Shown here piece after piece: positions 1 to 64,000 of a stretch of DNA of 64,000 nucleotides. The DNA lies in NCBI GenBank assembly GCA_951406725.2, contig OX597815.1, positions 38,998,001 to 39,062,000 on the forward strand. The letters are read 5' to 3'. Within the stretch, counting starts at the first letter, position 1. Every line of letters starts with the position of its first letter. This DNA comes from Octopus vulgaris. Its lineage: Eukaryota. Position numbers and translations under genes: made by a program. Below the pieces are notes generated by a model. It searched no databases. It saw only the letters and a program-made list of their open reading frames with translations, and was not told the origin of the DNA.

Positions 1-229
1 CTCCAGAATGTCCGATGAGGCGAGAGTCCAGTGAGGTGTATTATGAACAAATGAATAAATAAAAAGATGGGTACACGTCAATTCATTACAGCTGTTTCTT
101 TAATAGATCAATAAGTACATTACATCAAAACTAAAACTAAAAATGATACATAACATTTCAAGGCAATATAAAAACAACACTTTATCACGGTGGGTCAGTC
201 GAACTTGATTCCAACTGAGGCTGACTTGG

Positions 230-900
230 AATGAGAGGAACAGTAAACCTTGGATGACATTAAGAAGTTAGTTTGAGGGTAGGGCAAGCGTTCAAAAGAT
301 TTATAGCTTCAGGGCATGTAAAATGTTAAAGAAAGAAATCGAGTTGTTTCTTGCAATAAATACATTTAAAACAAATTTTCTTTTCAATGACCCTTAAAAT
401 ACTATTGTGGATTCTCATTTTACTATTTTGCTTGTTTTGACACCTTAAAAATCTTATATGAACTCCAGGGTCCATATGGACCCCGGTTGAGAAACACTTC
501 TCTAAATGTTGGGCCTCACTATTATTGAAGATCTCCCCAGACGAAAATATATCATTAATATAGCTAAGACCGCATCCCAAGGACTGACTCTTCCTTCCTA
601 CTCAACCACCGACAATTATTGATACTCAACAAAGTTCAGGGGTAACTCATAACGGGGTATTGCTCTCAGATCAGGATGGTGTTGTTGCAACACACAAAGA
701 CATTCTAGACTGCATACAGAAAAGGTACACCCGACTGAGTGGAATAAAATTGCTCACAGACACACTTCATCTCCTGGCCTACCTCCAAGCTGTCTCTTCA
801 CTCTGGTCCTTGAATTCCTATAACATACAAATCATTTTGTTCACCACATTACCAATTCTGTGCTCAACAATCATACCAACAAGAGAGCCTGTATATAGTA
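230..900. mobile_element. Degenerate CR1/L2-type LINE fragments (- strand ~230-580, + strand ~600-900)
   Basis: Minus strand gives a broken (G)SVLG...YINDI RT motif. Plus strand ILDCIQKRYTRL...LTDTLHLLAYLQAVSSL resembles CR1/L2-group ORF2 C-termini. Confidence 0.45.
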
Positions 901-1428
901 GCTCGTCCTGCTAGAAATAGCAATCAACTCTCCCTAAAATCTCCCCTGTCGTTAAACAAGGAAAGAACATAACAAATTTGATTCTAGATAAACTATGCAT
1001 GCAAAGAATAGTTTTGCGCATAGGTTTGCTTAAACAAGTTTCCCTGTGACAAAGCAACATAACTATCAGTACCGTGTGACTGAATGGTTGTGTTAAGGCC
1101 CTGTTAAGTTATTAGTCATTGTTAGATGAATATGGGTGTGTAGACTCTGATTAGAAAAATATCTCTACCCTTGTGATTATTATTTGTAGCTGAGTAGATT
1201 TACTAAGGCCGAAATACACCTGCAGTTATCTTCCGTATTTGACGAAATAATTAAAATAACATTAGTCATTAACTAATATTGTCTTTTCTCTCAACATAAT
1301 TACTTCTCAATTATCACTGAATTAAATATAACACTGACTTGGCTTCCGTCTTTTCATGCTGTTGACATTTCTGTGATATTGCTCTCAGTAACTTATTTTT
1401 ATCTTTAGCTATCTTGTCTTACTCTATG

Positions 1429-1822
1429 GGGGAGGCGCAATGGCCCAGTGGTTAGGGCAGCGGACTCGCGGTCATAGGATCGCGGTTTCGATTCCCAGAC
1501 CGGGCGTTGTGAATGTTTATTGAGCGAAAACACCTAAACCTCCACGAGGCTCCGGCAGGGGATGGTGGTGATCCCTGCTGTACTCTTTCACCACAACTTT
1601 CTCTCACTCTTACTTCCTGTTTCTGTTGTACCTGTATTTCAAAGGGCCGGCCTTGTCACTCTCTGTGTCACGCTGAATATCCCCGAGAACTACGTTAAGG
1701 GTACACGTGTCTGTGGAGTGCTCAGCCACTTACACGTTAATTTCACGAGCAGGCTGTTCCGTTGATTCGGATAAACCGGAGCCCTCGTCGTCGTAACCGA
1801 CGGAGTGCTTCCAGTCCCAGTC
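1429..1822 (+). mobile_element. Young full-length tRNA-derived SINE (family A) with 11-bp target-site duplication
   Basis: Pol III A box TGGCCCAGTGG (1441) and B-box-like GGTTTCGATTCC. Direct repeat CTTACTCTATG at 1418-1428 and 1823-1833. A decayed copy lies at ~59302-59610. Confidence 0.9.
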
Positions 1823-2328
1823 CTTACTCTATGAAAATATTATTAGTGTTCAAAACGGAACATCTTTCCTGAGTATGATACTCTCATTCATTTCCTTCAG
1901 CGTTTGTCCCTATTGCAATAAACACGACAGGGCCGCACACTACACGACTCGACTTCAACCAAGACACTAACGAAATAAATGAATCATCATTCACTTGATC
2001 ACATAATCCACACTCGTAAAAACAAAATTATTTACTGTAATGAAATACTTCTTACGTATGTAAGGAATTTGCTTTCAGAAAATGTAGTGTGTTGAAGTAG
2101 ATGCGAACAAAAAGTAACAAAAAAGGGTGGGAAGAACATTTACTGCTTCGTCATCTCGGTAGTATATAAGTTATGGACTATTACGAAGAAGGTCATTGAG
2201 GCAGAAAAGTAATAGTAAGGTGACTTCTTACACGTTTCATTTTTTTTCTTTCTTTTTTTCGAGAAAAAAAACAGAAATTTATCTTCTCTTATCTCTTATC
2301 TCTTATGATCTCTTATCTCTTATTATAA

Positions 2329-4043
2329 TCTCTTATTATAAAAGGCAGATTTTATCTGCCTCCCTTTGTCTTTTATAGAAATCGACAATATAGGATTTCT
2401 TCAATTACAATTTACCTAGCATTTTTAAGAGTAGAATAAATCGGGTCGTGCCAGGTCCGGTTTTTAAAATTTCAACCCCAATTAAGCAAAATTTTGAGAA
2501 AACTCACATTGTGGTGTGTAAGTCAAGTGCTTTTCTTAGTGTGGGCTACAGCACACGCACACACACACACACAAAAACGGAGCGATCTGCTTCACTCACG
2601 CTATCACCCTAATTTCTACTCCTTTCTCTTTGCAAGTGTGCAACGATTAAAGTGAAACTATTTCTATAAAACGAGAGAAGTGTACCTTAAACCACTACTA
2701 AAAAAAAACACAGCAAACAGAAACAAATAAATACATAACGATTTACTCCTCACACAATTTCTTCAATTAGAGTTTACCTATGATTTTTCAAAGTACTTCC
2801 ATTCGGTCATGCCATACAAAATTTCTTTCAATTTCACCCCCAATTAAGACAAAATTCGAGAAAACTCAATATTTTAACATTTCACTCCGAAAGCATTGAT
2901 GTACATGTGTGCGTGCGTGAGTGTGTGTGTGTGTGTGTTTGATGGGATGTGCGACACAGAAAGTGTGGTGTGTAAGTGAAGTGCTTTTGTTAGTGTGTGT
3001 AAAGAGACAGAGAGAGTACACATACCTACGTTCACCTAAAGCACGCACACACACACACACACAAGCGGAGCGCGAACTTCAAAAGAAATTCGCGTGCTAT
3101 CTATCTGGTTTGCCATTCCTCACACACACGCATACACATACATATATGACAGTGACAAACACAAACGTTTCAAACAACTACATACAAACACGTGTGTGTT
3201 TGTTATTAGTAAAAAAGGCGCCAAACACAACTCACTTCTCATTCGAACACATTTGCAAAAACACACCGACGGTCGGATTGCCATAACAATACAGAAAAGG
3301 TAAATTGGTTTTTAATTTACTTTCTGTCGTTAAATTTTGGTAGTATTAATTGGCGAGCCGAGCTTCTTTCAGTATATATTTATACATACATAAATATATA
3401 CACATATTCTGTATATATTTTATTATATAATAATATATATAGATATATGTATATATAATTGCAGAATGAAACAGTGTTTATGTATAAACAGACGACACTT
3501 ATATATAGTTATTAATAAATGTATGCATCCGTTTAAAAGAAAAACCAAAAAATATTTTATTCTTTATAAATGTTGTGTTCAAAATAACATTTTCTTTTAA
3601 GAATGTGTATATAACAAAGTATGTGTATATAACTACGTGGCTTATATCTTTATATATAAAAGTGAAGTTGTGTGTCTGTCTCCTACGATTTGGATTCGTA
3701 ACTACTCCCACATTTTGCGGTGCAGTTTAACCAAAAGCGGGTATCTTATAGTCGTGATTCATATCGAGCCCTTCTGGGTATTAGCGCGCGTCTACGATGA
3801 GTCTACGATTTTAAAAAAATTTACCATCATATTTTTCCATTTTAATGTATTTTTTCGCTATTATATAAGGGAAGTAACTCTCTAAAAATATCTACGATGT
3901 GTCAACGATTTAAAAAAAAAATTTACCTTAATTTTTTTTCCATTTTTAATGCATTTTTTGCTATTTTTTGGCTATAACTCTCTAAAAATGCTTATATATT
4001 TATTTCCCTTACAAACCCGAGCAACGCCGGGCGATACTGCTAG
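2329..4043 (+). mobile_element. Non-autonomous Helitron-like element 1
   Basis: 5' A|TC start (TCTCTTATTATAAAAGGCAG). 3' GC-rich hairpin CCCGAGCAACGCCGGG followed by CTAG|T. No TSD. Confidence 0.75.
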
Positions 4044-5057
4044 TCTTATGATAAAAGGCAGATTTTCTCTGCCTCCCAAATCGTTCGTTTTTTATACAAT
4101 TGTATAATATAGAATTTCTTCAATTGGAATTTACCTATGATTTTTCCAAGTAGATTCCATTGGGTCATGGCATGTAAAGTTTTTTTTCAATTTGACCCCC
4201 AATTAAGCAAAAATTCGAGAAAACTCGATATTTTACGATTTGCCTCTCTCATTTCAAGTGCTTCACTCCTTCCATTACCACTACATTTTCTCCTCCTTTC
4301 TCTTTGCAAGTGTGCAACAATTAAAGTGAAAGTATTTGTATAACAGGGATGAACCATTAATACTGGTCATCCTTTTTGCTAGAGGAAGATCCGCTATGGT
4401 CTTATATGCTATACCACTGGTTTTCAATTCATATTAATCAAATTAATATTCATTTTTTCACCCTTATTATGTGTATGTGTGTATTAGCAATTCGTATAAA
4501 ATTGCATCAATGACTTGAACTTGAATAAGTGGTTTCACATAAATGGGGATAAATTAAAAAGGTTTGTTGTTATTATTATTATTGTTTGACTATTGTAATC
4601 ACGTTTGTTGGTTCCTCGTCAGGGAAACGTTGTTATGTTGCATTTGTTAAATAATTGTAAACCGTAATCCTCCCCCTTTTGGAGAAGGGGCTTTGGTTAT
4701 TGTTTAAAAATTGAATTGGGTCCCTGTTTGGGGAAACTGACAATATTTTCACCGTCTTTACGGAAGCATTTTTGTTAAAATGCTTTCGATAGAAGAAAGT
4801 CCAAAAACGAATTTCGCTGCAGCCATACACTTCTATATAAGAGGGACGACAAGATCCAATTGATCGAAATTACAAGAGACGGGCCTACAATTCCGGTCTG
4901 TTATATATTTTGAGTATTGTTATCACTAGCGATATCAAGATATAACTTTGTATTTTGTATTTTATGTGTAGATGTATATAAATAGATGTACATGTAATAT
5001 GTACACATATATATATACACATATATACATGCATAATATATCTACCCATACCCACAT

Positions 5058-5100
<43 letters not shown>

Positions 5101-5516
5101 TAGGGGCAGGTGTGGCTGTGTGGTAACAAACTACGTTCCAAACACATGGTCCTGGGTTCAGTCCCACTGTGTGGTGACTTGGCATGTGTCTTCTGCTGTA
5201 GCTTCAGACCAACAAAAGCCTTCTCAGTGGATTTTGTACATACATACAGGCAACTTTCAAACCAGCCTTACATTAGAACCGGAATCTCAAAAACATTGTC
5301 CCCTTCAGCGCAAAGCTCAACTGCTCTATCCTGACATGGAGGGTATCACCAATGAAATCTACAACAAAACACTCATTGACGTTGAAGACAGAATTGCTAA
5401 ACTGGGTGGAAATGAATTGTCGACGCAGGAAACACAACAAAAAAACACTCAAACACACACACGTGTGTATTTGTTACAGTTGTCAATTGTTGAAAGAAAC
5501 AAATTGTAAGCTAAGA

Positions 5517-5578
<62 letters not shown>

Positions 5579-6015
5579 GAAGTGAAGGATAAAAATATGG
5601 ACCTTTTATTTCCGTACAGACAACATAACACTATCAACCTCATACCACCACATAGGGCATCCATTCTCTTTTAACACAGCATGAAGTTTTGTAACAGCAC
5701 ATCTGCTGCCGTTCGTGGAAAACGAAGAGACCCTATTCACCTGCGAACGTTTTACACCGCCTTCCACGACTATCAAATTCTTACAATTATGAGAACAATA
5801 ACATGGCTCTTTTCAAGGCAACCTCGCATTCAATTCTTACACCATTCTACGAGGGGGTAGGAACCCCTTTACACGGCTTTCTATACCCTTGCAAATACAT
5901 TCATTCGCCGTAAACTTATATCAATATTTGCCTGAATAATCATCATAATTCAGTGCAATCATTAACAGTACTTTCAAGCAATTCAACCCCGAGCATCGCC
6001 GGGCAATTCTGCTAG
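4044..6015 (+). mobile_element. Helitron-like element 2 with a RepHel-like coding remnant (~5250-5420), head-to-tail with element 1
   Basis: Same 5' motif TCTTATGATAAAAGGCAG directly after the previous CTAG. Ends CCCGAGCATCGCCGGG...CTAG|T. Peptide PDMEGITNEIYNKTLIDVEDRIAKLGG resembles the Helitron Rep-helicase linker. Confidence 0.65.
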
Positions 6016-6119
6016 TAAACTATATAGTCAAACAAATAATTCCTCGTGTCCCAGTATGGTCACTACTCTTGAACTGAAACTAGAAAAAGAGCAATAATAA
6101 TTATAATTGATAAATATGT

Positions 6120-6695
6120 TGATATCTATATGCCCGTTTCACACCTATTTTACAGGCAAGACAAAAAGAAGAGTGTGTTCTCGTTTTACTTTTTATATGT
6201 GACCTACATAAGCCGAATGTAGGAGCGCAATGATCTAAGATACTTGCTCGGTTTCCCACGATCTCCATAGGCCGGTCCAGTTGATGCAATCAAATGCAGA
6301 CTTGAAGTCGGTGAATGCAAACAATTCCTTCAGCCCTCAGCGCATACGTTCTTCCATCAGCTGTCGAAGGGCAAAGATTTGGCCATGTCTGCAGGATGAG
6401 CACTGGAAGACTACCTCAATAACTTTTGTGGCGACAACGACTCATGCACTGCAGAGGCAGCGCCGCAGCGCACCAAAGGAGATATGAACGAAATAAACTG
6501 AGGAAGATCTGAAGTCGCAACACCTCGACCTCGACCTCAAGTATGTTAAAGCCAACCACATGGATCGGAAAGCGTAAAATGATATCATCACCAGAGTCTA
6601 TCATCCAGCGGTACCCACAACAACGTATTTGTTGAAAGGACAGCCTCCACCTCCAGTCGCCAGCTAGGGATCAGAGGAGGAGGAGGAGAAGGAGG
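6120..6695. mobile_element. Short RTE-type LINE remnant, apparently 5'-inverted
   Basis: Minus strand ~6250-6330 reads LFAFTDFKSAFDCI (RT motif). The plus-strand part ends in a (GAG)n tail. Confidence 0.45.
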
Positions 6696-6836
6696 ACGCG
6701 GAGTGACCTTTCCTACTGTAATCTCCAACTAAATAACGTTCTTACTATTATACAAGTCCTCCACACATTTTCATTTTAGTTATACAAGAATTCTAAATAC
6801 TGGTTATTTATCACGCAATTTAAATTTAGCTCGCAT

Positions 6837-6980
<144 letters not shown>

Positions 6981-7020
6981 AGTGAGAGGGAGAGAATGAG
7001 AGAAGCTATGACTTGTACTA

Positions 7021-7405
7021 TCTCTCTCTATATAAACGGCAGTTTGTCTGTGCGTGTTTCTGTGTGTCTGTTTGCTTGTACCCTCACCCTGACCACGGCT
7101 TTCAACCGATTCTGATGAAACTTGACACACACATAGCCCAATGTCATAATTCAAAACTAACGCAGCGAAAATTTTGAAAAGTTCCCCCAGTTCTGAAAAA
7201 AATCGATAAATTCGACATGGGGTCGACAATGAGAAACACAAACCACAAACTGTCTAGGGGACGCAACTCCACCTTTTTTAAATCTCAAAAAAAAATTTAC
7301 CATCATTTTTTTCCATTTTTTTGCTGTTTTTTGGCTATAACTCTCTAAAAATGCTTTATAGTTATTTCCCTTACAAACCTGAGCAACGCCGGGCGATACT
7401 GCTAG
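7021..7405 (+). mobile_element. Short non-autonomous Helitron-like element 3
   Basis: A|TCTCTCTCTATATAAACGGCAG start. The last ~120 bp match the end of element 1, including the hairpin and CTAG|T. Confidence 0.75.
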
Positions 7406-7515
7406 TATATATATATATATATACACACACACATAGACACACATATATATATATATACATACATATATACGTACGTACATACATACATACATACATACAT
7501 ACATACATACATACA

Positions 7516-7546
<31 letters not shown>

Positions 7547-7554
7547 GTATATAT

Positions 7555-7775
7555 GTGTGTGTGTGTTTGTGTGTCTGTGTTTGTCCCCCAACATCGCTTG
7601 ACAAACGATGGTGGTGTGTTTACGTACCCGTAACGTAGCGGTTCGACAAAAGAGACCGGTAGAATAAGTACTAGGCTTCCAAAGAATAAGTCCTGGGGTC
7701 GATCTGCTTGACTAAAGGCGGTGCTCCAACATGGCTGCAGTCAAATGACTGAAACAAGAAAAAGAGTAAAAGAGA
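7555..7775 (+). mobile_element. 3' half of SINE family B
   Basis: Matches the 3' half of the copies at 14302 and 27555 (...GAATAAGTCCTGGGGTCGAT...CAGTCAAATGACTGAAACAAG). Confidence 0.85.
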
Positions 7776-7794
7776 AAAGAGAGAGAGTAGTAAT

Positions 7795-10700
7795 GTTTTC
7801 TTCATTAACCACTTAGGGTTAGCAAAAAACATTAGGGACGGTACAGGACAATACAATGTGGGGTTACATAAAATGAAACGGGTAAAAAGTGAAAACGATA
7901 ATAAATTTTAATAACGAAATATTCTCCAAAAGAAGGAGGCTTCCTAGGGTTTCGGGGTGGGGGGCACAAAGCCACGGTCACCCTGACAACTAGGATAAGT
8001 GCCTTATCTGTATCGTCCTCCTTCAACTTGCAAACGCATGCTTAAAGTTCGCTCGGGCCATTCTTGCAACATTCACCCACATTTTAGCAAAATTACTGGG
8101 AAGCAACACTTCCTCTCTACCCTCCTTTCCAAGTAAAACTTGAAAAAGTTAATGCAGGCTTGGCTAAAGAGGAAAGTATCTGTCTTCAAGCCCTTTCTGT
8201 CTGGTCCACCACACAACCTCTTTCGATAAGGCCACTAGGCAAAAAACACTGCCTGCCCTTCCCGGTCAAAGAAAGGCGGCAGGACGATCTTCAAAATGGA
8301 TTCAGCCGACAGCCGGATCTGTCCTACACATCACAGCAGGTGTTTGATATAAATCCACAAGTCAGCAATGGGCCTGAGTATGCAAAATAGTTTCGTCGCT
8401 CTGCGCGCATCTGGCGGAAGCCTGGCTGACGGCATTTCAATGTCTGTAGAATTTATCCCAAATCGGCAATGCCTCCTGATAGCACTGCCAGACCAACGAT
8501 TTCTGGAAATTATCCATGGGCTCCGACACGAAAGTCCTCTGAATCAGACAGACAGCTAATTCTCATAGATGCTGAGAGTCTTCCTGAGAACGTCGTCGCA
8601 TTTGCCCACCACTAACCCTCTATAGAATACCAAAGTTGGACTGCCACCGACCGCATTGCCCGGCTGACTGAGGATTGTGAGCGCCTGATGGCTCTTTAGT
8701 GCCACGCACCATGCTTCAGTCTACGCTTGGTCCAGATCTGCAGCTCAGTTAAAGAGGTGAGCTGTGGAAAACCCTGTCTGCCAAACGGCGACTATACCTA
8801 CTCAGCGTTAAGGAAGTACTGGATATGTCGTAGCTTCAGTGCATGTCTGCGCATCGGCGTTCAAGGTATGCCCAGCCCTTCGTTTAGCAGGTGTTGACAG
8901 CAACTGGAGTGACTGGCCAGTGGAACGCGTCTCTTCCACAAAAAGCAGAAGTGTGTGCGCTCCAGTTTGGTCAGATGTGAACTGGGCCAGGCGGTAATAT
9001 ATAATGGAGGCGATCTAAGCATTCGCCACTTCTGTCCGACTTTTCAGGGTTAGCTTTCTTTCGGCCTATTTCTGGGTGATATTGGCTATCCTGCTCGTCA
9101 CCTCGTCCCATTTCTTCTCTACCTGGAGATCTGGACCAAACCAGACTCCAAGCAATTTAACCGGCCTTTCTGTCCAGCGTCCTACGATATTATTGGACGG
9201 CGTGGACCTGCCTCTCCAGATGCCGAGCTGCAAGCCCACTGACTTTTCTTGGTTAATTCTTGCTTCTGTCACCGCTGCGCATTCTTTTAGAGAAGTGTCG
9301 ATCAGGTCTATGTGCCTGGTGTTCGACACAATGATGATGTTTGCGTATGCCGAGACTGTTCTCCAACATCCTAGTCTGCGCGGGATACCTCTCAACACCT
9401 CCAATTTCCGCAGTAATGGCTCAAGAGCCAGTACATACAGAAGAGACGAGAGGAGACACCCCTGATGGACCAAATGCGTGATGCTGAATGGTTCCGATAG
9501 GGAACCATTCATTCGAACTACAGAGCAAATATCAGTGGATATTGCAGCGATCCAACCATAGAAAACAAGACCGAAGTCGGCCGCAAAGTATTGTTTTCGA
9601 CTCCATTGAAGGCTTTAGATTGACCAAAATTAATCAGGGCTCCACTAACGCCAGCTTCTGTACTCCTCCTCTCAATGATGTATCGCGTGAGGTGGAGGTT
9701 GTCGTGGATGGATCTGCTTGGAAAAGCGCATGTTTGCGTATCACGAATCAATTCCTCGACGACAACCGTCAACCACTTTGCTAATACTTTGACCATCATT
9801 TAGAAATCTGCGTTCAGCAGCGTTATGCACCTAAAACTTTCTATTGATCACCCCCACCCACCCTGTTAGGGCTTTTTTCTCAGCAGTTCCACCGCTCCCC
9901 GACTCATAGGACTAGGAATGCTCCTGTTCTGCTGCCAGTTGCGGTAGATATCTGCTAAGAAACCGCCAAAAATGTCTGGCGTATAAAAGTAAAGCTAATA
10001 GGGCAGGCTATCTAAGATACGCGATTCCATCGCCAATCGTCGTGCAGCTCCTCATCGCATCTCGTACTTCCACGTTTGTTAATGATATTTTGTAACGTTC
10101 TTCTCCTCTTGCCGTGAGTCATGGAATACAGTCGAGGTAGGCACTTAAGTTCATCCTGCGTTCCGGAATGCCATTTGTCCCAAATAGCTGGGCCAAGTGC
10201 CACTGAAATGCCGTACACATCTGCTCGAGCTCGAGTACTGTGCGACCATTTCGATCCACCAAAGATCAAATTCTGGCTTTTCTTTTGCCACGTTGCGCCT
10301 CTTCCACTCGGGGCCATCGAGCGGCTTTCGTTCCCTCGGTTTTTAGAGCACACACCTTAGCTCTAACAAGCCATTTATGTTCTGTATAGCCAACGATTTT
10401 GAAAAGAGGATAAGTTAGGGTTGAAGAATTGGTCCAGGACCAATCTCGCCGCCGGCACGTCAGCTGCGATGCCTTTCCTATGAGACTCTTCTAAGTTTCT
10501 ATCTAAGTTTTCCTCTATTCTATTTCTTTCTATTGCTAATGCCGTACTAAGCCGAATCGATTCTACTATAATTGTCCTTTTCAGGTTAAAACACCATTTG
10601 TTGTTGACCACTGACCCCGTCAACGCCCGTTTAACATCTTCGCTAATCTGGTCTCCGTAAGCTAGGCACGCCAGGAGTGACGCGTTCAGCTTCCAGTAAC

Positions 10701-10845
10701 TAGGTCCCTGCCTACGAGGTCTGTCTAGATCGACCGTGCAGATCAAAAATTTGTGTTCTGTATAGCCAACGATTTTGAAAAGAGGACAACTTATGCTATC
10801 CTTATCTACTAGCCTGCAGAATTATCTATCTAGATATGACCTGGG
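7795..10845 (-). mobile_element. Degenerate Tx1/L1-clade LINE (endonuclease C-terminus plus RT)
   Basis: Minus-strand ORF pieces GPSYWKLNASLL, KVLAKWL...QTCAFPSRSIHDNLHLTRYII, VHQGCLLSSLLYVLALEPLL and VKLLGVWFG, broken by frameshifts. Confidence 0.85.
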
Positions 10846-10919
10846 TGGAAACAACTGTAGCGATTAATAAATAACTGTCCAACAGTACTCCTTGTTGATT
10901 CCAATTTCTTCAATTTGTG

Positions 10920-10980
<61 letters not shown>

Positions 10981-11164
10981 CGGTTAAGTTTTAATTACCA
11001 ATTGTAACGGGTAAGATTAATTAGTAAACCATAATATGAAATGTCAGTCAGCAGTTGTAACGATAAAAATTTGTTGTTATAACGGCATTTTTTTATGATG
11101 TGAAAGATGAAGAATGCATGAAGTTTTAAGGAAATATTTATTTACCGTTACGTTACAATACCTT

Positions 11165-13830
11165 GCCTCGACGGGCAAGTTATGAGATTGTTATCAACAA
11201 TTACACCCAGGTCTCTGATATTATTAGAGAAAGACGAGTGTATGACTGTTTTAGTATAGACTTTCTTCCAAAATGCATCAGCTCAAATTTTCCCTCGTTC
11301 AGTTGCATTTTGTTTTTGTCTGCCCATTGACTCACAGTATATAGATCAGACTGGAGTTGAATCCGGCCTTCCTCTTCATTGATGATTTTCTGGAGCTTAG
11401 TGTCATCGGCAAATATTTTCACTTTGTAGTGATTTACGACGCTGGAAAGGTCATTTATGTAAATTATAAAGAGGAGCGGGTCCAAGACAGTCCCCAGAGG
11501 GACGCCACAGTGACTTTTGCTGGGCTTGAGTGAACTCCATCGACCACAACTTCTTGTGTTCTATTCGCCAGGAAATACTTAATCCAGTGTAGAAGTTTTC
11601 CACGGATTCCAACATTTGCCAATTTTGAGAGTAAGATATTATGGTCAACCCTATCGAACACTTTACTGAAGTCAAGATATATGAGATCAGAGTTCGAACC
11701 TGTTCCCAAGGCTTTAAGTATATCTTCAATGTGGTGTAAGAGCTGTGTTAGACAGATCCTGCCACAGTGAAAGCCATGCTGATTTGTATTTAGGAGTTTG
11801 TGGGTCTCCAGGAAGTCAGCTATCCTTGATCTTACCACTCTTTCAAACACTTTGATGATGTGGGAGGTGAGTGAGATTAGGCGATAGTTAACTGCGAGGG
11901 ATCTGTTTCCCTGTTTGAAACCGGGATGACAGACTGAGATTGAAGCTGTTTTGGTATATAACCTGAGTCTAAAGATTTTCTCCAGAGGTTGGTTAGAGGG
12001 ACTGCAAGTTGGTGTCTACATTCCTTCAGGAGACTAGCGGAGAATCTATCAGGCCTACAGCAAAATAGTATTTGACCTTATTTATTACTGCTATGATGTC
12101 TGAGGCAATGAAGGTTATGTCCGAGATTTTATGTTGGAAATCAACTTCGTTCGCTTCTCTTACGTCAATATCAGTGGGATCACTAAAGATAGAGCAGTAT
12201 TGTTTCTGCAGTATTTCTGCCATTTCTTTAGCATCGTGTTGGGGAATGCCGTTATCATCGATCAATGGTCCAATGAGTGAGACAGTGGTTCTATACTTAT
12301 TTGAATAAGAGTAGAACACTTTTGGGTTTTGTTTGATGTTTTTGATTACCCTCTATTCCTCCGCAGCTTTTTGATTTTCAATGGAGGTTTTCATGTCGGT
12401 CTGCAAAGGAAGTTTTTCCAACTCCAGCCTTTTCATTGTTGTTGAATGTGAATGTTGTATGTGGGAGTATTTTAATTGGTTGATTTTTTATTGAGTCTTT
12501 TGATGCACCTGATGAGTGCTATTTTTTTCTTTCTATGGAGCCTGTTTTTCTATGTGTTAGTAGATTTCGTAGTAGCGTGTTTCAAGCATTAATAGGTGAC
12601 AATATTCTCAAAGTATTGCCATGCGGTCTCAATGTGAGTGGAACTGAGAGTGAAAGAACAGTCGATGAAGGACAGATCCTTTCTGATTGCTCCCCAGTCC
12701 GCTTTGTGGAAGTTTATGTTGTCAAATGAGGACCGTAGAGTGGGATTGGCTGGTTTGGTTTTGATATGCCGGTAATCAAAATTGCAGAGTATCACATGTC
12801 GTGATCTGAGAGGAGAGTTTTTTCAACTGAAATACTGTGAATGGAGCTACAGTGGTTGGTTAAGATCGTTTTATTCTATCTTGTTGGTTCGAGCACTCGA
12901 TGAGTCAGGAAGAATTTATCCATTAGATTAAAGAGTAATTCTACTGCTGCTTTATCTGGTGTAGCGCATTTGTCTAACTTCAAAGTATTTGTGGGCCAGT
13001 TTATATGAGAGAGGTTAAAATCACCCATCACTAGTATATTTCCGTAATTGTATTTTTAAAGGAAGGACTTGATTTTGTTGAGGCACTCTTCAAAGCACTT
13101 TAGAGGTGCTTGGGGAGGCCTGTAAAGACCAACAATGATTATGTCTTTGGCCTTGTTGAATATTGATATAGATTCACAATAGCCATTGGAAAATATGTCC
13201 TTGGCATCAACTGAAAAGGAGTCTTGGAGAAAGATGGCTGCCCCCGCCCACCTTTATTTCGGTCTGTGCGATCTGCATGGACGATGGTGAAATCTTTTAT
13301 TTTCACCTCGGCATCCATATGTGTGCTGTTTAGGTGAGTTTCAGTAAGGATAAAGAAAGGGAACCAATGTGCCGTTTCGGCAAGTCAACTCCCTATATAT
13401 GGGATCTTCCATTTTTGGGCAATGAATAATGGGTTGATGCCACGTACATTTAACAGGAATGTCGAAGTAAGGGTAGTTTGATGCTCGCATTGTTCTAAGT
13501 TATGTTTCATGTTGTTCAGAGGTAGCAATGAGGGTAGTTTTTGTATGGAGCTGTGTGTGTATGATTTTCTAGTTGGTGGTGGGTAGGTGTTCCTTGTGTT
13601 TTGCATAAATGGTTGCTGATTGCTCGTTGGATCTCCTGGCTTAGGTCGGCTTTCATATTTTCTAGATAAGTTAGTAAAAAAGAGTTGCCTCTTTGGTTTA
13701 CCACTTGGTCAGAGGATACATAGTTCATGTTTATATTATTTGGTGTTATGGTTTTCCCATAGTTCTGTATTCGTTGTTTGATTGTAGGAGGTGAAATGTG
13801 GTTGTATTTTGTTTTTGTTATTGTCGTAGG
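11165..13830 (-). mobile_element. Degenerate CR1/Jockey-group LINE (ORF1 tail, AP endonuclease, RT), 3'-truncated
   Basis: Minus-strand motifs VMGDFN (endonuclease), NQHGF, DLIYLDFSKVFDRVDH, PLLFIIYINDL and KIFADDTKL. Confidence 0.9.
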
Positions 13831-13844
13831 TCTCCTCTGTTGCT

Positions 13845-13879
<35 letters not shown>

Positions 13880-13889
<10 letters not shown>

Positions 13890-14107
13890 TAAATTAGAGA
13901 CAAAACCACTATTATGCAAATCAAACAAAGAAAGACTTAAGCCAATACATAAATTAATTTATATAAATTTAGAAATTTAACAATTATAAATTATAAATTA
14001 TAATTGTTAAATTTCTAAATTTATATAAATTAATTTATGTATTGGCTTAAGTCTTTCTTTGTTTGATTTGCATAATAGTGGTTTTGTCTCTAATTTAATA
14101 TAATATA
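13880..14107. repeat. Perfect fold-back inverted repeat (~110-bp arms) next to (TA)n, probable Penelope-like remnant
   Basis: The arms are exact reverse complements around a short spacer at ~13990-13997. Family assignment is inference. Confidence 0.85.
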
Positions 14108-14186
14108 ATATTTTACTATAAAATTGGATTCAATCCTAAATCTGATTTTTCCCTGTAAATTTGGATTTATTCCCTAATATTTATTA

Positions 14187-14297
<111 letters not shown>

Positions 14298-14301
14298 GAG
14301 A

Positions 14302-14660
14302 GAGGAGTGGCTGTGTGGTAAATAGCTTGCTTACCAACCACATGGTTCCGGGTTCGTCCTTCTGCAAGTGTCTTCTACTATAGCCTCGGGCCGATCAAAG
14401 CCTTGGATTTGGTAGACGGTAACTGAAAGAAGCCCGTCGTATGTGTGTGTGTGCGTGTGTTTGTGTGTTTGTCCCCGCCAACATCGCTTGACAACCGATG
14501 CTGGTGAGCTTACGTTCCCGTAACGAAACGATTCAGCAAAACAGACCAATAGAATAAGTGCTAGGCTTACAAAGAATAAGTCCTGGGATCGATTTGCTCG
14601 ACTAAAGGCGGTGCGCCAGCACTGCCGCAGTCAAATGACTGAAACAAGTAAAAGAATATA
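14302..14660 (+). mobile_element. tRNA-head SINE family B with internal (TG)n
   Basis: GTGGCTGTGTGGTAA A box and GGTTCCGGGTTCG B-box region. About ten homologous copies in the window. Confidence 0.9.
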
Positions 14661-14751
<91 letters not shown>

Positions 14752-15239
14752 AGAGAGAGACAGACAGACAGACAGACATACAGACAGACAGACAGAGATA
14801 GCTATTCACACAAATTTAAGATCAATCTAATGCTACGTATATTATTGTATGGAGGGTCAACTCGGTCATAATTCAATATTTTCGCATGAGCTTATCGTTA
14901 CATTTTATATTGATTACAATTAGCGATGTTTTATATCTGACTTCAACAATAAATCATTTAGGTTCCCTTTTCCCTTTATGTCTTTAGCATTCGTTTTTGT
15001 AAGGAAAGCCAGATTCTGGAGATTTCACTTGCTATATAAAAAGAAGACAGAGCTAGTCAATTGGATCTTACTATACTCGGACTTTGACTACCTATATTTT
15101 CCTCACATTCTGGTTTGTCTTTATTTTGGTTTTGAACTTTATAGATCCTTATATTTATTACAAGCTTAGATCCTTATATTTATTACAGGCACACAAAAAA
15201 GTCTTTTTAATTAGATCAACTGCGAATGATCTTCCATAG

Positions 15240-15360
15240 TATAAATATTTCATCGTCACATTTCAACACACCCTGTTTATTTGTCATGATCGTAGAAGCG
15301 TGGTCGAACTCGGCATTTAACTGTTCATGACTTATTTCGATTTCCGAAAAGCTAAAACAG
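15240..15360 (+). promoter_or_regulatory. Possible first (5'UTR) exon or promoter region of the BIR gene
   Basis: Unique, relatively CpG-rich stretch ending in a CAG|GTAAAC donor-like site. The link to the BIR gene is only positional inference. Confidence 0.2.
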
Positions 15361-15469
15361 GTAAACAGTTTCTTCTAATTTATTTTATAAGCTAAAAAAG
15401 TTAGACAGTTAAAGTGAGAGAGTGAGTGAGAGAGAGAGAGAGAGAGAGATCAGTATTGCCGTTTATCTT

Positions 15470-15504
<35 letters not shown>

Positions 15505-15948
15505 TAGATAGATAGATTAATTATGACAGACAGACAGAATATGAGAACAAGCCGTCTTAATTTTTATTTTTTAAGTTTTTCCCTAATTTTTTCACTTTGG
15601 ATTTTTGATAAGATGTACTTACACATCGAAACCGGGAATGTTTTATAAAAGTCTCTTAATGTAACAAATATAACAATACTTCCGTACGATGATAGAAAAA
15701 AAAAAGTTAAAATAATCTTTAAACATACTTCCTTGTTGTCTCCATTTTTACTTTTCACCTTTAACTTATTGTCATATATAACTTATAAACATGGCATAAT
15801 TTAGAAACAGATTAAATTAGAAAAATGGACGAAACAGAGAACACAATTGAGAAAATTACAAAACAATTAACACAAATAAAGACAAAAAACAAACCCCTTT
15901 TCAGCTATATACATATATATATATATACACGCGCACACACACACACAC

Positions 15949-16021
<73 letters not shown>

Positions 16022-16552
16022 TACATAGGATCGTTTGTAGAAACACATAAATCCGGAGGAGGAGCACACCCTAAAATGTAGAGCAGTTAATATTATAATG
16101 GGGTAGGCCGAAAGACGTTCACCCAGAACAAAAAAAAAAAAAACCCAACCTGGGGGATAGAAACAAGTGTGTGGAAACTGAATATGAAAAACAAATGTGC
16201 GCTGACGACCCTGAGGGGTGGGAATGGGACTTTCGGAAAATTCACAAGATCCGATTTTTTCGTCATAAATTCGGGTAAAATGGATATATATTGAATAATA
16301 ATAATAATGAAATTATTGTATACAGTGCTCAGGTGCACCACAACTTGTCAGAAAGTGCGTATAAAGTATATATATATATATTGATTTTTATTTTTACGGA
16401 ATCCCACGTTTTTAGTTTTGGAAGATCCGATTCTGAAAAAAAAAAATCTCATTTTCAAAATTTTATTGTTATCGCAGTTTTGTGAGATTTGGCTGTTTTT
16501 TCTAGCATGTGGATAGCCTGCTTGAAGGCCTGAGGGTATTTCTTTTTTTTTT

Positions 16553-16914
16553 TCTTTTTACTCGTTTCAGTCATTTGACTGTGGCCATGCTGGAGCACCG
16601 CCTTTAATCGAGCAAATCGACCCCAGAGCTTATTCTATCGGTCCATTTTGCCGAACCGCTTGGTTACGGGTCATAAACACACCAGCATCGGCTGTCAAGC
16701 GATGCTGGAGGGACAAACACACACGCACACACACACACACATATATATACATATACATATACGACGGGCTTCCTCAAGTTTCCGTCTACCAAATCCACTC
16801 ACAAGGTTTTGGTCGGTCTGAGGCTATAGTAGAAGACACTTGCCCAAGGTGCCACACAGTGGGACTGAACCCAAGACTATGTGGCTGGTAAGCAAGCTAC
16901 TTACCACACAGCCA

Positions 16915-16918
<4 letters not shown>
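16553..16918 (-). mobile_element. SINE family B
   Basis: Reverse complement of the 14302 copy. Confidence 0.9.
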
Positions 16919-16984
<66 letters not shown>

Positions 16985-16987
<3 letters not shown>

Positions 16988-18090
16988 TCATCATCATCAT
17001 CATCATCATCGTTTAACGTCCGCTTTCCACGCTAGCACGGGTTGGACGGTTTGACCGGGTCTGGGAAGCCAGGGGCCGCACCAGGCTCCAGTCTGAATCT
17101 GGCAGAGTTTCTACGGCTGGATGCCCTTCCTAACGCCAACCACTCCGTGAGTGGAGTGGGTGCTTTGTACGTGCCACCTGCACAGGGGCCGGAGGGTCCG
17201 GCATCGTCACGATCGGTTCGAGCATTTTAACGTGTCAGCGGCACGGGGGCAACGAGGTCCGGGGTACTTTGGGGATCGGGGTACTTTGGGGATCCAGGGT
17301 ACTTTGGGGATCCGGGGTACTTAGAATGGGTAGGGGGTATGTGGAATTGCTGCAGAAAGCAGCCCGGGTCTTTGTAGTCACAGCATTTATCGTCACTGAG
17401 TAACGTAATTAGGTAGAGGAAAGAAATACAGATATTCTAGAGTTGAGTTGGGGAGGGGGGGGTCCAGTTGAGGCGGGTAATATAGGGGAATATAGGGGAG
17501 CAACCAGTGGGAAGGTTGGGGTAAGGAGGAACGATGGCAGGAAGGGTTGGTGTAGGTTCCTAAGAAATAAAAAACGTAGGATATTACGAGGCGGGAGGGT
17601 ACTAAAGGGGATGGTCGGAATGAGGCAGTGTCAGGAGGAAGCGTAAGATCGGTGGGCAGTTGATGAGCTATGGCGCTAGCAGCTTGTCTTTTCACAGTGA
17701 AAGCATATGAGGAGAAGGGGTAGTGGGGGGAGGAGGAGGGAGTAGGGCGTACCCGGTGTAGATGAGTAAGGCGTATCCGGTGTAGATGGTGAGAACAGGG
17801 TATACTGGTATTGGTGGTGGGGGTGAGAACAGTGTTCACCGGTATTGGTGGTGGTGGCGGTGAGAACAGTGTTCACCGGTATTGGTGGTGGGGGTGAGAA
17901 CAATGTTCATCGGTATTGGTGGTGGGGTGGGGGGCGGGCGCACCGCCACTGGCGGAAAGATGGGAAGAGATGGGATTACGGCTTGAGGCAGCCTAAGGTT
18001 AAATTTTGTAGAGAGAGAGATAGGAAAGATAAATCAAGTTATGGCGAAGGCTTGAAAGTAGCCTAAAAGGTTAAATTTTCGTAACAGTGT
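16985..18090 (-). mobile_element. Non-coding RTE-related retroposon with (ATG)n tail and internal minisatellites
   Basis: 16985-17230 is the reverse complement of the RTE 3' end at 21900-22095. Tandem ~17-bp units at 17258-17325 and ~34-bp units at 17790-17930. Confidence 0.65.
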
Positions 18091-18453
18091 ATGAATAAAC
18101 GTAGTAACAACAAATAAAATATATATATATATATATATATATAAAATAAATATAAGAGAGTGGTCACTATATGGCTCACTCTAGCACCAGTTAATCCAAA
18201 AGGTTTCAACCACAAAAATACATGTTTCCCATGAAAGTCAGTACGATTGTTAGCTCACACGGACAGGGCAAATAAAAAATAACAAAAATACAGATTATTT
18301 TGGGACAATTGTTTCGCTATTATATTTATTTTGTAAAAATATTGTAATATATTATAAAATATTATAATAATCCAGGTTTCTCGGAGCACTAGGCCACTTG
18401 GTGTTGAATAGATATACTATTAAATTAGTATCTAATTCTCTCACCCTTATTAA

Positions 18454-18740
<287 letters not shown>

Positions 18741-18847
18741 GTATTTAATCATGTCAAAGGAAAATGGAATTTAATTATAATTAAAACATTCAATCAAAAT
18801 TTACATTTCCAGTGGTCTAACTTGCAAAAAAAATTAGTCAAGAAGAC

Positions 18848-19015
18848 TATATATATAGTCATACGATATAGTGTATATTTAAACACATAAGAAATCCACT
18901 TATAGGGAATTCAACACACTAGAGAGAACAGCTGTTCTCTCTAGCGTGTTGAATTCCCTATAAGTGGATTTCTTATGTGTTTAAATATACACTATATCGT
19001 ATGACTATATATATA
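18848..19015. repeat. Near-perfect palindrome centred on CAGCTG, followed by tandem reiteration of its distal end
   Basis: 84-bp arms with one mismatch and no spacer. Unit AAATATACACTATATCGTATGACTATATA repeats to ~19115. Confidence 0.9.
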
Positions 19016-19116
19016 AATATACACTATATCGCATGACTATATATATATAAATATACACTATATCATATGACTATATATATAAATATACACTATATCGTAT
19101 GACTATATATATATAT

Positions 19117-22095
19117 AGCCAAATCGACTTACTAGCCAAATCGACTACATCCTTGCCAGAAAAAGGGAAAGATGGCTGCTTATAAATGCCAAAACCTTCC
19201 CAGGCGAAGAATGTACCCCACAACATAGACTGGTAGTTAGTGACTTTAGGATCAGGGCTAAGAGGACGACTAGAAGACAACCAACATGGAGAAGAAGGGT
19301 CTGGAAGCTTAAAGACCCTGCAAATGGACAGAGATTTAGAGACATGTTACTTGAAGCCTTCGACGAAATAGAAGTGGGTATAGCTACACATGGGGTAGAA
19401 GATAACTGGACGCTTCTAAGGGACAACCTGCTGAAAGTCACTGACCAGATCTGTGGCTGGTGCAAAGTCCCCTCAAGACCCAAAATAACGTGGCGGTGGA
19501 ACTATATTGTTGACAGGGCTATTAGACAAAAGAAACAGGCTTGGAAGGACTGGAAGAACGGTGGTAGCAGGGAAGTGTATCAGACTGCCAGAAGGGAAGC
19601 TAGGAGGCAGGTGTATTTAGCCAGAGGGGAAGCAAATAAGAAAAAATTTGCCAATGTTCTGCACCGTGAGGATGAAAGACTTGAGGTATTTCGTATTGCA
19701 AGACAGTGTGTGAGAGAAAATTGTGACATGGTAGGAGAGAAATGTGTTCGCAAGGATGATGGCTCACTTGCGCTAAATGAGGATGCAAAGAGAGAGGTTT
19801 GGAGACGCCACTATGAAAGGTTGCTGAATGAGGAAAATGAATGGGATAAAGAGAGTTTGCCGAATGTCAACCCAACAGAGGGACCAGCAATCCGAGTTGA
19901 CAGTTCCTTAGTAGTTAAGGCAATTACAAGCATGAAAACAGGGAAAGCCCCAGGCCCATCAGGAATTATTGCAGAGATGCTCAAAATATCTGGTAGTATT
20001 GGCTATGGCCTAGTCACCCGTATAGTTAACCAGGTGATACACGAAGGAGTCATACCCAATGACTGGTGTAGCAGTACAATAGTCAACTGCTACAAAGGTA
20101 AAGGTGACACTCTAGATACAAATAACTACAGGGGTATCAAGCTGCTGGATCAGGTAATGAAGGTCACGGAGAGGGTTATAGCCCAACTAATTAGAGAGAG
20201 AGTTAGCTTAGATGAGATGCAGTTTGGGTTCGTGCCAGGGAAAAGTACTACTGATGCTATATTCCTGGTAAGACAGCTGCAGGAGAAATACCTAGCCAAA
20301 GACAAGCCCCTGTACCTGGCTTTTGTTGATATGGAGAAAGCCTTCGACAGGGTCCCCCGATTCCTTATCTGGTGGTCAATGAGGAAACTAGGGATAGATG
20401 AATGGTTAGTGAGAGCTGTGCAAGCCATGTACAGAGACGCTGCTAGTAAAGTGAGGGTTGGCAACGAGTACAGTGAAGAATTCCGGGTAGAAGTTGGGGT
20501 TTACCAAGGTTCAGTCCTCAGTCCCCTCCTATTTATCATAGTCCTCCAGGCAATAACGAAGGAATTCAAGACAGGATGCCCCTGGGAGCTCCTCTATGCT
20601 GATGACCTTGCTCTAATTGCTGAGTCTCTATCAGAACTGGAGGAGAAGTTTCAGGTGTGGAAGCAAGGTTTAGAATCGAAGGGCCTTAGAATCAACCTAG
20701 CCAAAACCAAAGTCCTAATAAGTAGGAAAGTAGACCAATCACAAACGCCTTCAGGTAGATGGCTCTGCTCGATCTGTAAAAAAGGCGTAGGTAGAAACTC
20801 TATAAGGTGCACCAAGTGTAAGCTATGGACACATAAGAGGTGTAGTAATGTCAAAGGAAGACTAACTAGGAAAATAGTTTTTATCTGTGGCAGATGCTCA
20901 GGAGCAATAAACTCTGAAAATATGCAGAGACCAACTTCTACCACATTCCAGGGAGAAAAACTAGAAGTAGTTGATAGCTTCCGCTACCTAGGTGACCAAG
21001 TCAGTAGCGGGGGTGGGTGTGCTGAAAGTGTAACTGCTAGAATAAGAATAGCCTGGGCAAAGTTTAGAGAGCTCTTACCCCTGCTGGTGACAAAAGGCCT
21101 CTCGCTCAGAGTAAAAGGCAGGCTGTATGATGCATGTGTATGTACAGCCATGCTACATGGGCTGTGACTGCTGAGAATATGCGTAAGCTCGCAAGAAATG
21201 AAGCCAGTATGCTCCGATGGATGTGTAATATCAGTGTTCATAATCGACAGAGTGTAAGTACCTTGAGAGAAAAGTTGGACCTAAGAAGCATCAGTTGTGG
21301 TGTGCAAGAGAGACGTTTGCGCTGGTATGGTCATGTGATGAGAATGGCTGAAGATAGTTGTGTGCGAAAGTGCCACACCCTAGCAGTTGAGGGAACCTGT
21401 GGAAGAGGTAGACCCAGGAAAACCTGGGACGAGGTGGTGAAGCACGACCTTTGAACTTTAGGTCTCACCAAGGAAATGACTAGAGACCGAGACCTATGGA
21501 AGTATGCTGTGCGTGAGAAGACCCAGCAAGACCAGTGAGAACATAACCTGTGGCCTACATACCTTTTCTTCTTGGGACACAAAACTCCACTTGTGAAGAC
21601 CCGTTGAGATAAGTGAAAATCAAATCAAATCAAAATCAAAATCAAAATGAAACCAAATCAAATCAGATATCAGAAAGCAGAACCAAAATCGAAGTCGATC
21701 AACATCAATGGAAATTGCAGCTGTGGTTAAGCGAACCATCCGATTGTGGCCGTTGCCAGCACCGCCCTGACTGGCCTCCGTGCCGGTGGCACGTAAAAGC
21801 ACCATCCGTTCGTGTCCGTTGTCAGCCTTGCCTGGCCCCCTTGCCAGTGGCACGTAAAAGCACCATCCGTTCATGGCCGTTTGCCAGCTCCGTCTGGCAC
21901 CTGTGTGGGTGGCACGTAAAAAGCACCCACTTCACTCACGGAGTGGTTGGCATTAGGAAGGGCATCCAGCCGTAGAAACACTGCCAGATCAGACTGGGCC
22001 TGATGCAGCCTTCTGGCTTCACAGGCCCCAGTTGAACCGTCCAACCCATGCTAGCATGGAAAGCGGACGCTAAATGATGATGATGATGATGATGA
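19117..22095 (+). mobile_element. 5'-truncated RTE-clade LINE with near-intact RT, repeat-rich 3'UTR and (ATG)n tail
   Basis: Endonuclease end (SQIDYIL...QHRLVV), 607-aa ORF, frameshift at ~21160, premature TGA at 21452. 3'UTR has GGCACGTAAAAGCACC repeats and an (ATG)n tail. Confidence 0.95.
19344..21167 (+). CDS. RTE-clade reverse transcriptase ORF (partial) with an embedded C4HC3 PHD-type finger
   Basis: KAPGPSG, NYRGIKLL, QFGF, AFVDMEKAFD, QGSVLSPLLF, YADD (20595-20606), FRYLG. Finger CxxC..CxxC..HxxC..CxxC at ~20765-20897. Confidence 0.9.
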   Translation: MLLEAFDEIEVGIATHGVEDNWTLLRDNLLKVTDQICGWCKVPSRPKITWRWNYIVDRAIRQKKQAWKDWKNGGSREVYQTARREARRQVYLARGEANKKKFANVLHREDERLEVFRIARQCVRENCDMVGEKCVRKDDGSLALNEDAKREVWRRHYERLLNEENEWDKESLPNVNPTEGPAIRVDSSLVVKAITSMKTGKAPGPSGIIAEMLKISGSIGYGLVTRIVNQVIHEGVIPNDWCSSTIVNCYKGKGDTLDTNNYRGIKLLDQVMKVTERVIAQLIRERVSLDEMQFGFVPGKSTTDAIFLVRQLQEKYLAKDKPLYLAFVDMEKAFDRVPRFLIWWSMRKLGIDEWLVRAVQAMYRDAASKVRVGNEYSEEFRVEVGVYQGSVLSPLLFIIVLQAITKEFKTGCPWELLYADDLALIAESLSELEEKFQVWKQGLESKGLRINLAKTKVLISRKVDQSQTPSGRWLCSICKKGVGRNSIRCTKCKLWTHKRCSNVKGRLTRKIVFICGRCSGAINSENMQRPTSTTFQGEKLEVVDSFRYLGDQVSSGGGCAESVTARIRIAWAKFRELLPLLVTKGLSLRVKGRLYDACVCTAMLHGL

Positions 22096-23063
22096 TATAT
22101 ATTCTTTTATTTTGTTAAGAAGTTGAAATTTTACAAACAATTTTTTTTTCAGAATCGTAATCTTCGTATTTTCTACGTATTTTGCAAAAAAAAAAAAAAG
22201 AAAAATTCCGGAAAAAGTGAAAAGTGAAGAGGGTGGGTGGGATTGAAATTTTGAAAATATAATCTTTGGAAATTTTTTTTTTCAGAATCGGATCTCCATA
22301 AGCAAAAACATGGGATTCTGTAAAAAAAAATCAATATAGGAAAGACTTCCTCCCCTGCCCATTATTGCTTTTTTAAAATTTTTTTATTTGCCAAAAACCC
22401 ATGTTTTTGGATAGGAGATACCAAAAATTGCAAGAAATCGGAATTTTTAATTTTTGTCCCCCCCCCCCTTACTCCCTGCCAATTTCTTAATTTTTCACTT
22501 TCTTCTGTAACCCTAACCTTAAGACCTTAACCCTAAGTAGAAAAAGTTTTGGAAATTTTTTCAGAATCATAGTTTCCATATTTTTCTGCATATTTTGCCC
22601 CCAAACATTGTACAAAAGTTTTAGGAAATCTTTTTCAGAATCATAATCTCCATATTTTTCTGCAAATTTTGAAAAAAAAAAATTCTGAACAAAGTTAAAA
22701 ATGAAGAATTTAGCAGTGGGGGGATAAATTCAAAATGCCAATTTTTGCCAATTTTTTTGCAGATTCATAGTCTCTGTAGCCAAAAATGGGGGTTTGTGTA
22801 AAAAGAAAGAGGTGTTTTGGGGGTGGGGGTACAAAAGGAAGGCTTGCCATCAATATATATCCATTTTACCCTAAGTTATGATGGAAAAATCGGATCTTGT
22901 GAATTTTCTGAAAGTCCCCTCCCCATTCCACCCGAGAGTCGTCAGCGTGCATTTTTTTTTCATATTCGTTTTCCACACATTTGTTTGTACCACACATTTG
23001 TTTGTACCACACAGGCTGGGTTTTTTCCTTTGTTTCCAGGTGAAGGTCTTTATATTGACCAGC

Positions 23064-23249
23064 CAGTTTATGGAGTTAACCTGGGTTTCTCACTCACAAG
23101 GGGTTTAATCTTACAACGTATCTTCAGACCCAAAACACTGCAGTGTTTCATGTCTGAAGATACGCCTCCAAACACTGCATGAGCTTTGAAAATACTCTGT
23201 AAGGCTAAAAACCTTATGAGCGAGAAACCCAGGATAACCCCATAAACTG
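23064..23249. mobile_element. MITE (~185 bp) with imperfect inverted arms
   Basis: CAGTTTATGGAGTTAACCTGGGTTTCTCACTCACAAGG versus CCTTATGAGCGAGAAACCCAGGATAACCCCATAAACTG. Confidence 0.7.
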
Positions 23250-23263
23250 ACCTACCCCACTTT

Positions 23264-23297
<34 letters not shown>

Positions 23298-23370
23298 TAC
23301 CGGAGTAAACACATAAATGTGAAACAAGGTGGAAAAAAGAGTACTCAAATACCAGTGGTAGAGTAATATG

Positions 23371-23503
23371 CTTTATTTTAAGCAGCAGAAAATTCAACAA
23401 AATCTGTTACTCTGAGTTTCTCGTTGCCGTTCATCAGACGATGAACGGCAACGAGAAACTCAGAGTAACAGATTTTGTTGAATTTTCTGCTGCTTAAAAT
23501 AAA

Positions 23504-23504
<1 letters not shown>
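23371..23504. repeat. Perfect fold-back (65-bp arms, 4-nt spacer) containing a minimal hammerhead-ribozyme-like core; Penelope-like remnant
   Basis: Arms 23371-23435 and 23440-23504. The minus strand reads CTGATGA-ACGGCAACGA-GAAA-CTCAGAG-TA. Flanked by (TA)n. Confidence 0.8.
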
Positions 23505-23538
<34 letters not shown>

Positions 23539-23734
23539 GTAATATAGGTATCCATTTTATACAGCTCAACTGATTGGCACTCTGATAGAGCTTCAGGAAT
23601 ATAAAATTAAGGTACAATAAATAAATATAATTTGCCTGGGTGGCCAATAATGTTGCTATGACGGTGTTGTACATCTATAGTTAATGGATCCTTGCATGAA
23701 ACGAATTGCTAATGAAATGACTCCTAGCTGGTAG

Positions 23735-24108
23735 GCCAGCGCATTGTCCACCTTGATGCTTTGGGAACCAGACAAAAATTGTTGCAGCTCAGCTGGGATG
23801 TGTTACTCCACTCTCCATATTCACCAGATATTGCTCCTTCGGATTTCCACTTATTCAGGTCTCTGCAGAATAGTCTTAATGGTAAAAATTTTAATTCCTT
23901 GGATGATGTAAAATGATACCTTAATGAATTCTTTGCCATAAAACCACCTCAATTCTGAGAAGAGGGTATTTTCAAATTAAAGGAAAGATGGAGACGCACT
24001 GTGCAACAGAATGTTTCATATTTGGTTGATTAAAAATGTAATGGCAAATATTTATTGACCTTTTTCTTTCCTTTAAAAATTGGCACAAATTTTCCAGACA
24101 ACCCAATA
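23735..24108 (+). mobile_element. Mariner transposase 3' fragment with right TIR
   Basis: Translates WDVLLHSPYSPDIAPSDFHLFRSLQNSL (YSPDLAPxD motif) with stops. Ends ...GACAACCCAA|TA. Confidence 0.9.
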
Positions 24109-24280
24109 TATTACGTTTGCAGTTTAGGCTTGGATAAATTAACCCTTTTTTGCTTGCTGGACTCCCTACATTTCCCGCCCCCCCACACACACACACACTC
24201 TCCACCACCTTAAAATATCTTATTAATATAGTTGTGTAGACAGGAGTGGGAAAGGCAAATGAAAAGTAAGTGAAATATAT

Positions 24281-24507
24281 TTAACCCTTTAGTATTTAAA
24301 CCGGCCATATCTGGCCAAAATATTTAATCTGTTTTATGCTCAAACTGACCAGATCCAGGCTCTCACTCCTACCCTACAATGTTATTCTACATTAAGTAAT
24401 TACACCATCAAGATCTTGAAGATATGGGATAATGCATGATTAATTCAAATCAATGTGAATCAATAAGCATTATGTTTGATAGAATAATCTGAACACTAAA
24501 GGGTTAA
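24281..24507. mobile_element. TTAA-flanked MITE (piggyBac-like ends)
   Basis: TTAA|CCCTTT...AAAGGG|TTAA. An inverted homologue lies at 31879-32199. Confidence 0.8.
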
Positions 24508-25089
24508 GTACAAAGCAAAATAACTTTCAAACTGTCATACAGCTTAACAATCCTTTACAGTGAAGGAGGGAGAGAGAGTGACAGATAGACAGGCAGGCAG
24601 GCTGGCAGGGACAGACAGACAGGCAGACAGATGGAGATTGAATGAATGAATGAATGGACTGAATTATGAATGAACAATCAAAAATAACTGTCCTAGCAAA
24701 TAAGGTGAAGAACATAACTGGCTGTCATTGTCAGTTTTCAGATTATTTAAATAATAGCTATTTAATTGGCACTAATTATAGCTATTATTCTTAACCATTC
24801 TTTATATCTAGTTTCAAATAAATCGAGTGATCTTGTGCAAATAATTCATTAGCAATCATTAATCTTAAAACTGATCATTTGTAATCTTGCTCCACATTCA
24901 TTGATTAGGACATACTTGTGTTTCACTCTCTCAAATAAACCACCAAAGAAAACCATTGTCCTATGTTAACTCTTTAATGTATCTGTTATGCTAAAATGGA
25001 TTACATCACCCTTCGTACGATGTTGTTGCTATTGTTGTTTTGCTGTTTAACTATGAGCATTGGCATCAGAAGAGTTTGATGTCCCGCCT

Positions 25090-26464
25090 GCGAAATTTCT
25101 TTTCCCACAAGAGTTCAGGACCCCAGTAATGAACTCATTTGCATACAGCCAATCAAAGCTCAATTTGATCTTTTTGTCAAGTTAATAAAGGTTGGTATTC
25201 AAAATAGTAACCTCTGATTGCCATGTGAATCTTATATTGGCATCTCATGCAGATGCCAATATCATCGATACTGAACACATATGCTGGCATTGTGCTGACC
25301 ATGACGATGACTTCATTGAGTCGAATGATCAGAAAAATGAAAATGAAGGAACTGACTGTGAGGATATAAAAATTTTGGATAGCAAACACGATGATGTGAC
25401 AAATCCATGACTAGAAATTTTACACTTGCAATGCTCTCTTCAAAACCAATTTGAAACACGATAAAATTTTGGTACACGCAGTTGCACATCAAAATCAAGT
25501 GCTGAGGATGGAAGTGACCCAATAATCAATGGGCTAAACATAGCTTTTCTTGCTTTACAACAATGTTATGTTCAAGACAAAGAATTCCTTGGGGAATCAG
25601 TGAAACATTCACCAAGCAAGTTCTGGAACAGATACTGTGTTAGCTTCAATGCTTCACTGCTTTGGTTGGTGCTCTGGTGTGGCAAATGCTCTTGGCAAGA
25701 AAAAATGAAGATCTCTAGAGTAAAATTTTTCTTCCCACAAACGAAAATCTCTGGTCAGTGTGCAACCAACTGCAGCATCCAGGAGAAAGATGGTTGGTGG
25801 TGGCAGAAACTGCATTGGTGCTGGCAGACCATTGAAGGATTGTTTGAAAAGTGTGAAAGGAAAGGTGCCATTCAGCTCTTAGATTATGCCTAGACGCAAA
25901 GCTGAACATAACATTCATGAATGTGCTAAAAATAACCAATCTCTTGGTAAAACACACTCTACCATGTAAACTCAAGATGAAGAACAGTGTTGTAAGTCAA
26001 CCGATTGCCAAGTTATGCCTGATTCTAGAAGGAGACAAGTAATTAGATAGAATTACATCTATACCTATTATTGGATTTTGTTAGAGCCCCATGTGGTAAA
26101 GATGTGGATGGGAAAAATATGGGTAGAGGGTGATGTGCTAGCCACCTTCTCCCCTTAATGTTATAGAAAGTAAACAACAACACAAATAATTATGCAGAAG
26201 CAGCCATGATTGAAAGAAGAACAAGAACAACAAGCATTATTAATAGAGAAAAGAAGCATGGTCATTCCTTACCCAAGTGACCTTATCTTTTATTCTTAAT
26301 TACCCATAAAGGGCTTACAAAGAGGGACAATACAAGTGACCTTATCTTATCACCCATCACTTGTTATGCGCTCATAAATTAGTTTGATAGTTGAGCTCTA
26401 ATTGGCTGTATGCAAATGAGTTCATAACTGGGGTCCAGAACTCTTGTGGGAAAAAAAATTTCGC
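25090..26464 (+). mobile_element. Mutator-like (MULE) deletion derivative with 74-bp TIRs and 9-bp TSD
   Basis: TIRs at 25090-25163 and 26391-26464. Flanks GTCCCGCCT / GTCCCACCC. Internal decayed frame SVQPTAASRRK...GAGRPLK...HNIHECAKNN resembles animal MULE transposase C-termini. Confidence 0.75.
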
Positions 26465-26594
26465 GTCCCACCCTACTTAAGCTTACTCATTTTCTTTAAA
26501 AGGCATGTTTTTGTTAATGAAATTTTACAGAGTTACACTTTCAGGCATACCTTCAGAAGTCCACACACACACACACACAGACAACAACTTTTAT

Positions 26595-26958
26595 TCTTTT
26601 ACTCAATTTGGTCATTTGGACTGCAGCCATGCTGGAGCACTGCCTTCAAGGGTTTTTAATCGAACAAATCGACCCCAGGACTTATTTCTTAATCCTAGTA
26701 CTACTTATTCTGTCAGTCTCTTTTGCCGAACCACTAAGTAATGGAGGCATAAATGTACCAACACTGGTTGTCAAACGGTGATGGAGAAACAAACATAGAC
26801 ACACACATATATACGACCAGGCTTCTTTCAGTTTCAGTCTACCAAATCCACTCACTTTGGTTGGCTCTCAACTATAGTAGAAGACATTTGCCCAAGGTGC
26901 CACACAGTGGAACTGAACTGGGAAGCATGCTACTTGCCACACAGCCAAGCCTGCACCT
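26595..26958 (-). mobile_element. SINE family B (decayed)
   Basis: Homology to the 16553 copy. Confidence 0.8.
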
Positions 26959-27554
26959 ATACCTTCATGACTTTCAGAAAAACGGATGTTTTTCTATTAA
27001 GTTTTATTCAAATAACTTTCAGATGGTGTAGTTTATGAATATATAGGAATGTAATTAAAAACAACAAAAACAAAATAGGTGGATGCGCATACATCCATAT
27101 GAACACACTTCACAATATTTTTCAAAATATCAAGTTTCATTTTGTAGATATATGTGTGTCACTATGTAAATGTGCACCCACCATTTTTTTTTTTCCACAT
27201 TCAATTCCAACATAATCATAATGTACACCCTGTAGAAACCTTAACAGATCAGATCGGAGCCTGGTGCAGCCTCCTGGCTTGCCAGTCTTCAGTCAAACCA
27301 TCCTTCCCATGCCAGCATGAGAAGCAGACATTAAATGATGTCCTTTTTTTAAGAAGGTGGGGTATGATTTGAGGGAAATTTGGCTTCTATTTCTAGCATT
27401 ATGCAACAGTATTTGTAATCCTATATAGAGGTGCTGAAAAGTTCCTGGCTTTAAGGGTATTGCAAAGAGCCTAGTTGAAGGCCCAAACTTCCAAGTTCTT
27501 TTACAGGGTTAGGACAACTGAAGGACTGCTGCAATAAGTGTATGAATCTGAGAA

Positions 27555-27932
27555 GGCGACATGGTAAGTAGCTTGCTTACCAACCATATGGTTCCAGGTT
27601 CAGTCCCACTCTGTGGCACCTTGGGCGAGTGTCTTCTACTATAGCCTCGGGCCGACCAAAGACTTGTGAGTGGATTTGGTAGACGGAAATCGAAAGAAGC
27701 CCATCGTATATATGTCTATATGTGTGTTTGTGTGCCTGTGTTTGTCGCCCCCAAGATCGCTTGACAACCGATGCTGGTGTATTTATGTTCCCATAACTTA
27801 GCGGTTCGGCAAAAGAGACTGATTGAATCAGTACTAGGTTTACAAAGAATAAGTCCTGAAGTTGATTTGCGCGACTAAAGACAGTGTTCCAGCATGGCTG
27901 CAGTCACATGACTGAAACAAGTAAAAGAGTAT
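27555..27932 (+). mobile_element. SINE family B, preceded by a mariner-like end fragment (~27425-27550)
   Basis: Homology to the 14302 copy. Confidence 0.85.
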
Positions 27933-28243
27933 AAAATGTAAATAAAAAAAATATATGTAATATCTAACATTCTGACTACCTTATTATTCTAAATATACAA
28001 TATCTGTACATCACTTCAAAAACTCCGCCCCCACCTCTCTCTCTCATGTATATGTATATATAAACATCTAATATCATAAAGAGACATTTTAAAATTATTA
28101 TTACAGAATTTCAAGTGCTGTATTTTATAAGAAATATATAAATGAAAAAGCTATTTGTACATTTTTCCTTTTATTCTTTTTAGCTACATATATATAATAA
28201 TAATATCCAAGTGTGTCGCCGTTGGTTGCAAGCATTGACAAAC

Positions 28244-28415
28244 ATGGAATCTACTGACAACATGGATGGAATCCTTTCATCTTGTATTTCAAAACCACCT
28301 CCTTTACATATCAAGTATGCAAAATATGAAGAGCGTCTAAAATCATTTCTTACTTGGCCCCAAACTGGCAAACCTGATAAAAAGAATTTGGCTGAAGCTG
28401 GTTTCTTCTTTCAAG
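28244..28415 (+). CDS. IAP-family single-BIR protein, coding exon A (N-terminal half of BIR)
   Basis: MESTDNMDG...YAKYEERLKSFLTWP...LAEAGFFFQ(G) shows the BIR RxxSF..WP and LAxAGF motifs. Polypyrimidine tract plus TAG acceptor at 28183, phase-1 donor AG|GTATT at 28415/6. The start codon is inferred, since the frame is open back to the acceptor. Confidence 0.88.
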
Positions 28416-28954
28416 GTATTCTTTTCTTTTTTCATTATGGTGGAACTATCTAGAGTGGTGAGCTAATAGAATCATTAGAGCATCAGAAAAATGCCATTAT
28501 AAGATGGTTGCAGGCTGGCAGAATCATTGGGGTACTTAATAACTTTATTGTGGGTTTTTATTTATAGATTTCAAATCCAGTAGGGTTGAGTTCAGCTTTC
28601 ATTCCACTGAGGGTTATTAAAATAAAGTAATGAGGTAATCAATTAACCCTCTCCTAAAAGTTGTTAGCCTTGTGTCTAAATCAAAAAGCACTTTCAAGAC
28701 CACTTTCAAGACCACTTTCAAGGATTTTAATTGATTATATCAACTCTCATGTTTTCTTGGGTACTTACCAATTTCATAAATAACAGCAGCCTTGGTATAA
28801 AGCTGGCCTTGGTATAAAGAAACATAACTCTAGAGGCAGAACTGAAAACCATAAAGTAGTTTTGCTTGATCCACATATTTTGCATTCCATATTACAAAAC
28901 AATTGTCAAGCAAACATCTTAAAAGAGGCAATTGCTGATCAGAGAAAATAAAAA

Positions 28955-29358
28955 TATGGCACTTGTGCCCCATGCTAGTAGGGCGTTAAGAGTACCATCC
29001 GAGTGTGATTGTTGCCAGAGCGGCTCATTGGCTTCCGTGCCGGTGGCACGTAAAAGCCAGTGACACGTAAAAGGCACCATTCGAGCGTTGCCTTACTGGC
29101 ACTTGTGCCGGTGGCATGTGATAAAACATTCGAGCAAGGTCATTGCCAGTACCGCCTGACTGGCCCCTGTGCCGCTGGCACATAAAAAGCACCCACTATA
29201 CTCTTGGAGTGGTTGGCATTAGGAAGGGCATCCAGCTGTAGAAACTCTGCCAGATCAAGATTGGAGCCTGGTGCAGCCATCTGGTTCGCCAGTACTCAGT
29301 CAAATCGTCCAACCCATGCTAGCATGGAAAGCAGACATTAAACGATGATGATGATGAT
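28955..29358 (+). mobile_element. RTE 3'-end copy with (ATG)n tail
   Basis: Homology to 21740-22095. Confidence 0.85.
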
Positions 29359-30430
29359 TCCAAAAGAGAGAGGCCAATTATTGAGATTGAAGAAACAATA
29401 ACGATTTGAAGGTAAAGTAGGGTAGCCATAAGGAATAGATGCTGAGATATTGAATATATCTTTGGGATGAGCACACATGGTAGTTATTGCCATAATCATT
29501 CAAGGAATGTAGGATGATGTTTCTAAATGATGGAAGGAAAAAATTGGGTGCAGGTATTTGGACACTGACAATTTTGCATGGTTAACTTGGACATTCAGCC
29601 TGTGTTGGTGACAGTATTTTTTTTGGTGCTGGAAACAAACACACACAGCATATGCATCTGCACACTGAAATATGCACATGCAGATCGGGAGAGACTGTGT
29701 GACTTTACAGTTTATTAATTGAACACATCTGACATAAACACTTGCCCTGCACCCATGCATGAATGTATGCACATATACCATTTGCCAGCAGAAGTACCAT
29801 TTTTTTGTTTGTACCTTTTGTGTAGAATTATATTTGCATACTTTTTATTGTAATGCTTATACTTATCAAAAGTTGAATTTTTTCAGGTTTCTATGATGTA
29901 TGGAAGCTTTTGTGACTGTTTATCTATAATTTTTATATGTTTTATTTTATATATTGCCTTGTATCTCTAAATTGATATGCAACACATAAAACAGAAGCAA
30001 TTCTAATAGAAATACGTTTATTTAGCAAAAATTCAGGAGTACATATTCCTTGTTCTGTTGTTTGATGCATTGATGAAAAGATGCCTGCTTAGTTTAACAT
30101 GAACTTGCAACTTAGATCTGACTATCACAGAATCTTGAATATGTTAGTTCAACTATAGTAGCCCTATGGGACTGTGTTTGAGACTAAATCATGTTCATTG
30201 AACAAGGCAGTATCACTAGAAACTGATATTACATATTTAATAGGAAATGAAAACATCTCCCTTGGCACAACTAGCTAGTGTGGTGATATTGATTGCACAG
30301 GACATAAAAGTTTTGTTAGTTTGTCTTGTAATGCTACAGTTTTGATACTTGCTAATTTCTTAGCAACATAATAGGTGCTCCTCCTTTCAGCTACAGATTA
30401 AGAGGTGACATGGGAGTCAGCTGAAGAGAA

Positions 30431-30656
30431 TTAACCCTTTCATTACCAACCCGGCTGAAACCGGCCCTGGATCTGAGTACAAATGTCTTGTTTTCATAAG
30501 TGTTGATTTAAAATCTTCCACCAAACCTTAGTCACAATTTATGTTCCTAACACTAGTTGAATGGTAACTAAATTATTTTACTAAATTCTTTGTCATATTT
30601 AAAGTAATTGAAAGAAAAACAGCATCTCAAAATAAATACAGTAACAAAAGGGTTAA
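30431..30656. mobile_element. TTAA-flanked MITE (second family)
   Basis: TTAA|CCCTTT...AAAGGG|TTAA. Partial relative at ~32224-32370. Confidence 0.8.
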
Positions 30657-31605
30657 GAAATTCTGTTGGATAGTTGACAGCAATGCTAATGTCAATTACA
30701 ATGAGAACTCTCTTGTACCACCTTGATTAGGCTGGTACCTGTCAAATCATGGTGGAGTTCATATCCTACACAATGCTATTTTTATGTGTTAGAATGGAGC
30801 AGTCATAATGCTACTCATCATTTATCATCAGCCTTCCATGACGCCTTCCTACTCATGGTTTCTACAATTCTGTGAGAAGAATTTCAATAGCATTTCTTGA
30901 GAGATACTGAAAATCTATTGTTCCTCTTTTTTTATATATATATATTTTACTTAACAACTTCAGTCTCAATGTCAACTGACTATTTGTTCCCAACTGAAAT
31001 AAAAATTGTGCAAACTGTTCTACTGGGATATAGCTATTAAGTTCAATGTTCATATAAGTAGAAAGATTAAGTATTTCCTCTTATCTCTAAATATAGGTTT
31101 CTCTGAGACATGCTCTCAACTTATTAACAAATGGGATGACTGGTAGAATTTACTTGAAATTATCAGAGCAAAGCATTGATTCCAACCATTATGCTAGTAT
31201 TACCTCCAAGATCTAATAAGGTGTGACTGAGAGCCTGAAATGCAATTTTTTGAGACATTGTGCTCTTGTCTCTTTATATCAGCTTTACCTGCTTTAATAC
31301 CTTGACCTGTCCAAATCCTTTGCTAATATTGTACACTGGACTGTCATTTTATGTAAGATTAAATGACAACTTAAGAGTAGAAAGAATGGACCTGCTATTT
31401 TGGTTTAAAGTTACAGCAATTCTTGATGAGGTCATTACAATGGCATTTTCTGGGTTGTATCTGGATCGACCAGTGAAGATTGGTGAATATTTATTAAGGA
31501 ATGGTGTTAATGTTTCATGACACAAATAAATATCAACATATAAAGATAATAGATATAATTTCTAAAATTGTACCAGGTTCATAATTTCAAGTAACCTTCT
31601 TCCAG

Positions 31606-31742
31606 GCCCTGAGGACCGTACCATATGCTTTCATTGTGATGGAGGATTGAAAAATTGGACTGCAAATGATAATCCAATAATGGAACATTTCAATACTTAC
31701 CCAGATTGTGCATTTATAAAGAAGAAGTTAAAGAAAAGCTAA
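31606..31742 (+). CDS. IAP-family single-BIR protein, coding exon B (zinc-binding half and stop)
   Basis: Acceptor CTTCTTCCAG|GC is phase-matched to exon A. (G)PEDRTICFHCDGGLKNWTANDNPIMEHFNTYPDCAFIKKKLKKS* has exact CX2CX16HX6C spacing. Absent from the ORF track. Confidence 0.92.
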
Positions 31743-31878
31743 ACACTAAAAAGTAAGATTTTTATTATTATTTATCCCCAGATTGTCAATGACTGAGCAG
31801 ACTTATGATCAATGATATTTCTTATCATTCATCTTGTGGTTATCTTAAGACAACATTGTCCAATATATTACTCTTTAT

Positions 31879-32199
31879 TTAACCCTTTGGCATTCAGATT
31901 AATCAGTTATTTCATCATCATCATCGTTTAACGTCCACCTTCCATGCTAGCATGGGTTGGACGATTTGACTGAGTGATCTGGCAGAGTTTCTACAGCTGG
32001 ATGCCCTTCCTAACGCCAATTGACATTGTTTTGAATTAATTATGTATTATCTCATAGTTTTGAGATTTCAATGACGTGATTGTTAATTTTTAGAATGACA
32101 TTGTGGGGTAGCTGTAAAGTGTTGGATCTGGCCAGTTTGAACACAAAACAGGTAGAATATTTGGACCAGATGTGGCTGGTTTAAATGCCAAAGGATTAA
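31879..32199. mobile_element. TTAA MITE with a nested RTE-tail fragment (31912-32020)
   Basis: Reverse complement of the 24281 MITE, interrupted by a (CAT)n-headed RTE tail. Confidence 0.75.
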
Positions 32200-32640
32200 G
32201 ATGATAAGCATGCTTAAAAGAGATTAACCCTCCTGATACCAACTTAGCTGAGATCACTTTTGGTTTTATGATACAAACCTGCATTTTTAAAGTGTTTTCA
32301 ATAAAAACCTTCCATGAAAATGTCATGCTAATTTGTTCCAAACTTTAGCTTAATAATGAAAAAGTTACTTCACTTTAATAATTCCTAAGATATTGTTTTT
32401 AGAATTTTCTTTTAATGAGCTGATTATCTACAGGTCAAAGGGTATCATAACATTCCCAGTACTGAGAACCTGCAAAGAAGTTTACGTTGTGTCTGTTTCA
32501 TAGTGCAACCTTTTCTATAAAAATAGACATGAGGACAAAAGTAGTTTATTATTGTGTGTATGTGTCCCTGTGTGTGTGTGAGTGTTTGTGTGTACGTGTG
32601 TGCATGTGTGTCTAAATATATAGATATATATTACATATAT

Positions 32641-32835
32641 ACGGGTGGCATATAAAAGCACCCACTACACTCTCGGAGTGGTTGGCGTTAGGAAGGGCAT
32701 CCAGCTGTAGAAACTCTGCCAGATCAAGATTGGAGCCTGGTGCAGCCATCTGGTTCGCCAGTCCTCAGTCAAATCGTCCAACCCATGCTAGCATGGAAAG
32801 TGGACGTTAAACGATGATGATAATGATGATGATGA
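32641..32835 (+). mobile_element. RTE 3'-end copy
   Basis: Homology to the 29170-29358 segment; (ATG)n tail. Confidence 0.85.
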
Positions 32836-33179
32836 TATACTATTAAAGTAATAAAGTTAAAGCCTGGTCATAGAGTGACCAATGGTTTCTCGTCCACAAA
32901 GGCAGTAGCTTCGCGACCGACTCATCAGACTCTAGTCCAAAAACAAATTTAACTTTTCACCTCCGGCAGGTAGAAATCTGTTACTGTCATTCGTCATTTG
33001 GTTATCAAGAATAGTCTGGCGTTATAGCAAGGACAGGTTATCTCCCCTAGACCAGCTATATGTGTGCTGGAGAGAACAAAGGATCTATCCCTTGGACAAC
33101 TATTGGATCGTAAGGACTCTTCCAGGCTTTACAATGTGCTTCTTTTTCACATATGATACATAGACGATATATATTGTGT

Positions 33180-33400
33180 AAGGCGGCGAGCTGGCAGAAT
33201 CGATAGCACGTCGGGCGAAATGCTTAGTGGTATTTCGGCTGCCGTAACGTTGTGAGTTCAAATTCCGACGAGGTCGACTTTGCCTTTCATCCTTTTGGGG
33301 TCGATAAATTAAGTACCAGTTATGCACTGGGGTCGATGTAATCGACTTAATACCTATGTTTGTCCCCTCTATGTTTAGCCCCTTGTGGGTAATAAAGAAA
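33180..33400 (+). mobile_element. tRNA-derived SINE family C (Meta-SINE-like core)
   Basis: GAGCTGGCAGAATCG A box, GAGTTCAAATTCC B box, GCCTTTCATCCTTTTGGGGTCGATAAA core. Decayed copies at ~28450-28690, 55225-55420 and 57740-58535. Confidence 0.8.
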
Positions 33401-33532
33401 TAGATAAATATTGTGTGTATATATATTGTGTCCATATATATACAGAGAGAGAGGGAGAAAGAGAGAGAAAATCACGTTTTGAAGAAGTCCTTTTGGCTAT
33501 CAGACTTCACAGAATTTTGTTTTCCGTTTTCT

Positions 33533-33742
33533 TTTATTCTTTTACTTGTTCCAGTCATTTGACTTCGACCATGCTGGAGCACCGCCTTTAGTTGAACAAA
33601 TCAACCCCAAGACTTATTCTTTGTAAGCCTAGTACTTATTCTATTGATCCCTTTTGTCAAACTTCTAAGTTACAGGGATGGAAACACACCAATATCAGTT
33701 ATCAAGCAATGGTAAGGGAACAAACACAGATACACACACATA

Positions 33743-33788
<46 letters not shown>

Positions 33789-33948
33789 CAGGCTTCTCTC
33801 AGATTCCGTCTACCAAATCCACTCACAAGGCTTTGGTCGGCTCAAGGCTATAGTAGAAGACATTTGCCCAAGGCGCCACGCAGTGGGACTGAACCCAGAA
33901 CCATGTGGTTGGGAAGCAAGCTTCTTACCATATAGCCACTCCTGCACC
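33533..33948 (-). mobile_element. SINE family B
   Basis: Homology to the 16553 copy. Confidence 0.85.
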
Positions 33949-34239
33949 TACTATTTTTGAAAATTTTGTTGCACTTCAACAACTTTATGACAGTTCCACT
34001 GTATCTGTTTGAAAAAGTCAGCTTCTGGTCAGATTTCATTTGCTCTCAGAAGTTTCTTTTCCATTTGTTTTGTTTTTTTAATTACATTCCTCCTTAAGTA
34101 TGAAAGTGGTTCCTGCCTTTTACATATTACTTTCATATATAATATATGAATGTTTCTTTTACATTTTCAGTTTGTAACTCTGTTATGTGTATGTGGCCTT
34201 CCTCTTTTTGAGGGTTGGACTAGTGGATCTCTATTTTGT

Positions 34240-34505
34240 GGCTGAAGCATGGAACAGACTGCCGGTATCAGTTGTTAGTTGTCGGAGCACTGCATCCTTC
34301 AAAACTTCCATGCTTCCTGAGATTCGCCAACACTACACCTGATTTTCTCCCCTCCATGCACATGCAAGCATGTATCTGACTCATACACTGTTCGCTTTCC
34401 AGACATTTGTACATTACTGCATATACTTTATGCGCACTTTTTGACAAGTTGTGGTGCACCTGAGCACTGTATACAATAATTTCATTATTATTTTCATTAT
34501 TATTA
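34240..34505 (+). mobile_element. 3' end of a CR1-like LINE with (ATT)n tail
   Basis: AWNRLPVSVV...SFKTSMLPEIRQHYT*. The same tail is inverted at 16295-16370 and 51013-51090. Confidence 0.7.
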
Positions 34506-34877
34506 TTGTTGCTTTCAAATTCAATTCCTCTTCATTTCCCTTCACTTCTTCCCTTCATTTGTTCCTTTCAGTTTATTCTCTGTTATATTTATTATCATTA
34601 TTGTGATTAATATCAGTATTATCATAAGTTGCTGACCAAAGTTCAAAAAGTAGACAGTCACCTAATGAGATCTGATAAAACATAAAAGAGATATATGTTG
34701 TATTTCAAACTGATTATAACTTAACCACTTGCCTGCTTCAAGAGAAATGGGATTAAGAAAACAAACAAAAAGAAAAAGGAATAAAACTGTGATCAGTAAT
34801 AAGATTTCAATAAATGCAATGAAATTATGTGAATGCATACGTAGCAGAAATACAACAAAACATTTTGACACTGTTGT

Positions 34878-35940
34878 GGAATTCAAGACGGGTTGCCCCT
34901 CGGAGCTCCTCTATGCTGATGACCTGGCCCTCATAGCAGAATCACTACCGGAACTAGAAAAGAAATTTCGGGTGTGGAAGCTAGGTTTAGAATCAAAAGG
35001 CCAAGTTAGTAGTGGGGGGTGGATGCTCAGAGAGTGTTACCACTAGAATAAGAATAGCCTGGACAAAGTTTAGAAAGCTCCTACCGCTACTGGTGACAAA
35101 GGGTCTCTCACTCAGAGTGGAAGGTAGATTGTACGACGCATGTGTATTAAATGTATTAATGTTTGGTTTTATGTCAAGTTATAATAAAACAACTTTACAT
35201 CAAACTGAAGGATTACTCAATGCTTTTTACAGAATACATATTTATTATTCTCAAACAAGAATTGTATTGAGAGTGATTTAGATGTTTCAGTTTACTTAGC
35301 TTTCATCAGACTGTGGTATATTTGAATTCACTTTGGCTTTATATAGTCTCTGTTGGGTTAAAATTTCTGTACATTTTCGGTGTTTATTTTACTTGTGCAT
35401 CTTCCACACACAAAAGCTATTTTCCCTGTTAACCTTCCTCTGATGTGTCCATAGCTTACACCAGATACATCTTATGTTGTTTCTACCCATGCCTTTTCTA
35501 CAGATCGAGCAGGGCCATCTACCTGAAGGGATTCGGGATTTTTGTCTGCCATCCTACTTACTAAGACTTTGGTTTTTGCTAGGTTAACTCTAAGGCCCCT
35601 CAATTCTAGACTTTGCTTTAATACCTGAAACTTCTTCTCTAGTTCTGGTAGTGATTCAGCTATAAGAACAAGGCCATCAGCATAGAGGAGTTCTCATGGG
35701 CAGCCTATCTTAAATTCCCCTGTTATTGCCTATGATGAATAAGAGGGGACTGAGGACTGATCCTTAGTGAATCCCTACTTGTACCCTGAATTCTTCACTG
35801 TACTCGTTGCCAACCCTCACCTTACTAGTAGCATCCCTGTAATTGCTTTATACAGCTCTCACCAACCATTCATCTATCCCTAGTTTCCACATAGACCTCT
35901 AGATAAGGGATCGGTCGACCCTGTCAAAGGCTTTCTCCAT
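34878..35940. mobile_element. RTE RT fragments (+ 34878-35145, - 35690-35940)
   Basis: EFKTGCPSELLYADDLALIAE... matches the 19344 ORF. The minus piece matches 20330-20580. Confidence 0.85.
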
Positions 35941-36769
35941 TCCAATATATATAGCAAGTGCATATGTTCCTTATGTGAAGAATATTACTATGGGTGGTGT
36001 ATTTTTTTCCTTTTGTAGAAAGCACTTCACCTCCTGTTGACCCAGTCAAGTACTAGTGAAATTCTCTTTCTGCCCTGCTGGAAGGGCCAAGTGGGGGTAT
36101 TGATGTCTACTTATGACTAAGCACCTAAAAGAATTAGTGAAGCATGGTACATGCAGCCAGGTCATATTTTCTTGCAATTTACAACTAAGGGTTTTCTGGA
36201 TGTTTTTACAGATGTTAATGTATACACACACTCACACATATTTGCTCCCTGCCAAGCCTGCCCCATCACTTTACATCGCTCTATGACAACCATTTCTTCA
36301 TCAGTCACAGTACTCTCTCTCCTGAGTTACCTCTGTTGCTACCCAACACCTTTTACTACCATTTCACTCACCACCCTTACACTTTGGATACCCTCTTGTC
36401 TCTCTTACCTCCTCTGCACCCATATATTGTTTTCTTTTACCTCTCTTCACTGCCTCATTATTTGGGATGCTTTCATGGCATTCACATTGTTCTTCCCCTT
36501 CCTCCAACCGTTATGGTACCTTTCAGTATCTCTTTCCTCTCACTGATCCTCCTACAGTCATCCTCTACTTCGTCGTTTCTCCCTGCCCTCTCCTCACAAC
36601 TTCTCATCTTTCCCAGATATACACCTTCCACACAGTTTTCAGCTATCAAATTCACTTACAAGGTATTGGTTGGCCCATGGCTATAATAGAAGAAGTAAAC
36701 CCAAGATGTTGCACAGTGGGGCTAGAGTGGTTGTAAAGCAATCTTTATAGTGACACTACCAAGCTTGTG

Positions 36770-37192
36770 CATCATCATTGTTTAACGTCCGCTTCCCATG
36801 CTAGCATGGGTTGGACGTATGATTGAGGGCTCACGAACCAGATGGCTGCACCAGGCTTCGATCTTGATCTGGCAGAGTTTCTACAGCTGATTGCCCTTCC
36901 TAACGCCAACCACTCCGAGAGTGTAGTGGGTGCTTTTACGTGCCACTGGCAAGGGGGCCAGTCAGGCCGTACTGGAAACGACCTCGCTCGAATCTTTTTA
37001 CACATGTCACCAGCAAAGGTGCCAGTAAGGCGATGCTGGTAACGGTCACGCTCGAATGGTGCCTTTTATGTGCCACTGGCACAGAAGCCAGTTGGCTGCT
37101 CTGGCAACGATCACGCTCGGATGGTGCTCTTACACCCTACTAGCACGGAGCTCAAGTGCCAGTAAGGCGACACTGGTAACGATCACACTCGA
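36770..37192 (-). mobile_element. RTE 3'-end copy
   Basis: Reverse complement of 28955-29358. Confidence 0.85.
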
Positions 37193-37667
37193 ACACACAC
37201 ACACAACATCATTACAATTACACATCCTTTAACATCTGTCATCCATACTGGAATTGGTTGGATGGTTCAACAGGGTCTGACAAATCAGAGGCATGTCTCA
37301 TGCACCAACGTCTGCTTTGGTATAGTTTCTTCCGCTGAATCCCCTTCCTCATGCTAATAATAACAAAGTTATGTTACTAAATTCTTCGTTGTTTTAAAAG
37401 TTGGAACAAAATGTTGTTAAACAAAAATATACCGGATTTAATGGTGTACTTTTCCCCAAAACAATATCCAGGGTGGAGGGTCACCACAGGGCCTATATTA
37501 CATGCTTTATAGTAGTAAAAACTTTTGTTCCTGAATATGTACTTTTGAAATTAAGACGGTGTTTATGGCCTAACAGACAATAGTAACATAAGGGAAATAA
37601 CTCTTGCCTTTCTATTGTAGATTTAAATAGGATTTATAACGTTGTATAAAATTATATTTAATTTCAG

Positions 37668-38390
37668 AAGAAATGGTATGACCTGTCAAAGTAAGTCTCA
37701 ACAAATTTAGAATTTGTAAGGTTTATGGTAATGCTATATTTTGGGTAAACTACAACTTTGATTAATATATTTTGCGTATATTTTCTCCAAATGAACATGG
37801 TGCAGATTTGTTGAACAAAAGGAAGTATTGTTCATTTCATTCAACCTTCTATATTACTTCTTTGAGATGTGAAATTAAATATTGATTATATAACTGTTTC
37901 AGTTCTTATTATATTTCAGGCCTGTGGTATGATGTAAAATTATCTCAAGAAATCCACATCTGTCTGTGACTTCATATATATATATTTTGCTGCTGCTAAA
38001 AATTGAAAACAAAACCAAACCATGCTGGTACTTATATGATAAAGCTATTTTGCCATATTTGAAATTATAAATAATTATTCCTACACAGACAGTTAAACGA
38101 ACTTTTTAACTTAGAAACATCCATAGTGACAAACTGACCTTTGCAAAGCCTTATAATATTTCAAACTGTATGCAATAGTTGGTTATAACAAACAGGCTGA
38201 ACACTGTGACCCATGTACCAATATCAGAAAGAAAAAATGCACATTTTGAGTGGTTTGTTATCAAGAAGAAGAGCTGTTTGAACTATTTCAGAAATGTTTC
38301 ATCAATGTTTTTGTAATACCTGCATATTTATTTGTACTACACGCATGTTTATTGTTACAGCATTATAATATCTAACATATTTTAAATAAA
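37668..38390 (+). other. Candidate 3'UTR exons of the BIR gene: 23-nt microexon 37668-37690 and terminal exon from 37920 with AATAAA at 38385
   Basis: TTTCAG|...AAA|GTAAGT, then TTTCAG| acceptor, a repeat-free AT-rich tract and AATAAA. An upstream donor AA|GTAAG lies at 31752/3. Confidence 0.4.
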
Positions 38391-38837
38391 CTATATATTA
38401 TATATTAAACAGGCATTTGACTCACACTAAACGCAAAGTGTACACGTTTCAATCTATAGAGACTTAATAGGACTCATTCATAACCCAAGGACTACCTGTG
38501 AGGCAAGGTTATATACACAACACAGAGTATCCTTCTTCTTGACTTTAGTTATGCTGTGGCCAAGCAGGAGCACCACTTCAATGCTTTTTAATCAGTTATA
38601 TTGATCCCAGTTTTTGTTCAGTTTGGTATTTTCATCACTATATCTATTTATCAAAAGCCTAAGTTACTGTTTTTGACAAAATGGTGCAACTTGACACTAA
38701 TAAACGCAGAAAAAAATATATTGTATGTCATCATCATCACCAAAAACTCAATTCACTTCCACTTACCATTCTGGCATTGGTTGGACTGGTCATTTCTGCT
38801 CTCCTAGATGGTTTGGGAGATCATAACTTTTTTTTTT

Positions 38838-39212
38838 TTTTACTCTTTTACTTGTTTCAGTCATTTGACTGTGGCCGTGCTGTAGCACTGCCTTTAGTCG
38901 AGCAAATCGATGCCAGGACTTATTCTTTGGAAGCCTAGTACGTATTCTATCGGTCGCTTTTGCCGAACCACTAAGTTACGGGGACGTAAACACACCAGCA
39001 TCGGTTGTCAAGCAATGTTGGGGGGACAAACATATATATATATATATATTTACATATATATGATGGGCTTCTTTCAGTTTCCGTCTACCAAATCCACTCA
39101 CAAGACTTTGGTCAGCCCGTGGCTATAGTAGAAGACACTTGTCCAAGGTGCTACGCAGTGGGAATGAACCTTGAACCATGTGGTTGGTAAGCAAGCTACT
39201 TACCACACAGCC
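38838..39212 (-). mobile_element. SINE family B
   Basis: Homology to the 16553 copy. Confidence 0.9.
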
Positions 39213-41654
39213 AAACATTTTCTATTTAGTTTCTTCAATAGGATCCTCTTCCAAATACCAACCAACTTAGAGTGCATTGGGTACATTTTTCCTGGCACCA
39301 ACACTTGAGAGGTTGTTCTGACTTCAACAAGACCAAACAACTCTACATTGTGAGGATCTTTTGAACTTGTTGGAGCAAAGTACTGGTTGCATTTCCATCA
39401 CTAAATAAAATAGTAGTAAAAGAATGATGGAAAGAAAGGTGTAGATAAATGGCAACCATGAATTATGGGTTTCAGTGCAAAAGGGCCAGTTAAGAATTTA
39501 GGTAAATTTTGAGGTACATGCAAGTATAATGAGGTCTCTAATGGTGGGAGAGCTAAGAGGATAAAAGATGAGCAAAGGAGAGGTAAAATGTTTGAAGGAG
39601 GGTCAGATAGTTTATGTAACATCCCTGATTGCACTGAAAGTAATGTACTACAATTAGCTGAAGAAATCCACTGCTATTTTAATTGTATCAGCAGCAGAGT
39701 ACAATGAAGGTGAGAAGAGGAGGGAGTAATTGAGAGATAGACAACAAGGATATGAATGATAAAGGCACGGGTGATAGATAGGTAACTCATAAGAGGTGGG
39801 TGAGAGGAGCTACATGGATGAGAGGCTAGCAGGTAGGACAAAAATGTAGCCTTAACAGTACACACACATACATTAGAAAAGGCATACAGCTCTAGAAACC
39901 ATGCCAAAACACAGGAATTTCGTGTAATCCTTGGACTTGTCAGATCCTGTCAGGCTGTCCTACTCAAGCCAGCATGGTAGACAGATGTTAAATGATGATA
40001 AAGTAGACATCCCTGAACATTAATATATACTTACGTGTGCATACATGTTCATGTGTGTGGACTTCCGCAGTTTACTCCACAAAACACTGATCAAATTGAT
40101 GTTACCACAGTCATCTGTCATGAAGTCAAACTCAGTACGATACAGTTACAAAGCATGTCCATAGTGGTGATGATGATACACACTTTACCTCAAAACTAAT
40201 AGACTGTTTATTTGAAAAGTTAGCACAAGTTGGCATATAATATCTAATACATTCAGTCCTTTTTGTTTGAATGGTCTTCTGAAAATCAGGATTAATAATC
40301 ATATATGGATTGGGAACAGTTGTATTTAAAAACAAACAAGTCTTTGATACATGGTTTATATATTTGATTAGAAGCTGCAACTTTTCGAATTGTTCCTTTA
40401 AGTTTCACTTTGCTAATTTTATACTTCCATACGCTTTGCTAATACACCATTTGTAGCCTTTTACTGTGAGCGAAGTTTAGGAACATCATCCTTGTAGCTG
40501 AGAACGTGTGATTCAAAACACCTTAAATCAGTTGAGGTGGATCGGACAGCGGATATGAAGTCAAAAATACTCAAGAAAATCCTGTTCGTAAATATTGGAA
40601 ACACACCTTACTATCAAGCTTTTGTTCCACTAAGAGGACAAACTGAAAACTAAAACATAATACCATGTCCTAAATTCTCCCCTACTCTACTAGATTTCAT
40701 ACAATATTTTTCATTAGATCAAATAGTTGAAAAATAATAAAAAGCATCAACAGCTTTGATATGGAACAAATTAATGAGTCAGTCATGGAAAATGATGCTG
40801 ACTTGAAATGCATGTGGAAATAACCTGTTGTAGACCAAGTTAAATTTAAGAGACCCCTTTATACCAAGCACTTCAGAAGCAATTAAGGTAGTCACCAAAA
40901 GTCATTGTCAAAACTTTCACAGATATTTCGAAGATCAGCATTCACCAAATCCTGTATTTTGATGTTTAGAAAGAAGGAAATGAAACACTTCTTTGAACAG
41001 AATATTTCTAAAAAAAAAAAAAGGTAAAAGATAGCAAGTTTACTTGCTAGTACACAAGCCTTTTAAGTCAGTAAATTCCATTTAGTACTTGTACCAGTTA
41101 ACAGGTCTGTTCCAGTCAGTTGAATCATCAGATTAATTATCTACATTAACTTTTCTGATACCAATCTCCCTGAGATTGGACTGGTTCCATGGTATAAACT
41201 TGTTTTAATGAGATCTAAATCAAAATCTTCCAGTAATATTTCAGGTTATGTTCCAGAGATAAGCCTAATGAATTATTTTGTTAAGCTTTTCATTTATTTA
41301 AACATAAATGAAACGAAGGTAGTGTATTTCAACAGAAATGTGGTTAATAAAAAGGTTAATACCATTGTATACTTTTCAGTGCTTTTAGCTCCTTTGTTAC
41401 CATATTTCTGTTGGAAGACACTGTCTTTGTTTCAATTAATTTTGAAAATGAAGAATCGAGTAAAATAACTGTTGTAATCAGGCTGATATTTGGAACAGAA
41501 TTTAACAAAAGGAAGTTTGTATCTTAGAACCAGGGCAGTCTCGGTTCTTTGTTATAGCATTTGGAATATGTCGGCCATGAGCTATTGTTTCATTCTCTTT
41601 TTCCTCCACCAGTTTCATAGGCAGGAAGTCATGAAGTTGCCCTTCATCTGATTT

Positions 41655-42045
41655 ATGCTGTGTGCTTGAGGGGACCTATAGAGTCAAGCACATCAACATC
41701 AAAATAAAAAATCAAATGGAAATTGTAGTAGTGATACCTGTGCCAGTGGCACGTAAAAAGCACCATCCGAACGTGGCTGATGTCAGTGCAGCCTTACTGG
41801 CACTTGTGCCGGTGGCACATAAAAAGCACCAACCGATCGGTTTTCAGCCTCCCCTGGCACCTGTGGCATGTAAAAAGCACCCACTACACTCACGGAGTGG
41901 TTGGCGTTAGGAAGGGCATCCAGCTGTAGAAACACAGCCAGATCAGACTGGAGCCTGGTGCAGCCGCCTGGCTTCCCATACCCCGGTTGAATCGTCCAAC
42001 CCATGCTAGCATGGAAAACAGACATTAAACAATGACGATGATGAA
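41655..42045 (+). mobile_element. RTE 3'UTR copy
   Basis: Homology to 21590-22095. Confidence 0.85.
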
Positions 42046-42981
42046 ATAAATCAGTTAACATCATGAATTCAATAACTACCACCCATGTTTTTCATTCCAT
42101 TAAGTCCAACTTCCAGAGCATTACTAAGGCCTCACAAAGTCAAAGAATCTACTGAATCTAGTTTGGATGTCTAGTTAACACCCAAATTATGTTGAAATAG
42201 GCTTAAAACTGGTGATAATATAACTTAAGCTCCCTATTTTAAATGAACAGCGCTCTCTTAACTATTCATGTGCCACCAAAATAGCTTCTACAGACACTTG
42301 ACCAAGTAAAAGTAGCAGATGAAATCTCCCACATAACACACTCTTTAAAAAAAAGAACACTTGATTTTCAATTTGCTTAACCAGGGTTAAGTTATTCAAC
42401 TTAACACGTAAGTCTTAATTTCTTTTACCAAAATTTATATTTTTGTTTTGTAATATTTGGAAATATCTGCGTCTTCTTTACAACCATTCAATACTACAAA
42501 CTACACATTTCAACTATTGTGGTTTAGTCAACTCAAAATACACAGTGTTTCATCATAACCTATACAAACTCTTTGTATTAATGATAGTATGGTGATTGTC
42601 TGCATTACAACACCCTAACCACTCGTCCATATGCCCTTTTGATATAAGAACATACAATTTAAAAGGAAAAAAAATCACAAGCCAGATTGGTAAACCCCAC
42701 AGGATTTTGTTTTATGTTGAAATAATAGGTAAGAGACTGGCTAGGGGCACCTTCATTGTAGGTTGATGATAAACTCTTAGCTGTGTTTGCAATGAAGTTT
42801 CAATTTCCGGCTGAGCCATTTCACCCAATTCCTTGTACCTTTCTAGTTGAGAGGATCCCTTTCAATCACAATACTTGCTTCACATTCCTTGGGGGTCAAA
42901 AAATTAAATGACTTAACACATGAATCCCAACATATAAAATACAATAAAGAAAACAAAAACAAGTGTATGTGAACAAAACAA

Positions 42982-42987
42982 TTTATT
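42982..42987 (-). terminator. Candidate poly(A) signal of the minus-strand (MYPT) transcript
   Basis: AATAAA on the minus strand followed by a GU/U-rich tract (TTGTTTTGTT...TTGTTTTTGTTTTC). Repeat density drops just upstream. Confidence 0.5.
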
Positions 42988-44455
42988 CATCACTAAAATT
43001 ATATTTCTACTAATATTCTACAGTTTTACAGTATAAGGAGATTGACATTGGCTTCAGAAAACAATGCCTCAAGTAACATGCGTGCACTTTTTTTTTTTTT
43101 CATATGGGTGTAGAATGTCATAGTTACAGAGTAGTCATAGCACTGGTGCTCTTCCTGCCATTGCCAACTAATCAGCTGACAAAAGATAACTAAATGTAGA
43201 AGAAATTATGCAAAGACATCAACAAAATTGATTTAGCAATAGTGAAAATGATTTACATGGGGTATTAAAAAAAAAAAAGAAAAACTTTCAAAAACTAATA
43301 ATAAAGTACCAGTTTTTCCATAATTTGTATTGTTGTCAAAGGCAAGAATAAAAAATATACTGTACAGAAAATGAGAGAATAATTCTATGTGGCCACTGAA
43401 GTGATATTACTTCAAACAGAGCCCTACAACTGAACTATACCCAATATACTAATGATTTTGATTTTTTTTTTATTTACTCATTGCTCATCTAATTTACAAA
43501 TAGAAATACGAAATTAAGATTTAAAAAAATATGCCTTTACCTATCATACACTTTCTTTTTATTAAGTTTCCTTTATTTTATATAATTTCTGATGAGTTTG
43601 TTTCTTCTGGAAATTAGATATTAGTTTAAACTGTAGTCCAGTAGCTTAGCCTCAATATCTATTAATAAATTAAGTATAGAGGTGTGTGTGTGTGTACAAA
43701 ATGTATACAGAGCTCCTATCAATTGAGAATTCTTTTAGTGACAATAATTTACTTAATAGTTAGTCTTCAAGTTTTCATGTTCAAATACTATAAAACTGAA
43801 ATTATTGAAAATTCAAAAACTTCATTCGAGAATAGAATATTCCTTTTGGTTTCATATCGAAAGCAGATTCAACTAGTTCAAGCAGGTTGAAGTCAACAGC
43901 AGCGAGACTGAAGTAAACAATTTGGGAATGTTTTCGCTGGTTTTAAATTTTAGTTCAGCACTGGATTGAAAGTAAATTCAAAGAAGTTGTCAATATCTGA
44001 TGGCAATGTACTTATTGAGAGGATAAATAAGTAATATAGAGTACAGCCTGGAGACATATAAAATAGCTTATATTATTATTATTTATCATTTTAGTAGTGG
44101 GAGAGTTTACATGTTAAGACTGACTGGAATAATAAATTTAAGAAAAATCAGCTGATGTGATTGTGGTAAAGCTGTTTGTTAAAAAAACTCAAGCATATCT
44201 TCTAATCATTTGAAAAGAGCTTTTCTTCAATTGAGTTTCACAACAATTCCAGGTTGGTCCCTTTACAGCAAAACTGACATTGAGGTAGGTACACACACAC
44301 ACACAATATTTTCAAAAATACCTATACTTTTCGTTTTAAATAAATCTGAAAATGTTAGCTTCAATGTAGATTTTTAACGAGGTTATCGTGATGATTTAAA
44401 GCAAAAGCTAAACAAAATAAATGAAGATGTTAAAGAGAAGCAAAACTGTGCAAAA

Positions 44456-44479
44456 CTTAGATCCAACATGTCACCTAAG
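44456..44479 (-). promoter_or_regulatory. Conserved stem-loop copy 1 (CUUAGGU-GACAUGUUGG-AUCUAAG)
   Basis: 7-bp stem with one G-U pair; loop identical to copies 2 and 3. Confidence 0.7.
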
Positions 44480-45334
44480 AAAGCATTACCTGAGCTGCAG
44501 TGTTAATAGCTAAAAGCAGTAGATACCAGGTGTTTTGGTTTCTACATATCTAAAAAAGAAATCATGGACAAAGTCAATAAGTTATTTCACTTATCTAAAG
44601 CTTTTAGCAACAGTTCAGCGCAGAATAAGCCTTTTGTGCACAGAAACTTGACATTAACATATCCATATCACAAGACAAATTTCCCTATAATGAAATATAA
44701 CTAAATATCTTACTTTATCATATTTTTCATACAACTGCTACAACACCCAATGATTAGATATATAGGTAAATACCTTACTTGAGTTATCTTACCTTAATGT
44801 TAAAATCAGACATGAGTTGCTAGTTTAGAGCTCTGTTTTGAGAGGAGTAATGAAGCAAACTGTGGACAAATATTTGAAGTGAAGATGTGTGACTTTATCA
44901 GACTTGGTTCTGTGAGAAAGAGTGTTGGATATGTGTACATTTTTATATACAGGGTCTACACACATGCTGACCCATTATACAAATATGTGCACAAATACAA
45001 CAACCCTCATAGTGTTCGTAAGGTTTCTGAATGTTTAACTCTAATACTGTCTCCCTGAAACTTTACAGGAAGATAATGAACAAACTGCAAAATACTTTCC
45101 ACAATAAGGCACAACTTCTGTCTTTTTTGCAAACAGAAGCAAGAAATCAAGCAACACTTGTGTTATTGAAGAAAACATATTGAAATATATAGGCATAAAT
45201 TAAGAGACCATCTATTTGTACATGATTGAAAATATTAAAAAAATAACCTCAATAGTTTTGTTCAGGCACATCACTCGAGATGTTGGATTTCTTGCTTGGC
45301 TGCGAGCAAGACGCTTTGTCATTAGTATACAGCC

Positions 45335-45358
45335 CTAAGGTCCAACATGTCACCTTAG
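45335..45358 (-). promoter_or_regulatory. Conserved stem-loop copy 2 (CUAAGGU-GACAUGUUGG-ACCUUAG)
   Basis: Perfect 7-bp stem with an identical loop. Confidence 0.7.
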
Positions 45359-45548
45359 ATTGTCAACACACAAGACAGGTGAGGCAGAGTTCCTTATTGT
45401 GACTGATTACAGTAAGGAGCCATGACTCAAAATATCATGTGAATGTACAGAGAATGTATACTAACAAGAAATGGTATTCACTAAAGTGAAAATGGCTGAT
45501 TGACACAAAATCTTACTGCAGAAAAATTACAACTCTTTCTCTCTCTCT

Positions 45549-45600
<52 letters not shown>

Positions 45601-45753
45601 AGACAAAATAAAAGAATTTTTTTTAAAAATGTTTCCAGCAGTAAGAGAGAATACTGTGTGTAAATTAGCCATTTACACCTTGTGAGGACAAACAGAACTC
45701 CTGCAAATGACCATCATAGGGGAGGTCACTAATATGAAGAGCATTATGCAAAC

Positions 45754-45777
45754 CTCTGATCCAACATGTCACCAGAG
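45754..45777 (-). promoter_or_regulatory. Conserved stem-loop copy 3 (CUCUGGU-GACAUGUUGG-AUCAGAG)
   Basis: 7-bp stem with one G-U pair and an identical loop. Confidence 0.7.
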
Positions 45778-46257
45778 AAACAGGTGACCAGTAAAATGTC
45801 AAAAATAAAGCCTTGAACAACCTTAGACAAGTTGCCAAAGTTTATGTTGGACAAATTATGATCTAACCATGATGAATGCAATATGCCTTGGTACTAACGA
45901 TCTCTCAACTACAATAGTACATCAGCAGGTTTCCTGAAAGATACCGATTATCAAAAACAGAAAAACATGACAACTTTAAATTACTTTTTTATTTGGTTTT
46001 TAAAGTTCTGAGTATTCTGTTGATGGTAATTATTACAGCTACATATTGTCGTCAGAAAATGCATTTTAATTCAGATGTATTACGAGAAACAATCAGAAAC
46101 CATTTGAATATAACTGATTTTTTTTCTTTTTTTCAATTGAAAAGGAAAACAAACAAATGAGATCAAGAAGTTGATGAGTAGACAAACACATTTGATAAGC
46201 ATAAGGGGTGAGGAACACAGCAACATAATAAATTAGACCCCATAGAAAAATGTACAA

Positions 46258-46284
46258 TATTTACACAGCAATCCAATATTTACA
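46258..46284 (-). promoter_or_regulatory. Tandem Pumilio-response elements (UGUAAAUA x2)
   Basis: TATTTACA at 46258-46265 and 46277-46284 on +, matching UGUAHAUA on the minus transcript. Confidence 0.45.
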
Positions 46285-48849
46285 GAGGTGCCTATATATA
46301 TATATACATATATATACATATATATATATATAATTTAAATAGGTGTTTCAGCAATGTTGAAAAATTAACATTACTGCTCAGTTATCTTGCAGAACGAAGT
46401 CATCACACATCTAAACATCTAAATATTCCCAAGAATTACTACATTACTTGAGTTCCCTACATAGAATATCACGGAATGGCCAGCAAGAATATAACAACCA
46501 TGTGCTTAATCTCACACACGCACACACAAACATATTATATATATATTTAGTATAAATACAATTTATTGCATATTCTATAGTAAGAATAATAATTCTTTAG
46601 AAAACAACACAACTTCAATGAAGTTCCTGTACTTTTCCAGCTATATTGAACAAAGTATTCTAGCTGAAAGATTTTGTAGAAGAGACAATCGTTAATACAT
46701 AAAATTTTTTTGCTATAATTAATTTGAAGTTGCACTTTGAAGGAGGAGGAGAATCCCACAAGAAAAACATTGCTTTTTAAAATCAATCAAATTTCAAATT
46801 ATAAGCAAAAATACTCAAATGAGAGACTACTACTTACAGGCTCACACACACACAAACACACACATTCAACCACATCGTTCCTTTGTAGAATAACCACAAA
46901 CTAATACAACTAGTACTTTGTTTATAGTATAATTCAACACAGGGTTGTTTGTGGCATATTATTTTGTAAACACGTGAATCTATTTTAAATTTAAGGCAAG
47001 TCAAAAAGATTTGAAGCTCAATGATGAGAAACATAATTAACAAGGCAAGTCTCCAAATGAGATTAAAATAAATGTGTGTGTGTGTGTGTGTGCATGGACA
47101 TATGCACACATAAACACACACGAATGTATATATACACTGTCAATTACTCTGAATAACTGTGTACCAAAGTGTGTGTGTATGCATGTGTGTGGAGTATGTG
47201 GCAAAAATAAGGTTTGTTAATTTCCCTATTTTGCAGGTGACAGACCAGGGATTGCCAGTCATTTTCATACTATCTACAAAAATAGAATCTATTCCAATTT
47301 TGGTTATTTACACTTTGATCTGTGCAGCAAACAGTTTAACAGTAAAAAATATTACAGCATAAAGATTACTTTATTTTGCTTATTTTTTATATATTCAAGT
47401 TACTATGCACATACATTTCGATTTTGTATGGATTAATCTTTCTCTCACACACACATACAGAAACCAAACAAGCTTTAGAATCTACTTACACACCAATTCA
47501 TATTCATACACACAATGTATACAATATGTGTCTCAATCCCATTTTGTGGCATTTTGGGCAAGAGTCTTTTACTTGATTCAAGTTGACTCAAACTAAGTGG
47601 AATTGAGTTGGAAAGTGTGGAAGCTTGTTGTATGGACTGTACTTATAATTAAAAAAAAAGGCCAGCCTTGTCTCACACTGATTCTGCCTGAGGATCATTA
47701 CCTCAAAAGGTGCGTCTGTGGCAAACCCAAGCATTCACACCCTAATTCAATGAGGAGGTGGCTCAGTTAATCAAACACCCACAATACTTTCGTCAAAATC
47801 AACAGAGGCCCATATACTCTTTCATATATAAGAATTGTCTAAGCAACAACAACCGGAAGATTATGGAAAAACTGGTAAGTCAGGATAGCACCATTGTGAT
47901 TGGCCCACCTCGAAGTTTCATTATGTACACTAGGTGTCAGAGTTTGAAAAACAAAACAAAAAAAATAAGAGACTTTAAAAAATGGCAAAAGAATTTAAAA
48001 AAAAAAAAAAAGAACCAACATGCGAGATGATACAATCTAGATGTGACAATCGAGAATTGAGTAACCTGAGAGAAGGATACTTTTAACAAAATTTAAGATG
48101 CAATTTTTTTACACATTTGCATGCACACACTGCGGTTTAACCTTTAGCCAACCTGCTAACTTGGACTGCAGCTATACATACACAATAAGAAACAGAAAGA
48201 GAGAGGTAAAGGAAGGGAGGGAGAAAGAGATAGAAAAGGAAAACAGAAAAGTGTAAGAGCATCCTACAATAAAAAAAAAAATAGTTATATTGATTACGTA
48301 ATATATAAGTTGATTGAGATATTACTGGTAATCATTTAATCAAACCCCTAGAAGAATGAAAAGCAAAGTTAACCTTGATAGGTTTGGAACTGAGAATATG
48401 AAGATCAAAACTAAATACCTTAAGACTTTGTGCGACACTAATATTTTGACCCAAAGTATCATAATAATAATAATATTGCTTCTTTCACTCAGGACTCAGC
48501 CTGTCAATTTAATTATCAGTGAGTGGTTGTTAGAACTCAAAACAGATACCAATCTAAAGAATGTCCTTGTGTTATGGAATGACTGTGAAGGCCTTGACCA
48601 GTTTCCAAGGATAAAGGAGTACTACTGAAGAAGTGAAAGAAAACCAACTATCTGTAGCAGTGCTGCAAAATTTGGATTCATCTGGTAAGATCATACCTAC
48701 ACCAATATCCTGATATTAATCCACCACATGGCATCGATACAACATGTGTTCCAACTATCTCCATTCAAAAACATTGTATGGTATCAGATGGTTTTCTTTT
48801 AAAAACAAAAGAACTTGTATAAGAATGATGAATCTGGCAATCTCATTCA

Positions 48850-50270
48850 TTTTCACTCATTAAAACATGGGAGATGCTTGAGACATATTACCCACAATTT
48901 ATTGGCTGAAAATGGCAGAACTGTCAGGAGGTGCTCTGGTGTTAGAGCTGCAATTCACCATCCATAGAATAGAGAGTACAGGAATGACAACTCTTTGCAC
49001 AATCAAAGAAACAAAATCATCCAGTGTTACCTTGAAAGGAATTTGAAGAACTTTCCCAGCCGAAACTGCCAATGTTAAAAGGAGTGCTACAGAAGAGTAA
49101 GGTAGGTCCTGGAAAGTGAGCTCCAAGAATTGCATAGAAGGTATTAAAAGTTTAGCAGTACCTGTTGTATAATATGGTTTCAATGTCATCAACTGAAACC
49201 TAAGAATGAAGACAAAAACCAAAAAACATATAACTACCAATAAAATGTACCATCCAAAGATAGATATAGACCGCCTCTACCTGTCAAGGAAAGAAGGTAG
49301 AAGAGAGCTAAGGCTGGGCTGCAGAAGTACTTAAGCAAGACCAATGACTGGATGATGATATGAGTGAGAGTACATGAAACCCAGAAGATGCTTCATTCAG
49401 TGAACAAAGAAGCTCAGAAATAGAGTAGAGATACACACTGCAAAAATAGAAATGGCTAACGAAGCTGACCAAATGCCAAAAAAGATAGTCAAAATGCATA
49501 GGATGAAAGCAAAAACAGAAAGACTTAAAATTTTGAAAATAGATGGCAGCTGAAGCCTCTCTATGGCTTATACCCACTCCATACCTAGGAAGCTAATGTA
49601 AACCAATCAAAAACCTATCAGTGGCTGCAGAGTTCAGGGTTGAAGCCAGAGGGATTCATTCTTTCTCCCTATAAACTATGAATTATCAAACCAACATCAA
49701 AAATGGAGCAGACCCTCATGTGCAGAGTCAGTAATGCCCATGACAAAACAATTGACTATAGTGTAGCTGGATGCCTAATGCTGGCTCCAATCAAATATAA
49801 AACCAGACATGACACAGATGGCCCAATACATTCACTGGAACTGAATATGCGTAAAGCTGGTCTGAACACTAAACCAGTAGTAGAAAGTAATGATATTACC
49901 ATCGCTAGGGACTTAGCAGTATATAGTGATTGCAAAATTAATGCCAACCACCCAGACATTATTGTTAAAGACGTCCGGAACAAGACCTGCCTACTATATA
50001 TATATATATGACAATACCATTTGTTAAAAAATGTACTTACCAAGGAATATGATAAACTTGCCTGGTATAAAGACCTTGAAATTGAAACAAGCAGGATGTA
50101 ATAGCTGAAGACAGAAACAATACCAGTTGTGACTGACTAGTTTCTTTATGACCCTTAGTGCTCCAATGATATCCTTGTAAAAATACCAGAAAAACCTAGC
50201 ATATATGATATCCAGAAAATAGTACTAAATAATACAGGTCACACTCAACATAAGTTCTTGTCTTTGTAAT
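48850..50270 (+). mobile_element. Degenerate R4/Dong-like non-LTR retrotransposon 3' part (restriction-like endonuclease)
   Basis: HPKIDIDRLYLSRKEG, decayed CCHC MCRV...TIDYSVAGCLMLA...YKTRHD, NHPDIIVKD, YKDLEIE and ETIPVV. Confidence 0.8.
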
Positions 50271-52836
50271 CTATATTCTCAAAACTTTTTTTTTTCTTAT
50301 TAAAACCAAGAATGAAAACCAACAAGAGTGGAGCTACTTGAACAATTACATTACTCTACAATGCGTACTCTAGGAGATTGGCTGTCGTTTGGTAGGCATT
50401 TGATATCTCACCAGCATCAAATAAAATAAGTACTAAATAGAAAACAGAAATTCTAAACAAATTTTCTTTTGAGAAAATGAAAGAAAATTTGATGTATATA
50501 TATATATATATATGCATGAGAGACATGCTTGTTCCTGCAAGTGCATGAAGCCAAAGGAAGATATCAATTCTGCTAAGTTTCCATACTGTCTAAACTTTTT
50601 GGCATAATGTCTACATTCTTCAGTAGATTAATGAAGAGGTGAGGAATAAGGCCACAACACCAGAATGTAGAGTACTGTGTTGGTTTTCTGGTTCCCTACA
50701 CACACTAATGTGTGTGTGTGTGAGAGAGAGAGAGCTGACTGCTCATTTGCACAAGTGTGAATTAAGCATTTTTTAAATATTTGTATAAAGAATACATACT
50801 TGCTGTGTGTGTGTGTATTAAAAATACTAAAATGATTTTTTTAAAACAGGAAAAAATATTGCTGAGTAGGAGAAAGATAACAAAAAAAAAAAAAGAAAGA
50901 AATAGCCTTAATTTCTTATTATAAAAACACAACCTATAAGTACCACAATTTAAGAGAGAAATTCAGTATATTCTAAACCTGGTCATGAAATATGATTGTC
51001 AACTACTTCCTTATAATAATGAAATTATTGTATACAGTGCTCAGGTGCACCACAACTTGTCAGAGTATATGCAGTAATGTACAAACGTCTTTCTTTTGCT
51101 TCAGTAACATTCACACAATGATTCCTACTAAATACAAAGAAAATGAATTTACAGAAAATTAAAATGTGAGGTCATAAAAGAAAAACATTTGGTATTCTTT
51201 AAACAAGATTAAAAGTCTAAAATTAGTCAAAAACTATATAAAGAATTAATATAGATTTTTCCCCTCTACCATCTAAATATTCTAGGAGTAAATTTAAGCC
51301 TAATACCAAGCTGTATATGTGTATGTGCAGATTATATACATTTTACACACACATAAATACAGACAGAAGTGAAGTACATTCTGAAATGAAAAAAGTAGGC
51401 TTGAACTAAAAGACAAATATAAATTTTTTCTCTTATTATTTCACATCGTATCAAATTGATCTTTAAAAAGTTGGAATTGCCTTTCCTTCAAATTATTTCA
51501 AAATAAAACATTCTAGCTGATAAGAAATTTAAAAAAGAAAACAAAAAAAAAGTTTTCCCTGTATTAGTTCCAAAAAGTTGGCAAGCTACATGCTTTCCAT
51601 CATTTTCACTCAATATCTAAGAAGAAAAATTAACAACAATAAAAGGATCAGACATGAAAATCTATGCCTTTTATTTTGGGATGTTGGGTTTGATAAAATA
51701 ATTCACTGCAGATAGTTTACAATTATATGAACATAATTAAGAATCAAATGAAGAGGTTTCAGAAACAAAAATTGATAGCATGTCCAAGAATGATAGCAAG
51801 CTCTATTTACATCACAATGGACATTATAGAAGATGGCCTAAGACTTTATACTTCTAACTCTTCATATTGCATAGGTAGTAGGTCCCACCTTTCACAACAG
51901 AAGAATCAATATGAGGAATGGAGTGGAATAATAACAGTAATAATAACCAACAAGTGTTATAGTGATGAATAAAATAGAGAAGATGATAAAAGTATTAAAA
52001 CAAATTTTAAAAAATCAAAAATAAGACAGTTATTAATAGGAAAAAACAAATGGACAGCAGAAAGAATATAGAGTGGAATAGAGTAAATGGACAGTTCATA
52101 GCTCCTTCATCAATTATTATTTCTGCCTGTGTGAAACAACACACCACATTTACTCGACACTAAAATTCGCAGAATATGAGGAAAACGAAAGAATAAAAGA
52201 GAAAAAGGAGAGAGGAGAGGGACAGAGAGAGAAAGGTATATTGAAGCAAAAAAAAAAAAAAAAAACAGGTGTCAAATGTGCAATAATACTTAAAGAAACA
52301 GTAAAAGGTTATATAAAATGGTTTACAATTTTGGAGGCAGCTTTCAGGAGATATGAAAAGAACTCATTCCTCAATATAAGCTAGACAAACATCACCTTCA
52401 AAACTATAGTTTAAGTTGATCTTTAACCATTACTTATATCTACATAGTTGTGTATGCTGGCATGCAAATAGGTACTCAACAAGAGCCAAGCAGCTGCAAC
52501 AAGGTTGGCATGGCGGTTATATGCAAGAACTGTAGTTTGGAAGACAAGAACAGAATCAGATTTCAACTGAACTTCCAGTGTAAGCAGAAAGTTTAAATTT
52601 TGACGTAACTGTGTGGAGTTGGGGGAACCTGGCTATGATGTACATGGTGATGATAATGAGCATGATGATGATGAAGATGATGATGATGGAGTAATGAAAA
52701 GGAAAAAAAGATGAATTAAAGTAATGGGAGAAATTGTAGTAAGTAAACAGAGAAGTGGGAGGAGAACAAGAACGAGAAGAGGCATAAGTAATATGTGTGT
52801 GTATGTGTATAAAATGTAATAATAAAGCAGTTCTGA

Positions 52837-52923
52837 CTACTTAGAGAGTTTGCTGACCACTCTTATTAAAGCTCCATTCTCTTCTTTCAGTCGTGCATTT
52901 ATAGATCGCAAGTTGTCCATTTC
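52837..52923 (-). CDS. PPP1R12A: Terminal coding exon of a myosin phosphatase targeting subunit (MYPT1/Mbs; PPP1R12A/B/C family), leucine zipper
   Basis: TTTTCATTTTTGCAG| then EMDNLRSINARLKEENGALIRVVSKLSK*, matching the family C-terminus (RLKDENGALIRVISKLSK). Upstream exons were not found in the window. The exact paralogue name is nominal. Confidence 0.92.
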   Translation of the reverse strand, partial: EMDNLRSINARLKEENGALIRVVSKLSK

Positions 52924-55828
52924 CTGCAAAAATGAAAATACATACAATAAGTAAAGCAAAACTCCATGATTAAAAGTAAGAATGATAAAACCCAACAATT
53001 TAAATTGTCCTCAATTTTGAAATCTTCCTATGGTACAAAATATATGAAAGCATAAATAAATAATAATAAAAAGTAAGCAACAAAAATTTCGGGTGATGAA
53101 CAACTGGAAAAATTCAATAAATGTTGGAATACATTGTTTCTGAATACAAAGCAGAAGATGCTTCAAATATATTCAATCTTAACAGCCAGAAATTATTACA
53201 ACAAGGATTAATGCATGAAGACACATTGTATAATACACATCCTCAGTAGTTTTTTTTTTTTTTTTTAATTTACATTAGCCACAAAAAGCTAGAAGTTCAG
53301 AAGGGAGAACCAGTGATAACAACATAACATCTAACAGCATATAACTACATGTTAAACCTCTTAAACTATAAAACAATGCCAACACTAAATGAAACTGAGG
53401 GTTGTACATTTCTCACTAAGCCTAACTTGATTTCTTGAAATGCTTCGGAGAATTCTACATGATAAATTTCCATTAAATTCAATAGCATTATGAAAACTAC
53501 CAAAGTTTCTGGAAATACTAAGGGCCATTGTAATGTTATGTTACGTTGTTATAGATTATACAACTAATAAATGGGTTAAGTCAAAAACAGAAGTCAGTTC
53601 ATTCATACTTAGTGACACAAGGTAACTTTAATTAAGGACTAACTTTACTGTTATGTAATTCACTTCAGAAGGAAGAAATGCTAGGCAGGATCTAACGATG
53701 CTTTGCTTTACCATACTAAATGCCGTAAAGCATGTACTCCAGCTATGCGTAACTGCACTGCTTAAAGTCAACCAACAATAGTAAGTAGCAAAGTACAACA
53801 TAAGTTTGTAACATTAGTCCCCATGTGAAAAGGGTAGCGCTGAAGTCCAGCTTCATAAAGAATATATAGCACAAGTTGGCTGGGCAGAATCCATTCTTCT
53901 CTAAATAATGTCCACATGAGAAGCTGAACTCAGTACTGAAAACTAACAAAACATTCAAAAATGTAGTCCCTGTTTGTTTGTTAGGTAGACTGATCCATTT
54001 GAGAATTACTAACCATAGCTAAGGACACAATGCAGTACTACTGTTAAGACAGGAATCACCTAATTGACTGGCTATGAAATTAGTGAACCATGCTCTGAAA
54101 GTGCATTAAAGATATACAGTTTTAGGGAAAATAACATATGCTTGAGGATTTAATTAAGAGACTAAAAATAATATTGTAGAAATAATTAAAAAATTTAAAT
54201 GGAAGTGTTCTAAAATTTCATTTTATATTTTTTCTTTTGTTTTTCTTTTTAATCAACAATAAATGGCATTTAATGATGGGTTCGGCAGTTGTATTAAGGA
54301 ATGTCTACAAGTTTCTGATGTGGATGATAGGTTGAAGAGATACTGTCATTAGGTTATAGTGAAGTTGAGAAGTTTGTTAGGCTAATAGAATAATAGAAAT
54401 ACTAGCATTAGATAGTATGTTGTTGCTTTGGTGACTGAACCCCACTACAGATGACACTGGATGAAAGAGATGTATTGTTAGGAGTTAAAAGCTAATATCA
54501 CAACTAATGGGAAACATTCTGATTGTTACAGACTGAAGAAAATAGCGACAGAAACAACATCTAGTTAGTTAGTTAGTTAGTCAAGATGAATTTCTGTTTC
54601 AGCTATGAGAACATAAAGAGTTCAAGTAAGAACAAAACATTCATGAAAGAGAAAGAGAGAATATTGATGGGGGGGGGGGATAAGATATAGACAGAAGAGA
54701 GAGTGGTAGCTGAGATAAAGAATGCAAGGGTATAGTAATTAAAATCAAAAATAGAAAAAGAAAATATGGTGCTTACATATGACCCAGTTTAAATAAACTG
54801 TAACCGTGTTGAATATATTTCATATTAATGATAGAGTTAAGTGAAGAGAATAAGAATAGGTTATTGTTGAAACAGACTGTATGATATAAAATTACTAATA
54901 AATGGCTTCAAGTGTTGTTGTTCGCTATTATTAATTAACAAAAATGAGAGAGAAGCTAAGAATAGAAATGAAGGATATAAAAACAAAAAATAAAGCCGTA
55001 ATAATTTATTCAACAAAAGGAGAAACAAAATAGAAATAATGATAATTATTGTTTGCCAGCAAAATTGTTAATAAAATTAGTTATTCTTTTACTTTAAGTG
55101 AAGAATCTTTTCTTCCACTCCTTCATGGTTTTCAGCAATTGCATTGTGGACCATCCTAGAACAACTGCATTCAAGAGATAGTTAATTGTATTTACCCCAG
55201 CTCATGATAAATAATTATATTATTGGTTTCAATATTTTGGGACAAGACCAATAAGTTCGAGGGAGCGGGTAAATCGATTACAATGAGTGCAGTGCTTAAC
55301 TGGTACAAAAGGATGAGAGGTAAAGCCAACCTCAGCAGAATTTTAACTCAGAATGTGAAGAAGGATGAAATGCCACTAAGCATATGGCTCAGCATGCAAG
55401 CAATTATGCCAGCTCGCCACTTTACTTATATCATTGACTTCAGGAATATGAAAACATATTCAACTAGGGTGGGATTTGAACTTAAACTGTGACGGGAGGC
55501 AACAAGAATGATTCAATTATATAACTTGTTAAACAAAGTAAGCTACAGAGAATTACTTACAGTAACAAAACATCTTAACATGGTTCATAAAGGTATGTAA
55601 TAGCATTGGTCATTAATTAATGTCTTAATGCTCCACAGTTTGAAGCATTTTTCAATAAAATCTTCTTATACATTTTCTAATCCATAGATTAATTTCAAAT
55701 ACTCATTTACTTTTATGCTGATAGTGATAACTTTCAGCAGTGATGACCCTTTTGTTTCATTAGGGCTAAAGTAAACTACACAGGTGCTGGTACCACAATA
55801 AAATGCACCAAATACACTCTTAAGTGGC

Positions 55829-56013
55829 TGCAAAACAAGTAGAGAAATACACTCAATAGAAATGGCTAACGAAGCAGAAACTTTTTTTTTTAATTTTCCA
55901 GATTTTAAGTCTTTCTGTTTTTGCTTTCATCCATGCATTTTGGGTATCGTTTTTGGCATTTGGTCAGCTTCATTAGCCATTTCTATTGAGTGTATTTCTC
56001 TACTTGTTTTGCA
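55829..56013. repeat. Inverted repeat (~47-bp arms) built from an inverted copy of 49425-49539
   Basis: Arms ~55829-55876 and ~55967-56013. 55895-56003 is a close reverse complement of 49425-49539. Confidence 0.8.
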
Positions 56014-56965
56014 ATAGGTTCAAAATACACTCTAGTTCATTATAATTGAAGACATGACGACCATTAATTTGTTGGTGCCATAAAATACACCTAATACTCT
56101 GTAAAATGGTTGATGTTAGGAAGGGTACCCCCACCATGGAAACCAAGCCAAACTGAAACAAATAAGCAAGATCTAATCTGTCTGTATTAAAGACTTCAAC
56201 TGTGACAATCCATATCCAACCCATGCCAACATGGAAAGCAGACACATGACAATGAAAATGATGTATATAATCCATTTATCAAGTATTATATGACACATAG
56301 AACAATACATCAAGCATTAGTTAGCTGTTTCTAACTATAACTATCAAAGAATTCAAATTTTGAAATGCAAGTGGTCTTTTTAGCTTTAGTGTATGGAATA
56401 ACTGTTATAGACACACCCTTTTCCGGGGGAAAAATCTGGAAATAAAAAAAAAAGCTTCTGCTTAAGCAAGCTATGGAACTACTGAGTTGAAGAAAATAAC
56501 TTTCATCTAAATAGATATGATAAAATACTAACACGGCACTATCTGTAGACCTTTGGAGATACTGCATTAACTTCAAACAATTTTAAGAAAAACTCAAGTG
56601 CTTCATTATTAAGTGACTAAACTCTAGGAATGTGAGATAATACAGAAAAAAATGTTTGCTTGAAGAGAACTTAACATATATAGCCATGTATTAAAAAAAA
56701 ATGCACTCCATAAAAGGATATTATCAGTTCTAAACTACTGTTTGTCTAGATTCAAATACATCTTTTACCTGATTTAGCTTAACAACAGGTTGCAATTGCT
56801 GGATAGATAAATACCAAACCTTTAACTACTAAAATGTTTTGGTGGCATTATCTTCTATCTGACTCACCAAGCAGATAGAAGTTGAAATTGAACAATAAAC
56901 AAGGACTGGATCAGAATTTAATGAATAATTTGGTCCAACAAATTATACATACACTGTTTTTATAC

Positions 56966-57130
56966 ATAGGTGCAGGTATGGTTGTAAGGCAAGAAATTTG
57001 CTTCCCAGTAACATGGTTCTGGGTTCAATCTCACAATACACCTTCAATAAGTGCCTTCTACTATAGCTGTTTGTCAACTAAAGCCTTATGAGTGGCTTTG
57101 GTAGATGGAAACTGAAAGAAGCCCATTGTT
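56966..57130 (+). mobile_element. Decayed 5' part of SINE family B
   Basis: Homology to 27555-27710. Confidence 0.7.
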
Positions 57131-59164
57131 TACATATGTGTATATATATGTGCACATGCGTTACCGTTTCCTTGCCTTGACAGTGCATGATGTTTTCTCA
57201 ACAAGGAAAGAGATTTGCTTTGCACAAGTCATTTTGTGTTAGGAGTTGGTAAATTAAAATTAGGAATTAAGACATTTTCAAATGGAAATTGGAAATAGCT
57301 AACCCATACGATTTCATGTGCAATACAACTGTACTATATCTTATAAAGAAAATTAAATTTGAGGTAAAATAATACATAAAAAAATGTCTAACTTTTCAAA
57401 AAAAAAAAAAAAATTCTATAGAAATTTTTCTAATATTCCAACAAATTAAACAATTACCATTTCAGAACAGATATGAAATTAAATACTACCAACATTCTTT
57501 TAAATATTTTTGGCATACACATGAAATTTTAACATTGCTTACCTTGAAGTTAAAAAGAAAATATTTTAGTTGTTAGTTTAAAATACTAAGAGAACTGCTG
57601 TTAAGTATTTACTATAAAGACTACAACTACTACTGTTGCTTCAATGTTAGTTTTGTCAATATAAGATTTTCCCTATTGGAAATAATATAGCTTGGAGTTA
57701 ATTTATCTCCACCAGTATTGCAAAATGTGATCATCTTGTAATAAAAATGATCCTTTCTACAATAGACATAAAGCCTAAAATTTTGGGGGAGGTGACCCCA
57801 GTACTCAGCTGGTATTTATTTTATTCATCTTGAACAGATGAGAGGCAAAAATCAACCTTGGAATTTGAAGTCAGAACACACAGCCAGAAGAACTGCCATT
57901 AAGCATTTTGTCCCATGTGCCAACAATTCTGCCAGCTCTTCACCTAGGAATATTTTAATCACTTCTCTTATATGATTTGGACATCTTAATTTGTTGCTAA
58001 ACATATTTTGCCCCATGCACTAACAATCCTGCAAGCTCACAGCCTTTCATCAATAATAATGATGAATATTAAATAATAATGGTTTCAAATTTTGGCACAA
58101 GGCCAGCAATTTCAGTGGGAGGGGTTAAGTCAATTGCATCAACCCTGAAAGGATGAAAGGCAAAGTCAAACTTGACATCATTAGAACTCAGAACATGAAA
58201 TTGAAAATGCCACCAAGCATTTTGCCCTGTGTACTAATGATTATGCCAACTTGCCATAATAATAATAATAATAAAAAGCATTCTAACTCTAGCACAAGAC
58301 CAACAACTGGGGAGAGGAGGATGCTATTCTACCAGCTTACTACCTAAATAATATTGATGAACAGTAAAAATAATACTAATAATAATTGTTTGATATCTTG
58401 GCAGGGGAGGAAAGTTCTCAGTGAGTACCTATTTTATCAACTCCGAAAGGAGGGAAGGCAAAGACGAAATCAGTGAAATTTGAACTCAGAATATAATGAA
58501 AATATGTTCAAATGATTCTGCCATCTTCCCAGCATAATAATGACGATAATAATAAATAAGTAACTATGCACTAAAAGCTGTAGAGTTTAAATAACTTGAA
58601 ACATGTTCAATTAATGTTTCATTTCATTTTAGATTAAATGAATGCACTAAATAATTTATACATCCAAATTAGACAAGGGAAGTGATTAAAATATGCAAAA
58701 TAAAATTCTAAGTCAAAATGAAAGTTTCCACAAAATATTTTGAGTAAAGAAATGAAACATTAAATATAATACACATTTAAAGACAAAATACTAATCCGAC
58801 AATGGTTAATAAGTTACCAACAGGCCAAGAACATAGCATGATGTACGATAGCTGGATGAACATAATCACAAGAAGCTGATAGATTAAATAATAACAGCAT
58901 GGATCATTTTAGAAATGAAACAACAGCTAACAGCAGAAAATAAAGAAAAAAAAACAAAGCAAGCCTAAAAATAACAAGCACAGTCTTCTTTATCTTAATA
59001 GAGAATGTAACAGTGATGAGTTCTAAATGAACTGAATCAGTGACCTAGTTTTGATGCCCAGATGGAACTAATTTAAACTATCAAAGGAAGATCCTGGCAA
59101 AAATGTATTCTCCTCTTGTAAAACTAACCAGCATCAAACTGTGTGTGTATGTGTGTGCGCACAC

Positions 59165-59610
59165 ATGCATCATGTAAGTGGGTGAACACTCCAGATACGT
59201 GTACCCTTAAAATACTTCTCAGGGAGATTCGGCAGGACACAGAATGTGACAAAGCTGCCCCTTTGAAATACAGTTACAACTCATTTTTGCCAGCTGAGTG
59301 AAGGTGCATTGCTTAGTGGTTAAGGTATTTGGTACACATTCTTAAGGTTGTGAGTTTGATTTCTGGTGGCATGTTGTGTCCTTGAGCAAGAACAGTTTAT
59401 TTCCCAATGTTCCTGTCTATTCAACTGGCAAAAATGAGTAGTACCTGTATTTCAGAGAGTCGGTCTCATCAGACTGTGTCCTGCCAAATGTCCCAGAGAA
59501 TGTGTATGTGTATCTGCGGAGTGCTCAGCCACTTGCATGTTAATTTCACAAGCAGGCTGTTTAATCGATCAGATCGATGTCATAACCTCGTCATCATAAC
59601 CAGTGCCAGT
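59165..59610. mobile_element. Two decayed family-A-like SINE copies in inverted orientation
   Basis: 59165-59300 (-) and 59302-59610 (+) both match 1560-1800. Confidence 0.7.
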
Positions 59611-62600
59611 ATGTGAGTGTGTATGAAAGAAAGTGGGGAGAAACTAAATGGAGTTGTCTATTCTTTCCTGAATTCATTAGCCATTCCTACTTTGACAAGC
59701 ATTATATAATTAGAGTTAAAATAGATTCCTGACAGCAGGAATATTCTGGTATTGGCTTCTTGGATAAACAGATATATTGCCATAAATATAGCTAATGAAT
59801 TAGGAAACTAAATCTGGTACAGTGTTCGAAGATAAAATAGAGCAAGGTTTTACTACTTCAGAGTCAAGCTTTTACCTAAAACATATCCCAGTGTCAATTT
59901 CTAGATTTCACAGCTAAATTAAAGCATTTTAATGTGAGCCAACCTAAAGTTTCCTGAATGATTTGCTTCCATATGGATAAATATGAGTGCACTTTATGCA
60001 TTTTACATTTTAAACAAGACTAATAAAAGTCAATCACAATATACACGTAAGCATAGCTAATATAAAAAAGAAGAAAAAATATCATTACACCTAACTTGCC
60101 TCAAACATGAAAATCATGCAACTATAGCCTTCAGGATTGTTTCAAATGTTAGACCTCACATTCACTGAAGATATCTCATGGTGGATGCACATCCATCACA
60201 TGGTTAGAACTGCATCTCAAAGAATAGCCCTTCCTTTCAGAACCATAGAATACTTCAGCCTCCAACTAATTCAATCTCTGATTTTCAACTAAGCTCAGGA
60301 AAGCTCTCAATAGACTAGTACTCCTACATCTAAGATGGTGCTGCTAATACATACACACAAACAATCTAGACCACATCCAGAGAAGGATCAATCCACTAAG
60401 TGGCACAAAGTTTCCCCCACAGACATGCTCTTTTCTCTTTACCTTTTCAACTACAACTACTATTACAGCCTCTGTTTTTATGCCATTTTCACTTACACAC
60501 TCCTAATTCCTTTGTCTCTCCTTCTCCTATTATCCAAAGTCTCCCCAGCCATTAATCATCACCAGAGACCCTACACTAACCAAGAAGGTGGACCAACTGC
60601 AATTCTCTTAGCACATTTTTTTTATAGATATCAACTTGTAATAGTTTACGTGATACTTTAGCAGTATCAATTTTGTTGGTCTTGGAGAGCCTGTGAAGGC
60701 CATGTAACTCCAGACCTAACACAAAAACCATTTTTGACAAGATGATGCAAGCTAAAAAGAGCATTAGCTTGTAGTTTATCCACTACTCTAATACCTGACC
60801 ATATCTGAATAAAAATAAGCAGAATTTTTACAGGTGTAGAGTGATTAAGTAACTGCTTCTCTGACCCCCGTCCCCAACCAATATTTTTTTTTCTCCAATC
60901 ACTAGTTTTCAGGAATTCAATTAACAGAACCACACCTCCACAATATAACTTGCCAAAATTTGCTAAGACTGAAAATGCATTGACTATAGAAGTGTCACCA
61001 TGCTGAGTCATTGCCTTTAAAAGCCTATCTGAGTGTGTGTGTGTGAGGAATGAGTGGGTTGAGAAAGAGAGAAAGTACTTCATCAAACCTAGAAAGATGA
61101 ACAGTAGATTTTACCAGGTGAAATTTGGAAGGTAAATAAATAAATACTACAAAGTATTTTGTCAAATATTAATAATTCTGCAGCCTACCATATATATATA
61201 TACACACACACCACACACACATGAGAGAGAAAGAGAGATATCAAAATTTCCTAAGGTTGCCTTGTTGCTTTTCTGCATTAAGAACATATAGCTGAGGTGG
61301 TCAAGTCTAAAACAATTTTGAATCATCTGCAACTATAACTGCAAGAAGAAGAAATGTCATTAGTGTTAATGAACAGCTCTCTGAAAATGGGCAAAGAAGA
61401 TAACTCCTCAAATGTTAACGGAACAAATATGAGATGGACATATGCATGGTGTACAGAGTGACTGATCATTGGCGACTATAGTGATAATTACAGAATGGAA
61501 TGAATAAATAGCTTGAAAATAGACTCTGAAAGTGAATGTAACATCACAATCAATATGAAACAGTTCAATCCGGGTGTGATACGACTTGGAGTTGGTTACA
61601 TAATTAAAATTTTCTAAATGGAACATATAGCTTAAAAGGCCTTTTTTCTCTCTCTCCACACACACACACACAAATATATATATATATAACAATTCCAAAG
61701 TAAGTGGTGTGCTCTAAACCAACAAAATTACAGAGTGAAGTTCCTGAATCTGGATAAGTTTCGATGTTGTGGGAAAAGAGGATTCTGACATTTCGTCTGA
61801 GACAAAATGTCAAAGGCATCATTACCCTCTCCTACTCATTTGGTGGGGGGGGGGGGGGAATGGCAAAAACTCAACCAAAACTTACAAACTTTACTGTAAA
61901 GGCTACCACGCAGAGCTGCAATATAATGTAATAGTTAATACAGTTGTTAAAAACTTAGTTCTAACACATATGCTAGTTTGGATATAGAATTTCTGTTGGG
62001 CATACATTCAAAATAGTATTGAAAAAATATATATATATACATATTTTAAACAAAAGCTAGAAGAATGTGTAACAAACTTTTATCTGTTAACTGTATGAAC
62101 AACTGGGAGAGCAGCCAGCTCAAACTATTAAAAATACAGCACAGATACACATTCACTATTTGTAACTTACATATGATTTTTTTGTGATACACTATTGTAA
62201 ACTTCAATTTAAAGTGAGGGCAGTCAGTTGCATTAGAATTAAGAGGCATCTACTATTCTTTGGAAAAGGACAGTAAATTTGAACTTATGACCACATAAAG
62301 ACTGTGACCTCATTGCAAATACAATTTATATATTTTATTTTATTTCCATTTTTTATTAATAAAATTAAGGATATGCCTCAAATTATATTAAAATGGAGAA
62401 AAAAATTGAGTGGCTTACATAAATAATGTTGCAACCCAGTACAGGTAGCCAATTAGAATATCTTAAGTGGCAGTAGTTTAATGAATTCTAAATTATACAC
62501 AGGAAAATCTTGTTTTTCTGGGTTTTTTAAAAATCTTTCCTTTAGTTAAAAAAAGTAACAGACTGTAAGATATGAATCCATGCCCCTGACTTTAATAATC

Positions 62601-63384
62601 TGCCCACGGAGTTCATTTTCCAGAAAAAAGAAAAAAACGAACGAGATTGCAAGATCTCAAACTCTTCCAGTTGACAGCATTTTATGGTGAAGATGATGCG
62701 CTCTGGTTGCATATGCTATGACACCATTTATAAACATAAGCCACTCTTTTGAATTGTAAGAACAGAGTTAGAGAATGTATCAAGGAGCCTTGCTATAGAA
62801 ATATATGTCACTAAATGGCAAGGATCTAATCTGATGCTATGTTAGATTTAGCAAGAATTTAAACCACTTCCTCCACTTTTCTCTCCCATTACTCCCCCTC
62901 ATCTATCATTCATTGACATTCATATTATCACCATCATGTAACTATCTAACATACACATACACTTCCTCATCCATTCTCATGTTCTACACCCTTTTGTGAC
63001 TTGCATTCTTATTTTTTTCCATCATTCTCTTGTGTTTGTTATTCCCCATTTCTCTTCTTTCCATCCTTTTAGTCATGCTATTTCTATTCAATATTTTTAC
63101 CAACAACCCTAATGTAGCTGCTTCTGGGATGTTTCTATCTAATTCCCTCATCATCAGCCAACATGTTACTATTTACACACCTCTCTCTCTCTCACTTATT
63201 ACACTTCTGCTCTGACTCTCCTTGTTCTCACCTGCTTGCTTTCCATCACCCTTACCCTCTGCTGTCTCTCCTTCCTATCCCAGCAGACTCACTAGTTTTG
63301 TCAGGGATGAAACAACCTAAGGCAGAAAAAGACTCTCTAGTCTTGTCAGAAACAAAACAATCTCTCTAGTACCAGCTACATAGG

Positions 63385-64000
63385 ATGTTCATTTAAGATT
63401 TCATCGTATACCAAAAGAAACTGTCGATGAGATGAGAGAAGTTTATGGTGATGATGTACCATCACATGATGTAATCAAGCACTGGCATTGCCAGTTCAAA
63501 TGTGGTTGGACATCGGTGGAAACTGCTCCTATTCTTGGATGACGACACCATCCATAAAGTGGAAACCACCATTTCAGAGGGTCACCGCATAACTATTCAG
63601 CAACTAGCCCAAAAAGTGAATATAAGTGAAGGGTCCATGGAAAAAATCATTCACGACCATTTGCACACACACAAGTTGTCTGCATGATGGATTCCCCAGA
63701 TACTCACACCTTTTCAGAAGCAGGAACAAGTCAATTGCTCCCAGGCTCTTTTGGCAATGTGCCAAGAAAAGGACTTTTTCAGCAGACTTACACAGGATGA
63801 AATATGGGTCCATCACTATGATCCTGACACTAAAGTCTAGTCAAAGCAATGGAAGGATGATAACTCACCACCTCCAAAGAAGGCTCATGTCCAGACCTCA
63901 ACAGGCAAGGTGATGCTCAGTCTTTTGGGACCAGCGTAGAGTAGTGATGATGGATTTTCTGGCAAAGGGCACCACAATTATTATGCCTCTCTGCTGCAGA
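63385..64000 (+). mobile_element. Degenerate mariner transposase (runs off the window)
   Basis: EVYGDDVPS...HWHCQFK, HRITIQQLAQKVNIS, KLSA*WIPQILT (WVPHEL-like), TQDEIWVHHYDP and GKVML. Confidence 0.9.

Follow-up and report, generated by a model that had tools for sequence, protein, structure and literature searches.

Three stem-loops on the minus strand of a 64,000-nt stretch of octopus DNA (the window, meaning the whole stretch analyzed here) are members of a conserved, strongly covarying RNA hairpin family that is apparently uncatalogued. The strong support for this motif comes from copies outside octopus and not from the three octopus copies. The host gene of the octopus hairpins is PPP1R12A/MYPT1, and we somewhat favor the reading in which the inferred distal MYPT1 3'UTR would offer them as repeated docking sites to a single sequence-specific RNA-binding protein or RNA-modifying enzyme. 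To our knowledge, few small RNA hairpins keep one loop across distant animals, namely, the IRE, SECIS, the histone stem-loop, and the Smaug site. The very clean covariation, the simple 31-nt definition, and the lack of an Rfam entry mean that the ligand of this family can be fished directly.

Covariation within the hairpin family

The window contains exactly three occurrences of the 14-mer TCCAACATGTCACC, starting on the plus strand at positions 44462, 45341, and 45760. Read on the minus strand, each occurrence forms a stem closing the loop GACAUGUUGG, written with its closing pair as U-GACAUGUUGG-A. Copy 1, the most 3' of the three (44451..44481), pairs 44479-44473 with 44462-44456 around a loop at 44472-44463 and has the 3' tail UUUUG; it scores 51.0 bits with covariance model R2, whose training set includes it. 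Copy 2 (45330..45360, minus strand; 40.8 bits) has the stem CUAAGGU/ACCUUAG, the same loop, and the tail GGCUG, and copy 3, the most 5' (45749..45779, minus strand; 46.1 bits), has the stem CUCUGGU/AUCAGAG, again the same loop, and the tail GUUUG. The first-pass annotation had described three covarying minus-strand stem-loops with the outer stems CUUAG/CUAAG, CUAAG/CUUAG, and CUCUG/CAGAG, exactly as found here. Its uniform 7-bp stem holds for copy 1, but copies 2 and 3 form eight pairs; likewise, the minus-strand G-U wobble that it saw is present in copies 1 and 3, while copy 2 has G-C.

Outside the 14-mer, the octopus copies also agree in the outer C-G and U-A pairs and in the 3' tail. Within 44401-45800, words of up to 14 nt recur three times, compared with at most 10 nt in all 300 Markov controls. 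A high-copy transposon fragment, named in the first-pass annotation among the findings that would overturn its reading, is not what the genome holds: TCCAACATGTCACC stands at background frequency (15 occurrences genome-wide versus 11 for the reversed control), the other 12 octopus occurrences all have stems of only 1 to 3 pairs, and the interval 44300-45520 is single-copy. Pattern and consensus-pattern searches of the octopus genome found no other intact hairpin among the matches listed (all 40 exact matches and 60 of the 1,120 one-mismatch matches were read); these searches are not exhaustive, and patterns with D ends skip some sites. Within the window, covariance model R1 returned nothing beyond the three copies better than E = 0.08. 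A tandem satellite at G000:C18:56595914-56597229 repeats the 13-base core many times in stemless form.

Covariation among the three octopus copies alone is suggestive only, with two pairs double-changed and one changed on a single side, a modest result matched by 22 of 500 shuffles. Their folding z-scores (-0.56, -1.62, and -0.89) are unremarkable. The word CACCUG, earlier noted 5' of each copy, does precede the octopus stems but at unequal distances (1, 15, and 45 nt), and it accompanies none of the 28 non-octopus copies. The proposal that it pairs with GGUG in an alternative fold thus fails as a general feature of the family, though the CACC/GGUG alternative, and not the hairpin, is the predicted minimum-energy fold of a 46-nt piece around copy 3.

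A scan of metagenome contigs for the motif yielded 70 loci. Nine of these contain 2 to 5 copies, always on the same strand within a locus, and merge into six sequences (L042, L043/L045, L050/L051, L053, L067, and L071/L097). Another 35 lack a core of at least 5/6 pairs, and 26 have one such core; from the latter only L089, L092, and L102 were used, each with one full copy and mutually homologous in syntenic blocks, the other tested ones scoring at most 30.5 bits. With L045 dropped as a duplicate of L043, the L050 copies dropped as duplicates of those in L051, and 58 loci left unused, alignment A2 comprises 31 gapless copies from 11 sequences, octopus included. Every core match in the 11 sequences falls among these 31 copies.

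Conservation of both loop and pairing elsewhere, on which the first-pass annotation had made its interpretation depend, was found in these metagenome copies. Across A2 the helix of columns 11-18 and 29-36 is paired in 238 of 248 stem cells (96%), with double changes in seven of the eight pairs (59 cells), and the 13 copies lying outside the search pattern keep 87 of 91 pairs. Four covariation measures (score, pair types, cell count, and paired fraction) were reached by none of 500 shuffles, and a fifth was not exceptional (matched by 60 of 500); the shuffles take no account of relatedness, and the stems had been seen before the 11 sequences were selected. Slid registers pair at 57% at most. 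Ranked by MI-APC, the first seven column pairs coincide with the seven stem pairs that vary, and RNAalifold returned the same 8-pair helix unprompted. G-U pairs fill 30 cells and A-C only 1, a strand asymmetry. Two other geometries were rejected: in every one of the 31 copies the open loop is favored by about 2 to 8 kcal/mol over an internal cap helix with a GA bulge, and a shifted K-loop register is ruled out by the covariation at columns 17-30.

The resulting motif is defined over 31 nt, with a stem of 7 to 8 bp of free sequence, the loop consensus GACAUGUYGG (cap U-GACAUGUYGG-A), and the 3' tail YUUG. Columns 18-25 and 27-29 (U18-U25 and G27-A29), or 11 of the 12 loop and closing bases, are invariant; at column 26, 27 of the 31 copies have U, 3 have C, and 1 has A. 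The scan fixed the loop, so its invariance across species is partly built in, and only the extra within-locus copies are unbiased in this respect. Unpaired flanking bases are also kept (G40 in 30/31, U39 in 27/31, and U10 in 25/31), and none of the 17 flank pairs tested provided a convincing pairing partner (lowest P value, 0.025 uncorrected), which points to base-specific reading.

Composition and repeats suggest that the outside sequences are eukaryotic and probably animal. They look non-coding throughout the available DNA (four of the longer frames were scanned, with no Pfam match), and the hairpin strand is the U-rich strand. Spacing between clustered copies is irregular (136 to 1,204 nt). 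Relatives apart, the clusters have nothing but the hairpin in common, and no second motif common to them was found. Among the relatives, L071 and L097 are 78.6% identical overall, with both hairpins and tails identical, and the hairpins of the syntenic L089 and L102 differ by a U-A to C-G change; orthologous hairpin copies are better kept than their flanks. Further syntenic non-coding blocks at L089:82-118, 1204-1338, and 1900-2110, with matching blocks in L102, are in some cases hairpin-like with variable loops, possibly parts of a larger structured UTR or ncRNA. ARAGORN found no tRNA genes in 10 loci. Three scans of viral contigs gave 13, 5, and 0 matches; the 13 have stems of 3 to 6 pairs and only 60-nt flanks, too short to reveal clusters, and the 5 score at most 20.6 bits.

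Possible reading of the loop by protein or by RNA

Recognition by a protein or enzyme is favored because a fixed-length stem of free sequence, a near-invariant cap, and kept single-stranded flanks occur together. As in the class of protein-binding 3'UTR hairpins, the stem is kept by compensatory change and the loop by sequence. The stem would then be a mere scaffold, with the loop and flanks read base by base, and 2 to 5 spaced copies could exert additive control of stability, translation, or localization, in the manner of the transferrin receptor IREs or the MAT2A hairpins; the irregular spacing fits independent additive sites. The cap contains the words UGAC, UGGA, and GAC. UGAC and UGGA are short words reported for FMRP-family proteins in PMC5001617, where kissing complexes were not enriched, and GAC is given as a Bicc1 word in 10.1101/2022.07.22.501140. 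These short-word matches make FMRP-family proteins and Bicc1 candidate ligands, as leads only. The word UGACA of the cap also conforms to DRACH, the m6A consensus. The Bicc1 site of Xenopus Cripto-1, as described in 10.1101/2022.07.22.501140, is likewise bipartite, with a free stem, a specific loop, and a single-stranded flank; in this comparison by description, however, the key Cripto-1 flank is 5' and holds the GAC, whereas in the present family the GAC lies in the loop and the best-kept flank is 3'.

The closest likeness in architecture is to the MAT2A hairpins bound by METTL16, where, according to PMC9286414, six hairpins lie in one 3'UTR with a fixed loop word and both structure and sequence are needed. 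Copy number is comparable here, with three hairpins in the inferred octopus UTR and 2 to 5 in six outside sequences. The MAT2A loop word in that source is UACAGARAA and not GACAUGUYGG, the octopus-family stem is shorter and of fixed length, and MAT2A codes for a metabolic enzyme, which MYPT1 does not.

The loop may instead be read by RNA. As kissing-loop modules, the hairpins would pair with each other through their palindromic loops, within one mRNA or between mRNAs, and so compact or multimerize them; we consider this reading rather doubtful as a full account. The palindrome ACAUGU, pointed out in the first-pass annotation, is perfect in all 31 copies and extends to GACAUGUY through G-U or G-C, since the sole variable cap base, column 26, is mostly U or C and both pair with G19. 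C26 accompanies C17 in 3 of 7 copies, raising the self-complementarity to 12 nt, versus 0 of 23 copies with G17, a contrast that is partly pattern-biased and possibly drawn from orthologous copies. A precedent for kissing exists in the oskar 3'UTR, which with the HIV-1 DIS also presents a six-base palindrome in a hairpin loop (PMC7357161). The oskar loop is GC-rich, whereas the present one is AU-rich (2/6 G/C) and forms a weaker palindrome in 2 to 5 copies with conserved non-palindromic bases and a tail; its dimerization is putative. The predicted duplexes are weak (-4.6 kcal/mol for ACAUGU and -7.2 kcal/mol for GACAUGUU, compared with -7.9 to -10.9 kcal/mol for three kissing hexamers), and one copy has A26. 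No alternative palindrome closing a comparable stem was found in 10 sequences scanned, hence no loop covariation, within a collection whose scans fixed the loop. Kissing also leaves the invariant G27, G28, and U18-A29 and the conserved tail unexplained. Protein binding and kissing are not mutually exclusive, and a more speculative proposal, to which we give a low probability, combines them: an ancient cross-phylum animal element, comparable in rank to the IRE or the Smaug site and so far overlooked, whose loop would be read by protein and would also pair copy to copy, with arrays of 2 to 5 hairpins switching an mRNA between protein-bound and self-multimerized states and one leucine-zipper myosin-phosphatase isoform as the octopus target.

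A mobile element could have originated or spread the hairpin, which would then be read by the element's own enzyme, the octopus copies being old co-opted or passive relics. Prokaryotic genome contigs gave eight matches, seven of them at 31 bits or less, and a single locus, L112, speaks for such an origin. L112 is a 37%-GC, repeat-rich sequence without bacterial-style genes inside a MAG titled Thiodiazotropha, a clam symbiont genus; it is animal-like and likely host DNA. Its two copies (46.3 and 38.7 bits), absent from the training set, have opposite orientations, each in one unit of a duplicated 157-nt segment (3628-3784 and 9472-9628; 87% identity), with a transposase-like HTH frame nearby, and one copy has the loop change GGA to GAA. 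A repeat that captured a piece of UTR explains L112 equally well, and its segment is unmatched in the octopus genome, which is a weak negative. The single-copy octopus flanks, the same-strand clusters with unrelated flanks and different stems, and the better conservation of orthologous copies than of their flanks make the mobile-element origin unlikely.

The probable MYPT1 host transcript in octopus

PPP1R12A/MYPT1 has alternative last exons, and the coding portion of the distal one lies at 52837..52923 on the minus strand. It encodes a PRKG1-interacting leucine zipper (EMDNLRS...SKLSK plus stop; PF15898, 41.2 bits) that shows complete identity to the C-terminal end of Octopus PPP1R12A isoforms in the annotation, in agreement with the MYPT/PPP1R12 identity proposed for the host from the outset. 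A second leucine-zipper exon lies about 13 kb upstream (L017:1498-1584, minus strand), and the common exon beyond it (L018) is 100% identical to annotated isoforms of Octopus vulgaris and O. sinensis. Annotated isoforms terminate in one or the other zipper. A complete leucine zipper is thus present in each of the two alternative last exons of octopus MYPT1, and the hairpins are located behind the distal one only, 7.1 to 8.4 kb past its stop codon.

The favored arrangement, for octopus only, is one 3'UTR of about 9.9 kb (42988..52836, minus strand; U-A skew, 0.14) holding all three hairpins, which supports the 3'UTR placement made in the first-pass annotation. It is inferred from the contigs of a single sequencing run, X1, whose RNA nature is a guess and whose contigs are strandless, and it is favored because these contigs tile from a spliced exon and their depth climbs stepwise. 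Six records tile 44200-52923. Record 6 follows the genome up to the splice acceptor at 52923 and has another 518 letters past it, and record 1 continues for 1,212 letters beyond 44200, which would place its end near 42988 if colinear. A likely poly(A) signal, AATAAA followed by a U/GU-rich stretch, lies at 42982..42987 (minus strand) beside this end; it is placed from the sequence and the inferred contig end. From copy 1 to the likely poly(A) site is about 1.5 kb. At least 97% of sampled words of 43700-45500 are present in 13 probable-RNA runs from four studies. Contigs from runs X17, X18, and X20, which have other labels, reach or span copies 1 and 2 and differ there in 3 to 9% of letters, and none of the 40 listed differences (of 134) falls inside a hairpin.

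The hairpins might instead belong to a separate ncRNA downstream of MYPT1, serving as a multivalent scaffold or protein decoy. No X1 record joins the stop codon to the hairpins, and none covers the interval in full; depth around the hairpins exceeds that at the exon about 4-fold. The outside loci are all non-coding in the available DNA, and L089 and L102 have several other conserved blocks in common. The interval is, however, covered in 30 of 30 bins of the tiled region (44200-53200; depth 4.45 in a mostly intronic bin and at least 20 in the other 29), the breaks between records fall mostly at simple repeats, and records 3 and 4 overlap. Main-record depth toward the 3' end runs 22, 21, 25, 39, 58, and 87, a stepwise climb as expected from the 3' bias of one poly(A) RNA. 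A separate ncRNA is accordingly judged improbable next to a long MYPT1 3'UTR. Between the distal stop codon and the hairpins lie eight other AATAAA/ATTAAA words, and the rising depth in X1 gives no sign of their heavy use.

Within a MYPT1 3'UTR of this length, an mRNA using the proximal last exon or an upstream poly(A) signal would lack all three sites, and control by the hairpins would be isoform specific. Their position behind one of two leucine-zipper last exons could thereby tie post-transcriptional control to a single isoform of the enzyme responsible for actomyosin relaxation. Should the outside clusters also lie in MYPT UTRs, the hairpins represent an old gene-specific control; if they do not, the hairpins mark a regulon. 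A tblastn search found no MYPT coding match in the available outside-locus DNA, and protein searches meant to link the outside contigs to MYPT gave 0 and 116 matches and no link. Two minor features were observed in this region. Repeat-derived pieces within the inferred 3'UTR lie under X1 contigs at 49400-50140, including a segment resembling 55856-55963 and a LINE-like frame at 49682-50008, and an 8-base complement of the 3' half of the loop, of a size expected by chance, lies at 53120-53128 (minus strand), about 200 nt upstream of the distal splice acceptor.

Comparison with known elements and remaining alternatives

Searches against Rfam 15 found no match in the window at the gathering threshold. 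Of 27 matches at E ≤ 10 in 42900-46200 and 5 matches in 10 outside loci, none lies over a hairpin, which agrees with the initial statement that the element is not an IRE, SECIS, or histone stem-loop. The transferrin receptor mRNA carries five IREs, each with a CAGUGN apical loop and a bulged C five pairs below. The present family resembles them in that several dispersed hairpins keep one loop while their stems are free, but it has neither the CAGUGN loop nor the bulged C, and its 10-nt loop tops an unbroken stem. SECIS elements have a non-canonical UGAN/NGAN quartet, two helices, and an apical AA, whereas covariation here sets a single 8-pair helix. The histone 3' stem-loop consists of a 6-bp stem and a 4-nt loop at the mRNA end; the octopus hairpins have a 10-nt loop and lie 1.5 to 2.8 kb from the inferred end. 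The LARP6-bound collagen 5' stem-loop and the 7SK 3' hairpin each contain a CAUGU-like word, paired within the collagen stem and placed in a five-base loop in 7SK; both geometries are unlike that of the present hairpins, which have no Rfam match to either. A pre-miRNA or tRNA, requiring a stem of about 30 bp or a cloverleaf, was rejected given the 8-pair stem.

No description of the motif was found in searches of open-licence full texts; the large candidate lists of genome-wide screens may contain it without a name. Literature matches to motif strings (all 17 in one search and the 40 listed of 127 in another) were unrelated, as judged from titles and the starts of abstracts. Searches within PMC7941889, PMC6288889, PMC11310781, and 10.64898/2026.10.24.761493 gave no match to the motif.

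The AUG in the loop could itself be the conserved feature, starting small downstream reading frames. It occupies loop positions 4-6 in every copy and begins M-L-D/E or M-S-E. The frames range from 1 to 103 codons, one being a bare AUG-stop, no peptide is conserved past the hairpin, and the wobble positions within the loop never vary, which makes this reading very improbable. Least credible, with hardly any probability left to it, is the notion that the three copies derive from an abundant RTE-type LINE as chance or decayed pieces: a similar stretch does exist on the LINE coding strand, and three of six two-mismatch matches elsewhere are RTE copies, one of them perfect-stemmed, but hairpin-centered windows score only 21 to 26 against the RTE copy in the window (background mean, 24.3; maximum, 32; n = 45), the hairpins show neither the flank homology nor the many genomic copies of an RTE-LINE fragment, and the cross-species covariation contradicts it. 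The RTE-type stretch resembling the motif lies at 21258-21295 of the window (plus strand) and in L024 to L026, and in L024 it has a perfect 7-pair stem with a loop two bases off that of the motif.
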